The notes under the pieces: generated by a model
Database searches by the model: none
The model's input: the letters and a program-made list of their open reading frames with translations, nothing else
What the model was told of the DNA's origin: nothing
Source of the DNA: Macrostomum hystrix
Taxonomy: Eukaryota > Animalia > Platyhelminthes
Length of the DNA: 64,000 nt
Assembly: GCA_950097015.1 (NCBI GenBank)
Contig: CATNEN010000003.1
Span: 6,572,001-6,636,000 of the forward strand
Direction of reading: 5' to 3'
Shown here: positions 1 through 64,000 of the stretch, one piece after another
How the letters are laid out: the number at the start of each line of letters is the position of its first letter
How positions within the stretch are numbered: the stretch's first letter is position 1
Position numbers and translations under genes: made by a program

Positions 1-80
1 AGAGATTAGACACGGGAGAGATGAGACACGGGAGAAATTAGACACGGGAGAGATTAGACACGGGAGAGATGAAACAGGAC
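1..80. repeat. Minisatellite, 15-16 bp unit (GGGAGAGATGAGACAC), truncated by window start
   Basis: Tandem copies visible; reverse complement of the arrays at 29770-30460 and 54865-55075. Confidence 0.9.
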
Positions 81-102
81 ACTGTAGATGTCAGAAGGGG
101 CA

Positions 103-167
103 ACGGGCCGGATTTGGGAGCTTCGAGGGCCGCATCTGGCCCGTGGGCCGGAGTTTGCCGACCCCTG
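103..167 (-). mobile_element. Terminal fragment of a hAT (Charlie-like) DNA transposon or MITE
   Basis: Minus strand reads CAGGGGTCGGCAAACTCCGGCCCACGGGCCAGATGCGGCCC, the typical hAT-Charlie terminus with GGCCC/GGGCC subterminal motifs. Flank CTATAGCT has the central TA of 8-bp hAT targets. The other end was not found. Confidence 0.7.
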
Positions 168-631
168 CTATAGCTATTTTTGCTATTTTTTTATCTGCCT
201 TTTTTTAACTAACATCTTAATATCTTCAGAAAAAGCTAGGGAAATAGCTAAAAAAGAAAGTAGTTTACTACATACTAACGATTTTGAACGTACCAACCAA
301 TGTACATTCAAGCATTTTTATGGTTTTAAAAAACTCAAGTTTCAAGTGCAGAATTAAGCGCAACGCTTTCAAGTCGACGCTCATGGTTTGAAGAAGATCA
401 AGCTGCAAGTATTTTTTAATAAAAGAAACTGATACGAATCGAATAAATTTATCCAATGGGATCTGGGATTTGGGATCGACTAATTCGAGATAGACTGCAT
501 CTGAATTGTATTTAGTGATTTGAATTTGTAGCTGGCATCTTTTTTCTATAGTGCGTGTATAGGGCGTGGCTACTGCACGACAGCCCCATGCATAAGCTTC
601 TCACTGTCAAATCCGTCTTATCTTCTAATCC

Positions 632-638
632 TATAAAA
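632..638 (+). promoter_or_regulatory. Candidate TATA box for gene 1
   Basis: TATAAAA about 0.9 kb upstream of the ATG at 1570, which directly follows an acceptor-like TTTTCAACAAG, implying a 5'UTR intron. Position only. Confidence 0.25.
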
Positions 639-1094
639 ATCCTCCACCCCAACGCTGTCGCATCCGCCCCTATCACGACTGGCCTTTTTAACTTTTCCGT
701 GTTCGTCAGACAGACAGACAGAAATCATAGAAAAGAAATGGAAGACAAATTGCCAATGTCAGGATTATTAGGGATATTGTGATGCGAGACAGGGATTAAT
801 TGAAATTTACCTTCATCTGAGTCTAATCTCCGTCGCGTGTTTCGCGAAAATTGACGTCTATAGGGGTAAAATTGAGTCGCGATCACGAACCGTGTTTAAT
901 CTGATGATGTTCTGGGCGACTCCAGTTGAAACTCGATAATTGCTAGAGCTCAGGTTTAAGATTTGGTCGCTGAAACAGGTGTTTCTGTGGATTTTCCCGA
1001 AGAATTTGAGAACTGAGAAGCTAATTAGTTTAATGTGTAGTGGCTTTTCAAGTCAATTTAGTTAAAATCTAAGGCCAACCACCGATTGAACAAA

Positions 1095-1400
1095 TTCAGT
1101 TCCATCTAATCTCATAGTCTGTTCCATCGAATCTCATACTTAGTTCCATCTAATCTCATAGTCTTTTCCATCATCTAATCTCATAGTCTGTTCCATCTAA
1201 TCTCATCTTAGTTCCATCTAAACTCATACTTAGTTCCATCTAATCTCATAGTCTTTTCCATCATCTAATCTCATAGTCTGTTCCATCTAGTCTCATAGTC
1301 AGTTCCATCTAAACTCATAGTCTGTTCCATCTAGTCTCATAGTCAGTTCCATCTAAACTCATTGTCTGTTCCATCTAATCTGTTCCGTCTAATCTTATAA
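1095..1400. repeat. Minisatellite, ~22 bp unit (GTTCCATCTAATCTCATAGTCT)
   Basis: Tandem degenerate copies. Confidence 0.9.
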
Positions 1401-1569
1401 TCTTACAGACTAATCTAGTCTAATTTCTTTTCTCGTATTTTCTAATCGATACAATCGCATAGTATGGTAAATTGCTAAATCTTAAATTAATCGTTAATCT
1501 CAATTACTTCTAATTGACCCTATTAGTTTAACCTTTGTTAATTTACATTTAAACTTCTTTTCAACAAGG

Positions 1570-4500
1570 ATGTCCACCACAGCAGCCGGCAATGTGCCGC
1601 AGCAGCAGCAGCAGCAGCAGCCCAACAGCTTGCTAGATGCTCCATTTTGGATCGGTGCGATAATCCTTATCGGCATATTGTTAATCCTTGGCTTTGTTCT
1701 ATGCCTGAAACGCCACTATGAAGATGACATTTCCCAGTGCAGGCCGTGCCGTAAGAGAACTCCAGCCGCTAATCCAGAAGAGAACTTGTACAGTGAGTTT
1801 CACAACCTGATCCTGTAATGTCCTCTAATGTACTTTATAATCATTTGTACTTTTAAACTCGCTTACTTCACTGGAGTTCCCTTCCTAATTAGGGTTCCAA
1901 AAACTGTTTGGCGTGTCATATTTTATCACCCAATCCGATTTTTGCGACAGTTTTTACACCTGTTATCAGTTCATTAATTAAGATAACAGTTCAACACCTT
2001 TTTAATTATACCAAACAGTAGAAAGACGACGTATTTCAAACACGCGCTTTTTTCTATATCTTCTAAACCACTCAACCAATCCGACCGAACAACGTCCTGA
2101 ATCACAAGACATCGGCATGGTCAATATTCAATGATTCTCGTCGGGGTGTCCAGTGGCAAAAACCACCAATATAGGCGAAAAAAATAGTAAAAAATATTTT
2201 CTAGCCGAAATAAGAGAGTGAGTAAGGTCGCTCTTAATATTCTCTGACCAACCAAGGTAGACCTTATTCTAATAATTCAGGTGTGAAATTACCAGACAGG
2301 TAAACACAGCCAAGCGTACGTACACCTCCTATATTCTACAGACGTGATGCGACTCGGAGCTTCCAAACGGCGCATCTCACTGCCGCCTCATCAGCTGGCT
2401 TCAGCCTCAGCGCTAGACGGGGCCTCGGCTTTGAGCGACTGCAACACACCGACGAGTACAAGGCCAGAGGCCTATGATGCTGTGAGTCGGTCTGTTAGTG
2501 AGTCTTTGGAATAGCCACGGAGTCCGTTTAACTGATGTATGTCACCTAGCTTGTCGCTTATTGACTCATTTTTATTCTGGGAAATCATTTGATAAAGGTG
2601 AGTGGCAAAGTGCATGGTCTAACACGTTTGTGGCGAGGCCACATTTTTTGCAGCCTCGGAGAGAGGGCTTTGGGGCTTGTCGTGCAGTTTACATACGAGT
2701 ACTTAAGGACCAACCTTTCCCAAACTGATGGTCAAATTTTATTCTTTCTACAAGCAAGATTTTGGAAATTCGACTCGAATTATTGACTAGAAAATTGAAA
2801 CCCGCAGCTTATTAATATTTCACGATTGTTTTTGAAGGAAATTCGATTCGGTAAGAAAACTCTAATGCACAATGCTCTCTCAGCGAGAAAGCCAGGCTAT
2901 TGCTATAGGCCCTCAGGGAAATCGATTTCCAGATATCCTGTGTCAATACGATGGAGGGGCTGCTGCATCTGTTCGCAGACTCTGCCCCCAAAAAGGCTCA
3001 GAAAAGCAAACTATTCGGTCACTCTCTTACTCGCCCTTTAACTTTCTAGAAAAATTTACCTTCTTTTTACCTTTTTAACTCTAAACTACAATGTAAGTAC
3101 AATCAAAAGTACTTCTTAGATAGTACCTGAATTTCTGGACCAATGACTTGGGTGAAATTATTACGAAATATCTGATATAGCTTTACCGAACGTAAAAATC
3201 TCGTCCCAACCAGCAATGTCACTCGGGGGGTCGGTGGCAGAGCGGTTAACGCGTTTGCCTCTCCCAACACGGTCCCTGAGTTCGATTCCACGGCGAGGCC
3301 ACATTTATTTGGGGCGCAGCCGCGTAGAGAAGGCTTGGGGGCTTGTCGTGCAATGTAAATTTGTGTGCGTGTGTGCTCAGGAGTCAGCGAAATGGGCAGA
3401 ATTGCCTCCTCGCTGGCTGTGGGTCTAGTGTCACCAAATGATGTGCCATTGCCTGCAGCCCTCCTGCAATTATTGTTTTTATTAATGGCACTCTGCGCTA
3501 CAGATGTAAATTGGTTTGAAATCTCGTCTCTCTGAGTTTCAGTGACGCCACTCAGTGACGTATTTCCAATGAAAGTCCTCACCCTGTCTATCGTGTTTAT
3601 TAAATATCTTATTCGATCGTATTCGATCTCTTCCTCGCAGTCTCCGGACACTCGACAGCAGCGATGCCGTCGTCAGGAAGCAGCCGAGCGCTTCTTCGCA
3701 GCCGTCACCCATGGCGCAGACAGCCTACTGCCTGCTCCGCACTCTGGCGCAACAGCCATCGACATAGTCGATTGCAGGTCCAGCTCACCTTCTAACGGCG
3801 TCGGCAACGGTAGGCGAATTCTTGCAGCCGCCGATGTACACTTTCAGCTGCCGGAATCTCCGACTCAATCGCGGTCGGCGTCTCCGCCGGCCCAGCCGGG
3901 CTGCGTTGTCATTCAGGTGGAGCCGCCGCCAACGGAAGACGAGGCTAACGACGAAGATTTCGAGGCGTCCGTCGAGGAGGCCTCTAGCGGCTCGCTGCGA
4001 CATCAACCAGTCGCTGCAGCTGCTGTCCTCGATGAAGACGAGGAGCAGGCGTTGAATGCCCTAGTCGAGGAGGTGGCCAATCGCATTCTGGGCATGTCTC
4101 ACTCGGTTGAAAATCTGCTGCAACTTGCCAATGATGACGATGGCACCACGAAAGCTGGCTTCAAGCGTCGAAGCCTTCTGGCCGATCCTCGGCGACGCCA
4201 GGATTCGCTCGCAACGTCGGAATTCAACACAGCATCGGCACCTGACAGAAGGCGCACTGGCAGACAGCGGGAATTCGCGAAGAATCGTTCGCTGACCATG
4301 GCGAACACGGAGACGACGACAACGGAGGGCTCCAACAAGAGCTCCTCGGTTCGCAAGCATCGCAAGCACCATCGCCGACGCCGTGGTCGACAAGATCAGC
4401 GATGCAACTCGGCGACGCTTGAACAGCGCGATATGGATGACAACGAATTCTGGGCTTCGGCGTCAACAGCGGCTGGTGGAAAACTGCGGCAGGACTCAAA

Positions 4501-7500
4501 CGACTCGAGCAGTTACGGCGGGTTGTGCCGCAGCTGTTGCAGCCTACCGGTGCCCGCCCTGCTGCAGCAGAAGCTGAGCAGCTCAACGCGACAGAGGTGC
4601 GACGATTCTCTGAGTATCCATCCCGGATCAGTAGACGATGATCGCAGTCTGGTCGATCGGCTGGTTCGCCAGGCTTCGTCCGGCTGCGGGTGTCGTGACT
4701 GTCGGCGCGGCTTTCGCGACGGCCTTCGCGATCTTCGTCGGCGCTTTCACTTGGCGGCGGCAGCAACGGCTCGAGAACAGCCGGACACTCTTGAAGGGGT
4801 TCAGCAGCAGCACCGAAGGCATCACTATTCGCTGCAGCATCATCATCACTCACATCATCGAAGTCATCGACATCATCGACAGCATCGCTGCCTACCCACG
4901 ACGGAGGACCTGCGCGAGGAAGATGTCGCTGATGACGAAGAAGTCGCAGCAGCAGCAGCAGGAGACGCGTTGCAGCAGAGCGTTGTGGCCACGTGGGTTG
5001 TGAAGCACTCAGCCGGCGATGCGAAACAGCTTCATCGATGCAACTCCATTGAGGACATGAATGCAGCCAAGACTTGCGCCATGACGGAGCCACTGAGGGC
5101 AGACGCTGGCGTTTCGGAGTCCAAGCTGGACTCATTGGCGGCTTCGTCGACAAGGAAACGAAGACCTCTGGTGAAAGCGAATAGCGATGAAATTGTGTAC
5201 GAGGTAAGGCGTTCATTATTAGACGCTCTATCGCTGTTACATGTCTGGATGTCTTGCAATCAGGGGGGTTTGCGGAGCGGTAAGTCGACCCACTAAAAAT
5301 CGCATTCTCAAATCGCAGGAAACTGACATTCCGCTTGACAAGCTGCACAATCAGTTTCTAAGAGAAGCTTCCGAAGCGAACATCGCTTCTGCTTCTGCCT
5401 GCGCTGCCGCTTCCGGCGAAGCCTCCAAACGCGGTCTCAATTTTTATGATGTCACAGCGATATCGTCGACCACGAAACAATCGCCAAACAGTCGCCAAAC
5501 AATCGTCACGCCGACCCTCCTGCTGGTGCCACCGTCAGATCCGTCGGTAACCTTCGAATCCGCGCCCCAGTGTCATTCGCCGACGCCGTCAATGGCCGTC
5601 GCCGACGCGGTGCCCGTTGTGGCCGGCGATACTTTCATCTACGTGGAGGACTGGACATGTCGCAACCTGGAGTCCCACTCGGCCATCCTGCCTGCCGCGG
5701 GCTTCGAGCAGAGGCGCCGGCAGCTGCAGCGACGGAGGCGCCACCAGACTCAGAAGGAGAATCGGCGCCGATCGAAATCGCCCCGGCCGCAGACGTTGAA
5801 TAAGTCGACGCCGCAAAAATCGCAGCATCAGCAGCATCAGCAGCAGCAGCAGCATCAGCAGCATCAGCAGCATCAGCAGCATCAACAGCAGCAGCAGCAG
5901 CATCAGCAGCATCAGCAGCATCAGCAGCAGCAGCAGCATCAGCAGCATCAGCAGCATCAGCAGCAGCAGCAGCATCAGCAGCATAAGGAGCATCAGCAGC
6001 CGAACTCTTCACCGGAACAGCAGTCTAAAGAGGAAAACTCCAGCGATAGCGTCATTGCCAGATCTTCTGAACCGAATTCCCTTGCCAACAGCAGTAGCGG
6101 AGACGAGAACTCGATGGCGCCACGACCAATGGCATATACCGCTGCCGGGGTCGCTGAGACGATGACAGCGAAGGCACCTTTGCAGACTCGATTAAAGAGG
6201 CTTGGAGATTCGGCCTATCAGACTCACGAGAGCTCGTCGGATGCCATTGTGTTCGGAGTTAAGGCGAGGTGAGACTAACGAACAATTTTCAAGAGTGACA
6301 ATTTTAACAACAAAAGACATCCCGACTCTTGACAGATCCGATGCCCACCTGGACGAGGACCTAAAATTGGCAGCCAGAAAGCTGACCAATCACCTGGACA
6401 GTCGACAGAAAAGCTTCAGATGCTTGCAGAATGGCTTGGATAGGTGAATATTCCTATGAAGTTTAATTGGGTTAGAAAATAGTTGTAATATATATGATCA
6501 GGAAGTGATCAAGAATGTGAGAGTGACAGAATCCGGGAGAGAGTGACAGAATCCGATAACGAGTGACAGTATCCGATAGAGAAGGACAGAATCCGATAGA
6601 GAGAGTGACAGAATCCTTAAGAGAGAGTGACAGAATCCTAAAGAGAGGGTGACAGAATCCTAAAGAGAGAGTGACAGAATCCTAAAGAGAGGGTGACAGA
6701 ATCCGATAGAGAGTGACAGAATCCGATAAAGAGTGACAGTATCCGATAGAGAGTGACAGTATCCGATAGAGAGTGACAGTATCCGATAGAGAGTGACAGT
6801 ATCCGATAGAGAGTGACAGAATCCGATAGAGAGTGACAGAATCCGATAGAGAGTGACAGAATCCGATAGAGAGTGACAGAATCCGGGAGAGAGTGACAGA
6901 ATCCGGGAGAGAGTGACAGAATCCGGGAAAGAGTGACAGAAGAGTGACTGAGGAAGTGAAAGAATCTAAGAGATATCATCTACAATTAGATATTTCTTAC
7001 CGAGTGTAAAAATTTTTTTTATTCCAAGACACTCACAATACACACAGTCTTTTAAGGTAAAAAAAAATCGGTCAAATGTGTGCAAAAAATATCCTACTTC
7101 AATTAGACACACAAATGAAAGTTGTCAGACAGTTCATTCGTACTAAAAATATTGGCACTAATTCTGTCGCGTTAAATTAATCACGACAAGATGCAAAATC
7201 TGCTACGACTCACTAATCCACTAGTAAAGAAAGAGCCTAAATTGAGTTACGACCAGGCAAAACACGAAATGATATTTTATGCCCTAATTAGCATCTTCTA
7301 GAACGATCATCTTCTAGGAGACAGGAAATAGGAGAGGGAGACAGAGGAACTGAGAGAGGGAGACAGAGGAAATGAGTGAGGGAGACAGGAAATAGGAGAG
7401 GGAGACAGAGGAACTGAGAGAGGGAGACAGAGGAACTGAGAGAAGGAGACAGAGGAACTGAGAGAGGGAGACAGAGGAACTGAGAGAAGGAGACAGAGGA

Positions 7501-10500
7501 ACTGAGAGAGGGAGACAGAGGAACTGAGAGAAGGAGACAGAGGAACTGAGAGAGGGAGACAGAGGAACTGAGAGAAGGAGACAGAGGAACTGAGAGAGGG
7601 AGACAGAGGAACTGAGAGAGAAATACAGAGGAACTGAGAGTGGGAGACAGAGGAACTGAGAGAGGAATACAGAGGAACTGAGAGTGGGAGACAGAGGAAC
7701 TGAGAGAGGGAGACAGAGGAACTGAGAGAGAAATACAGAGGAACTGAGAGAAGGAGACAGGAACTGAGAGAAGGAGACAGAGGAAATGAGTGAGGGAGAC
7801 AGAGGAAATGAGTGAGGGAGACAGGAAATAGGAGAGGGAGACAGAGGAACTGAGAGAAGGAGACAGAGGAACTGAGAGAGGGAGACAGAGGAACTGAGAG
7901 AGGGAGACAGAGGAACTGAGAGAAGGAGACAGAGGAACTGAGAGAGGGAGACAGAGGAACTGAGAGAGGGAGACAGGGGAACTGGGAGAGGGAGACAGGA
8001 AATACTGGAATAGGAGATGGAGACAGAGGAACTGAGAGAGGGAGACAGAGGAACTGAGAGAGGGAGACAGAGGAACTGAGAGAGGGAGACAGAGGAACTG
8101 AGAGAGGGAGACAGAGGAACTGAGAGAGGGAGACAGAGGAACTGAGAGAGGGAGACAGAGGAACTGAGAGAGGGAGACAGAGGAACTGAGAGAGGAATAC
8201 AGAGGAACTGAGAGAGGGAGACAGAGGAACTGAGAAAAGGAGACAGAGGAACTGAGAGAGGGAGACAGAGGAACTGAGAGAGGCAGACAGAGGAACTGAG
8301 AGAGGAATACAGAGGAACTGAGAGAGGGAGACAGAGGAACTGAGAAAAGGAGACACAGGAACTGAGAGAGGCAGACAGAGGAACTGAGAGAGGGAGACAG
8401 AGGAACTGAGAGAGGGAGACAGAGGAACTGAGAGAGGTAGACAGAGGAACTGAGAGAGGGAGACAGAGGAACTGAGAGAGGGAGACAGAGGAACTGAGAG
8501 AGGAATACAGAGGAACTGAGAGAGGGAGACAGAGGAACTGAGAGAGGTAGACAGAGGAACTGGGAGAGGGAGACAGAGGAACTGAGAGAGGGAGACAGAG
8601 GAACTGAGAGAGGGAGACAGAGGAACTGAGAAAAGGAGACAGAGGAACTGAGAGAGGCAGACAGAGGAACTGAGAGAGGAATACAGAGGAACTGAGAGAG
8701 GGAGACAGAGGAACTGAGAAAAGGAGACACAGGAACTGAGAGAGGCAGACAGAGGAACTGAGAGAGGGAGACAGAGGAACTGAGAGAGGGAGACAGAGGA
8801 ACTGAGAGAGGGAGACAGAGGAACTGAGAGAGGGAGACAGAGGAACTGAGAAAAGGAGACACAGGAACTGAGAGAGGCAGACAGAGGAACTGAGAGAGGG
8901 AGACAGAGGAACTGAGAGAGGGAGACAGAGGAACTGAGAGAGGGAGACAGAGGAACTGAGAGAGGGAGACAGAGGAACTGAGAGAGGGAGACAGAGGAAC
9001 TGAGAAAAGGAGACAGAGGAACTGAGAGAGGGAGACAGAGGAACTGAGAGAGGGAGACAGAGGAACTGAGAGAGGGAGACAGAGGAACTGAGAGAGGGAG
9101 ACAGAGGAACTGAGAGAGGGAGACAGAGGAACTGAGAAAAGGAGACACAGGAACTGAGAGAGGCAGACAGAGGAACTGAGAGAGGGAGACAGAGGAACTG
9201 AGAGAGGGAGACAGAGGAACTGAGAGAGGGAGACAGAGGAACTGAGAGAGGGAGACAGAGGAACTGAGAGAGGGAGACAGAGGAACTGAGAGAGGGAGAC
9301 AGAGGAACTGAGAGAGGGAGACAGAGGAACTGAGAGAGGGAGACAGAGGAACTGAGAGAGGGAGACAGAGGAACTGAGAGAGGGAGACAGAGGAACTGAG
9401 AGAGGGAGACAGAGGAACTGAGAGAGGGAGACAGAGGAACTGAGAGAGGGAGACAGAGGAACTGAGAGAGGTAGACAGAGGAACTGGGAGAGGGAGACAG
9501 AGGAACTGAGAGATCTCAACCTACTGAAGTGCTAGATTTCCAATTTCGGAGTAATAAAAATACTGCATGAAAAAATGAGAAAATCTTGTTTCTCTGTTCT
9601 TAAAATTTTATTTTCTTTGATCTCTTCTTCAAAGGTTGAAGCAAATTTCGACGCGAAAGTTAATATGTTTAATTTCTGGGTAGCTGAGAACAGATTAGGA
9701 TCTAGGGTATATAAGTCATAAACGCGCTTGTATTTTGCTGTCTTCGGTTTTTGGGTGTGGCCCAAAATGTCCTTACAATGTCCTTTGAGTCATTTATACA
9801 CAAGATGAGGTCCGGATGAGGTGTGTTTGAAATACCGGCTATAAAGGCTTAACATTTAAACCGCGGATTTAAACAAAACAAGTGTGTGACGCGTTTTAAA
9901 AAACTACAGGTGCAGAGAGAGGGTAAGAGATGGGGTTAGATAAAGGGGAAAATTGTTGGGAAAAGACAAAACAAGAGATATGAGCAGAATTTGGGAATAA
10001 ATTGAGAAAGAATGCAGAAATAGGTGGGGGAGAAGGTAAGAAGATGATATGGGAAGCAAAACATAAAGTGACTGGAAGTGAGAGAGAAGAGATGAGATTG
10101 GGAAGAGATGGGAAGAGAGAGAAGGAAGAGATGGAAAGAGATGGGAAGAGATGGGAAGAGAGAGAGGGAAGAGATGGGAAGAGAGAGAGAATGAAGAGAT
10201 GGAATGAGAGAGAGGGAAGATATGGGAAGGGAGAGAGAATGAAGAGATGGAATGAGAGAGAGGGAAGAGATAGGAAAAGAGAGAGAATGAAGAGATGGAA
10301 TGAGAGAGAGGGAAGAGATGGGAAAAGAGAGAGAATGAAGAGATGGAATGAGAGAGAGGGAAGAGATGGGAAGAGAGAGAATGAAGAGATGGGAAGAGAG
10401 AGAGGGAAGAGATGGGAAGAGAGAGAGGGAAGAGATGGGAAGAGAGAGAATGAAGAGATGGGAAGAGAGAGAATGAAGAGATGGGAAGAGAGAGGGAAGA

Positions 10501-11302
10501 GATGAGAAGAGAGAGAGGGAAGAGATGGGAAGAGAGAGAGAATGAAGAGATGGGAAGAGAGAGAGGGAAGAGATGGGAAGAGAGAGAGAATGAAGAGATG
10601 GGAAGAGAGAGAGGGAAGAGATGGGAAGAGAGAGAGAATGAAGAGATGGGAAGAGAGAGAGGGAAGAGATGGGAAGAGAGAGAATGAAGAGATGGGAAGA
10701 GAGAGAGGGAAGAGATGGGAAGAGAGAGAGGGAAGAGATGGGAAGAGAGAGAATGAAGAGATGGGAAGAGAGAGAATGAAGAGATGGGAAGAGAGAGGGA
10801 AGAGATGAGAAGAGAGAGAGGGAAGAGATGGGAAGAGAGAGAGAATGAAGAGATGGGAAGAGAGAGAGGGAAGAGATGGGAAGAGAGAGAGAATGAAGAG
10901 ATGGGAAGAGAGAGAGGGAAGAGATGGGAAGAGAGAGAGAATGAAGAGATGGGAAGAGAGAGAGGGAAGAGATGGGAAGAGAGAGATTAATTCTGGTTAG
11001 AATCAAAGCAAATCACTATGATTCCTGGATGGGAAAAATGAGATTTCACATGCAATAATTTCAGTCCCTTAAGCGTCACAGCTGAAACTGGCAATACCGG
11101 CGGCAGACGCGGTGGGGGCAGCGCTGGCTCCACTGGCAGCGTGTTCAACAGCCTCCAGCAGCTCAGGCACATCTCAGAGGAGGGCCGTGATTCCGCATCT
11201 CCGGCATCGCTGGACGCATCGGCTGACAGGGGCTCCCTGCTGCTGCAGATGCTGGTGCCCGTGCGGTCTGGATTCGAAGAGGAAATCGAAGTTCACGTTT
11301 GA
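1570..11302 (+). CDS. Gene 1: uncharacterised ~1073-aa single-pass membrane protein with long disordered tail; join(1570-1792,2342-2481,3641-5203,5319-6268,6336-6443,11065-11302)
   Basis: All five introns are GT-AG with matching phases (1,0,0,2,2); 3222 nt = 1074 codons with no internal stop. One hydrophobic helix (FWIGAIILIGILLILGFVLCL) followed by KR, then Ser/Arg/His/Gln-rich sequence; ends ...EEEIEVHV*. No globular domain recognised. Confidence 0.75.
2068..2170 (+). repeat. Unclassified dispersed repeat, copy 1
   Basis: Aligns by eye to 59972-60073 (GAATCACAAgACATCGGCATgGTC...GATTCT...GTGTC..GTGGCAAAAA). Confidence 0.7.
2597..2725 (+). mobile_element. SINE family A, degenerate copy (B box deleted)
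   Basis: GGTGAGTGGCA...GGCGAGGCCACATTT...GCAGCC..GGAGAGAGGGCTTTGGGGCTTGTCGTGCA matches the copies at 3225, 49007 and 57052. Confidence 0.8.
3225..3465 (+). mobile_element. tRNA-derived SINE family A, internally deleted copy
   Basis: A box TGGCAGAGCGG and B box GAGTTCGATTCC (3278-3289). The 3' part is nearly identical to 57052-57160 (minus) but lacks the ~110-nt middle. Confidence 0.85.
5824..6000 (+). repeat. Coding (CAG/CAT)n repeat encoding a Gln/His tract in gene 1
   Basis: In frame in exon 4 (QHQQHQQQQ...). Confidence 0.9.
6518..6945. repeat. Minisatellite, ~20 bp unit (GAGAGTGACAGAATCCGATA)
   Basis: Tandem copies in gene 1 intron 5. Confidence 0.95.
7318..9512. repeat. Minisatellite, 22 bp unit (GAGAGAGGGAGACAGAGGAACT), ~2.2 kb
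   Basis: Long tandem array; source of the spurious 743-aa and 613-aa minus ORFs. Confidence 0.97.
10080..10985. repeat. Purine-rich minisatellite (GAAGAGATGGGAAGAGAGAGA variants)
   Basis: Tandem copies, essentially C-free on the plus strand. Confidence 0.95.
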
Positions 11303-11356
11303 AATTCGAACCCTTGACTGCACCCGTTTCGGCGAGTTTGTGCATAGTCACGCGAC

Positions 11357-11920
11357 TTTTGAGACCATAGCAACGGGAGTTTTGAGACCATAGCAACGGG
11401 AATTTTGAGACCATAGCAACAGGAATTTTGAGACCATAGCAACGGGGGTTTTGAGACAATCGCGACGGGAATAAGAGACCATAGCAACGGGAATTTTGAG
11501 ACCATAGCAACAGGAATTTTGAGACCATAGCAACGGGGGTTTTGAGACAATCGCGACGGGAATAAGAGACCATAGCAACGGGAATTTTGAGACCATAGCA
11601 ACAGGAATTTTGAGACCATAGCAACGGGGGTTTTGAGACAATCGCGACGGGAATAAGAGACCATAGCAACGGGATTCCTAGGTCCATAGCAACAGAATTA
11701 CTAGGTCCATAGCAACAGAATTCCTAGGTCCATAGCAACGGGATTCCTAGGTCCATAGCAACGGGATTCCTAGGTCCATTGCAACAGAATTCCTAGGTCC
11801 ATAGAAACGGGATTCCTAGGTCCATAGCAACGGGATTCCTAGGTCCATAGCAACGGGATTCCTAGGTCCATTGCAACAGAATTCCTAGGTCCATAGAAAC
11901 GGGATTCTTGAGAACATTGT
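11357..11920. repeat. Minisatellite, 23 bp unit (TTTTGAGACCATAGCAACGGGAA grading into TTCCTAGGTCCATAGCAACGGGA), with 91-bp higher-order repeat
   Basis: Variant CGCGACGGGA recurs at 11461, 11552 and 11643. A further unit is split by the LTR element. Confidence 0.95.
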
Positions 11921-11954
11921 AGCGGAAATCCTTGGACCACGGTATTGTTGAGAC

Positions 11955-12195
11955 TGTGGCTCTTAGCCACAACAAATTAAGCTAAGGCGGTGAACTTGTA
12001 TTTCTTTTAGCAGGGTTAAGAAGGGGAGCCTTGGCTCCCGTGGTCGGCTTTATTAGGTTGAGCTGGGTACAGTTAATCTATGGGAAAAAGGGAAGGCTAG
12101 TATTTCTTGGTGGAACAAGTGGGGTTGTCTATGGAAATAAAAGAAAGTTAGATGCGTAACTAAGTCTGAAATAAAAGTTCATTTTAGATGCTACA
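11955..12195 (-). repeat. 3' LTR
   Basis: Identical to 16211-16451; preceded on the minus strand by the polypurine tract GAGGGGGGAG (about 12200-12209), which overlaps the pol stop. Confidence 0.98.
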
Positions 12196-12207
12196 AACAC
12201 TCCCCCC

Positions 12208-15200
12208 TCAACGAGTAAGAACAGTTACATTGTCATTAAAATGGACGCGTTTTATGGGGCGTTGTTGCACTTGAAAAACTGGGCTTATAACAGGGTTTGA
12301 ATTGGTCATCGAGCGCGTCTGGGGTGCAGGATCTGGCAGACGTGCCGGTTTGATGCGTTCGATTGATACCACTTGAGGTTTGCCCTTGATATCCAGGGTC
12401 ATTGTGTCAGCGGAACGGTGGACGACCTTGAAAGGGCCCTGATATGGTGCTTCCAATGGTTTTCTCACGCGATCTAATCGAAGCCAAGCAAATTCACAGG
12501 TTGATAGGTCGGACGGAAGGTGAACTGGTCGATGCTGCGTCCGTGGCAGTCGGTACGGGAAGAATAAACTGTGAAGGCTTTGTGCGAGTTTTCGATTGTT
12601 GGAATCGTCAGTAACGACTGGCGGAACAAGTGGTTGTTCGCCGGTTACGGTAGAAAAGGGAGAGTTACCAGTGTCATCCGGATGAATGCGCAGACCAAAA
12701 AGAACGACATTCAGTTGGGATAGCCATGAACGACCTCGTGCGCGAAGACTGGCTTTGAGAGAGCGATGAGAGCGTTCTATCATTCCGTTAGCTTTCGGAT
12801 TGTAAGCTGAGGTGCGGATGTGGTGAACACCGAGAAGGGTCACCAGGTCGGCCATCAGCTCTGAGCGAAACTGTGTCCCTTGATCAGTAACCAGGGTTAA
12901 TGGTGGTCCAAAGCGACAGACCCAATGGTCGACAAAAGCACGTGCGACTGCAGCAGCCGAAATGGTTTGCAGCGGAACGGCTTCAATCCAGCGAGTAAAT
13001 GAATCTATTACGGTAAGAAGGTAGCGGGGCTGCGGTGTTGATAAGTCGTCGGGCTCCGGAGGTGGAAGTGGTCCCACTAAATCCATGTGGACAGTCGTAA
13101 AACGCTGTGTGGGGCACGGTAGGAAATGAAGTGGGCGTTGAATGTGGCGCCCAACTTTGGCGGCTTGGCACTGGAGACATGAAGCTGTCCAATTCTGTAC
13201 GTCGGATTTCATACATGGCCAAAAAAAACGATGGCAAACTAGGCGTAGTGTGGCCTTGACTCCAGCATGTGCAATTTCGTGAAGAGCTAGGACGATCTGC
13301 CGACGTAGACTCTCCGGAACGAAAGGGCGAGGATTGGGTTGTGACGTCTCGCAGTAGAGTGGACAGTCAAGTAGACCAATGTCAAAAGGACTAAACTGGT
13401 CACCAGTTATTCCCATTTCTTTTTGTGCTCGCGCGATTGCCGGGAGGTCGGCAGGTAGTTGAATGATTGGGTTGTCTGCGTCTTCAATTACATTGACGGC
13501 GTATGTATCGGTGACATCGCGGGACAGAGTGTCAGCAACGACGTTTTTGGTGCCCGGGATATGTACAATTTCCGTGACGTATTCCGTGATGGTGGATAAT
13601 TGGCGTTGCTGTCGATCCGAGAGGCGTTCTTTGGTACTATGGAACGCGCCTATCAGTGGTTTGTGGTCGCAAAACACAGTTGTCGGATGACCATGAATGA
13701 GATGGCGCCAGGTTTTTACTGCAGCGAACACAGCCAGGAGCTCACGGTCGAAGGCGCTGTATGAGCATTCGGTAGTTGTTAGCTTACGTGAGAAAAACGC
13801 TATCGGTGAGGAGTTTCCTTCAACTACCTGATGAAGACTGGCACCAATCGCAAAAGAACTGGCGTCGGACGTTATGGTGAAAGTAGCTGTAGGATCAGGA
13901 AAGGCGAGGGTAACAGCGGAGGATAAACTATCCTTAAGTTTCTGGAAAGCTGCATCGTGGTGAGCAGTCCACTCGTAGGAGTCATCACTCAATGATCGAA
14001 GAGGTTGAATAATGTGGGCGTAGTTTGGAATGTGACGTTGATAGAAACCAAACATACCCAGTATTCTCTGTAGACTCTTGAAATCGCGCGGAGGTGAGAG
14101 TTTGCGAAGTGCGTCTAGACGAGATGGAATTGGTTGAATGCCTTGGGCAGAGATTAGGTGACCGAGGAATTCAATTTCCTTTTGAAAAAATTGACATTTT
14201 TCAGGATTTACTCGCAAGCCTTCATGGCGCAGTCTCTGTAAAACGGATTCCACATCCCTGTGGTGCTCCTCCTCCGATTTGCTGTGGATCAGGACGTCGT
14301 CAACATACGTGATTGCACAATCCAGACCACGGAAAAGGGAGTCGATGAACCGTTGAAATGTACTGCCGGAGTTCCGCAGGCCGAATGGCATCCTCGTGTA
14401 TTCAAAGGATCCAAAAGGGGTGCAAATCGCGGTTTTGGCAATGTCCTCCTCAGCCATAGGAATGAAGTGGTATGCCTTGACAAGATCCAGTTTGCTGAAA
14501 ACATTGCTGCCTCGTAAGTGGTGATGAAAATGTCGAAGATGAGGCAATGGATATCGGTCGGGAGTTGTTACGCTGTTAAGGGCGCGGTAGTCTCCACACG
14601 GTCGCCAAGATCCGTCGGGCTTCTTGACCATGTGGAGCGGTGAGGCCCACGGACTAGAAGACGGGCGAACGATGCCCATTTGCAGGAGCTTGTCAAATTC
14701 AGCTTTGGCAACAGCATACTTAGCAGGAGACAGTGGGCGAGGTTTGCAGAATACTGGTTTTCCAGTGGTGATGATTTGATGAGTCACTGGCGTTGCAGGA
14801 AGGACTGAGTAATCGGGCGAAGCCGTTAGATCAGGAAACGGCAATAGAACGTGACTAACTGGTGCGGCAGCAACAACATGAACAGAGGGAGGTATAAAAC
14901 CTTTGGTGTGTTCAAAACACAGTGGTGCGGAAAGGGAAGTGAGTGGGTCGCGGATGCATCTGGAACCCATGTCGATAAGCAGTTCGTATTGAGTCAAAAA
15001 ATCCGAGCCGAGTATAGGGGCCGTGTTAGCAATAATGAAATTGACACGAAACATACGCCGCAGGCCATTAATGGAGAATGTGACCGACGATTGACCATGC
15101 AGATGAATTTCGTGACCGCTGACTCCTCGGAGGCGGACGTTACAGGGAGATATGAGGTTGAGCGGAACGAAACTTGGAGGGAGCAGAGATCTCTCAGCGC

Positions 15201-15306
15201 CAGTGTCAACGATGAATTTAATGTCGGAACCAAAAACTTGTGCGGCAACAAGTGGCGTGGAGGCCTGCTTGTCGTCATGGCCCGGCCGTTGCACATGACT
15301 TACGCG
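12208..15306 (-). CDS. pol: Pol polyprotein (protease, reverse transcriptase, RNase H, integrase), probably made by -1 frameshift from gag
   Basis: FIVDTGAE protease, YVDD RT, TSDAS..ELLA..CDH RNase H, HHCC zinc finger, DDE core and GPF motif; uninterrupted; -1 frame relative to gag and no ATG upstream of the protease motif. Confidence 0.97.
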   Translation of the reverse strand, partial: RVSHVQRPGHDDKQASTPLVAAQVFGSDIKFIVDTGAERSLLPPSFVPLNLISPCNVRLRGVSGHEIHLHGQSSVTFSINGLRRMFRVNFIIANTAPILGSDFLTQYELLIDMGSRCIRDPLTSLSAPLCFEHTKGFIPPSVHVVAAAPVSHVLLPFPDLTASPDYSVLPATPVTHQIITTGKPVFCKPRPLSPAKYAVAKAEFDKLLQMGIVRPSSSPWASPLHMVKKPDGSWRPCGDYRALNSVTTPDRYPLPHLRHFHHHLRGSNVFSKLDLVKAYHFIPMAEEDIAKTAICTPFGSFEYTRMPFGLRNSGSTFQRFIDSLFRGLDCAITYVDDVLIHSKSEEEHHRDVESVLQRLRHEGLRVNPEKCQFFQKEIEFLGHLISAQGIQPIPSRLDALRKLSPPRDFKSLQRILGMFGFYQRHIPNYAHIIQPLRSLSDDSYEWTAHHDAAFQKLKDSLSSAVTLAFPDPTATFTITSDASSFAIGASLHQVVEGNSSPIAFFSRKLTTTECSYSAFDRELLAVFAAVKTWRHLIHGHPTTVFCDHKPLIGAFHSTKERLSDRQQRQLSTITEYVTEIVHIPGTKNVVADTLSRDVTDTYAVNVIEDADNPIIQLPADLPAIARAQKEMGITGDQFSPFDIGLLDCPLYCETSQPNPRPFVPESLRRQIVLALHEIAHAGVKATLRLVCHRFFWPCMKSDVQNWTASCLQCQAAKVGRHIQRPLHFLPCPTQRFTTVHMDLVGPLPPPEPDDLSTPQPRYLLTVIDSFTRWIEAVPLQTISAAAVARAFVDHWVCRFGPPLTLVTDQGTQFRSELMADLVTLLGVHHIRTSAYNPKANGMIERSHRSLKASLRARGRSWLSQLNVVLFGLRIHPDDTGNSPFSTVTGEQPLVPPVVTDDSNNRKLAQSLHSLFFPYRLPRTQHRPVHLPSDLSTCEFAWLRLDRVRKPLEAPYQGPFKVVHRSADTMTLDIKGKPQVVSIERIKPARLPDPAPQTRSMTNSNPVISPVFQVQQRPIKRVHFNDNVTVLTR

Positions 15307-15312
15307 TTTGGG
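15262..15312 (-). other. Predicted -1 programmed ribosomal frameshift signal
   Basis: Slippery heptamer C CCA AAC (15312-15306) in gag phase, 6-nt spacer GCGTAA, stem GUCAUG/CAUGAC, and loop GGCC able to pair with a downstream GGCC. Confidence 0.75.
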
Positions 15313-16190
15313 AGAGGTGAAGCAGAACGCGAGTGAGCCGGGGTCGATTGGCTAGGACGCAATACAGTTTTTGGTTTGTTGCCTGGCCACTGACACCATG
15401 GGCGGCATGTGCGGGCCTTGCTGGCATAGAAAATATGCGCATTACAAATCAGTGGACGCTGCTGCTGTCGCTTGTATCGCTCTTCTGAGGTAGTCTCTCT
15501 GCTGTTCCGGTTGTTGTCCGCATATGAGAGGCTTTGAATATCCACGAAAGGGGAAGGACGTCCGGTTACGGCGACCATGCCATCGGCGATCTTGGCAAAT
15601 ACATCTAACGGGCTGCTCTCGTGGGCGACCAAAGCACACCTGATGTTGGTTGGAAGCGCGGCGATCAAACGTGCCTTAACAATGGCGTCGTCCACCTGTA
15701 GCCCAACATCTGCAAAACGGCGTTGAATGTCGTTGACCAACTGAGTGGGTCGTCGCTGACCGAGTTCAACAGCCGCCAACGCCTCTTCAATGAGAAGGTG
15801 TCGATCCGCGCGGAGGTTGTTCAATACCGCGGATTTCAACTCTTCGTAATTAGTAGTGCCCGTGATATCACAAGCCACTTCATCGGGAAGGGCCGAAAGA
15901 GCATAGTGGTATTTGGTCGTAGAGTTGGTGATGCCAGATAGGACGAACTGGGATTCCAGCTGTCGGAACCAAGTTTCCGGATGCTTCCGGTAAAACATCG
16001 GAGGTCGTACTATGCTGCGGATTATTTCCTGATTCTGAGTAGCTGCAGGTGCGGGCGCGGGCACGGGCGCGGGCGCAGGCGCTGGTACTAGTACTGCTGC
16101 TTCGAGTGAATCCATTGCATTTCTGTGTCTTCCTGCAGCTGGTGTGGATTCAGGTCCGGTCTGGTGTTTGTTGCGCTTGCTACTAGGCAT
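15300..16190 (-). CDS. gag: Gag
   Basis: First ATG at 16190 just after the PBS; PPMFYRKHPETWFRQLESQF capsid-like motif; C-x2-H-x9-C-x3-C motif (CNAHIFYASKARTCRPWC). Confidence 0.93.
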   Translation of the reverse strand: MPSSKRNKHQTGPESTPAAGRHRNAMDSLEAAVLVPAPAPAPVPAPAPAATQNQEIIRSIVRPPMFYRKHPETWFRQLESQFVLSGITNSTTKYHYALSALPDEVACDITGTTNYEELKSAVLNNLRADRHLLIEEALAAVELGQRRPTQLVNDIQRRFADVGLQVDDAIVKARLIAALPTNIRCALVAHESSPLDVFAKIADGMVAVTGRPSPFVDIQSLSYADNNRNSRETTSEERYKRQQQRPLICNAHIFYASKARTCRPWCQWPGNKPKTVLRPSQSTPAHSRSASPLPNA

Positions 16191-16193
16191 CGT

Positions 16194-16208
16194 CACGCTC
16201 TGCTACCA
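16194..16208 (-). other. Primer-binding site for initiator tRNA-Met
   Basis: TGGTAGCAGAGCGTG, 2 nt after the 5' LTR; complementary to the CUCUGCUACCA 3' end of animal tRNA-iMet. Confidence 0.88.
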
Positions 16209-16210
16209 CT

Positions 16211-16451
16211 TGTGGCTCTTAGCCACAACAAATTAAGCTAAGGCGGTGAACTTGTATTTCTTTTAGCAGGGTTAAGAAGGGGAGCCTTGGCTCCCGTGGT
16301 CGGCTTTATTAGGTTGAGCTGGGTACAGTTAATCTATGGGAAAAAGGGAAGGCTAGTATTTCTTGGTGGAACAAGTGGGGTTGTCTATGGAAATAAAAGA
16401 AAGTTAGATGCGTAACTAAGTCTGAAATAAAAGTTCATTTTAGATGCTACA
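16211..16451 (-). repeat. 5' LTR
   Basis: Identical to 11955-12195; ends in the hairpin TGTGGCT-AAG-AGCCACA next to the PBS. Confidence 0.98.
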
Positions 16452-16939
16452 AGACCATAGCAACAGGTTATGAAAATCTAAACGAAATGGTTCTCTTGGC
16501 CATTATTCGAATACATATTTCATATTTGGCCAGCGAATAGGCCTTTGAGCCCTTAGCAACAAAATGCATGCTTTTCGTGACTATTCTTAACATCAAGCAT
16601 GCACATTTTGTAAATTTTGTGTTTCTTTTTTTTCTGCAGATGCAAATAGAAATATGCATATATTGCTACTTACCGGTTGATTTCGAGTAGTATAGCTTGT
16701 TCTAGTAGTTCCTTATTCGGTGAAATTTAGTTTAATGTCACATTTTTGCATATTTTAAATTTTCAAGTGTTTTCAACGTGATGTATAATACTGACCTACG
16801 AACTAATTATGCCATTTAATTCGATTTGAATGAAAAAATGGTTTATTAGTAAATCTTCAAGGCTAACCTTATGGTCTTTTAACTTTTAATCTTTTTTTCA
16901 GTCACAAAATATTTAAAGATTTATCCCCAATACCTCGGT

Positions 16940-17250
16940 GACTCTTTATCCATTTTACTCTACTAATACGAGTATAATAAGCTCGTATATTAGTTGGGTC
17001 TTTGTACATTAATCTCCTAATCCATCAATTTAGTCTTTGTCCATTACGTTCCTAATCTATCTGTGATTTTTTGTTCAGTACTCTACTAATCCATCAGCGA
17101 GTATTTGTCCACTACTCTACTAATCTATCAATGAGTCTTTATCCACTATTCTACTAGTCCATCAGTGAGTATTTGTCCATTACTCTACTAATTTATCATT
17201 GAGTCTTTGTCCATTGCCCTTAATGTGCAGATTATGAGTCTTTGTACATT
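16940..17250. repeat. Degenerate ~34 bp tandem repeat (CCATTACTCTACTAATCCATCAGTGAGTATTTGT)
   Basis: Several diverged copies. Confidence 0.7.
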
Positions 17251-17849
17251 TACATAAATCCTTTTTCTTGGGAATTGATTGGTTTTAATTTATATTTTCA
17301 GCCGCTAGCATTAAAAACATTTTTCGTTTTTTACCTGTCTCACAAAGGGAATGACTTTATAATCCGCTTTCCCATGACGTGTTTCAGTCAAAGGGTTCTA
17401 GGTGTCCAAGAAAACGATGAACAAAGCGAAAGTCAACGCTGCAGGCGTTTTCTTCTTTGACTTTGGAAAGATTTCAAAGTTGCAATCCGACAAGAAACAT
17501 AGACTTGATGAGCTTGTAAAATTTTCAGAATTTGTCACACAAACACCTCACATGACTTCTCCCATTGGTCTCATACACAAAGATCAAAGGTTTATGACCG
17601 TGCAATGGTGTATAGAGGACCGACCAACTGAAAAATTAGTTTCTGATTAGCCGGGCCAATGTTAACTCTGGTTGAGAGAACTTAAGAGTTAGGCCCTACT
17701 TGAAATTAATGAAATGTTTGAAACTGACAAGCTCTAGCCGTGTAGCCGTGTGATTACTTACTTTTCTGCTTTCGTTATCTGAGCTACGGATGCTGAGAAC
17801 GCTCGTACATGCACAAATCACACTGCTTGGCTTTAACCTTTCCTGGTTC

Positions 17850-18760
17850 ACTTCTCTCCTCTCTCTAACCTCTCTCCTTCTCCCCTCTCATTCTTCCTCT
17901 CTTATCTCTCCCCTGTTTTCCTCTTTGGTCTTATATTTCTCCTCTCTTCTATCTCCCCTCACCTATCTCCCCACTATTCTATCTCCCCTCTCTTCTATCT
18001 CCCCTCTCTTCTATCTCCCCTCTCTTCTATCTCCCCTTTCTTCTATCTCCTCTCTTCTATCTCCCCTCTCTTCTATCTCCCCTCTCTTCTATCTCCCCTC
18101 TCTTCTATCTCCCCTCTCTTCTATCTCCCCTCTCTTCTATCTCCCCTCTCTTCTATCTCCCCTTTCTTCTATCTCCTCTCTTCTATCTCCCCTCTCTTCT
18201 ATCTCCCCTCTCTTCTATCTCCCCTCTCTTCTATCTCCCCTCTCTTCTATCTCCCCTTTCTTCTATCTCCTCTCTTCTATCTCCCCTCTCTTCTATCTCC
18301 CCTCTCTTCTATCTCCCCTCTCTTCTATCCCCTCTCTTCTATCTCCCCTCTCTTCTAGCTCCCCTCTCTTCTATCTCCCCTCTCTTCTATCTCCCCTCTC
18401 TTCTATCTCCCCTCTCTTCTATCTCCTCTCTCTTCTATCTCCTCTCTCTTCTATCTCCCCTCTCTTCTATCTCCCCTCTCTTCTATCTCCCCTCTATTCT
18501 ATCTCCCCTCTCTTCTATCTCCCGTCTCTTCTATCTCCCCTCTCTTCTATCTCGCCTCTCTTCTATCTCCCCTCTATTCTATCTCCCCTCTCTTCTATCT
18601 CCCCTCTCTTCTATCTCGCCTCTCTTCTATCTCCCCTCTCTTCTATCTCCCCTCTCTTCTATCTCTCCTCTCTTCTATCTTCCCTTTCCTCTATCTCCTC
18701 TCTTCTATCTCCCCTCTCTTCTATCTCCTCTCTTCTATCTCCCCTCTCATCTCCGTCTCT
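17850..18760. repeat. Pyrimidine-rich minisatellite, 16 bp unit (TCTCTTCTATCTCCCC)
   Basis: Tandem copies. Confidence 0.95.
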
Positions 18761-19934
18761 ACCTGTGCCCCAATCTCTCCTTTATCTTTCCCATCATATT
18801 TTCAAACAGTGTTTTTACATTAAACCAAAAAATAGTTGTCAACTGGGGCCGGTGCCAAGTGTTTCTTACAATTTCTTTATTCTGTTGCTAGAATCTCTTG
18901 TGTTTGTGTGTATCTATGTGTTAGTCCACTCGAGCAAGTTTATACCCCAGTGAGAGCTATGTTAGATCCCAAGCTGAAGTGGAACTCCCAAATAATTTAG
19001 TCAATTGTTGTGACAAAAAAATTCTCAGTTTTTTTTTCCCAGTCTCTTATTCCTATTCGCGCCTCTGTTTTTAGTGAATTCCGCATCCTAAGTGTTGGTT
19101 GTTGTCTCAACTTAAACAAAAACTTTCATTCACAACTTCTACAAATAGTTTTATTTTGCTGCGAACCACTCCTGGCTCTCAAACTTTCACTGGCTGTGTG
19201 TTCCAGTGCCCTGGCATATCACAATATCAAATAATTCATAGTCTTATGTGCCACTTAAATCAACTTCTCTGCTTCTCGAAACCCACCTAAAACCCATTCT
19301 CCGTCAGTTTGGCATGGGTAGAGAAAATGGTAAAATAAAGGGAGTGGGGTATGTAAGTGGGAAAACGGTGGAAATGAAAATGTAACCAAAAAAAATTTTT
19401 GTGAAAACTTTACGGCAAACATATGGCAAACACAATGGTGTTATGGTGTTGGGAGGTTTGCTGCCGCTGCCGCTATTGGCTAAACTGTTGGGAATAATTT
19501 GTAAGTGGGCACTTAGACACCACTGTCAGTGAGGGGACACGGGACTAATTTCAGCTCTGCCATAGAGACACCTTTTCTTGAGTCCTTCAAAAATGCTAAC
19601 TAAGCTTAAAGTTAACTGATTCTAGTTTAGTTAAACTAACTTTTACAGCTGTGTTGCAAAAATATTGTGTGGAGAATAGAATGTGTGGGAGAATTTGGAG
19701 GCATTGACACGTCCAGTCCCTGACAGACGCACTTGAAGCATTTTCGTCAAATCTAATAGGAGTCAAAGTTGTTATGAGCGAAATTAGATATCTATTTTTT
19801 TTCTTCCACGGAATTCGCGAGCTGCAGCCCTTGTGAGTGGATTTTGGAGTGTCTAAAAAATAATATTGTGAGTGCGAGACACTCGGTACGAGGCAGCTAA
19901 GATAGGAGTACGCAGAGAGAGGGAGGGAAGGATT

Positions 19935-20625
19935 GATCTACTCCACTCTCCCTATCTACTCCACTCTCCCTATCTACTCCACTCTCCCTATCTACTCCAT
20001 TCTCCCTATCTACTCCACTCTCCTATCTACTCCACTCTCCTATCTACTCCACTCTCCCTATCTACTCCACTCTCCCTATCTACTCCACTCTCCTATCTAC
20101 TCCACTCTCCTATCTACTCCACTCTCCCTATCTACTCCATTCTCCCTATCTACTCCACTCTCCCTATCTACTCCACTCTCCCTATCTACTCCACTCTCCC
20201 TATCTACTCCATTCTCCCTATCTACTCCACTCTCCTATCTACTCCACTCTCCCTCTCTACTCCACTCTCCCTATCTACTCCACTATCTACTCCACTCTCC
20301 TATCTACTCCATTCTCCCTATCTACTCCACTCTCCTATCTACTCCACTCTCCCTCTCTACTCCACTCTCCCTCTCTACTCCACTCTCCCTCTCTACTCCA
20401 CTCTCCCTCTCTACTCCACTCTCCCTCTCTACTCCACTCTCCCTCTCTACTCCACTCTCCCTCTCTACTCCACTCTCCCTCTCTACTCCACTCTCCCTCT
20501 CTACTCCACTCTCCCTCTCTACTCCACTCTCCCTCTCTACTCCACTCTCCCTCTCTACTCCACTCTCCCTATCTACTCTCCCTCTCTACTCCACTCTCCC
20601 TCTCTACTCCACTCTCCCTCTCTAC
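19935..20625. repeat. Minisatellite, 18 bp unit (CTACTCCACTCTCCCTAT)
   Basis: Tandem copies; inverted relative to 22255-22630. Confidence 0.95.
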
Positions 20626-21754
20626 TCAGTCCTCAGTCTCAATTACCCAGCCTCTAAATTTCCCTCGCTACTCTCACCAACCAATCTCAACCAGTTAACC
20701 CCATTTTTTTCGTTGCCCAATCTGCTAGTGAGCTCAGGTCCACTCAGATTCTCCAGTCCACAGCAAGTATACATTTCCTATATCCTACACTTCTCTTTGT
20801 CATTTTGCTCAAAAGAATGGCCAATTCTCACAAGTGCCAGCAGGAAGCAATGTCCGATAATTACAGACTTCACTCAAAATCTCTTTGGCTTTTTCCAACT
20901 GTGTGAATACAACTTCAGAAAGTGTTACATACACCCTACCACTCCAGCCTCCACTTGCGCTTCTTGAGAATGTTATAAAAAAAATTTTTTTCTTCTTTAA
21001 GAACTCAACATGGCACGTTGTCAGGCTGTCCCAAAACTCCCCTACAACTTGATCCTCATTGCAATGGACATTCTGTGTGTCCAAGTAGGAACGGAATTTG
21101 AGGATTTCAAGTGATCTTTCTAAAAAGTTGCTAACAAGCCAAGCAAGAGGGATCCACCGGTCAGTCATGTGACAATTTATCCAACCCTTTGTTCCGCTGG
21201 TTGTATTACACGAGAGACCGGTTATTGAAATTATCAATTTCTACTTTGATAGTCTATAGAAAGCTATGAAAAAGACTTACTACTTTATATAGAACTTAAT
21301 TTTTGAAGGACACAAAGCTATTTAAGATCGGAAGTAAACTTTCTTCCATTTTTATTAATAAGCTTCATAATTCAATTTGTCCATCAGCTTTTAGACATTT
21401 TTCTTAACCCAATAAAAGCGGAAAATGTGTCAAGGACTGTGTGTGTGACGTCCATGACGGCTCAAATTTTTATTCCACACCTCAACTTTGTCGCTACGGC
21501 CTACAAAATTGACATTCTCCTTGACAACTCATGCTCGCATAGACGAAACACTGGCACTAGTCAGAACTCAATTGAGCAGAAAGATAAGTTTTATTATGCA
21601 CACAGACACTGCCTCTGTACAATATTGATCATTATTGATGACGTTGGCTTGAAAATATGGTCTTTCACTGCTGCCTGATATACATGACCCAATGCCACTT
21701 TAATTATCACTTCTGTTACCGCTTCCACTCTCACCCTAACTCTACCTCTCACTA

Positions 21755-22205
21755 TCCCCTCACTCCCTCACTCTCTCCCTCACTCTCTCCCTCACTCACT
21801 CCCTCACTCTCTCCCTCACTCACTCCCTCACTCTCTCCCTCACTCTCTCCCTCACTCACTCCCTCACTCTCTCCCTCACTCACTCCCTCACTCTCTCCCT
21901 CACTCACTCCCTCACTCTCTCCCTCACTCACTCCCTCACTCTCTCCCTCACTCTCTCCCTCACTCACTCCCTCACTCTCTCCCTCACTCACTCCCTCACT
22001 CACTCCCTCACTCACTCCCTCACTCTCTCCCTCACTCACTCCCTCACTCTCTCCCTCACTCACTCCCTCACTCTCTCCCTCACTCACTCCCTCACTCTCT
22101 CCCTCACTCTCTCCCTCACTCTCTCCCTCACTCTCTCCCTCACTCTCTCCCTCACTCTCTCCCTCACTCACTCCCTCACTCACTCCCTCACTCACTCCCT
22201 CACTC
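21755..22205. repeat. 12 bp repeat (CCCTCACTC[A/T]CT)
   Basis: Tandem copies. Confidence 0.95.
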
Positions 22206-22254
22206 AGAGAGAGTGGGTAGGGAGAGATACGGAGGTTAGATTAGATATGGAGAT

Positions 22255-22630
22255 TGGAGTCGAGAGGGAGAGTGGAGTAGAGAGGGAGAGTGGAGTAGAT
22301 ATGAAGAGTGGAGTAGATAGTGAGAGTGGAGTGGATAGGGAGAGTGGAGTATAGAAGGAAAGTGGAGTAGATCGGGAGAGTGGAGTAGAGAGGGAGAGTG
22401 GAGTAGAGAGGGAGAGTAGATAGGAGAGTGGAGTAGAGAGGGAGAGTAGATAGGAGAGTGGAGTAGATCGGGAGAGTGGAGTAGATAGGGAGAGTGGAGT
22501 AGATCGGGAGAGTGGAGTAGATCAGGAGAGTGGAGTAGATCGGGAGAGTGGAGTAGAGAGGGAGAGTGGAGTAGAGAGGGAGAGTAGATAGGGAGAGTGG
22601 AGTAGATCGGGAGAGTGGAGTAGAGAGGTA
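22255..22630. repeat. Minisatellite, 18 bp unit (GGGAGAGTGGAGTAGATA)
   Basis: Reverse complement of the 19935-20625 unit. Confidence 0.93.
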
Positions 22631-23439
22631 GAGACAAAGAAGCAATTGTACAGAGAACCATTGCTTAAAGTTGTCAACCTTAAACTCACACTCCAACAAA
22701 GCGATAAAGAAGAATTTCCCAGCGGACAGTGGACCAATTTGCACCTGTTTATTTTCAAGTTGGAGTTAATCGTTTTCTTAAATGGCTTGTCAAACGCGAG
22801 TCAAGTGTTAGCCATGAGTTGCACTGTGTGCTGATTGTTTTATCATGGATGATTTCAAACAATGCCATCCACATTAAGTGGGTGCGACCGTCCCAACTGG
22901 GTGGTCCTTTTTGGCAATATGTTGGCTATTATCCTATGCTCAGCGGGTTGAGCATAGAAGGCGGAGCTCCAGCGGCTTGAGTAGGACTCCACGCGTGTAG
23001 CCAGTTATGAGGATTTCAATTTTCGACTTTTTAAAAGTTTTGATCCCACGCACTGAATGGGCACTGACGTTCATCCTTTTGGTTAATTGTTTTTTGTTAC
23101 TACTAATCTTAATTGATCCATTTATTAATTATCTGCCGCGTGAGATCAAACTAAAGTCATTTATATGGTTTAGCATTGTCTATTATCCTATACTTTCTCA
23201 TTGTTAGTCGATTGCGTATACATGACATAAATTTAAGCCGATTAATTTATCCCCATGTGGTCTCTAAGCGAGTTAGCAAGGTGGCGGTCAAAGTCAGAAA
23301 AAATTATCAAATGCGGGCAATTTGTCTTCATTTAACTCGGTTTAAACATTTTCGTAATCGGATTTTATTTTGTCAGAATGGAAAATTGTCATGTGCAACA
23401 AATTATTTTGCAAACTCAAACAGGGAATTGTTGGACTGA

Positions 23440-23880
23440 AAGTTTCGGGTTTGAATGGGAAGTTTCGGGTTTAAATGGGAAGTTTCGGGTTTAAATGGGA
23501 AGTTTCGGGTTTAAATGGGAAGTTTTGGGTTTGAATGAGAAGTTTTGGGTTTAAATGGGAAGTTTCGGGTTTAAATGGGAAGTTTCGGGTTTCTGTAAAG
23601 GAAGTTTCGGGTTTAAATGGGAAGTTTCGGGTTTAAATGGGAAGTTTCGGGTTTAAATGGGAAGTTTCGGGTTTGAATGGGAAGTTTCGGGTTTGAATGG
23701 GAAGTTTCGGGTTTGAATGGGAAGTTTCGGGTTTGAATGGGAAGTTTCGTGTTTGAATGGGAAGTTTTGGGTTTCTGTAAAGGAAGTTTCGGGTTTAAAT
23801 GGGAAGTTTCGGGTTTGAATGGGAAGTTTCGGGTTTAAATGGGAAGTTTCGGGTTTTTGTGGGAAGTTTCGAGTTTTCAT
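23440..23880. repeat. Minisatellite, 20 bp unit (AAGTTTCGGGTTTAAATGGG)
   Basis: Tandem copies. Confidence 0.95.
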
Positions 23881-24664
23881 AGGAAATTGATGAGAATTTG
23901 TCAGTGTACTATTACAGCCATCATTTTGTAAATGCCATTGTATTGTTAGATAGTTTATTATCAGTGCCATTGTTATTGTGCGCAAGTTTTATATAACCAG
24001 ACAAGAACACTTCATTCAGGGTAAGACATATATTTTAATTAGATTTCTTGGCACAATAATATTTAACCGACAACATGTCAAAACTCGATGAAAACTACAG
24101 ACACAACACGACTTAATTAGACCGTGTTAATTAATCTGTAACGTATAAACCATACGATTATTTTGTACAGAAAAAAACACGTCTTCAACACAACTTAACA
24201 TCTCTATGACTATAACATTGTTTAAAAAAGGTTATTTGACGAATAGCTAAACTATAGTTTAATACAAGCAAGTATATTTTTAGTATATATATTTATTTAA
24301 AAAAGCAGAAGTTTGTGATAGCACTTACTGGCGCCGGTGTCACAGTGGGGTGTCTCAGACATATGTGTGTGTGTGTGTGTCTGTGTTTTGTGTCGTTTTG
24401 TCTTGTTAATATAGAAACACCCACTAAACAGATTGCATTGGTTGAGCACATTACATTTGAGTTTGCGAGCTGTTAAAAAATTATTAATAATCGCTGGGTG
24501 TCTAAATGTTTTTTAAATCTTTATCAAATAAATTATTCATGTCTTATTGAAATTTTTCACACACCCAATCTGTTTTTAAATTTGTTAGTTTTGGTATAGA
24601 AAATCTGAAATCCATTTGATACTCGTAAATGCATGGCTAACAAGATCGATAAGGTAAAACAGAG

Positions 24665-25695
24665 GATAGATGAGCAAGAAGAGAGGAAAGATGAGGGAGA
24701 TGAGAGAGGATAGATGAGGGAGAAGAGAGGATAGATGAGGGAGAAGAGAGGATAGATGAGGGAGAAGAGAGGATAGATGAGGGAGAAGAGAGGATAGATG
24801 AGGGAGAAGAGAGGATAGATGAGGGAGAAGAGAGGATAGATGAGGGAGAAGAGAGGATAGATGAGGGAGAAGAGAGGATAGATGAGGGAGAAGAGATGAT
24901 AGATGAGGGAGAAGAGAGGATAGATGAGGGAGAAGAGAGGATAGATGAGGGAGAAGAGAGGATAGATGAGGGAGAAGAGAGGATAGATGAGGGAGAAGAG
25001 AGGATAGATGAGGGAGAAGAGAGGATAGATGAGGGAGAAGAGAGGATAGATGAGGGAGAAGAGAGGATAGATGAGGGAGAAGAGAGGATAGATGAGGGAG
25101 AAGAGAGGATAGATGAGGGAGAAGAGAGGATAGATGAGGGAGAAGAGAGGATAGATGAGGGAGAAGAGAGGATAGATGAGGGAGAGTATAAAGGATAGAT
25201 GACGGAGGAGAGGATAGATGACGGAGGAGAGGATAGATGACGGAGGAGAGGATAGATGACGGAGGAGAGGATAGATGACGGAGGAGAGGATAGATGACGG
25301 AGGAGAGGATAGATGACGGAGGAGAGGATAGATGACGGAGGAGAGGATAGATGACGGAGGAGAGGATAGATGACGGAGGAGAGGATAGATGACGGAGGAG
25401 AGGATAGATGACGGAGGAGAGGATAGATGACGGAGGAGAGGATAGATGACGGAGGAGAGGATAGATGACGGAGGAGAGGATAGATGACGGAGGAGAGGAT
25501 AGATGACGGAGGAGAGGATAGATGACGGAGGAGAGGATAGATGACGGAGGAGAGGATAGATGACGGAGGAGAGAATAGATGACGGAGGAGAGGATAGATG
25601 ACGGAGGAGAGAATAGATGACGGAGGAGAGGATAGATGACGGAGGAGAGGATAGATGACGGAGGAGAGGATAGATGACGGAGGAGAGGATAGATC
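24665..25695. repeat. Compound minisatellite: 21 bp (GAGGATAGATGAGGGAGAAGA) switching to 19 bp (GAGGATAGATGACGGAGGA) near 25190
   Basis: Two homogeneous tandem blocks. Confidence 0.96.
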
Positions 25696-26396
25696 AGGGA
25701 GATTAGAGGAGATATGAGTGATGAGTGTTAGAGAATGAGTAACTAATTGCAGATACCATCTGGTTGCAGGCAGATTCGGTCATTTCCGTGACAGATCTAT
25801 CAGAGTTTCCATCTTAGAGCCAGCTAGATAAATAGATTTGCAACTTGAAACAACGTGACCATCTACCACCCATTGATTTAGTCATAACTGCACTACATGA
25901 GATCAAATATATTACTGTTATATTCTAGCATTCTTATCGAGTAGATAATAGCAGTAAATATAATGTTTAATCTCCTACTGGGCTGCGACTTTAAAAAAAA
26001 ACGCCCTAGCTAATACCACCTGAATAATAAATCGAACCCCCGTCGTTCAACCGCTGAAATCAGCGGTCTCTTGAGCTGTGTTCTCACCCAATCGAGAATT
26101 CAATTCTATAATAGCAGCTTCCCACTGTGGTGTCTCCGCTACGGGTCGATTCTTCACCTCCTAGAGAATTCTGACTCCATTCTCTCTCCCTCACTCTCTA
26201 AAGATGCGCCGACCAATCAGAGAGCTCCTCTATCCTCCATTCTCCGCCACCCCACAGGACCCCTCCCCACCGCCCCGCGATTCCGTCAAAAACGGCCGCC
26301 GAAGCGAACCGGCTTACTCAAAAAACGCAACCCGCTTGAGCACACGACTCAGAATTCGAGTTACGATACGATTCGCACAGCCCAGATCAGACAAAG

Positions 26397-29300
26397 ATGA
26401 AGGAGGACATGCCAACGGAAGACTCCGGCGACGAGACGTCAATAGATCAGCCGCTTCAGCCGATGCCGAATCCGCCGCCTCCACTAATTACTGCCGGTTC
26501 GCCTATGCCACCATTTCTAGCTATGAGGGCCGCTGCTGCCGCCGCCGCCGCAGCCGCCGCAGCCGCCGCGGCATCGTCGGCGCCGACTTCGCTGACGTCA
26601 AGCGGAGGCGGCGGCGGCGGCGGCGGCGGCGGCTTGATGTCGATGGCTGGCGGCATGTCATTTCCGCCGCACTCGCAGCATCCGCACCCGAATTTCTTTC
26701 TAACCGGAGCTTTTCGACCGCTTCAGCCGCCGCAATTTCTGCAGGCCTGCCATCCACCCCACCCTCCGCCACACCCGCTGTCTCACCCGCCGCAGCAGCC
26801 GCAGCCTCCGCCGCCGTTTCTACCGCCGCACGTGTCGGCGGCAACCGCCGATTTGATCTACAAGGCCACAGCAGCTGGGGCAGATCCCAGACAGTTCCTG
26901 CCAGCCTCGTTGTTCTTTAGAGAGGAACCGAAGCCGAATCACAGCTATATTGGTAAGGAGGACTCAAATTTATTGTGCTTAGATTATAACAATTTTTAAC
27001 CATGTTTTATTTGATAATCTTAAATCTATCTATACATAGGACATAAACGAAATCACTTGTTGCGTTTTATATAGTCTTTGTTCTTATAAATATCGATACA
27101 CAAAATAAGATATTCCATTATTAACCTAATGTGATGTAGAGACGTAACATTTGTATGTTATTCGCTTAACGTATATCCTATACAGGCGTATATTCATTAT
27201 TAGATGGCAATCTATAGCAACTATTTTGAATATTGCTTCTATTGTTCCATAGTTACAATAGAACTGCATTTATCTGAAATCCCAAAACAGGTCTCATTGG
27301 AATGGCCATTCTAAGCTCAAAGGAGAAGAAAATGGTGCTGAGCGATATCTATCAGTGGATATTGGACAATTATCCCTACTTCAGGACTAGAGGACCGGGT
27401 TGGAGAAATTCAATTCGACACAACTTGTCACTGAACGACTGCTTCATCAAAGTTGGTGAGTGACGACTGCATTGGGTGCTTGAAATTTTATGTCAGTTAT
27501 TTGTTTATTCTCTTCCCCATTCTACTCAACCTTTTCCTTCTCCTCTCCCCTTCTCTTCTCCCCATTTCTCCTCTCCCCTTCTCTTCTCCCCATTCTCCTC
27601 TCCCCCTTCTCTTCTCCCATTCTCCTCTCCCCCTTCTCTTCTCCCATTCTCCTCTCCCCCTTCTCTTCTCCCCATTCTCCTCTCCCCCTTCTCTTCTCCC
27701 ATTCTCCTCTCCCCCTTCTCTTCTCCCATTCTCCTCTCCTCCTTCTCTTCTCCCCCTTCTCCTCACCCCTTCTCCACTCCCTTCTCCACTCCCCTTCTCT
27801 TCTCCCCTTCTCCTCTCCCCTTCTCCTCTCCCATTTCTCTTCTCCCGTTTCTCTTCTCCCCTTCTCTTCTCCCCCTTCTCCTCTCCCCTTCTCTCCTCCC
27901 ATGCATTTGTCTTCTCCCCTTCTCTTCTCCTATTTCTCTTCTTCCCTTCTCTTACCCCTCTCCACTCCAATTCTCCTCTCTGACTTCCCCTACTACGAGT
28001 ACTATCCTCTAAACGTAGACAACACTCCACCTCAGGCGTCACTGTTCTAGGAAGCAAAGTGCAGCAATTTTTTGTCTAATTTTCAACACCATAATTACAA
28101 AGCCCACTCGACAGAAGAAAATGTTATTCATAGAATAGAAACATCTTCAAACACAATGCAGAGCAGTATTTCCAAATTTCTGCTATTAGAAGACAGTTAG
28201 TATAGTTGTGCACGCATGCAATATAAATACAAAAATAGCCAAGATTTTAATCTACACCTGTTTATAATAGAATCGATTAAAATCTCGTTTTATCTAGCAA
28301 AGTTATCTCAAATACAAACCCCCCGTTGATTAGATAATTATTGTCTTTCCTACGGTCCGTAACAATGCTTGAAAGTGAGCCAGCATCAAATATGGGCCCT
28401 ATATGTGTCTGTCTACCTGTCCGTTTTCTCTGAGTCTAAAATTGTTAATAATTTTGCAGGGTGCTAAAGCGAGATTTTGCTTTTAAAAGCTATGGCAGTA
28501 CAGGTTGGCAATTGTTTATTGAGGCGCAACAGGTGGTGGTCAGTTGAGAGACTTATTTTAGTAACAGTACCATCAGTTCAGTTTGAATTTTTCTCCATTA
28601 GGGATTAAAAACTACGAAAGAGTGGGAATTAGAGGTAGAGAGAGGGAGTAGATAGGAGAGAGAGAGGGAGTAGATAGGAGGTAGAGAGAGGGAGTAGATA
28701 GGAGAGAGAGAGGGAGTAGATAGGAGAGAGAGAGGGAGTAGATAGGAGAGAGAGAGGGAGTAGATAGGAGAGAGAGAGGGAGTAGATAGGAGAGAGAGAG
28801 GGAGTAGATAGGAGAGAGAGAGGGAGTAGATAGGAGAGAGAGAGGGAGTAGATAGGAGAGAGAGAGGGAGTAGATAGGAGAGAGAGAGGGAGTAGATAGG
28901 AGAGAGTGAGGGAGTAGAGAGGGAGTAGAGACAGGGAGTAGAGAGGGGGTAGAGAGGAGTAGATAGGAGAGAGTGAGGGAGTAGAGAGGGAGTAGAGACA
29001 GGGAGTAGAGAGGGAGTAGAGAGGGAGTAGAGAGGAGTAGATAGGAGAGAGTGAGGGAGTAGAGAGGGAGTAGAGACAGGGAGTAGAGAGGGAGTAGAGA
29101 GGGAGTAGAGAGGAGTAGATAGGAGAGAGTGAGGGAGTAGAGAGGGAGTAGAGACAGGGAGTAGAGAGGGGGTATAGTTAAAAAAGCAATGACCAAGCAT
29201 TTAGTACAATTGTTAAATAGAGAGTTCCTACATTAGGCATCCAATAAATATTAAACACTTGCAAATCAAGCAAAACAGTAACACAAGCAAGCATGGAAAA

Positions 29301-32300
29301 TCAACAGACAAGACAAAGAAACAATGCCCTTAAACAATGCTTGAATGCAGGTGAAAGTGAAAGTGACAACTAGAGTAAGCTGTCAGGGTATAGTATTGTT
29401 GGGCATTTCATTTACTATAGAATGCGGTTTCTAAAATAGGAAAATGTTTGCACAAACGGCAGATGAACTCATTTCTCACTTCTCTCCTGCAGCTACTGCA
29501 GCAACATTCTTGCCATTACGCATGCTCCTGCTTTTTTTTACTTTTGCACCTCCACTGGCCCCATTGTTTGGAGAATCCAAAAGCTTTGCAAAAGCAACTT
29601 TGCAACACTTGAAATCTGTGACAAAATCTTGATTCACTTCCTTAGTATTTTCTGTCTTTTTTTATATGGGACAACTGGACCTGTCAATCAACCTGTCACT
29701 GGGAATGGGGTTTTATAAAGTTGATTCCTAAACGAATACAATTGTCAGTAGCGAATATTTTCAACCTACCCCATCTCTCCCGTGTCTCATCTCTCCACAT
29801 GTCTCATCTCTCCCGTGTCTCATCTCTCCACATGTCTCATCTCTCCCGTGTCTCATCTCTCCCCGTGTCTCATCTCTAACCTGTCTCATCTCTCCCGTGT
29901 CTCATCTCTCCCGTGTCTCATCTCTCCCCGTGTCTCATCTCTCCCGTGTCTCATCTCTCCCCGTGTCTCATCTCTAACCTGTCTCATCTCTCCCGTGTCT
30001 CATCTCTCCCGTGTCTCATCTCTCCCCGTGTCTCATCTCTCCCGTGTCTCATCTCTCCCGTGTCTCATCTCTCCCGTGTCTCATCTCTCCCCGTGTCTCA
30101 TCTCTAACCTGTCTCATCTCTCCCGTGTCTCATCTCTCCCGTGTCTCATCTCTCCCCGTGTCTCATCTCTCCCGTGTCTCATCTCTCCGCATGTCTCATC
30201 TCTCCCCGTGTCTCATCTCTCTCCGTGTCTCATCTCTCCCCGTGTCTCATCTCTAACCTGTCTCATCTCTCCCGTGTCTCATCTCTCCGCATGTCTCATC
30301 TCTCCCCGTGTCTCATCTCTAACCTGTCTCATCTCTCCCCGTGTCTCATCTCTCCCCGTGTCTCATCTCTCCCCGTGTCTCATCTCTAACCTGTCTCATC
30401 TCTCCCGTATCTCAACTCTACCGTGTCTCATCTCTTTCCAGTCTCACATCTCCCCTGTCTCCAGTGTCAAGGATAAACAGGATTTAACAAACTCAGTTTA
30501 ACACAAGCCATAGCTATACACAAAAACTAACTAAATTATTCAGGCAGTGTTGACACCTGCTCTAAGCAAAATCCTCAAAATAGGAAGCACGCTCCCAATC
30601 AGCTACGCGATAACAGTTTAAACTGAAAGTTTTCTAGGCCAAATTTAATACAAATTAATGATTAATAGCAGACAAGATTCTTGAGGAATTAAGGGAGATA
30701 AAGGCGTTAGAAAAAAGTCTGTCACTTCAGCATCGGAAACAGATGTGGCCACGGAACTAATTTTTTGTGGGGCTAAAACTATACCCACTAATTTCGTTCT
30801 CAATAAATAATGAGACCCACACTGCATGGCAGTCTCAGCAGACAGTATATGAGGATTGAGAAAAATTGGTCCAAACACGTTTCACAATTCCCCAATGTTG
30901 TGTGTTTTTTTGAGATACAGAAACTGTGGCAGAGCTAATTTATAGATAGATTATTATTAAATCAATATTGTGTCTTGTTTCAATTTTTTGTGTATTGTTA
31001 TCTCGTCGTTTTTTCGATTTTGATAAAAATCTGAATTATTCTAATTATTATTGAAGTGTGGCTTTTTTTCAACAGGTGAGAATTGAAAATATTTTTGAAT
31101 TCCCCCTTGTGTTGTCTCTTCCATGTCTCATCTCTACCCTGTCTCATCTCTACCCCGTCTCATCTCTACCCTGTCTCATCTCTACCCTGTCTCATCTCTA
31201 CCCTGTCTCATCTCTACCGTGTCTCATCTCTACCCTGTCTCATCTCTACCCTGTCTCATCTCTACCCTGTCTCATCTCTACCGTGTCTCATCTCTACCCT
31301 GTCTCATCTCTAACCTGTCTCATCTCTACCCTGTCTCATCTCTACCGTGTCTCATCTCTACCCTGTCTCATCTCTACCGTGTCTCATCTCTACCCTGTCT
31401 CATCTCTACCGTGTCTCATCTCTACCCTGTCTCATCTCTACCGTGTCTCATCTCTACCCTGTCTCATCTCTACCCTGTCTCATCTCTACCCTGTCTCATC
31501 TCTACCCTGTCTCATCTCTACCCTGTCTAATCTCTACCCTGTCTCATCTCTACCCTGTCTCATCTCTACCCTGTCTCATCTCTACCCTGTCTCATCTCTA
31601 CCCTGTCTCATCTCTACCCTGTCTCATCTCTACCCTGTCTCATCTCTACCGTGTCTCATCTCTACCCTGTCTCATCTCTAACCTGTCTCATCTCTACCCT
31701 GTCTCATCTCTACCGTGTCTCATCTCTACCCTGTCTCATCTCTACCGTGTCTCATCTCTACCCTGTCTCATCTCTACCCTGTCTCATCTCTACCCTGTCT
31801 CATCTCTACCCTGTCTCATCTCTACCCTGTCTCATCTCTACCCTGTCTCATCTCTACCCTGTCTCATCTCTACCCTGTCTCATCTCTACCCTGTCTCATC
31901 TCTACCCTGTCTCATCTCTACCGTGTCTCATCTCTACCCTGTCTCATCTCTAACCTGTCTCATCTCTACCCTGTCTCATCTCTACCGTGTCTCATCTCTA
32001 CCCTGTCTCATCTCTACCGTGTCTCATCTCTACCCTGTCTCATCTCTACCGTGTCTCATCTCTACCCTGTCTCATCTCTACCGTGTCTCATCTCTACCCT
32101 GTCTCATCTCTACCCTGTCTAATCTCTACCCTGTCTCATCTCTACCCTGTCTCATCTCTACCCTGTCTCTTCTCTAACCTGTCTCATCTCTAACCTGTCT
32201 CAGCTCTACCCTGTCTTATCTCTACCCTGTCTCATCTCTACCCTATCTAATCTCTACCCTGTCTCATCTCTAACCTGTCTCATCTCTACCCTGTCTCATC

Positions 32301-32968
32301 TCTAACCTGTCTCATCTCTAACCTGTCTCATCGCTCCTGGGAAATTTCTCACAAAGACTGTAAATGCGAATTATTATTCTAAGAAAAGTGTCTCCTGAAA
32401 TTCGGTTAAACCAGGCCGGTCCTCCAACGGCAAAGGCCACTATTGGTCCATTCATCCGGCCAATCTGGAAGATTTTAAACGCGGCGACTTCCGGCGTCGT
32501 CGGGCCCAGCGCAAAGTTCGCAAAGCCATGGGCCTGGCCTGCCCGGACGAGGAGGACACCCCGACGCCGTCGCCCACAGGACCGGACAAATGCTTCGATT
32601 GGCAAGCCGCGGCTGCCATGGCGGCTGCGGCTGCGGCTGCTGCCGCGGCTGCCGACTTCGGCATGCCAATGAGTTCGTCGCTTCATCATCATCATCAGCA
32701 GCAGCAGTCGCCATTTGGTCTTCCACCAATGCAGCATCAGCAGCAGCAGCAGCAGTTTCTGCAGCTTCAACAGCCACCGATGATGGAAATGGCAAGAAGA
32801 AAGCGAGGCTTCGATATGGCGAGCTTGCTAGCTCCTGAGACCACATTGCAACAGCAGCAGCAGCAGCAGCAGCCAATGCCATCACCTCAGCAACAGCAGC
32901 AGCAGCCGCAGCCATCGACAACTCCTCGAATTCCTCGGCCGCTTCTGTTGAACACAAGTTCTTGTTAA
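26397..32968 (+). CDS. FoxQ2: Forkhead transcription factor FoxQ2, paralog a, ~424 aa; join(26397-26952,27291-27455,32415-32968)
   Basis: Spliced forkhead domain [98 protein letters not shown] matches the FoxQ2 signature; two phase-1 GT-AG introns; C-terminal Eh1-like FDMASLL. Confidence 0.95.
27535..27970. repeat. Pyrimidine-rich minisatellite (TTCTCTTCTCCCATTCTCCTCTCCCCC variants)
   Basis: FoxQ2a intron 2. Confidence 0.9.
28630..29172. repeat. Minisatellite, ~22 bp unit (GGGAGTAGATAGGAGAGAGAGA)
   Basis: FoxQ2a intron 2. Confidence 0.93.
29770..30460. repeat. Minisatellite, 15-16 bp unit (GTGTCTCATCTCTCCC)
   Basis: Same family as 1-80 and 54865-55075. Confidence 0.95.
31120..32335. repeat. 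Minisatellite, 16 bp unit (CTGTCTCATCTCTACC)
   Basis: Variant of the preceding family. Confidence 0.96.
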
Positions 32969-34059
32969 ATGACTAACTACATTTTTTGGTATTAACATTT
33001 GAAGTCTGATAAAGATACACATTATTATTTAAAATTTTAATAATTCTTCTGTGCAACATTATATTTATAACAATTGAAGAAGTTTTAAAAGTTATCTTTG
33101 AAATTTCTAAGAACTAAAGAAACAAAAAAATTAATTAATCTGATAAAATTTTAATTAAATAAATAAATGAAATAAATATAATTTAATTAAAAGTAACTAA
33201 AAATAAAAATTAGATATTTTTATAACCATAGATTTCTCAGAACTCTCGATTTCTAAGAAATCACGATTTCTAAGAATTCTAGATTTCTAAGAATTCATTC
33301 TTTTAAGAATTCAAGAATGGACTTGTTGCACTTTAAAATGTCTTGTAGATTTATTACGTGTTTAAAAAATTATTAAATCAAATGTTGTCCGGAATTTAGT
33401 TACTAGTCAGTTAAAAAACTTTCTATGTTGTTTTTACGCTGCCTTTAAGTACAGTTTTTTTCAATACCTAAAAACGACCTGAGAATTTGAACTAGACTAG
33501 TCACAATAGCCGTCTATCCCTCGTGTTAATAAACAAAACAAACTATCAAACTCGATGAAAGTAACTAAATACCACATAGTTGATTTTGTTTTAAATCTAG
33601 CGCATTCATCAGGCTTATTTAAACAAACGTTTGTTTTATCGTTTTCTCCCTTCGCATGCCGTTTTAAAATGTTTGTTTGAATGCTTGTTCTTTGTTACTT
33701 AAAATTGACAATTCAGTACATCAGGAGAATTTAGTCACAGAAAAAGTTCAAATAAAAAAGAAACGATTTTTTGTTTGATTGTTTTGCTTCTGTTTCAAGT
33801 TACCTGCAAATTGCTTCATGCACTTTTATCATGTGTTGCTTGATAAAATAGTTTTTTGTCGATTATGTAACGCAAGAAATGCAGACAAATGAATATAAAT
33901 ACACACGCACATTCATATGCAATGCTTCACATTTAGCTTAGAAAAGTTTACGATAAAAATGCTTTCAGATACTGCATATCTAAAATATTTCACACTTTAT
34001 TTTTGTTTCTGATAAACTTCTTAAGATCGTTTTTTATATCTTAAGATGGAGATATTGCA

Positions 34060-35180
34060 GCCTCTATAGACAGGTGGGTTGTTTTAAAGATCAGTGGTTG
34101 TTCTATAGATTAGTGAGTTGTTCTATAGATCTGTGGGTTGTTCTATAGATCAGTGGTTGCTCTATAGATCAGTGATTGTTCTATAGATCAGTGGTTGTTC
34201 TATAGATCACTGGTCGGTCTATAGATCAGTGGTGTTCTATAGATCAGTGTTTGTTCTATAGATCAGTGATTGTTCTATAGATCAGTGGTGTTCTATAGAT
34301 CAGTGATTGTTCTATAGATCAGTGGGTGTTCTTTAGATCAGTGGGTGTTCTTTAGATCAGTGATTGTTCTATAGATCACTGGTCGGTCTATAGATCAGTG
34401 GTTGTTCTATAGATTAGTGAGTTGTTCTATAGATCTGTGGGTTGTTCTATAGATCAGTGGTTGCTCTATAGATCAGTGATTGTTCTATAGATCAGTGGTC
34501 GGTCTATAGATCAGTGGTGTTCTATAGATCAGTGATTGTTCTATAGATCAGTGGTTGTTCTATAGATCACTGGTCGGTCTATAGATCAGTGGTGTTCTAT
34601 AGATCAGTGGTTGTTCTATAGATCACTGGTCGGTCTAAAGATCAGTGGTGTTCTATAGATCAGTGATTGTTCTATAGATCACTGGTCGGTCTATAGATCA
34701 GTGGTGTTCTATAGATCAGTGGTGTTCTATAGATCAGTGATTGTTCTATAGATCACTGGTCGGTCTATAGATCAGTGGTGTTCTATAGATCAGTGGTTGT
34801 TCTATAGATCACTGGTCGGTCTATAGATCACTGGTGTTCTATAGATCAGTGATTGTTCTATAGATCACTGGTCGGTCTATAGATCAGTGGTGTTCTATAG
34901 ATCAGTGATTGTTCTATAGATCACTGGTCGGTCTATAGATCAGTGGTTGTTCTATAGATCAGTGGTGTTCTATAGATCAGTGATTGTTCTATAGATCAGT
35001 GGTGTTCTATAGATCACTGGTCGGTCTATAGATCAGTGATTGTTCTATAGATCACTGGTCGGTCTATAGATCAGTGGTTGTTCTATAGATCAGTGGTGTT
35101 CTATAGATCAGTGATTGTTCTATAGATCAGTGGTGTTCTATAGATCACTGGTCGGTCTATAGATCAGTGGTGTTCTATAG
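34060..35180. repeat. Minisatellite, 18-19 bp unit with palindromic TCTATAGA core
   Basis: Constant TCTATAGATCA[G/C]TG plus a few recurring short linkers. Confidence 0.95.
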
Positions 35181-35721
35181 AGTAAAAGACGCGAAATAAA
35201 AGCTCTAGCGATGATAATAATTTACAAGAAATCATATTGTCTGTCACATTTCAAGTGATTTTATTATCATGATACAAGATTTAATATGAATAGACCTAAC
35301 TATACTTTGTTAATCCGAATTCAAATTGGTTAAACGTTGTCTCAACGTTGTAATCAATTTACTTGGTTTAGTGAAGAAAATCGGTTTTCTTTCAGCAATA
35401 TGCAAATCAAAGCCAATCAGAATTGCTTCAATTGCCTCCAGGCGGGACCGATCCGTCTATCTAACTAACCAAAGCTGTCAAAGTCAGAAGTTATTTGAAT
35501 TCTTTTTCTACATATTGAGAACAATTATTGTCACCTAACTAGTGTAAAGATTGGTGAGAACTATTTTGTATGCAAAGTGGTGTAACCAGAATGCTAAGTA
35601 GATCATGGAAGCTGCACACTGATCTCATTTCTATTCCGTTCTAGAGGATGGCTCCGGGTAATCTTCTTTGCTCTGATTTTTTGTTCCCGCAAAAAAGATT
35701 CCTTTAAAATTGCTGTGGGAC

Positions 35722-37220
35722 GTAGAGTGAGAAGGAGAGAGGTAGAGTGAGGAGGAGAGAGGTAGAGTGAGAAGGAGAGGGGTAGAGTGAGGAGGAGAGA
35801 GGTAGAGTGAGAAGGAGAGGGGTAGAGTGAGGAGGAGAGAGGTAGAGGGAGAAGGAGAGAGGTAGAGTGAGAAGGAGAGAGGTAGAGTGAGAAGGAGAGA
35901 GGTAGAGGGAGAAGGAGAGAGGTAGAGTGAGAAGGAGAGAGGTAGAGTGAGAAGGAGAGAGGTAGAGTGAGAAGGAGAGAGGTAGAGTGAGAAGGAGAGA
36001 GGTAGAGTAAGAAGGAGAGAGGTAGAGTGAGAAGGAGAGAGGTAGAGTGAGAAGGAGAGAGGTAGAGTGAGAAGGAGAGAGGTAGAGGGAGAAGGAGAGA
36101 GGTAGAGTGAGAAGGAGAGAGGTAGAGTGAGAAGGAGAGAGGTAGAGTGAGAAGGAGAGAGGTAGAGTGAGAAGTAGAGAGGTAGAGTGAGGAGGAGAGA
36201 GGTAGAGTGAGAAGGAGAGGGGTAGAGGGAGAAGGAGAGAGGTAGAGTGAGAAGGAGAGAGGTAGAGTGAGAAGGAGAGAGGTAGAGTGAGAAGGAGAGG
36301 GGTAGAGGGAGAAGGAGAGAGGTAGAGTGAGAAGGAGAGAGGTAGAGTGAGAAGTAGAGAGGTAGAGTGAGAAGGAGAGAGGTAGAGTGAGAAGGAGAGA
36401 GGTAGAGTGAGAAGGAGAGAGGTAGAGTGAGAAGGAGAGAGGTAGAGTGAGAAGTAGAGAGGTAGAGTGAGAAGGAGAGGGGTAGAGGGAGAAGGAGAGA
36501 GGTAGAGTGAGAAGGAGAGAGGTAGAGTGAGAAGGAGAGAGGTAGAGTGAGAAGGAGAGGGGTAGAGGGAGAAGGAGAGAGGTAGAGTGAGAAGGAGAGA
36601 GGTAGAGTGAGAAGGAGAGAGGTAGAGTGAGAAGGAGAGGGGTAGAGGGAGAAGGAGAGAGGTAGAGTGAGAAGGAGAGAGGTAGAGTGAGAAGGAGAGA
36701 GGTAGAGTGAGAAGTAGAGAGGTAGAGTGAGAAGGAGAGAGGTAGAGTGAGAAGGAGAGGGGTAGAGGGAGAAGGAGAGAGGTAGAGTGAGAAGTAGAGA
36801 GGTAGAGTGAGAAGGAGAGAGGTAGAGTGAGAAGGAGAGAGGTAGAGTGAGAAGTAGAGAGGTAGAGTGAGGAGGAGAGAGGTAGAGTGAGAAGGAGAGG
36901 GGTAGAGGGAGAAGGAGAGAGGTAGAGTGAGAAGGAGAGAGGTAGAGTGAGAAGGAGAGAGGTAGAGTGAGAAGGAGAGAGGTAGAGTGAGAAGTAGAGA
37001 GGTAGAGTGAGAAGTAGAGAGGTAGAGTGAGAAGGAGAGAGGTAGAGTGAGAAGTAGAGAGGTAGAGTGAGAAGGAGAGAGGTAGAGTGAGAAGGAGAGA
37101 GGTAGAGTGAGAAGTAGAGAGGTAGAGTGAGAAGGAGTGGGGTAGAGTGAGAAGGAGAGAGGTAGAGTGAGAAGTGGAGAGGTAGAGTGAGAAGTAGAGA
37201 GGTAGAGTGAGAAGGAGAGA
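35722..37220. repeat. Minisatellite, 20 bp unit (GGTAGAGTGAGAAGGAGAGA), ~1.5 kb
   Basis: Homogeneous array, C-free on the plus strand. Confidence 0.97.
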
Positions 37221-37989
37221 GCGGGAGATGATTAAGCAGTTTTCTCTGATAATTTCTTGTCAGTCTAACATCTGGTTGAGTTCAGTATTTTCTTGACTCA
37301 ATGAGTTAGATGATAAGCTGCATTGCTAGTCAATATTGAATTTTAAGTTAATAAATGTTTAATTACTGTTTCAAGTCAGTTGTTGCCAAGCCCAAGGCTT
37401 CCGTTTCTCCTGTCGTTGTGTTTCTCCTAATTTTTACCAGAAATGGCAGACACAAGATATCAATTAGGCAGTAAACCTTCAATATGTGTGTATTCCCCAA
37501 TGATCCCAATCGACCAGCTGGGCCGAAAAAAAATTGGGAAAATTTAACAAAAAATTGGGACAATTTTCTGAATATTTTCAACATTTTTTACATGTCCGAC
37601 AAGAAATAATTATTATCCAGTCGTTTTGCTTGCTTGGGCCGAACCAAATTAGAAAAAAAGAAGGCATTTTTTCGAAGTAAAGATAAGAAAAAACTAACCA
37701 ACAGCCGAAATGCTTTCATGATCAAGCACAATGTCCTGCTTGTTAATTAGCTTGAGTCTAAAGGCTCCCGCTAAAACTTTTCCTGCACGATCTATTCTTC
37801 TCTTCAGAATTTTTTAACCAGATTTTTTGTCTCAAAAATAGATTGCTTATCATTTATCTGCGACCATCGACCGCAGGCACAATTCGGATTTGGAAATTTA
37901 TAACTTTTTACCTAATCTTTATCACTCACTTTTAATCACATTTTAGTGCCCTGCTCGCTAATGTTTGCCTCGCTAATTTCCTATATCTA

Positions 37990-38275
37990 CCCCTCTCTGA
38001 TCTCTAATCTCACCAACTCTCATCTCTAACATCACTCTCTCAATTCTAATCTCACTCTCATCTCCAATCTCACCTTCTCTCTGATCTCTAATCTCACCGA
38101 CTCTCATATCTCATTTCCAATCTCACCCTCTATCATCTCCAATCTCACCCTCTATCATCTCTAATCTTACTCTCTATCATCTCCAATCTCACACTCTCTC
38201 ATCTCCAATCTCACCCTCTCTCATCTCCAATCTCACCCTCTCTCATTTCCAATCTCACCCACTCTAATTTCCAAT
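37990..38275. repeat. Degenerate pyrimidine-rich repeat (CAATCTCACCCTCTCTCATCTC)
   Basis: Diverged tandem copies. Confidence 0.8.
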
Positions 38276-39567
38276 CCTGTTTGTTGGCTGTAAGTCAATC
38301 TAATTATTTCAGAAGCGGTCAGGAATTACAACGGGCTCTTTGCACAGCATCCTAAACCACTAATCAGATCAGTGAGCTCAAGTTGAACTCAACCTTCGAT
38401 TTTAGCCAGGAAAGTAAGTTGAGGCCAGCATTTCCCCAGACGGAAGTCGGTCTGTGCTCAACTTGAGTATAAGATCCCCTATTTGCCACGGCGGTGTGTC
38501 CAAATGCTTGCCAAATTATTTAGGAAAGGGTATGTCTCACTCACTAACTCACTCACTATCCCGCACACGCACTGTGAAACTATTACTCAACCTGGCTATG
38601 TAAAGACCTGGCTGTCATAGTTCATCAAGCCAAGAATCGAAAATGATGCCGCGAAATTCCTTCCCTTTCTATACGAGGAGGATTAATGGGCCACACCTTT
38701 TCACTGCTACCGATCGAGCAAAAAAAAAACAGAACTCACACAGAAATACTAGGAGTCTCAGGAAGTTACAGAAAAATTCGCATCTAGTCAGATGCACTCA
38801 ATTATAAAACAGAATTTCCTATATATTGTGAGTGTGTGAGAAGCATTCTTAATTTCAGTCAGCATAAAAACTAACTCTTCATTTCCTTTTCACACATCTG
38901 GGTGCGCTTGATTCCATTAAGCACAAATCTAAGTGGGGGGTAGGATCTTATAGGCAGCAGCAGCAGCATGAATTTCATTAACAATCGCACCCAAAACACA
39001 TCGCACGCATAGCTTGTCTGTCTGTCATACCTGCCTGCCAAGGAGAATGAAAAGTGAAATCCACTCAAATACAGGATGAAAATCATAAATTGCGACTTGG
39101 GTTTTTAAAGAAACATGCTAAATATTTCATTTCAGATGAGTGAGGAGAGAAAATTGAAGCCTCATTGGGCACTTCCGCCAACATTTTTTAAAGGCATCGT
39201 TTGTTGAATTGAGAAAGAAATTCAGAAGAAAAAACTTTGTCTGTTTCCGTTTGTTGTGCTCAGATTGTCCAAGAAAATCAACTATATAATGAGCATAAGT
39301 TTGAAATCAGTTTTTGAGCACACAATCATGCGGGGCAATGTCACTCAATAGCTTTCATTGTCCACAATTGCAACCCCCTTGCCTAAATGTTTGTGCGCCA
39401 ATAACAATGGACAACACAAAAGATTGACACGACAAAATAAGAACTAGATTTGAAAAAATCACTGCATTCTGTGAATCTTGAATCTGCCGTTTAGGGCTTT
39501 CGTGCAAAATAAAAAAAAACTTTAACGAGAAGCTACGTTAATATTGGAAATAAAATATGAGATTCTT

Positions 39568-40510
39568 TATGAGAAATAGAACGATGGGATCTGAGATTTA
39601 GTATGAGAAATAGAACGATGGGATCTGAGATTTAGTATGAGAAATAGAACGATGGGATCTGAGATTTAGTATGAGAAATAGAACGATGGAATCTGAGATT
39701 TAGTATGAGAAATAGAACGATGGGATCTGAGATTTAGTATGAGAAATAGAACGATGGGATCTGAGATTTAGTATGAGAAATAGAGCGATGGAGTCTGAGA
39801 TTTAGTATGAGAAATAGAACGATGAAATCTGAGATTTAGTATGAGAAATAGAACGATGGGATCTGAGATTTAGTATGAGGAATAGAACGATGGGATCTGA
39901 GATTTAGTATGACAAATAGAACGATGGTATCTGAGATTTAGTATGAGAAATAGAACGATGGTATCTGAGATTTAGTATGAGAAATAGAACGATGGAGTCT
40001 GAGATTTAGTATGAGAAATAGAACGATGGAATCTGAGATTTAGTATGAGAAATAGAACGATGGGATCTGAGATTTAGTATGAGAAATAGAACGATGGGAT
40101 CTGAGATTTAGTATGAGAAATAGAGCGATGGAGTCTGAGATTTAGTATGAGAAATAGAACGATGAAATCTGAGATTTAGTATGAGAAATAGAACGATGGT
40201 ATCTGAGTTTAGTATGAGAAATAGAACGATGGTATCTGAGATTTAGTATGAGAAATAGAACGATGGTATCTGAGATTTAGTATGAGAAATAGAACGATGG
40301 AGTCTGAGATTTAGTATGAGAAATAGAACGATGGAATCTGAGATTAAGTATGAGAAATAGAACGATGGAGTCTGAGATTTAGTATGAGAAATAGAACGAT
40401 GGGATCTGAGATTAAGTATGAGAAATAGAACGATGGAGTCTGAGATTTAGTATGAGAAACAGAACGATGGGATCTGAGATTTAGTATGAGAAATAGAACG
40501 TTGAGAAATG
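39568..40510. repeat. Minisatellite, 34 bp unit (TATGAGAAATAGAACGATGGGATCTGAGATTTAG)
   Basis: Tandem copies. Confidence 0.97.
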
Positions 40511-41124
40511 AGATTTTGGAGAAATGCAACAATAGAATCCAGTACAAAATACACTATGCTAGAGTTTATTTTAAGATTTTCCGCCAAAAACATGGGCCAA
40601 GCCAAACATCTCCACATTTAGTATTTAGTAATTTGAGGATTTTATTTTAGAATTAGGAAACACAGATCTCACAGATATTGCATTATTATTAAGTTATGAA
40701 TGCATAACTCACAGGGTTCTGCCATAGAGTTTTGCAAAGATTTCGCTTTACGACAACAATGGACCTAGTTCCCAGCTAGTTGTTAGCTAGTTATTATCAA
40801 GTGTCAATGTGGGAGAATTCGATTTTGGGAAATATATTTCGTGTCCAGTACGGCCCAGTGTATTGAGTCAAATTGGAATAGGATAATTTGTGCCAAATAT
40901 AACAAGCCGCAATTAGATTCGAATAACAGCACTTTGACTGACAAGGTTTCCGCTGTGCGAACAGGCACAATTCATTTGCTTATAACCGTGTAATTAAATG
41001 CTTGTTGTGAAAAGGCCCCATTGTTAAACGCCTTTATTGTTGCTAATGTACCGCTTGGAACCAGGTTCAGTTATCTAATAAAATTCCTGTCGCCTATAAT
41101 CATATTTCACCTGCTCAATATGTT

Positions 41125-41955
41125 CTCTCCCCTTCTCACTCTAATCTCTCCCCTTCTCACTCTAATCTCTCCCCTTCTCACTCTAATCTCTCCCCTTCTC
41201 ACTCTAATCTCTCCCCTTCTCACTCTAATCTCTCTCCTTCTCACAATAATCTCTCCTCTTCTCACTCTAATCTCTCCCCTTCTCACTCTAATCTCTCCCC
41301 TTCTCACTCTAATCTCTCTCCTTCTCACAATAATCTCTCCTCTTCTCACTCTAATCTCTACCCTTCTCACTCTGATCTCTCCCCTTCTCAAGATAATCTC
41401 TACTTCTCACTCTAATCTCTCCCCTTCTCACTATAATCTCTCCCCTTCTCACTCTAATCTCTCTCCTTCTCACTCTAATCTCTCCCCTTCTCACTCTAAT
41501 CTCTCCCCTTCTCACTCTAATCTCTCCCCTTCTCACTCTAATCTCTCCCCTTCTCACTCTAATCTCTCCCCTTCTCACTCTAATCTCTCCCCTTCTCACT
41601 CTAATCTCTCCCCTTCTCACTCTAATCTCTCCCCTTCTCACTCTAATCTCTCCCCTTCTCACTCTAATCTCTCCCCTTCTCACTCTAATCTCTCCCCTTC
41701 TCACTCTAATCTCTCCCCTTCTCACAATAATCTCTCCCCTTCTCACTCTAATCTCTCCCCTTCTCACAATAATCTCTCCTCTTCTCACAATAATCTCTCC
41801 CCTTCTCACTCTAATCTCTCCCCTTCTCACTCTAATCTCTCCCCTTCTCACTCTAATCTCTCCCCTTCTCACTCTAATCTCTCCCCTTCTCACTCTAATC
41901 TCTCCCCTTCTCACTCTAATCTCTCCCCTTCTCAAGATAATCTCTACTTCTCACC
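41125..41955. repeat. Minisatellite, 21 bp unit (CTCTCCCCTTCTCACTCTAAT)
   Basis: Tandem copies; resembles the reverse complement of the 35722 unit. Confidence 0.96.
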
Positions 41956-42581
41956 ATAGAAAACAATTCGGACATTCGGGTATAATTCGTGCAGAAAAAA
42001 GTGAAGACAAGCGTAAGTATGCACTGTCTATTGTTGTCACCTTCGCCTTGACTAAATCCATCAAATTATCGCTCTGAAAAAAATTGTCTATATCAAACTG
42101 GTGCTTCCGCAGTTGTTCGTGACTCGGGAAGACGAAAAATAATTACGAATGACAACACAAAAATCATTTGCAGCATTCACAAATTTTGCAGCAACCCAAC
42201 ACGAGACACGAGACAGGAGCATTGTGTGTCAACATCGGGCGTGTTTCATAGGATTAGGATTAGGGATTAAGAAGGCCTAATCTAATCGCAACTTGTCTCA
42301 AATAGCATAGGAGGCGTTGGTTAAATTGAGGATTAATTAGATTGAAGCTGAAAATACTTTGTTAGTTAGGCTGTGAGACTGGGTTATAATTGGGATTTTT
42401 TGTCTGTTTCAAATTACTCTCTGCTTTGTTTTAACACCGCGTTTCATGAATCAATCAGCAATGGAGATATCGATTTCTCACATGTTTTTAGGCATTTTAC
42501 GCAGCGATTTGTTATTCTAAGCTCGTAGAAGCAGCGATTTTTTTGTTGATTCGCGACTAGAAATTTGAGTCGAAAGATCAG

Positions 42582-42940
42582 TGGGTAGAAAAGTGACATT
42601 CAGGGGGTAGAAAAGTGACATTCAGGGGGTAGAAAAGTGACATTCAGGGGGTAGAAAAGTGACATTCAGGGGGTAGAAGGATTAACATTCAGGGGGGTAG
42701 AAGGATTGACATTCAGGAGGTAGAAGGATTGGCATTCAGGGGGTAGAAGGATTGACATTCAGGGGGTAGAAGGATTGACATTCAGGGGGGTAGAAGAATT
42801 GACATTCAGGGGGTAGAAGGATTAACATTCAGGGGGTAGAAGGATTGACATTCAGGGGGTAGAAGGATTAACATTCAGGGGATAGAAGAATTGAAGTTCC
42901 GTGGGTAGAAAAATTAAAATTCAGGGAGTAGAAAGATTAA
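42582..42940. repeat. Minisatellite, 22-23 bp unit (GGGGGTAGAAGGATTGACATTCA)
   Basis: Tandem copies. Confidence 0.93.
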
Positions 42941-43457
42941 AACATCATTTCTGGTAGAAAATCTAAAAATGGGAAAGAACCATGGGATTTTAAGACGGCA
43001 TATAGCACTCAAGATAGAAAGGTGTGTAAAGTTGAAAGTTGCAGTTATCAAACGTGAGAAATCCATTTTCAAGATTTGGAACAGAAAATTCAATTTTCTG
43101 CGAACCGCGTTAACAACTTTGAAAGCAGAAATTTAGGTAGAGAGAGAGAGTCGGCAAAGACAGGTAACTTGCAAAAGAGTGGACAAATCGATTTGATTCT
43201 TTCTCAAAGCGATTGCATCAAGGTTTTCCGGCCCCATCTGCCGACAAAGATTCGACGCAAAAGCGGTTATGGAAAGTGAGCAAAATAATCATTAGGAAAC
43301 AATTAGAGAAACGCTAATGACTTTGAGAGCTAAATAGGTGCGAAAGAGGGGCTGAGGTTGAGTGTTTTTGCTGAAGAATTTTCAGAAGTAGAGGACAACC
43401 ACTCGCGATTAAGGAAATATTTTGCATGATTTAACTGCGTGCCATTGCAGAAAAAAG

Positions 43458-43915
43458 AGTGACATTGTAGATAATATAGAGTGACATTGTAGATAACAGA
43501 GTGACATTGTAGATAACAGAGTGACATTTTAGATAACAGAGTGACATTTTAGATAACAGAGTGATATTGCAGATAACAGAGATTGACATTGTCGATAACA
43601 GTGAGTGACCTTGTAGGTAACAGTGAGTGACATTTTAGATAACAGAGAGTGACATTTTAGATAACAGAGAGTGACATTGTAGATAACAGAGAGTGACATT
43701 GTAGATAACAGAGAGTGACATTTTAGATAACAGAGAGTGACATTGTAGATAACAGAGAGTGACATTGTAGATAACAGAGAGTGACATTGTAGATAACAGA
43801 GTGACATCGTAGATAACAGAGAGTGACATTGTAGATAACAGAGTGACATTGTAGATAACAGAGTGACATTGAAGTTAACAGATGGACATTGAAGATAACA
43901 GAGTGACATTGTAAA
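43458..43915. repeat. Minisatellite, 20/22 bp unit (GAGTGACATTGTAGATAACAGA), array 1
   Basis: Same family and orientation as 45035-45522. Confidence 0.95.
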
Positions 43916-45034
43916 TTACAGAAAGTAGATTTCAGGCCCATACTGGTCGCCTGTCGCCTTGTTTCTGTGAAGCAAGTTTTTTTGCCAAAATAAATTCGTT
44001 GAGCAAAATGACGTAGTCGTATGTAAATGGAAAATTAATTGAAAACTCGATGTATTTAAAAAAGCTAAAAAAATCTTGGATTTGATTTGCTCCGATTGCG
44101 TGCTCAGAGAGAGAAAAAAGAAATTTATGTTCTTCTTTGACTTCTGACAAACCGAAATATTACAGCACAGAAAAGCAATTTAAAGTTGGGGGGGGCTTAA
44201 ACTCAGACACGCAAACTGCACATGAATTTGTAACTTTCCCGAACGAAAATTGATTTCGATTTGTGAAATTTAACACCCGAGCAACGGCCTATAGAGCAGA
44301 GCATAGTTTGCTTTTATAAACTTCAATTAGAGATAATAAGACAGGATGCCAAAGATCTTTGACTGAGATTCTGCAACCAAAAATTTTTAATATAATGGAT
44401 TCTTAACACGATATAATTGAATGATGTCTCTAACAATTCGTATTACCTTGCAATCGATCAAGCATTACAATATGGAGAGTCTGACCATAGACAATAGGGA
44501 CACGGGAAAGATGGGAAGATTAAAAATCTATTTTTAACCTATGATATTTTCTAGTTTTTAGTCAGTTTAGCCCAAGGGCAGAACTAGTCACAGCTATTTT
44601 GCTACCGTAAAGTTGAGAATGGTCGTGTCTTTAGAAATGCATTATCTATACTAATGTGTGACACCTGCCGCATTAGTGAGAGAAAAAAACTGTTCAAGTG
44701 AGATTTGTTATTGTTAACAAGCCAAGGCATGTGTTCAATCTGTGCTTGTCTGAATGAGAATGACGGCCATCTTTTGATGTAGACGATGAAAATATTATAT
44801 TAGCTACAGATGAAATTCTAGATTAAAAACTGCTTTTCATTATTCGAATCACGGTTAGAATCACAACTCAAAAATAAAGAACAAAAATGAGTATCTGTTC
44901 GGAGTTCGTGTGTGAATACTACTTATAAGTAGAAAAACATGCTCTTTTTCGATATTCTTTCTTAGGGACAAACAGACGACAGTCGTCTAACAGACGACTT
45001 TACAGAACATTACGCATTTCTATGATACGGTTTA

Positions 45035-45522
45035 GTGTGACATCGTAGTTAACAGTGAGTGACATCGTAGATAACAGTGAGTGACATCGTAGTTAACAGT
45101 GAGTGACATCGTAGATAACAGTGAGTGACATCGTAGATAACAGAGAGTGACATTGTAGATAACAGTGAGTGACATCGTAGATAACAGTGAGTGACATTGT
45201 AGATAACAGAGAGTGACATTGTAGATAACAGAGAGTGACATTGTAGATAACAGAGTGACATTGTAGATAACAGAGTGACATTGTAGATAACAGAGAGTGA
45301 CATTGTAGACAACAGAGAGTGAAATTGTAGACAACAGAGAGTGACATTGTAGACAACAGAGAGTGACATCGTAGACAACAGAGAGTGACATTGTATATAA
45401 CAGTGAGTAACATCGTAGATAACAGTGAGTGACATTGTAGATAACAGAGTGACATTGTAGATAACAGAGTGACATTGTAGATAACAGAGAGTGACATTGT
45501 AGACAACAGAGAGTGACATTGT
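45035..45522. repeat. Minisatellite, 20/22 bp unit (GAGTGACATTGTAGATAACAGA), array 2
   Basis: Same family as 43458-43915. Confidence 0.95.
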
Positions 45523-45940
45523 GCGTTAGTACGAGTAGATAGTGTTACGCTAACCAAGTAAATCAAATTATTTTAATCTCATGGCTCCTGAAAGTATTTC
45601 ATCCTGATCTTATCTTGCAATGTCAACTCGCTCGATAGTGATGTCACTAATTTAAACTGACACGAAAAGTTTGATAAACAAACTCCATGACTCAAAAGAG
45701 ATCAAAGTCAAACAAAATGGACCAGAAAGATAGAGAAAAAGTCTGCGAGTGCTTTCATTAGAGAAATTCTTACACCAAGTAAATATTTGAAAAGTCTTTG
45801 ATTAAAAATGATGGGTGCTAAAGGTGAGTAGTTGTTGCTTTGTCACTGACCAGAGTCTCACAATATAGTTTTCCCCCCTTGTTAGTTCTACTGTTAATAA
45901 AATGATGTAGTTCTTTTTAAGATTGTTAAGATCGAATCTC

Positions 45941-48737
45941 TCAGCAAGATACAAAATCTGGCTGCAGTAAGCTTTTAATGTCAAACTTTCTTTTTACTCT
46001 GCAATCGTAAAGAATAGACGGCAATGGATTGTCGCCTTCGCCGTCGCATTCGCCGTTGCCTTCGCCGCCACATTCGCCGTCGCATTCGCCTTCGCATTCG
46101 CCGTCGCCTTTGCCGTCGCCGTCTCCCTCGCCGTCGCATTCGCCTTTGTCTTCGCCATCGCCATCGCCAATGCCTTCGCCATCGCCTTCGCCGTCGCATT
46201 CGCCGTCGCCTTTGCCGTCGCCGTCTCCCTCGCCGTCGCATTCGCCTTTGTCTTCGCCATCGCCATCGCCAATGCCTTCGCCGTCGCATTCGCCGTCGCC
46301 TTTGCCGTCGCCTTCGCCGTCGCATTCGCCGTCGCATTCGCGGTCGCATTCGCCGTCGACTTTGCCGTCGCCTTCGCCGTCGCATTCGCCATTGCCATCG
46401 CTATCGCCAATTCCTTCGCCGACGCCTTCGCCGTTGCCCCTAAAACCGATGCCATTTTTCATCGCCCTCGCCGTCTTCATCGCCGTCGCCCTCGCCGTCG
46501 CGTCATTCCGCATCGCCCTGGGCGCCTTTCGCTGCGCTCGGTGACGCAAAAAATCGCCGCGCTGAAAGTCGGCTCGATTCGCCGGATGCACCGACCAGTA
46601 GTGACCCTTGCCGCTCTCCGAACGACCTATCGTCAACGACACAAAAGTGCACTTCAACTTGCACTTTCAATAGTATAAAGTACAAAGCCATAACAATCAA
46701 TCCTTACCCATCTTCACAAAGCAGTCGTTGAGTGACAGATTGTGCCGGACGGAATTCTTCCAACCTGGACTTCGGCTACGAAAGTTGGGATAATTGTCCA
46801 GAATCCATTGGTAAATATCGCCGAGAACAAGTCGTTCATCCTTCGAGCTGAGTATAGCCATAGCAATTAATCCTGGCATTAATTTGAGATTTTAAGAATG
46901 CAACATTTAGGAGTGATACGATAGGTCAGGAATGGATCGAGAGTGGGTCAAATGATGGGTCAAAGGATGGGTCAAATGATGGGTCAAAGGATGGGTCAAA
47001 GGATGGGTCAAAGGATGGGTCAAAGGATGAGTCAAATGATGGGTCAAAGGATGGGTCAAATGATGGGTCAAAGGATGGGTCAAATGATGGGTCAAAGGAT
47101 GGGTCAAAGGATGGGTCAAAGGATGGGTCAAAGAATGGGTCGAGAATGTGTCAAATGATGGGTCGAGAATGGGTCGAGAATGGGTCAAAGTACGGAGATA
47201 AAATAATGGGTCAAATGATGGGTCGTAAATGAGTCAGAAATAGGTCGAGAATGTGTCAGAAATAGGTCGAGAATGTGTCAGACATAGGTCGAGAATGTGT
47301 CAGAAATAGGTCGAGAATGTGTCAGACATAGGTCGAGAATGTGTCAGAAATAGGTCGAGAATGTGTCAGACATAGGTCGAGAATGTGTCAGACATAGGTC
47401 GAGAATGTGTCAGACATAGGTCGAGAATGTGTCAGACATAGGTCGAGAATGTGTCAGAAATAGGTCGAGAATGTGTCAGAAATGGGTCGAGAATGTGTCA
47501 GAAATGGGTCGAGCAGTGTTATCAAAAAAGAAGCCGAAGACAAGAGTTTGCTAGATAAGAATGCCAAATGTCTAGATTTCTGTGACAGAAAGATCCGTCT
47601 ACAAAGGCAGAAGTTAAGATGTCGTGAGCAGGTACAGCTAACAACTTGATTTAATCTGTCTCATTGTGTTGCGACAATTTTTTTCTTCAAGTTACTTTGC
47701 AACAAAACTCAATTTCTACTAGCTAGTCGCAACTGAAAGTCGGGTTCTCAAATTACAATTGTTGGTCTTTGTTTCAATAAATGGCGTGCGATGTCTTCAA
47801 ATAAAAAAATGATCGTTGTTAAGCTAAGCCAACACTGGCACAACACTGGACTCTATTGACAGGTAAAAACAATTATGCAGATTGTGTTCATGTCTAGATT
47901 GCATCAACAAAGAAGGGCTGGTTGGGTTAGATGAGCTGTTATCAATATTCGGCATCGATATAATTTCGTGTAATAACTCAGATTAGAAAGTCACGCGAGA
48001 GACATTGTAAATTTTGAGTCCCGGGCTGTCACTACAAACGTGAGCAACAATTTTTAGCCGTGGGCAGTTGCGTCACGTTAAAATCTTACAGGACAAAGAA
48101 TTGGAGAACAGCTAAACATGCAGTTCTGTTTAGATTTCAAATATAACTGTTATTTGTTATATTTTCAAAAGTGAGTGTCTAAGTTTTGATTTAGAATAAT
48201 TTTACAGTGCTTGACAATTTGACAGAAATATAAAAACTTTACAATGATAATGAGATTGAGAATGAGATTGAGGATGAGAATGAGAACGAGAATGAGATTG
48301 AGAATGAGATTGAGGATGAGAATGAGGATGAGAATGAGAATTAGATTGAGAATGAGATTGAGAATGAGATTGAGGATGAGAATGAGAATGAGATTGAGAA
48401 TGAGATTGAGAATGAGAATGAGAACGAGAATGAGAATGAGATTGAGAATGAGAATGAGACAGCTTCACTCACCAATGTAGCTATGATTAGGTTTTTCATA
48501 CTTCCTGCACTGCACCTGTGGCAGCAGAAGCGGTCGAGCTGTCACATATGATGCGGCTTCAAGACCTGTGCAAATGATTGGCATTTGAATTGGCCACTGA
48601 TGCAGCAGCAGCCACTGCATCTGATGATCTGCATTGAAAAGGCTGAACATCTTTATTGCCATAGGATGATTGTCACTTGCGATCCGTGATTTTATAGATT
48701 GCAGTGGGCAAGCAACACGAACTAGCACCGTGCTCAT
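45941..48737 (-). CDS. FoxQ2: Forkhead transcription factor FoxQ2, divergent paralog b, ~371 aa; complement(join(45941-46626,46708-46872,48473-48737))
   Basis: [88 protein letters not shown]; same two phase-1 introns and 165-nt middle exon as paralog a; C-terminal FDIKSLL. Start codon uncertain. Confidence 0.9.
46940..47515. repeat. Compound repeat: 12 bp (ATGGGTCAAAGG) then 22 bp (AATAGGTCGAGAATGTGTCAGA)
   Basis: FoxQ2b intron 1; the 12-mer family also occurs at 51140-51540. Confidence 0.93.
48245..48460. repeat. (GAGAAT/GAGATT)n hexamer repeat
   Basis: Starts about 12 nt inside the FoxQ2b intron 1 donor. Confidence 0.93.
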
Positions 48738-49006
48738 TGGCTGTCACTAAAAGTTCTCTCTAGATTAGTGAATTATCCTAACAATGGCTTAAAAGTTGAA
48801 AGATCACGGTGATATTTCCAATACTGACTGCCATTTTAGCAGTGAAAATTGAAATTTTATGAGCAAAAAATGATGCCCATACTGGTGATTCTTGTCACTA
48901 GCCGCCTAGGAGAATCGTTGAATATCTCGACGATGTTTTTTGATTCTGTTGTTCTTGATTTTCATTGCGGCTGGTTGAATATAGTTTGGGAGATACAGAA
49001 AAAAAA

Positions 49007-49140
49007 TGGTCTAACGCACCAAGGTCCTGAGTTCGATTCCGCTGCGAGGCCACATTCATTTGGCGCGCAGCCGCGGAGAGAAGGCTTGGGGGCTTGTCGT
49101 GCAATTGACGCCCTTGAGGGCCAACCTCCAAGGCACATGA
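49007..49140 (+). mobile_element. SINE family A, partial copy
   Basis: B box GAGTTCGATTCC followed by GCGAGGCCACATT...GCAGCCGCGGAGAGAAGGCTTGGGGGCTTGTCGTGCAATT...GAGGGCCAACCTCCAAGGCACA. Confidence 0.85.
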
Positions 49141-49654
49141 GAATTGTGTAAAATGCGGTAGAAATGACTGGCTTTAATTATTTAAGTGATTTTAATTATT
49201 TAGTTTAAAACAATTGCTTAAGTGAATGAGCCAATGTTTTAAGCTAAAATGTTTATTTACTAAAAAAAATTTTTAACAGATAAAAATAGGGAATAAAATA
49301 ATTTTTGCATTGTCAAAAATGGGCTGTGATTTGTTTTTTTGTATATTTTTAGAACTAATCCAAGTTTCAACGATGCTAAGCATACTACTATCGACAAGCA
49401 AAAATACAAACGAATAAGTAGTGTACAACGAAAGTTAAAACAACATTTTTAAATGACAGACCAAAAATGAATAAATTTTATCGGATTTCAGATTGTCTGT
49501 GCCGTTAACAGATAAAACATTTTGAGAGTAAAGATTAAAGGATTAAAAATGGTATAATCTGCAGCTTTAGTACGAGCTAGAAAAAATTGTCTATGTTCTG
49601 ATTTTCAGAAAAATAACTGCCCAATTAAACTGAAAACTAATAAAAACGGCGTAG

Positions 49655-50285
49655 GAATCAGCCATAGAAGAAACTCCCGAGGAAACTGCCCAGACAGCGA
49701 TGGAAGAAACTGCCGAGGAAAATGCCCAAAAACCCATTGAAGAAACTGCCAAGGAAACTGCCGAGGAAGCGATAGAAGAAACTGTCGAGGAAGCCATGGA
49801 AGAAACTGCCGAGGAAACTGCCCAAGTAGCCATAGAAGAAACTGCCGAGGAAACTGCCCAAGTAGCCATAGAAGAAACTGCCGAGGAAACTGCCCAGACA
49901 GCGATAGAAGAAACTGCCGAGGAAGCGATGGAAGAAACTGCCAAGGAAACTGCCCAGAAAGCCATACAAGAAACTGCCGAGGAAACTGCCCAGAAAGCCA
50001 TACAAAAAACTGCCGAGGAAACTGCCGAGGAAGCGATTGAAGAAACTGCCGAGGAAACTGCCGAGGAAGCGATGGAAGAAACTGCCAAGGAAACTGCCAA
50101 GAAAGCCATAGAAGAAACAACTGAGGAAACTGCCCTGGTACCCATGGAAGAAACAGACGAAGAATCTGCCCAAGTAGCCATAGAAGAAGCTGCCGAGGAA
50201 ACTGCCGAGGAAACTGCCCAGGAAACTGCCGAGGAAACTGCCCAAAAAACCATAGACCCCATAGAAGAAACAGCCGAGTCAATAA
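49655..50285. repeat. 12-nt-based degenerate repeat (GAGGAAACTGCC), open as a Glu/Thr/Ala-rich ORF on the plus strand
   Basis: Variation keeps codon phase; lies just past the TRP gene stop. Confidence 0.8.
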
Positions 50286-50321
50286 TCCAGCGAAATTTCA
50301 GTAGGAAACGCAGCAATGGGG

Positions 50322-53300
50322 TCATCCCGGATAATCCAGAGCGGATTGAAAGTGGCTGCCGATGCTGTTCCTGTTCGAGCTAACAGCGGCTTCGTCGTCA
50401 GATGAGCCGCTCGGTGGCTGAACCTGCAGCTGATAATTTGGCGGCGGCACCTGCGGCAGAGTCGGCGACGACTGGTGCTGCTGCTGCTGCTGCATCTTGA
50501 GAATCTGTTCCATCAGATGACGCAACTCCTGAACCTGCTGATCCAACGAAGTGAGTCGCTGCTCAACCCGATGCAGCTGAGGCTGCTGCTGTTTAGTATC
50601 GCCGGAGCTGTTAGACGATGGCTGAACAGCTTCGGCAGTTTCCGTGAAATTTCTGGCCCTATTAGCTTTGACCAGGCCAAGGTAAAGCTCGGCCCGTTTA
50701 GGTCTGAGGGCCACCGCCTGTACAGCCAGGAAGTAGACAAATTTGAGCACGATTGACTCTTTCCTGGCTCCTCGCAGACGACGGAGAACTGTGGCTCGAT
50801 GACGCGCCAGGCGGGTGTTTCTAAGAAATCGCGGCGCCCTCAGATGTCGCAGCAATAGTCCACCGGCCTGCAGGATGTTCAACGGTGGCGGCAGAGCCAG
50901 ACGACGTTGAAATTCTTCGACAGTGTAGTGACGACTGTAGTACCTGCGATGTTCATTGGTCATTTATGAGTCAGAGAATGGGTCAATGATGGGTCAGGAA
51001 GATTGAATCGAGAATACATCAAGGAATATGTAAGGAATCGGTTACGAATGGGGGTGAGTGGCAGAGTGGTTTAACACGTTTGCCTCTCGCACCAAAGTGC
51101 CTGAGCTCGATTCCGCGGCGAGGCCACATTTATCAAATACTGGGTCAAAGAAAGGGTCAAAGAATGGGTCAATGAATGGGTGAAAGAATGGGTCAAAGAT
51201 GGGTCAAGGATGAGTCAAGTATGGGTCAAAAACTGGGTCAAAGAAAGGGTAAAAAATGGGTCAATGAACGGGTCAAAGAATGGGTTTTAGAATGGGTTAA
51301 AGAATGGGTCAATGAATGGGTTAAAGAATGGGTCAATGAATGGGTTAATGAATGGGTCAAAGAGTGGGTCAATGAATGGGTCAAAGAGTGGGTCAAAGAA
51401 TTGGTCCACGAATGGGTCAATGAATGGGTCAATGAATGGGTCAAGGATGGGTCAAGGATGAGCCAAGGATGGGTCAATTGATGGGTCAATGAATGGGTCA
51501 ATGAATGGGTCAAGAAATGGTCAAGGAAGGATTAAGGATGGACTCATCCCTACTCACCACACGGAAGTGCTATTTCCATGGATCTGGTCCACAGTTTTGC
51601 TAAACAGCGCAATCAGCAGGTTCAACAGAAGCACATTGGTCACCAGAATGAACAAAAAGTTCAACGCTGTTGGCACCAATATTCGTCCAATCTCGTGCGG
51701 ACATCCCCCCTCTTCGCAGGCCAGTCCTTTGAGCTCTTCAACAAAGAACTCGCCGACCGTGATGTAGAAAGCCTTCTCGATCAGGTTGATCCAGACTCGT
51801 TGCATAGCCCAGCGACTGTTGTGAAGATCCTGGCAGGTTGTGTTTCCATCGGCCACCGGGGCGGCTTTCAACTGGAAGAAGCCGTTTGGATAGAGCAGCG
51901 ACTGCAGCGAGACGCCGAACGCGGCCATGAAGATGCCGAGTACAAGTAGGAAAGGCAGCAAATCGGTGACCAGCATTTCGCAGATCATGCGAATTTTTGG
52001 TCCGATAGCTTTGAAAATCACGGCGTAGAATAGTAGGCGACAGTACAGTAGGAACAGGCAGATGCAGTAGAGCACTCTGATCCAATAGTACCTGCTGTCA
52101 ACGAAGTCTGGTACACAGGAGAGCCGCTCAACCTGTACAGGTGGGATTTAAGTCATGTGTGCTTTTGCTGCGTGTCAGAGAAGATCGTCATGGGTGTCAG
52201 AGAAGATCGTCATGGGTGTCAGAGAAGATCGTTATGGGTGAGAGAAGATCATCATGGGTGTCAGAGAAGATCGTCATGGGTGTCAGAGAAGATCGTCATG
52301 GGTGTCAGAGAAGATCGTCGTGGGTGTCAGAGAAGATCGTCGTGGGTGTCAGAGAAGATCGTTATGGGTGTCAGAGAAGATCGTTATGGGTGTCAGAGAA
52401 GATCGTTATGGGTGTCAGAGAAGATCGTCATGGGTGTCAGAGAAGACCGTTATGGGTGTCAGAGAAGATCGTTATGGGTGTCAGAGAAGATCGTTATGGG
52501 TGTCAGAGAAGATCGTCGTGGGTGTCAGAGAAGATCGTCGTGGGTGCCAGAGAAGATCGTTATGAGTGTCAGAGAAGATCGTTATGGGTGTCAGAGAAGA
52601 TCGTTATGGGTGTCAGAGAAGATCGTCGTGGGTGTCAGAGAAGATCGTCGTGGGTGCCAGAGAAGCCGACAGCACAGCCGCAGCTATTGCGCGGCGCATC
52701 TGAAGGCTGCGTACGGCTGTTCAGTCCATGGACAGTGGGGACGCCACACCCACCCTTAATTACCCCAGCTGATGCTGGTACCCATTTAACAGCTGGGTGA
52801 ACTGAAGTAATGCAGAGTTCAATTGTCTGAAGTGTCACGAATTATACCAGGGGAATCGGGAATCGAACCCCCGACCTTCAAGTTGTGAGTCGGACGTTTT
52901 AACCACGAGGCTACAACCGCCGCAAGGATTGTAGGTTGTAGATTCTAGTGATTTCTAGCCAAGAAGAACAGCTGTCTCACCTCTTCTCCCGTAGTCAAAT
53001 CCAGTCCCAGCTTCGCAAAGAATCCCAGATAAAACAGTCCAATACTGGCCAGATCCATCACATTCCACATGTCGCCCAGGTACACCAGCACACTCTTGCA
53101 GTTCCGGCACTCGATCACTTCTTCGACAACTAGGCCGACGAACCAAACGGCAATGACAGTATCCAGGCGGTTTAGTCGCGAATGGAAGTGAAACAGCACA
53201 GTGCCAGTTAAGAGGGCCAAGAGCACCAGGTGGGACAGCAGGTGGTACTGAAACTTGACAGACGGTGAGCAGAGAAACTGGCAAAGTCGGACAACCGCTC

Positions 53301-56300
53301 GACGTACATCCGACCAGTTGTTGTTGCACGTGTCCTCGCAGTGATCGAGCTCGTCTAGCAGCTCTTCGAGGGCGTTGTTGGCGCTTCGATCGTCCAGGAT
53401 GCGACTGTTGACTCGACCGCCACTGCCGCCGCCGCCGCTCTCGGCCGAATGACGATGATCTCGATGATGATGCGGATGCCGGTGGCTGCCCAGGTTGCCG
53501 CGCGAACCACTGATGGACGGCGGATCCTCTTCGTTGCCAGCTTCGTCGTCAGAGACTTCTTCGTCGTCGATCGGTTTGAAAACTTTCTCTTCTTGCTTGT
53601 GTTGCTGATTCTGATGACGAAATGGAAAGTCGGTTATTTTAGAAAATCCTTTTGAACGAGAGAATCCCACAGAATGAAACATTGGGCCCACTAACCTCAG
53701 CCTCCGTCTCCGTCACCGTATCGACGTTCTGTCGCCGAAGTCGCTCCTCTTTCTGATGACGCCGATGCTTCATCCATAGCTCTTTGTTCTCCGCAGCCGC
53801 AGCCGCCGCAGCTCCTAGTCGACGCTCTCGTCGCTGTTCCTGACGTCGCCTGTCCAGCTTGACTACGGCGTAGAACGTCAGGACGTTCAACAGAGGCAGC
53901 AGACCAACAGCGATCAATAACTGTCTGTTGAGCGCACAAGCCGGTGTTCTCATCTTGTCCGGCCCTATCGACTCAAAATAATCGCCAAACCAGTCTTTGT
54001 CTAGAGCATCCTGGCAGCAGGCCAATGATAGAAAGTTGCCGCACTTGGCCACTGCGGCCAGGGAGACGACGCTGTGATTGCCGAACGGGGTTAGCTTGTA
54101 CCGGATGAAGTCGCACGTTACCGTCTTTCGTCTTGAGCGATCATTGATGAACACCTCCTGCAGCGCCGCCTTCAACAGCTGCTCCATGGAGTCGGCTCGT
54201 TCTTCCAGGCCTTCGCGAACACCCGTGGTGATGATTGACAGCTGACAGAGGCTGCGAAGCACTTTGACAGCGTACAGGCCCAACGGAATCGTGTCGAACT
54301 GTCGCATGCAGAGGTTCAGAAAGCTGCGCTGATACCTGCGGATATTTTTCCTTTTTTTATTTGGCTCCATAGTTGCGAATCGCTCTACTGTAAGTAGGCT
54401 AGTTAGTTTAATTGAATCGTCTCATTGAACGATAGGCACTAGAACACTCAACTAGATTAGGGGGAGATTTATTAGCCAACGTCAGTGTCTGCAGGATGTG
54501 AATCACCAATCAATAATTTGATCGTCGATATACTCGTAGAAATGAGAAATTACGGAAGTCGTGTCAATAAATCTAATCCACACAAATGACTTACTAGAAA
54601 GTCTGTACGAGAAAACAGAACCATTGTTATGTGAGTTTCACATTAGCCAACATTGTAAATATTGACTTGATCGGCGGAGTGCTTTCGGCGTGTTTATCAG
54701 ACTCATCAAAGACCAGACCTGATCAAATAGCCATTTGATCTGGCAGTGGAGAATGAACCTGCTATTTGACTTCTGGTATTAAACTACGAGGCTGTCCTTT
54801 TGTGCAGCTATTATGCTCAGAAAATATTAAAGGACTCGACAATATTGTTTATACTCACTACTCCCCTGTCTCATACCCTGACTTATTTCTCCCGTATCCC
54901 ATCTCTCCCGTGTCTCATCTTTCCCGTGTCTCATCTCTCCCCTGTCTCATCTCTCCCCTGTCTCATCTCTCCCCGGTCTTATCTCTCCCGTGTCTCATCT
55001 CTCCCCTGTCTTATCTCTCCCCTGTCTCATCTCTCCCCTGTCTCATCTCTCCCCTGTCTCATCTCTCCCGTGTCTTTACCTTCGATTATGTGTAGATGTC
55101 AGGGATCTATCTAAACGAAACAATTCAGTGTGAAAGTCGATCTAAGTTATGTGGCAATAATTAGGCCATAGTTCTCAAATTCAAAATAGAAAATCCCTCT
55201 AACTCACTTCCCAGTGACGACTGTGTACACAATGTACGTTCTTATCGGATTGAGAAAGATTCTAAACTGGTTGACCTGGCACAGCCTGACATCGGGTTCG
55301 GCAGTTTCAATGCCAGTTAGCTTGGCTAGGAAAGCTTGCAGACTGCGCCAGAATGAGGCCTCGTCAATGAAGTCCAGTTGCTCTCGGACGTATGTCCACA
55401 CGCCCTGGCCATTCTCTTCGCACTCTTTGTACAGGGTGAACAGGTAGTTTCGCTCAATTCGTTGCGTAATGTCCACCGGTGTGACGTCGCCCATGACGTG
55501 CATGAGGACTTGCATCAGGTCGAAGTTCTCGTCGATGTAGGCCTTCTTAATAAAGAGCTCCATGAATTTCTGACCAGATTCGCCCTCCATCAGCTTTCTG
55601 CTCAGGCAGAATTCCGGCATTTGACGCATTAGTTCGAGAAATTTCTTCAGATTCTGCTCGTTGATGCAATCCTCCAGTGCTTTGATGCTGAAGGCCTGGC
55701 GAACTGTCTCGCTGGTGTGATGCCGTTGAATAAGACCCAGCCGTCTGAGCTCCTGAATGATGAGCAGGAAGCTGCGGCCTGTGTTGTCAATCATCTTGAG
55801 CATCTCGAAGACGTCACGAACCAAGCAGGGCTGAGCCTTGGGCGATCCAGTTTGCTGAGGCTCTTCGCGATCCGGACAGGCGTTTTTCACGTCGTCCGGA
55901 CGACGAAAAATTCGCACCAATTTAAACTGGAAGATTCGGTGCAGCAGCAGCGCATTGTTGCTCTCCAGAAGCAGGTCAAGGGGCCGAATCTGAAATAATT
56001 TGCGTCATTTTAATTGCGTCATTTACAGTGGAACAAACAATTTTAACTGCGAAGTCACCGAGTGAATGCATGCCCAGCTGGCCTGCATCTGGCGCTGCTT
56101 GGTCTGTTTCCTCTCTGACCAGCTCGCGACCTCACCGGCCGCGCGCGTACTTTGAATGGGCTTTCTCTCCCCCGTCAGGGATGATTCATCACCTCTCTGT
56201 CCCGCGGTGGTCCTTCTTTGTTCCCTCGTTCTCTCGTCTGACGTCAGCCATAACATGTTTCATCTCACGTGACTGAGAACGCGGCCTCACCGCGTAATCG

Positions 56301-59010
56301 AGCTCAGGAACCTTGGTCTCTTTATTCGTCTTTAAAGTACACTGAAACATGTTTTCTGCACTGGGTGCTTAAATTATGAGCCAGGACCTACTTTGGAGTG
56401 ACGTTTGCGTGCCACTGACGTCAGTTGCTATTTTTAGATACCACGTGATTCAATCACGTGCTTTCTAGCTTAGCGCTGGGGGGAGGCCCTCGACTATGAA
56501 AAAGCACCACTTCTCTCACCCTCCTCACTGCACTGGTCGTCGTTATGTTTCTAGGCTGGGCCCCAAATAGATGTGGTCTCTTAACACATGCTTCTATCCT
56601 AATATTTCACCTACCTCTTTGAAGTCCGAATCGTACAAGCTGACCGAATGTCTCAGCAGGAACAGTACCGACTCGTTGAGCTCTCGTTCCACGCAGGCGT
56701 GCATCAGCGTTCGGCCGTCCGAGTCGCGCGAACCGAAGTGTCTGACGGACCAATCCGGCTCTGCCTGTAGCAGAATTTCTGCAGTTTCTGTACTCTCTAC
56801 TAGAAGAGCTCGATCGATTGGAGCTTGATTGGCGTCGTCCAGAACTGCCGCCTTTGCGCCGTGTTCCAGCAGCAGAAGCACCGTCTTCTTGCAGACCATT
56901 GTTAGTCGACCCGACGCGTAGTGAAGCGGAGTGCGACCTCTGCGAGTTGGTTTTTTAATTTAACATGTCTAGATTATCTTTGAAAAATGTTTATGACGTC
57001 GGTTCAAAGGTGGTCCATAGGTGTTTATTGGCGTACATAGGTGTCCATATTTCCTGGAGGGCTGTTGGAAATGGCACATCATTTGGTGACACTAGACCCG
57101 CAGCCAGCGAGGAGGCAATTCTGCCCACTTCGCTGACTCCTGAGCACACACGCACACAGATACCGTGAGGAGGCACACGCTCACACAGGTGTGTACATCT
57201 GCCCTGACTTTCTCATCGTCAGGCAGTGTACACTCTCACTGTGCCTTGGAGGTTGGCCCTCAAAGGCCTAAATTGCATGACAAGCCCCCAAGCCTTCTCT
57301 CCTCGGCTGCGCCCCAAATTAATGTGGCCTCGCCGCGGAATCGAGCTCAGGGACCTTGATACCTGAGTCGTAACCTATCTGCCACCCAACCATAGTTAAT
57401 TAATTTCTAGGAAACGTGTCTCAATTACTTTCTGATGAGAGTTCCTAACATCTTTCCCAAATGAAATCAATTTTTAATTTACACCGTCTGTCTAGTCTTC
57501 TTTTCAGATTGAAATGAGTCTAAACGAAATTAATCTATCACACCTGGGACTAATTCCCATATTGGGATTTAACGCCCAAGAAAGATTGAATCTCAAATCC
57601 TAAATTAATGACGACTCTGCAAATCCTATTTCAACTAGTATAGGTTGTCGGTTTTAGCCTAATGGTTCGACCATCGCTCGTAGACCATCGACCATAGACT
57701 ATTGACAGACCTTTTTGACATCTTCAGCTGTTGACTCAAGGACAAAGCCAAAAAACTGGCTGTTTGACTTACAAGAATAGACAAGAGGCACTTCTTATGG
57801 GACTGAAATTCGAAATCTGGAGGCATTGCTTGACACTGTAAAGTGCAAAAGATGATCAGCAGCAAAGGGGATCGGGTCAAACTGCCTGATGGATTAATCA
57901 ACGATTTGTTTGCGAAGCAATTTTTGGCTCTGTTGACTGATGGGATGGAATGGAAGAGCAAAAATACATCAAACGTAGAGTTCAAGGATAGAATAAACAT
58001 ACTGTACTAGAAATTTGTTTAAGCATGAGTTTGAAATTATTCACGAACTCGTATATTTTATTCCGTTGACAATATTTAAATCTGTTGAAAATCATCTACT
58101 TCATTAACAAAGGATAAATTCGTTAAATATGCTTAAATAGTCATCAAGAGTGTTAACTATAACTCCTTCCTTTAAATATGAAAAAAAATTTAAAATAACT
58201 ACGGGAAAATCGTTAACTATGGCTAATTACGTTAACTTTAGTAAATCCGTTAATTGAGGGTAAATACTTAAATTATGGATAAAACCGTTAACTATAGATA
58301 TAAACGTTAACTATGGATATAACCGTTAGCTATAGATATAAACGTTAACTTTGGATATAACCGTTAGCTATGGATATAACCGTTAACTATAGACATAAAC
58401 GTTAACTATAGGAAAATCCTTTAACTACGCGAAAATCGTTAATAATGGATAAATCCGTTAAGTATGGGTAAATCCGTTAACTATGGGTAAATCCGTTAAC
58501 TATGGGTAAATCCGTTAACTATAGGAAAATCCTTTAACTACGCGAAAATCCGTTAACTATGGGTAAATCTGTTAATCATGAGTAACTCTGTGACTATGAC
58601 TACACATAGACATCAAATGTATTAACCAACATGGTTAATTACTGTAGCTTAGGTAAATCCGTTAATTGTGGGCAAATCCACATAACTATGGATCATTCCG
58701 TAAACTTAAGTACACAGCCATTAGTAGAATATCAAGATTATCTCAACGTTCCCCAATTTGAACAGGGAATTGTTACCATGGCAACCGCTATAGCTCACTT
58801 CTTATCAGTCACATTGGGATCAGCTCCCCGTTCCACCAGCAGGTACTCCAGCAGTTGGTTGCGGCTGTGCAACGCCAGAATGTGCAGACCGCGACGTCCG
58901 CAATTGCCGCACAGGGGTCCGTCGACTCCGACGTCCTTCAACACGGCGTCGATTTCAGCTCGACTGCCGGACACAAAATTTGCAGCTCGTCGCTCGCAAT
59001 TGTTGGCCAT
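50322..59010 (-). CDS. TRPM/TRPS-like cation channel with N-terminal ankyrin repeats, ~1261 aa; complement(join(50322-50943,51558-52132,52981-53610,53696-54335,55208-55989,56615-56939,58799-59010))
   Basis: Six GT-AG introns with matching phases (2,0,2,0,0,2); 3786 nt = 1262 codons. Ankyrin motifs GADPNVTDKKGRTPLHYA and DSDGRTLMHAC; MHR4-like NPIRTYIVYTVVTGK..LGLYAVKVLRSL; FLCSPSVKF before S1; DMWNVMDL; IGPKIRMI S4-S5 linker; pore FYITVGEF; S6 NVLLLNLLIALFS; TRP helix WYYSRH..LPPPLNIL; coiled coil. An acceptor AG abuts the ATG at 59010, so upstream exons are possible. Confidence 0.88.
51049..51133 (+). mobile_element. SINE family A, tRNA-like head only
   Basis: GGGGTGAGTGGCAGAGTGGTTTAACACGTTTGCCTCTC...GAGCTCGATTCCGCGGCGAGGCCACATTTAT. 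Confidence 0.85.
51140..51540. repeat. 12 bp repeat (ATGGGTCAATGA)
   Basis: Last TRP intron. Confidence 0.9.
52172..52665. repeat. Minisatellite, 22 bp unit (GTCAGAGAAGATCGTTATGGGT)
   Basis: TRP intron 5, abutting the tail of SINE B. Confidence 0.95.
52668..52920 (-). mobile_element. tRNA-derived SINE family B with CORE-like central domain
   Basis: Minus strand: A box TAGCCTCGTGG, B box GGTTCGATTCC, then CAGTTCACCCAGCTGTTAAATGGGTACC, resembling the conserved central motif of invertebrate CORE-type SINEs. Single copy in the window. Confidence 0.8.
54865..55075. repeat. Minisatellite, 15 bp unit (TGTCTCATCTCTCCC)
   Basis: Same family as 29770-30460. Confidence 0.92.
56282..56317 (-). mobile_element. 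SINE family A B-box fragment
   Basis: Minus ACCAAGGTTCCTGAGCTCGATTACGCGGTGAGGCC matches the head of the other copies. Confidence 0.65.
57052..57391 (-). mobile_element. tRNA-derived SINE family A, longest copy (~340 nt)
   Basis: Head GGTGGCAGATAGGTTA...GAGCTCGATTCCGCGGCGAGGCCACATT, full hairpin-rich body, and 3' part shared with 3225-3465. Confidence 0.88.
58280..58600. repeat. Degenerate 19 bp repeat (CCGTTAACTATGGGTAAAT)
   Basis: TRP intron 1. Confidence 0.85.
58772..58785. promoter_or_regulatory. RFX X-box (GTTACCATGGCAAC)
   Basis: Full match to the GTNRCC-N(0-3)-RGYAAC consensus, near-palindromic, 13 nt inside the first coding intron of the TRP gene. Confidence 0.65.
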
Positions 59011-59971
59011 CTAATGAAAAATTATTCCCCCAATATAGTTAAACTGAATAAGAGCGTGTAATGAAGTATTGTAACTGCTGTTTGAGTCTGTAGAATTTAT
59101 AATTTGCTGTGTATATAAATATACACGTATTTCAGCAGCACACACACACACTTGGGGCAGGTAACCCGAAAGAAAGCACAGCGATTCGCTTGACCAATCA
59201 AATGTCAGCAGCTAATGTAGGGCATTTTTGTAAACCTACCCGATTATATTCTCGTACCTGCAGGGGACCCGGTTAAATATTAGTGAGTACGTTATTATCT
59301 TCAGCTGTTTAATTCATTCTCAATTTCAGCCTAATTTCTCACCTAAAAGCTGCTGCTATTTTATTATATTATGACCAAACAGGAAAGAGCGATTAATTAA
59401 CGCTGGTGTATATTGTGAGTTTACTACTCAACGTTTGTGTGTTCGTATAATAACGAAGAACGAATCAAAAGTATATACATAAAAATGCTTTGACCATTTA
59501 ATTATACGATTAGTTTAATCAGAAGATCAAATCAACGGAATGACAAATGAGGTCAATTATTCCTGATAAGGCAGTTGTCTTAGTTTAGACGGTATTTTAA
59601 TCTGTCAAAGGAACTGTAGTTTTTCTACACACACACACAGCGCAAACTGATAAGACTTATACGAGAATTTGTTTGAATGATTCTTTGATTTTAATTAAAT
59701 CCTACAAAGGCTGCAAATCAATAAAACCGAGAACAGTATCACCAATATAAAACTGTCAAGCCTTTGTACTTTAACCATTAACCCGCTAGCTAGGAACACA
59801 GTAAGTTTGCATGATTATATTCAGCAAAACGTTGGGGCAACGTTTCCAGTACGTAGCAAACACTTCAGAGTGATAACTCTGTGTAGCCTATTAGTTAAAC
59901 AATTTTGTTTGAATCAGTCGTCCAATTGTTAACCAATCGCCATCAAAAGTCTGAATAATGGCTCAAATTTT

Positions 59972-60073
59972 CCACTCTATCCGATGAGACAACTTTCAGA
60001 ATCACAAAACATCGGCATCGTCGAGATAGTCAACGATTCTTGACGGAGTGTCTGGTGGCAAAAAGCATCAATT
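59972..60073 (+). repeat. Unclassified dispersed repeat, copy 2
   Basis: Aligns by eye to 2068-2170. Confidence 0.7.
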
Positions 60074-61039
60074 TTTGTTATAATGATATGATTTGCAATG
60101 TTAGTTGCCCGTGTCACCAGGGTCTTCACCAATATTCGCTGAATATCTCGACGGGACCTTGTAAAGTGCACTTCATTAAAATGCCTGTAACTAGTACTTT
60201 GTACTTTTAGAGACGTTCAGAAAAGTACAAAAGAACTTTTATACGTCCAGGAAAATTTAAATGTACTTTTGAACGTTTTCAAAAACGAAAAATGTACTTT
60301 TATATGATGCTAATAGTGCAGACGTTGCATCTTTGAAGAAAAAATAACAAAAACAAAATACTAAATAGCCATATCTTTGATTGACACCTGTGTACTATTT
60401 ATTCCGGGATAACAAAGTTTTCAAATTTTGCATTTCTTTGATTAATTTAAGCTAAGCATTAACAGCACGGAGAAATAGAATGTGATTGAACATGTCAAAG
60501 TTAGACATAAACAATGACTCGAAATTTGAGAGCGTAGCTTCTAAAAGCATTTTTTTCGTTTTCTCTACATTAAAAAGCAAACAAACAACAATAGCATAAA
60601 CAACAACAGCAACAAACAAGCAAACAAACAAACTGTGACTAAAAATGATAACTAGCCGGGTGCAGAGAATAGCATAGACAATAGCCCATAGGAGCAGGCT
60701 ACAATATTCAGAAGAAAAAATTATACAGGATCTTATTTTCTGCGAAAACCATTGACACCACAACAATTTAATTATTCTCTAACAAAACTCTAACCTTATT
60801 AATTAAAAAGTTAAAATAAAAAAATTCGACAGGTTATTAAACTTTATTAATAAATTAATAAACTGACAGAGTTACATTGTGCATACTTTTTGGCACACAC
60901 ATAAACACACATTACATTAGCAGATACATTGTTTGATGTGTAACACCGACATTTTAGAACATCAAGATTGATACCTTTATTAATGCTTGAATAGTGATTA
61001 ATAGTAGTCTAGAGTCTGTAGATGAATTAAACAGCCGTA

Positions 61040-61875
61040 AGGGTTATAGAGTCAAAAGGTTCATTATCATTTGGGACAAAGGGACATAAGGATCATTAAG
61101 TCATTAGGGTCATAGAGTCATTGTGGTCATCGAGGTTCTAAGGTCATAGAGTCATTAGGGTCATAGAGTCATTAGGGTAATATAGTCATTAGAGCCATAG
61201 AGTCATTAGAGTTATAGTCATTATGGTCATAGATGAATTAGGGTCATTTATTAATTAGGGTTAGAGAGTCATTTGAGTCGTTAGGGTCATAGAGTCATTA
61301 GGGTTAGAGAGTCATTAGGGACACAGAGTCATTAGGGTCATAGAGTCATTAGGGTCATAGAGTCATTAGGGTTAGAGAGCCATTAGGGACATAGAGTCAT
61401 AAGGGCAATAGAGTCGTTAGGGCCATAGAGTCATAGAGTCATTAAGGTCATAGAGTCATTATGGTCATAGAGCAATTAGTTTAATAGAGTCCTTAGGGTT
61501 AGAGAGCCATTAGGATCATAGAGTCATTAGGGTCATAGAGTCATTAGGGTCATAGAGTCATTAGGGTCATAGAGTCATTAGGGTCATAGAGTCATTAGGG
61601 TCATAGAGTCATTAGGGTCATAGAGCAATTAGTTTAATAGAGTCCTTAGGGTTAGAGAGTCATTAGGGACACAGAGTCATTAGGGTCATAGAGTCATTAG
61701 GGTCATAGAGTCATTAGGGTCATAGAGTCATTAGGGTCATAGAGCAATTAGTTTAATAGAGTCCTTAGGGTTAGAGAGCCATTAGGATCATAGAGTCATT
61801 AGGGTCATAGAGTCATTAGGGTCATAGAGTCATTAGGGTCATAGAGTCATTATGGTCAGAGAGCCATTAGGGCCA
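61040..61875. repeat. Minisatellite, 17 bp unit (TTAGGGTCATAGAGTCA)
   Basis: Tandem copies just downstream of the UGGT stop. Confidence 0.94.
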
Positions 61876-61939
61876 GAGAACCAGAAAAAGATTCAAAGAC
61901 GATTAAAAAAGCGCAATAAAAAACTGCTCAGAACTATTC

Positions 61940-63517
61940 TCAAAGCTCAGTGTGACCTTCACCGGTTGGAGCGGCAGCAGCCGCCGGCGAAGCATCGGGC
62001 GCGGCCCCGTCAGGTCTCTGCTGACCGCCGTGAAACTGGTCCCACAATGAGCGCACCTCCCTGTCGTAATCTCGCCATTCGGGAAGAATCCGCTGAGCAG
62101 CCTCAAGCTTCGGCTCCTTAGTTTTGGGATTGTTGCACAGGTCGATGGTTTTGGCCTGCTTTTTAGTAGCCGGGTCGCACCAGGTCTCGCAGTAAAGCCA
62201 TTCCTGAGGTAGGCTGTAGATAGCCACCTGGTATCATTGGAGGGGGCGGGGGGTGGAGGAGCGATTTAACTTAATTACAGCATTAAAATCCCTAATCCAT
62301 GTCCATGTCCATAATAAATAATCCCAAAAAATTATAAAATTTCGAAACCGAACCAAATGATCTTGAACCAAAATACAAAAATCGGGAACTAATATTCATA
62401 AATCCCCAAAAATCGAAAAGTTGGTTCCTAATTCCAAACGAGGATTATCAATCAAAGATCCATAACTGATATCTCGCAGTTCCTTACAGATCCCGAAAAA
62501 AAAGAGATACTAAAAAATCAACAAAATCCAGATCCTGATCCCAACTCAGGATCCCATAGATTCTAAAAATCGCTAATCCAAAAGATACTCAAAATCCCAA
62601 AATCAAGATACTTGAGAAAATAAAAATCCCAAAGCAAGATCCCAATCCCAAAGATACTAAAAATCCCAAATCAAGATCCCAATCACAGAGATACTTAAAA
62701 ACCGAAATCAAGATCCCAAAGATACAAAAAATCCCAAATCAAGGTCTCAAAGATACTCTAAATCCCAACTTAAGATCCCGAATATTTTCAATATCCTAAC
62801 TCAACATACTGAAGATAAAAAAATCCCAACGCAAAGTTCCCAATATTTCCAAATGAGTCTTCGGAAGATCGAAAAGTCCTAATGGCATTGTGAAATATCC
62901 CAAAGATCGCACGCAAGAACGCGCAGCTCATCATCCAATCCCTAACCTGGTGAATCATATAGTTGGGCAAGTCCTGATCTAGATTAGCCAACGAATTGGG
63001 ATCCTGGGACAGGCCTTGGTACTGGCCGCGCAACCTATCGCCGGCAGCCAGCCTACGGAATCGAACCAAATCGACCAGGTAGAGAGCCGAGATGTGATAG
63101 GGCCGGTTGCCAAGGTGATTGGCCCAGTAGCCGGTCTTCCAGAATCTGAAGCCGTCCATATCGCGCCGACTGTCGCAGAACGGGGTGTAGGCGTAGGGCG
63201 CGCCGCGAATGTCCATATCGGCCAGCTGCTGCATGTCGGTCCGGACTATCTGATCGGCGTCGACAAAGATAATCCGTTTCACGTCAAGCGGGAATAATAC
63301 GTCGAGGAAGAGGATCTTGTAGGCCCAGATAATTCTCTGCTTCTCTGTTTGACGATTCAACCATCGAGGCCATTTGTACTGGACTAGGCTGTACTCAAAG
63401 TTGTACTTCTCAGCGTAGTAGGGTATGAACTTGATGAACGAAGGCGATAGAAAGCTCTTTAGAAACCAGAATTTCACCTTGGATTTGGTGTGCTTCAAAA
63501 CACTGAGCATCATTAGA
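61940..63517 (-). CDS. UGGT: UDP-glucose:glycoprotein glucosyltransferase, last two exons (GT24 domain); complement(join(61940-62227,62947-63517)), 5'-partial
   Basis: [39 protein letters not shown] (DxD), [10 protein letters not shown] and [19 protein letters not shown]; ends in the ER-retrieval-type HTEL; phase-0 GT-AG intron. Confidence 0.97.
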
Positions 63518-63599
63518 CTGAAATGAAAAAGATTTTTAATGTTTCAATATATCGCGGTCCTTAGTTTAACCATAAAAATTTGGTAGCTAGAGACAGTAG

Positions 63600-64000
63600 C
63601 ATGATATTTTTCGATACATATCGGGTCACTCGTTCTTTTTCTGGTTTGGGACTTCAAAAATAAGAGCTACATGATTTTCGATACATATAGGATAAATAGC
63701 TGTTTTTCGCTTGTGGTTATGGTCTTTAAATAAATGAGTTTGACTTCTTCGATAAATATTTAATAGTTCAATTTCAGATTCTGACAGGGCTCTTAACTAA
63801 AAGACACAAGCAAGACAATTTTCGATACATATCGGGTCACTCATTCGTAGCTTGTATTTTAGGTCTTCAAATATAATAGTAGATAATAATTTTCGATATA
63901 TATAGGATAAATCTAATTCCGTTTGTAATTTTAGTTTTTAAAGACTGCAGACTCGAGCTAGACAGTTTTCGATACATATCGGATCATAGTATTGCAGCTT
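63600..64000. repeat. Degenerate repeat with core TTTTCGATACATATCGG
   Basis: About six diverged copies in a UGGT intron. Confidence 0.65.

Follow-up and report, generated by a model that had tools for sequence, protein, structure and literature searches.

The 64-kb window of the Macrostomum hystrix genome analyzed in this study harbors, at positions 50322-59075 of the minus strand, a transcribed gene of seven exons encoding a TRPM-like cation channel that carries ankyrin repeats and lacks a SLOG domain. The exons (E1 to E7), delineated from assembled contigs and by reading of the sequence, are as follows.

Exon 1, 58799-59075, minus strand: 5' UTR (59011-59075), ATG at 59010, first ankyrin repeat (58801-58899); donor joint 58799 present in contigs
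Exon 2, 56615-56939, minus strand: ankyrin repeats 2 to 4, with GRTPLHYA at 56834-56938 and DGRTLMHA at 56636-56719; both joints in contigs
Exon 3, 55206-55989, minus strand: helical region following the ankyrin repeats, MHR3-like part; joints in contigs
Exon 4, 53696-54333, minus strand: MHR4-like region, then a basic/Ala-rich linker; joints in contigs
Exon 5, 52981-53610, minus strand: acidic/His-rich linker, pre-S1, S1, S2, and S3; acceptor 53610 in contigs, 3' boundary predicted at 52981 (alternative 52970)
Exon 6, 51558-52132, minus strand: S3-S4 loop, S4, S4-S5 linker, S5, pore helix/filter, and S6; 5' boundary predicted at 52132 or 52126 (alternatives 52094/52091)
Exon 7, 50322-50943, minus strand: TRP helix, C-terminal coiled-coil heptads, poly-Q, and stop codon (50322-50324); acceptor predicted

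Gene model and transcription

Contigs containing the joints 58799/56939, 56615/55989, 55206/54333, and 53696/53610 (slashes denote splice junctions) connected E1 to E5. The corresponding introns were bordered by GT and AG on the minus strand, the cut at 55206/54333 being possibly located 2 nt over. The contigs originated from four runs, X2 to X4 belonging to one study and X1 to another, the run type not being on record as RNA. A single 1325-nt contig covered E3, E2, and E1, and additional contigs, extending 981-1175 nt downstream, linked E3 to E4 and E4 to E5. The extensions of the E4-E5 contigs are long enough for E6 and, probably, for E7. Contig depth over unique intron sequence was zero. 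Since a search of the 220-Mb assembly found E6 at 100% identity nowhere but at this locus, the joined form corresponds to RNA rather than to a retrocopy. On the 5' side of E1, contigs ended at positions 59019-59075 in the four runs and no upstream joint was seen. The 5' end of the transcript is located approximately 65 nt upstream from the ATG, and the frame listing contains an in-frame stop codon (59011-59013) directly before it. Trans-splicing occurs in Macrostomum. A scan of positions 48500-60000 against Rfam returned no match.

The two downstream junctions were deduced from the sequence. For E6/E7, 51558/50943 (SVW/YYSRH) is the sole in-phase GT/AG pair that restores the tryptophan of the TRP box. 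For E5/E6, four in-phase options exist, and the coding sequence therefore specifies 1251-1261 aa. The family motif F-x-D-x-x-W/Y-Y favors 52981/52126 or 52981/52132, and the homology-favored junctions lead to a protein of 1259-1261 aa. This model agrees with the initial annotation, which proposed seven exons spliced in phase into ~1261 aa: the junctions DKK/GRTPLHYA, DFKE/IRPLDLL, and VTGK/YQRSF and the boundary at 53696 were recovered in spliced contigs, and its SVW/YYSRH junction is the one retained here.

No single read or contig covers all seven exons, and assembled contigs can be chimeric; both points would speak for a model that erroneously fused an ankyrin-repeat gene with a neighboring, N-terminally truncated TRPM gene. 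Such a fusion is nonetheless highly improbable. The E1-E2-E3, E3-E4, and E4-E5 contigs overlap by 267-674 nt of identical sequence and so link ankyrin and channel exons in one tiling path; the profile of the family places E2, E3, and E4 in collinear order, and paralogous ORFs display the same architecture without interruption. Separate transcripts for ankyrin and channel exons, a scenario considered in the initial annotation, are likewise at variance with overlapping spliced contigs common to both.

Domain organization of the protein and its Macrostomum paralogues

Exons were searched singly, and for searches and folds at the level of a whole protein we relied on intronless paralogues. The genome holds at least 14 loci of the ankyrin-bearing TRPM-like type, several of which are intronless. 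Among six paralogue ORFs, five lack introns and are complete (1115-1192 aa), and an intron cuts the sixth; all six combine Ank and PF25508 matches with no SLOG match, and Ion_trans passes in two. Of the members seen, the window gene diverges the most, with approximately 30-35% identity to the paralogues, and had no close M. lignano orthologue among the fetched proteins. When a complete paralogue served as query, generic ankyrin proteins dominated the matches, and a region-restricted search was used instead. An ANK HMM built for this study did not reach the sensitivity of Pfam, overlooking P0131, and provided a rough tally only. Our literature search found no paper on such an expansion in a free-living flatworm.

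Pfam detected approximately four to five canonical ankyrin repeats in E1 (Ank/Ank_5) and E2 (Ank_2, E = 2.9e-10; Ank, E = 4.6e-08), close to the four initially annotated. SLOG (PF18139) had no match anywhere on the contig, in the window exons, or in the paralogue ORFs, and Pfam found neither NUDT9H nor kinase domains in the window gene, as the initial reading had stated. The gene therefore has, instead of the SLOG/MHR1-2 (LSDAT_euk) N-terminus of classical TRPMs, the canonical N-terminal ankyrins of the TRPM_MCLZ type described below. An additional upstream exon encoding SLOG is opposed both by the SLOG-free contig and by the in-frame stop preceding the ATG.

Taken singly, E3 and E4 matched nothing in Pfam or the PDB, and their assignment to the MHR region consequently rests on homology to the paralogues. 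The three exons E2, E3, and E4 matched positions 131-220 (E = 4e-12), 273-463 (E = 2e-13), and 471-639 (E = 7.5e-41) of the family profile, respectively. By tblastn, E4 matched six paralogues (E down to 2e-16); within this exon, CCQDALDKDWFG at 53984-54019 is the counterpart of the TRPM motif CQ.LL..IW.G. At the family level, a Pfam match to the TRPM2-like (MHR) domain PF25508 was present in seven paralogues. The family region aligned with the MHR4 of SLOG-containing TRPMs, and hhalign comparison of the post-ankyrin region with these channels (probability of 100%, E = 9e-83) was unbroken from MHR4 to the TRP domain. In the predicted structure, the N-terminal 250 aa of the family form an ankyrin solenoid. 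Because Foldseek returned only ankyrin proteins for a 622-aa model comprising the ankyrin and MHR parts, the post-ankyrin part of paralogue L011 was folded alone with AlphaFold (pLDDT of 85.9). The top 50 fold matches of this model were all TRPM1-8 (Z of 15-18.2 over 250-298 residues), beginning at TRPM residue ~390-420, the start of MHR3. These comparisons point to an MHR3/MHR4 helical domain preceding S1, as initially annotated, the prediction being direct for the family and made via the family profile for E3 and E4 of the window gene.

The membrane region is of the TRPM type. For E5, the PDB search was led by the choanoflagellate TRPM2 chanzyme (8srj, E = 3.2e-14), with further TRPM2 and TRPM8 entries next; E6 matched NvTRPM2 (6co7, E = 4.9e-14), then TRPM4/5/8/1/3/2, TRPV2 appearing only at 2.7e-07. 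E5 encodes the S1 His-His pair (53203-53265), EEVIE in S2 (53110-53148), and WNVMD in S3 (53017-53070); E6 encodes CRLLF in S4 (52016-52057), the S4-S5 linker GPKIRMICEML, the pore sequence AFYITVGEF (51731-51772), and S6 (51593-51655). The Ca2+-site positions are occupied by E..E in S2, where TRPM has E..Q, and by N..D in S3. The TRP helix, W/YYSRHYTVEEF...LPPPLNIL (50871-50942), includes the tryptophan restored by the E6/E7 junction and aligns to the TRP domain of the family, and E7 matched paralogue C-termini by tblastn (E = 4e-06). A four-heptad a/d pattern followed by poly-Q was read from the sequence (heptads at 50493-50576), Pfam coiled-coil matches being weak. The TRPM-style S1-S6, TRP helix, and coiled coil of the initial annotation were thus recovered.

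These matches bear on the possibility of a TRPN-, TRPA-, or TRPC-type ankyrin channel whose pore merely resembles that of TRPM. N-terminal ankyrins are typical of those families, and weak PDB matches to TRPV2 and TRPC3 were obtained, yet TRPM leads both PDB searches by approximately seven or more orders of magnitude and the family has the MHR3/4 fold together with the Pfam TRPM2-like domain. TRPN-like sequences, including a verified NOMPC orthologue, split off in the trees with a support of 99, and we consider this assignment very unlikely. The initial annotation envisaged nesting within TRPC or TRPN with no MHR match; instead, the channel domain grouped beside TRPM and apart from TRPN, and an MHR match is present in the family.

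It is also improbable, if somewhat less so, that the window copy is in decay or has become a paralogue without channel function, still transcribed but lacking a working pore. Its branches are long, its TRP box is unusual (WYYSRHY versus WQFERY), one family-invariant glycine of the GFG motif is replaced by alanine (AFG), its ankyrin region is shorter than in the paralogues, and a close orthologue was not found. Against decay, the seven exons are open and in phase over ~3.8 kb, canonical splice sites are used in four runs, and S1-S6, the pocket residues, WN..D, GPK, the pore FY..VGE, and LPPP are kept.

Relation to TRPM_MCLZ and other TRP channels

Within the family, TRPM_MCLZ of Schistosoma mansoni, which is permeable to Ca2+ and activated by meclonazepam, is the characterized member. 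This channel (Smp_333650) is devoid of SLOG/MHR1-2, carries N-terminal ankyrins, and has been called "TRPM-like" (PMC11731825, PMC12861061). Since the very same architecture is on record for flatworm TRPM_MCLZ (PMC10788528, PMC11731825, PMC12861061), the window gene does not represent an undescribed subfamily; the architecture is not new and has been in the literature since 2023. The initial annotation presupposed that TPLH-type N-terminal ankyrins never occur in TRPM-type channels, a premise that is accordingly out of date. The window gene is best regarded as a divergent new member of the flatworm ankyrin-bearing TRPM-like (TRPM_MCLZ) type. Searches with the family profile ranked Macrostomum ankyrin proteins first, then TRPM_MCLZ orthologues, and then SLOG-TRPMs, the TRPM_MCLZ orthologues being the first full-length matches outside Macrostomum (1e-98). 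All TRPM_MCLZ orthologues found carry Ank and Ion_trans, and in a 1380-aa Schistosoma cluster each of the eight residues known from the publications was present under its published number.

The window gene and TRPM_MCLZ (~63 orthologues in trematodes, cestodes, and monogeneans) have in common ankyrins in place of SLOG/MHR1-2, TRPM S1-S6, the TRP helix, and the absence of NUDT9H and kinase domains. They probably also belong to one clade beside the SLOG-TRPMs, in which exon E6 of the window gene was placed by a quick tree. At pocket positions 827, 831, 864, 868, 943, 946, 1038, and 1117, the window gene has H, H, L, E, R, F, Y, and F, respectively. The S1 His-His pair, the S2 Glu, the S4 Arg, and the pore Tyr are therefore common to both. 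Residues H831 and R943 are invariant across 63 TRPM_MCLZ orthologues (PMC12861061), and the S1 His pair is reported in no other schistosome TRPM (PMC12861061, PMC11731825); the sampled SLOG-TRPMs have N/Y or A/H at these positions. The Phe at position Y1117 has been published for Gyrodactylus. In contrast, Leu replaces Y864, Phe replaces H946, and the TRP box is divergent. The S4 position that sets meclonazepam sensitivity is His in S. mansoni and Phe in insensitive cestode orthologues. In parasites, a single three-exon gene encodes ~1380 aa, whereas the window gene has seven exons, 1251-1261 aa, and fewer repeats. It is a paralogue within a large Macrostomum expansion rather than a one-to-one orthologue, and it lacks the His at 946 that confers meclonazepam sensitivity. 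Functional tests concern schistosome TRPM_MCLZ only.

Canonical TRPM2/4/5/8 and the Nematostella and choanoflagellate TRPM2 resemble the window gene in the MHR3/MHR4 fold, S1-S6, the S2/S3 Ca2+-site positions, the TRP helix, and the C-terminal coiled coil, and provide the best PDB sequence and fold matches; the window gene differs by TPLH-type ankyrins where SLOG (MHR1/2) stands, by the absence of NUDT9H, and by its location outside the SLOG-TRPM clade. TRPS (soromelastatin, ced-11-like) is also a TRPM relative with a divergent TRP domain, but TRPS is defined by SLOG and Nudix domains with no ankyrin repeats (PMC7306681) and the window gene has the reverse combination. TRPN/NOMPC and TRPA1 share canonical N-terminal ankyrins preceding a six-TM TRP pore but have 17-29 repeats, no MHR3/4, and a pore of a different clade; the ~4-5 repeats of the window gene do not form a long ankyrin spring, and its pore does not cluster with NOMPC.

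Phylogenetic position and proposed function

SLOG-TRPMs formed one clade (support of 98 and 95), with all window exon rows outside. In a quick tree, E6 was located inside the ankyrin-type clade (SH-aLRT of 94), and E4 and E5 had no resolved placement. Window exon branches were long (1.6-2.5), and the highest single-exon identity was to SLOG-TRPM P0142 (44%). Parasite orthologues formed their own clade (100 and 99), excluding all Macrostomum rows. With a TRPN outgroup, the 28 SLOG-TRPMs sampled, which come from several phyla, together formed the sister group of the ankyrin-type clade; the tree held no named TRPS, TRPC, TRPA, or TRPV sequences. Divergent ankyrin-rich ORFs of the same genome, whose pores best match TRPM, sit inside the ankyrin-type clade; they were dropped as an outgroup in favor of TRPN-like proteins.

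The sister position of the ankyrin-type clade is compatible with two histories: replacement of SLOG with rapid divergence afterwards, or retention of ankyrins from the ancestor. The initial proposal of a divergent TRP subfamily that has lost SLOG is thus upheld for the absence of the domain, but not for the direction of the change, and the subfamily had already been described.

Retention would make the ankyrin-type channels a separate family of old age, sister to TRPM (and TRPS) and limited to flatworms as sampled, in effect a further TRP family including the window gene. The clade is not nested among flatworm TRPMs, the SLOG label requires one change only on both trees, and ankyrins are the rule in other group-1 TRP families (PMC7306681). 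Nevertheless, we regard this alternative as unlikely. The named members are all Platyhelminthes, and an origin predating the radiation of the sampled phyla, and all the more one predating the choanoflagellate split, requires losses in all other lineages sampled. Because flatworm sequences change rapidly, displacement of long branches is a common artefact, and the support of 94 was obtained by quick search. Finally, MHR3/4 is common to TRPM and was therefore already present in the common ancestor. If this doubtful reading were correct, an ancient family with an ancestral ankyrin N-terminus would have radiated in Macrostomum into dozens of mostly intronless genes, and, just as tentatively, would include a very divergent ankyrin-rich subgroup (open frames of 933-3108 aa). 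The radiation might then supply this lineage with a set of sensory receptors of its own, the window gene would be a rapidly evolving member rich in introns, and the published "ankyrin-free TRPS-TRPM ancestor" would be contradicted.

In our preferred interpretation, which we hold with good confidence, the locus is an expressed seven-exon Macrostomum gene for a divergent ankyrin-bearing TRPM-like channel of 1251-1261 aa. In the protein, ~4-5 ankyrins precede a helical domain of the MHR3/MHR4 type, after which come a TRPM-type S1-S6, the TRP helix, and a short C-terminal coiled coil; it is predicted to form a tetrameric non-selective cation channel. The ankyrin solenoid may occupy the peripheral cytosolic place of TRPM MHR1/2. 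Gating would probably proceed via the S1-S4 cavity, because the S1 His-His, S2 Glu, and S4 Arg of the TRPM_MCLZ pocket and the Ca2+-site positions are kept. Sensing of ADP-ribose through SLOG or NUDT9H would not be possible, and the channel is probably insensitive to meclonazepam, since Phe occupies the S4 position that sets sensitivity. The gene is one of at least 14 paralogues in a lineage-specific expansion.

TRPM_MCLZ has been validated as a target for anthelmintics, and its orthologues have been surveyed in print for parasitic flatworms (PMC12861061). The association of ankyrins, MHR3-4, and a TRPM pore is present also in a free-living flatworm, in which it has expanded to at least 14 loci, and the S1 His-His signature of the pocket predates parasitism. 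The locus bears on whether ankyrins were lost before the TRPM/TRPS split. The Macrostomum paralogues provide natural sequence variation for study of the ligand pocket, and these free-living, genetically tractable relatives offer a place to seek the natural stimulus.

Exon structure and transcript support

Seven open, in-phase exons (E1 to E7) of the ankyrin-bearing TRPM-like channel gene lie on the minus strand at positions 50322-59075 of the window. Logan contigs from four public runs (three from one study, one from another) were aligned to positions 53500-59400. Splice joints were found at 58799/56939, 56615/55989, 55206/54333, and 53696/53610 in these four runs, and the intron skipped at each joint displayed GT..AG ends on the minus strand. 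The joints fall exactly at the junctions DKK/GRTPLHYA, DFKE/IRPLDLL, and VTGK/YQRSF and at the 53696 boundary of the initial annotation. E3, E2, and E1 were present in one 1325-nt contig; E3-E4 and E4-E5 were joined by other contigs, which extend 981-1175 nt past position 53500, enough to cross E6. Since unique intron sequence had no contig depth and the assembly contained a single 100% copy of the pore exon, the joined form is transcript-derived, although none of the runs is recorded as RNA. At the 5' side, contigs ended at 59019-59075 with no joint further upstream, and the ATG is immediately preceded by a stop codon (59011-59013). The last two junctions are predicted and lie outside the read-covered part: E6/E7 at 51558/50943, and E5/E6, for which homology favours 52981/52126 or 52981/52132. 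The coding sequence specifies 1251-1261 residues across in-phase options and 1259-1261 residues with the homology-favoured junctions. The initial observation of this channel gene is confirmed.

Minisatellites occur in four of the six introns, and one is located just downstream of the stop codon.

Minisatellites in and around the gene
49659-50256: unit of 12 nt
51133-51528: unit of 22 nt (22.5 copies, 94% identity)
52172-52665: unit of 16 nt
54876-55075: unit of 19 nt
58196-58575: unit of 36/72 nt

The array downstream of the stop codon reads as an acidic EETAEE-repeat open reading frame (plus strand, 49700-50383) overlapping the end of the channel coding sequence. Dispersed repeats were also present within introns (57046-57439 and 54879-55075), with similar translated fragments at about 48850-49150, 51058-51183, and 56457-56606. 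Thousands of run contigs stacked on these repeats (summed depth up to about 165,000); variants were numerous and joints were rearranged. The repeats resemble a high-copy SINE-like element plus a microsatellite; an Rfam search of them returned zero RNA families.

Ankyrin repeats at the position of the SLOG domain

The exons were searched one by one, as separate queries.

Domains of the window gene (minus strand)
E1 and E2: about 4-5 ankyrin repeats (Pfam)
E5: S1-S3; best PDB match choanoflagellate TRPM2 chanzyme (3e-14), then other TRPM2 and TRPM8 entries
E6: S4-S6; best PDB match Nematostella TRPM2 (5e-14), then TRPM4/5/8/1/3/2, with TRPV2 only at 3e-07

E3 and E4 had no match when searched alone. 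No SLOG, NUDT9H, or kinase domain was detected in the gene, and PF18139 (SLOG in TRPM) gave 46 matches across the 220-Mb genome, with zero on the window's contig. The linker between MHR4 and S1 carries a His-rich low-complexity insert (53449-53484, HRHPHHHRDHRH). A far longer His-rich insert (HGHGHG/DDHHDE) occupies the same linker in the paralogue L012 (residues ~640-760); both are possible metal-binding or pH-sensing segments.

The pore exon, used as a query, retrieved many paralogues from this genome. Of these, five are complete, uninterrupted open reading frames of 1115-1192 residues, the window gene having six introns; a sixth, L016 (1054 residues), is intron-interrupted. Pfam detected several ankyrin repeats and PF25508 ('TRPM2-like domain', the MHR region) in all six, Ion_trans above threshold in two, and SLOG in none; a seventh locus, L028, has the same domain pattern. 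E2, E3, and E4 were collinear on the family profile (positions 131-220, 4e-12; 273-463, 2e-13; and 471-639, 7.5e-41). Profile-profile comparison of the family with 20 SLOG-bearing TRPMs (probability 100%, E 9e-83) gave an alignment that covers MHR4, S1-S6, and the TRP domain without a break. In AlphaFold models, the first ~250 residues of a paralogue form an ankyrin solenoid. The 364 post-ankyrin residues, modelled separately (pLDDT 85.9, pTM 0.81), matched TRPM1-8 only among the best 50 PDB entries (Z 15-18.2 across 250-298 residues), the match starting at TRPM residue ~390-420, which is the start of MHR3. Together, these paralogue domains, collinear exons, and profile and fold matches indicate that the proposed architecture was correct: ankyrin repeats occupy the MHR1/2 (SLOG) position and MHR3/4 is retained.

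Relationship to the meclonazepam-activated channel TRPM_MCLZ

We built a profile from the post-ankyrin part of five paralogues and queried 1.84 billion representatives with it. Macrostomum lignano ankyrin proteins matched best, followed by trematode and cestode Ank plus Ion_trans proteins of ~1380 residues, and then by SLOG-TRPMs. A Schistosoma cluster among the matches has H827, H831, Y864, E868, R943, H946, Y1038, and Y1117 at the exact published Sm.TRPM_MCLZ numbers and is therefore the meclonazepam target. The N-terminus of TRPM_MCLZ has been described as 'ankyrin-like repeats' (PMC10788528); the channel 'lacks the NH2-terminal MHR1/2 or SLOG domain', with ankyrin modules in its stead (PMC11731825). 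Its group, with 63 orthologues in parasitic flatworms, adjoins TRPMs in clustering and 'could be referred to as TRPM-like' (PMC12861061). An earlier view, that TRPM and TRPS lack ankyrins, came from a data set without Platyhelminthes (PMC7306681). Novelty of the architecture is thus not upheld, the same design being already published (PMC10788528, PMC11731825, PMC12861061), and the window gene is most likely a divergent new member of these described channels.

In a first tree (MHR4 to TRP, 76 rows, three window exons as separate rows), the 42 SLOG-TRPMs formed one clade (support 98), and all three window exons fell outside it with ankyrin-type proteins. A second tree (S1-TRP) was rooted on TRPN-like proteins, one of them verified as a NOMPC orthologue, without named TRPS, TRPC, TRPA, or TRPV references. 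TRPN separated at 99 and SLOG-TRPMs were monophyletic (95); the E6 pore exon fell in an ankyrin-type clade (SH-aLRT 94) together with Macrostomum paralogues, orthologues of TRPM_MCLZ, and another, divergent group rich in ankyrins. The window exons are long branches, and the position of E5 does not resolve. The sister position of the ankyrin-type clade is expected alike under SLOG replacement, ancestral ankyrins, or long-branch displacement. Some flatworm TRPMs have ankyrin repeats ahead of an intact SLOG domain, among them Clonorchis sinensis 'TRPM2' (P0153; Ank_2 at 63-119, LSDAT_euk at 293-519) and an M. lignano protein (P0334; ANK at 175-198, SLOG at 349-577). Such proteins, with a repeat pair upstream of SLOG, are possible intermediates linking the canonical TRPM architecture with the ankyrin-only one.

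The window gene is a paralogue, not an orthologue, of TRPM_MCLZ. It retains the S1 His-His pair, found in no other schistosome TRPM according to Rohr et al. (PMC12861061), the S2 Glu, the S4 Arg, and the pore Tyr, but has Leu at 864, Phe at 1117, and Phe at the S4 drug-determining site, the latter as in insensitive cestodes. The protein is probably a tetrameric cation channel, in which C-terminal heptads (50493-50576) may form a coiled coil; at the cytosolic periphery, the ankyrin solenoid would stand in for the SLOG domain that binds ADP-ribose. Ligand and Ca2+ would bind in the S1-S4 cavity, whose Ca2+-site positions read E..E in S2, versus E..Q in TRPM, and N..D in S3. The channel should be unresponsive to ADP-ribose and probably also to meclonazepam.

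Expansion of the family in the genome

At least 14 loci matched the family-specific region that immediately follows the ankyrins, and a few more matched from later profile positions. Ankyrin-type loci include L011-L016, L028, C1:2.376/2.383 Mb, C11:2.126 Mb, C39:2.62 Mb, C38:22.46 Mb, and C31:2.90 Mb, among others; L015 lies on the window's own contig, only ~46 kb from the window. In both trees, paralogues and their M. lignano partner proteins were separated by 0.07-0.15 substitutions per site, which places this genome in a Macrostomum species near M. lignano. Our literature search found no published description of this expansion in free-living flatworms, nor of the second, far more divergent group, whose long ankyrin-rich channel frames lack introns and form their own clade (99) within the ankyrin-type side of the tree.

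Divergent ankyrin-rich open reading frames
L018: 2783-7825, plus strand
L020: 3671-7444, plus strand
L021: 6188-9838, minus strand
L022: 6408-9344, minus strand
L024: 5663-9724, minus strand
L025: 6680-9478, minus strand
G000:C1:137676: 3108 residues
G000:C5:5986417: 2574 residues

Pfam detected only Ank in this group, with or without Ion_trans. The pores of L020 and L024 best matched TRPM in the PDB, NOMPC or TRPA1 aligning over the ankyrins only.

The same genome contains about 20 SLOG-TRPM loci. Canonical SLOG-bearing genes occur in tandem triplets with ~18-24 kb spacing (G000 C38:1.210-1.259 Mb and C7:9.399-9.438 Mb); both TRPM types are therefore expanding in this genome.
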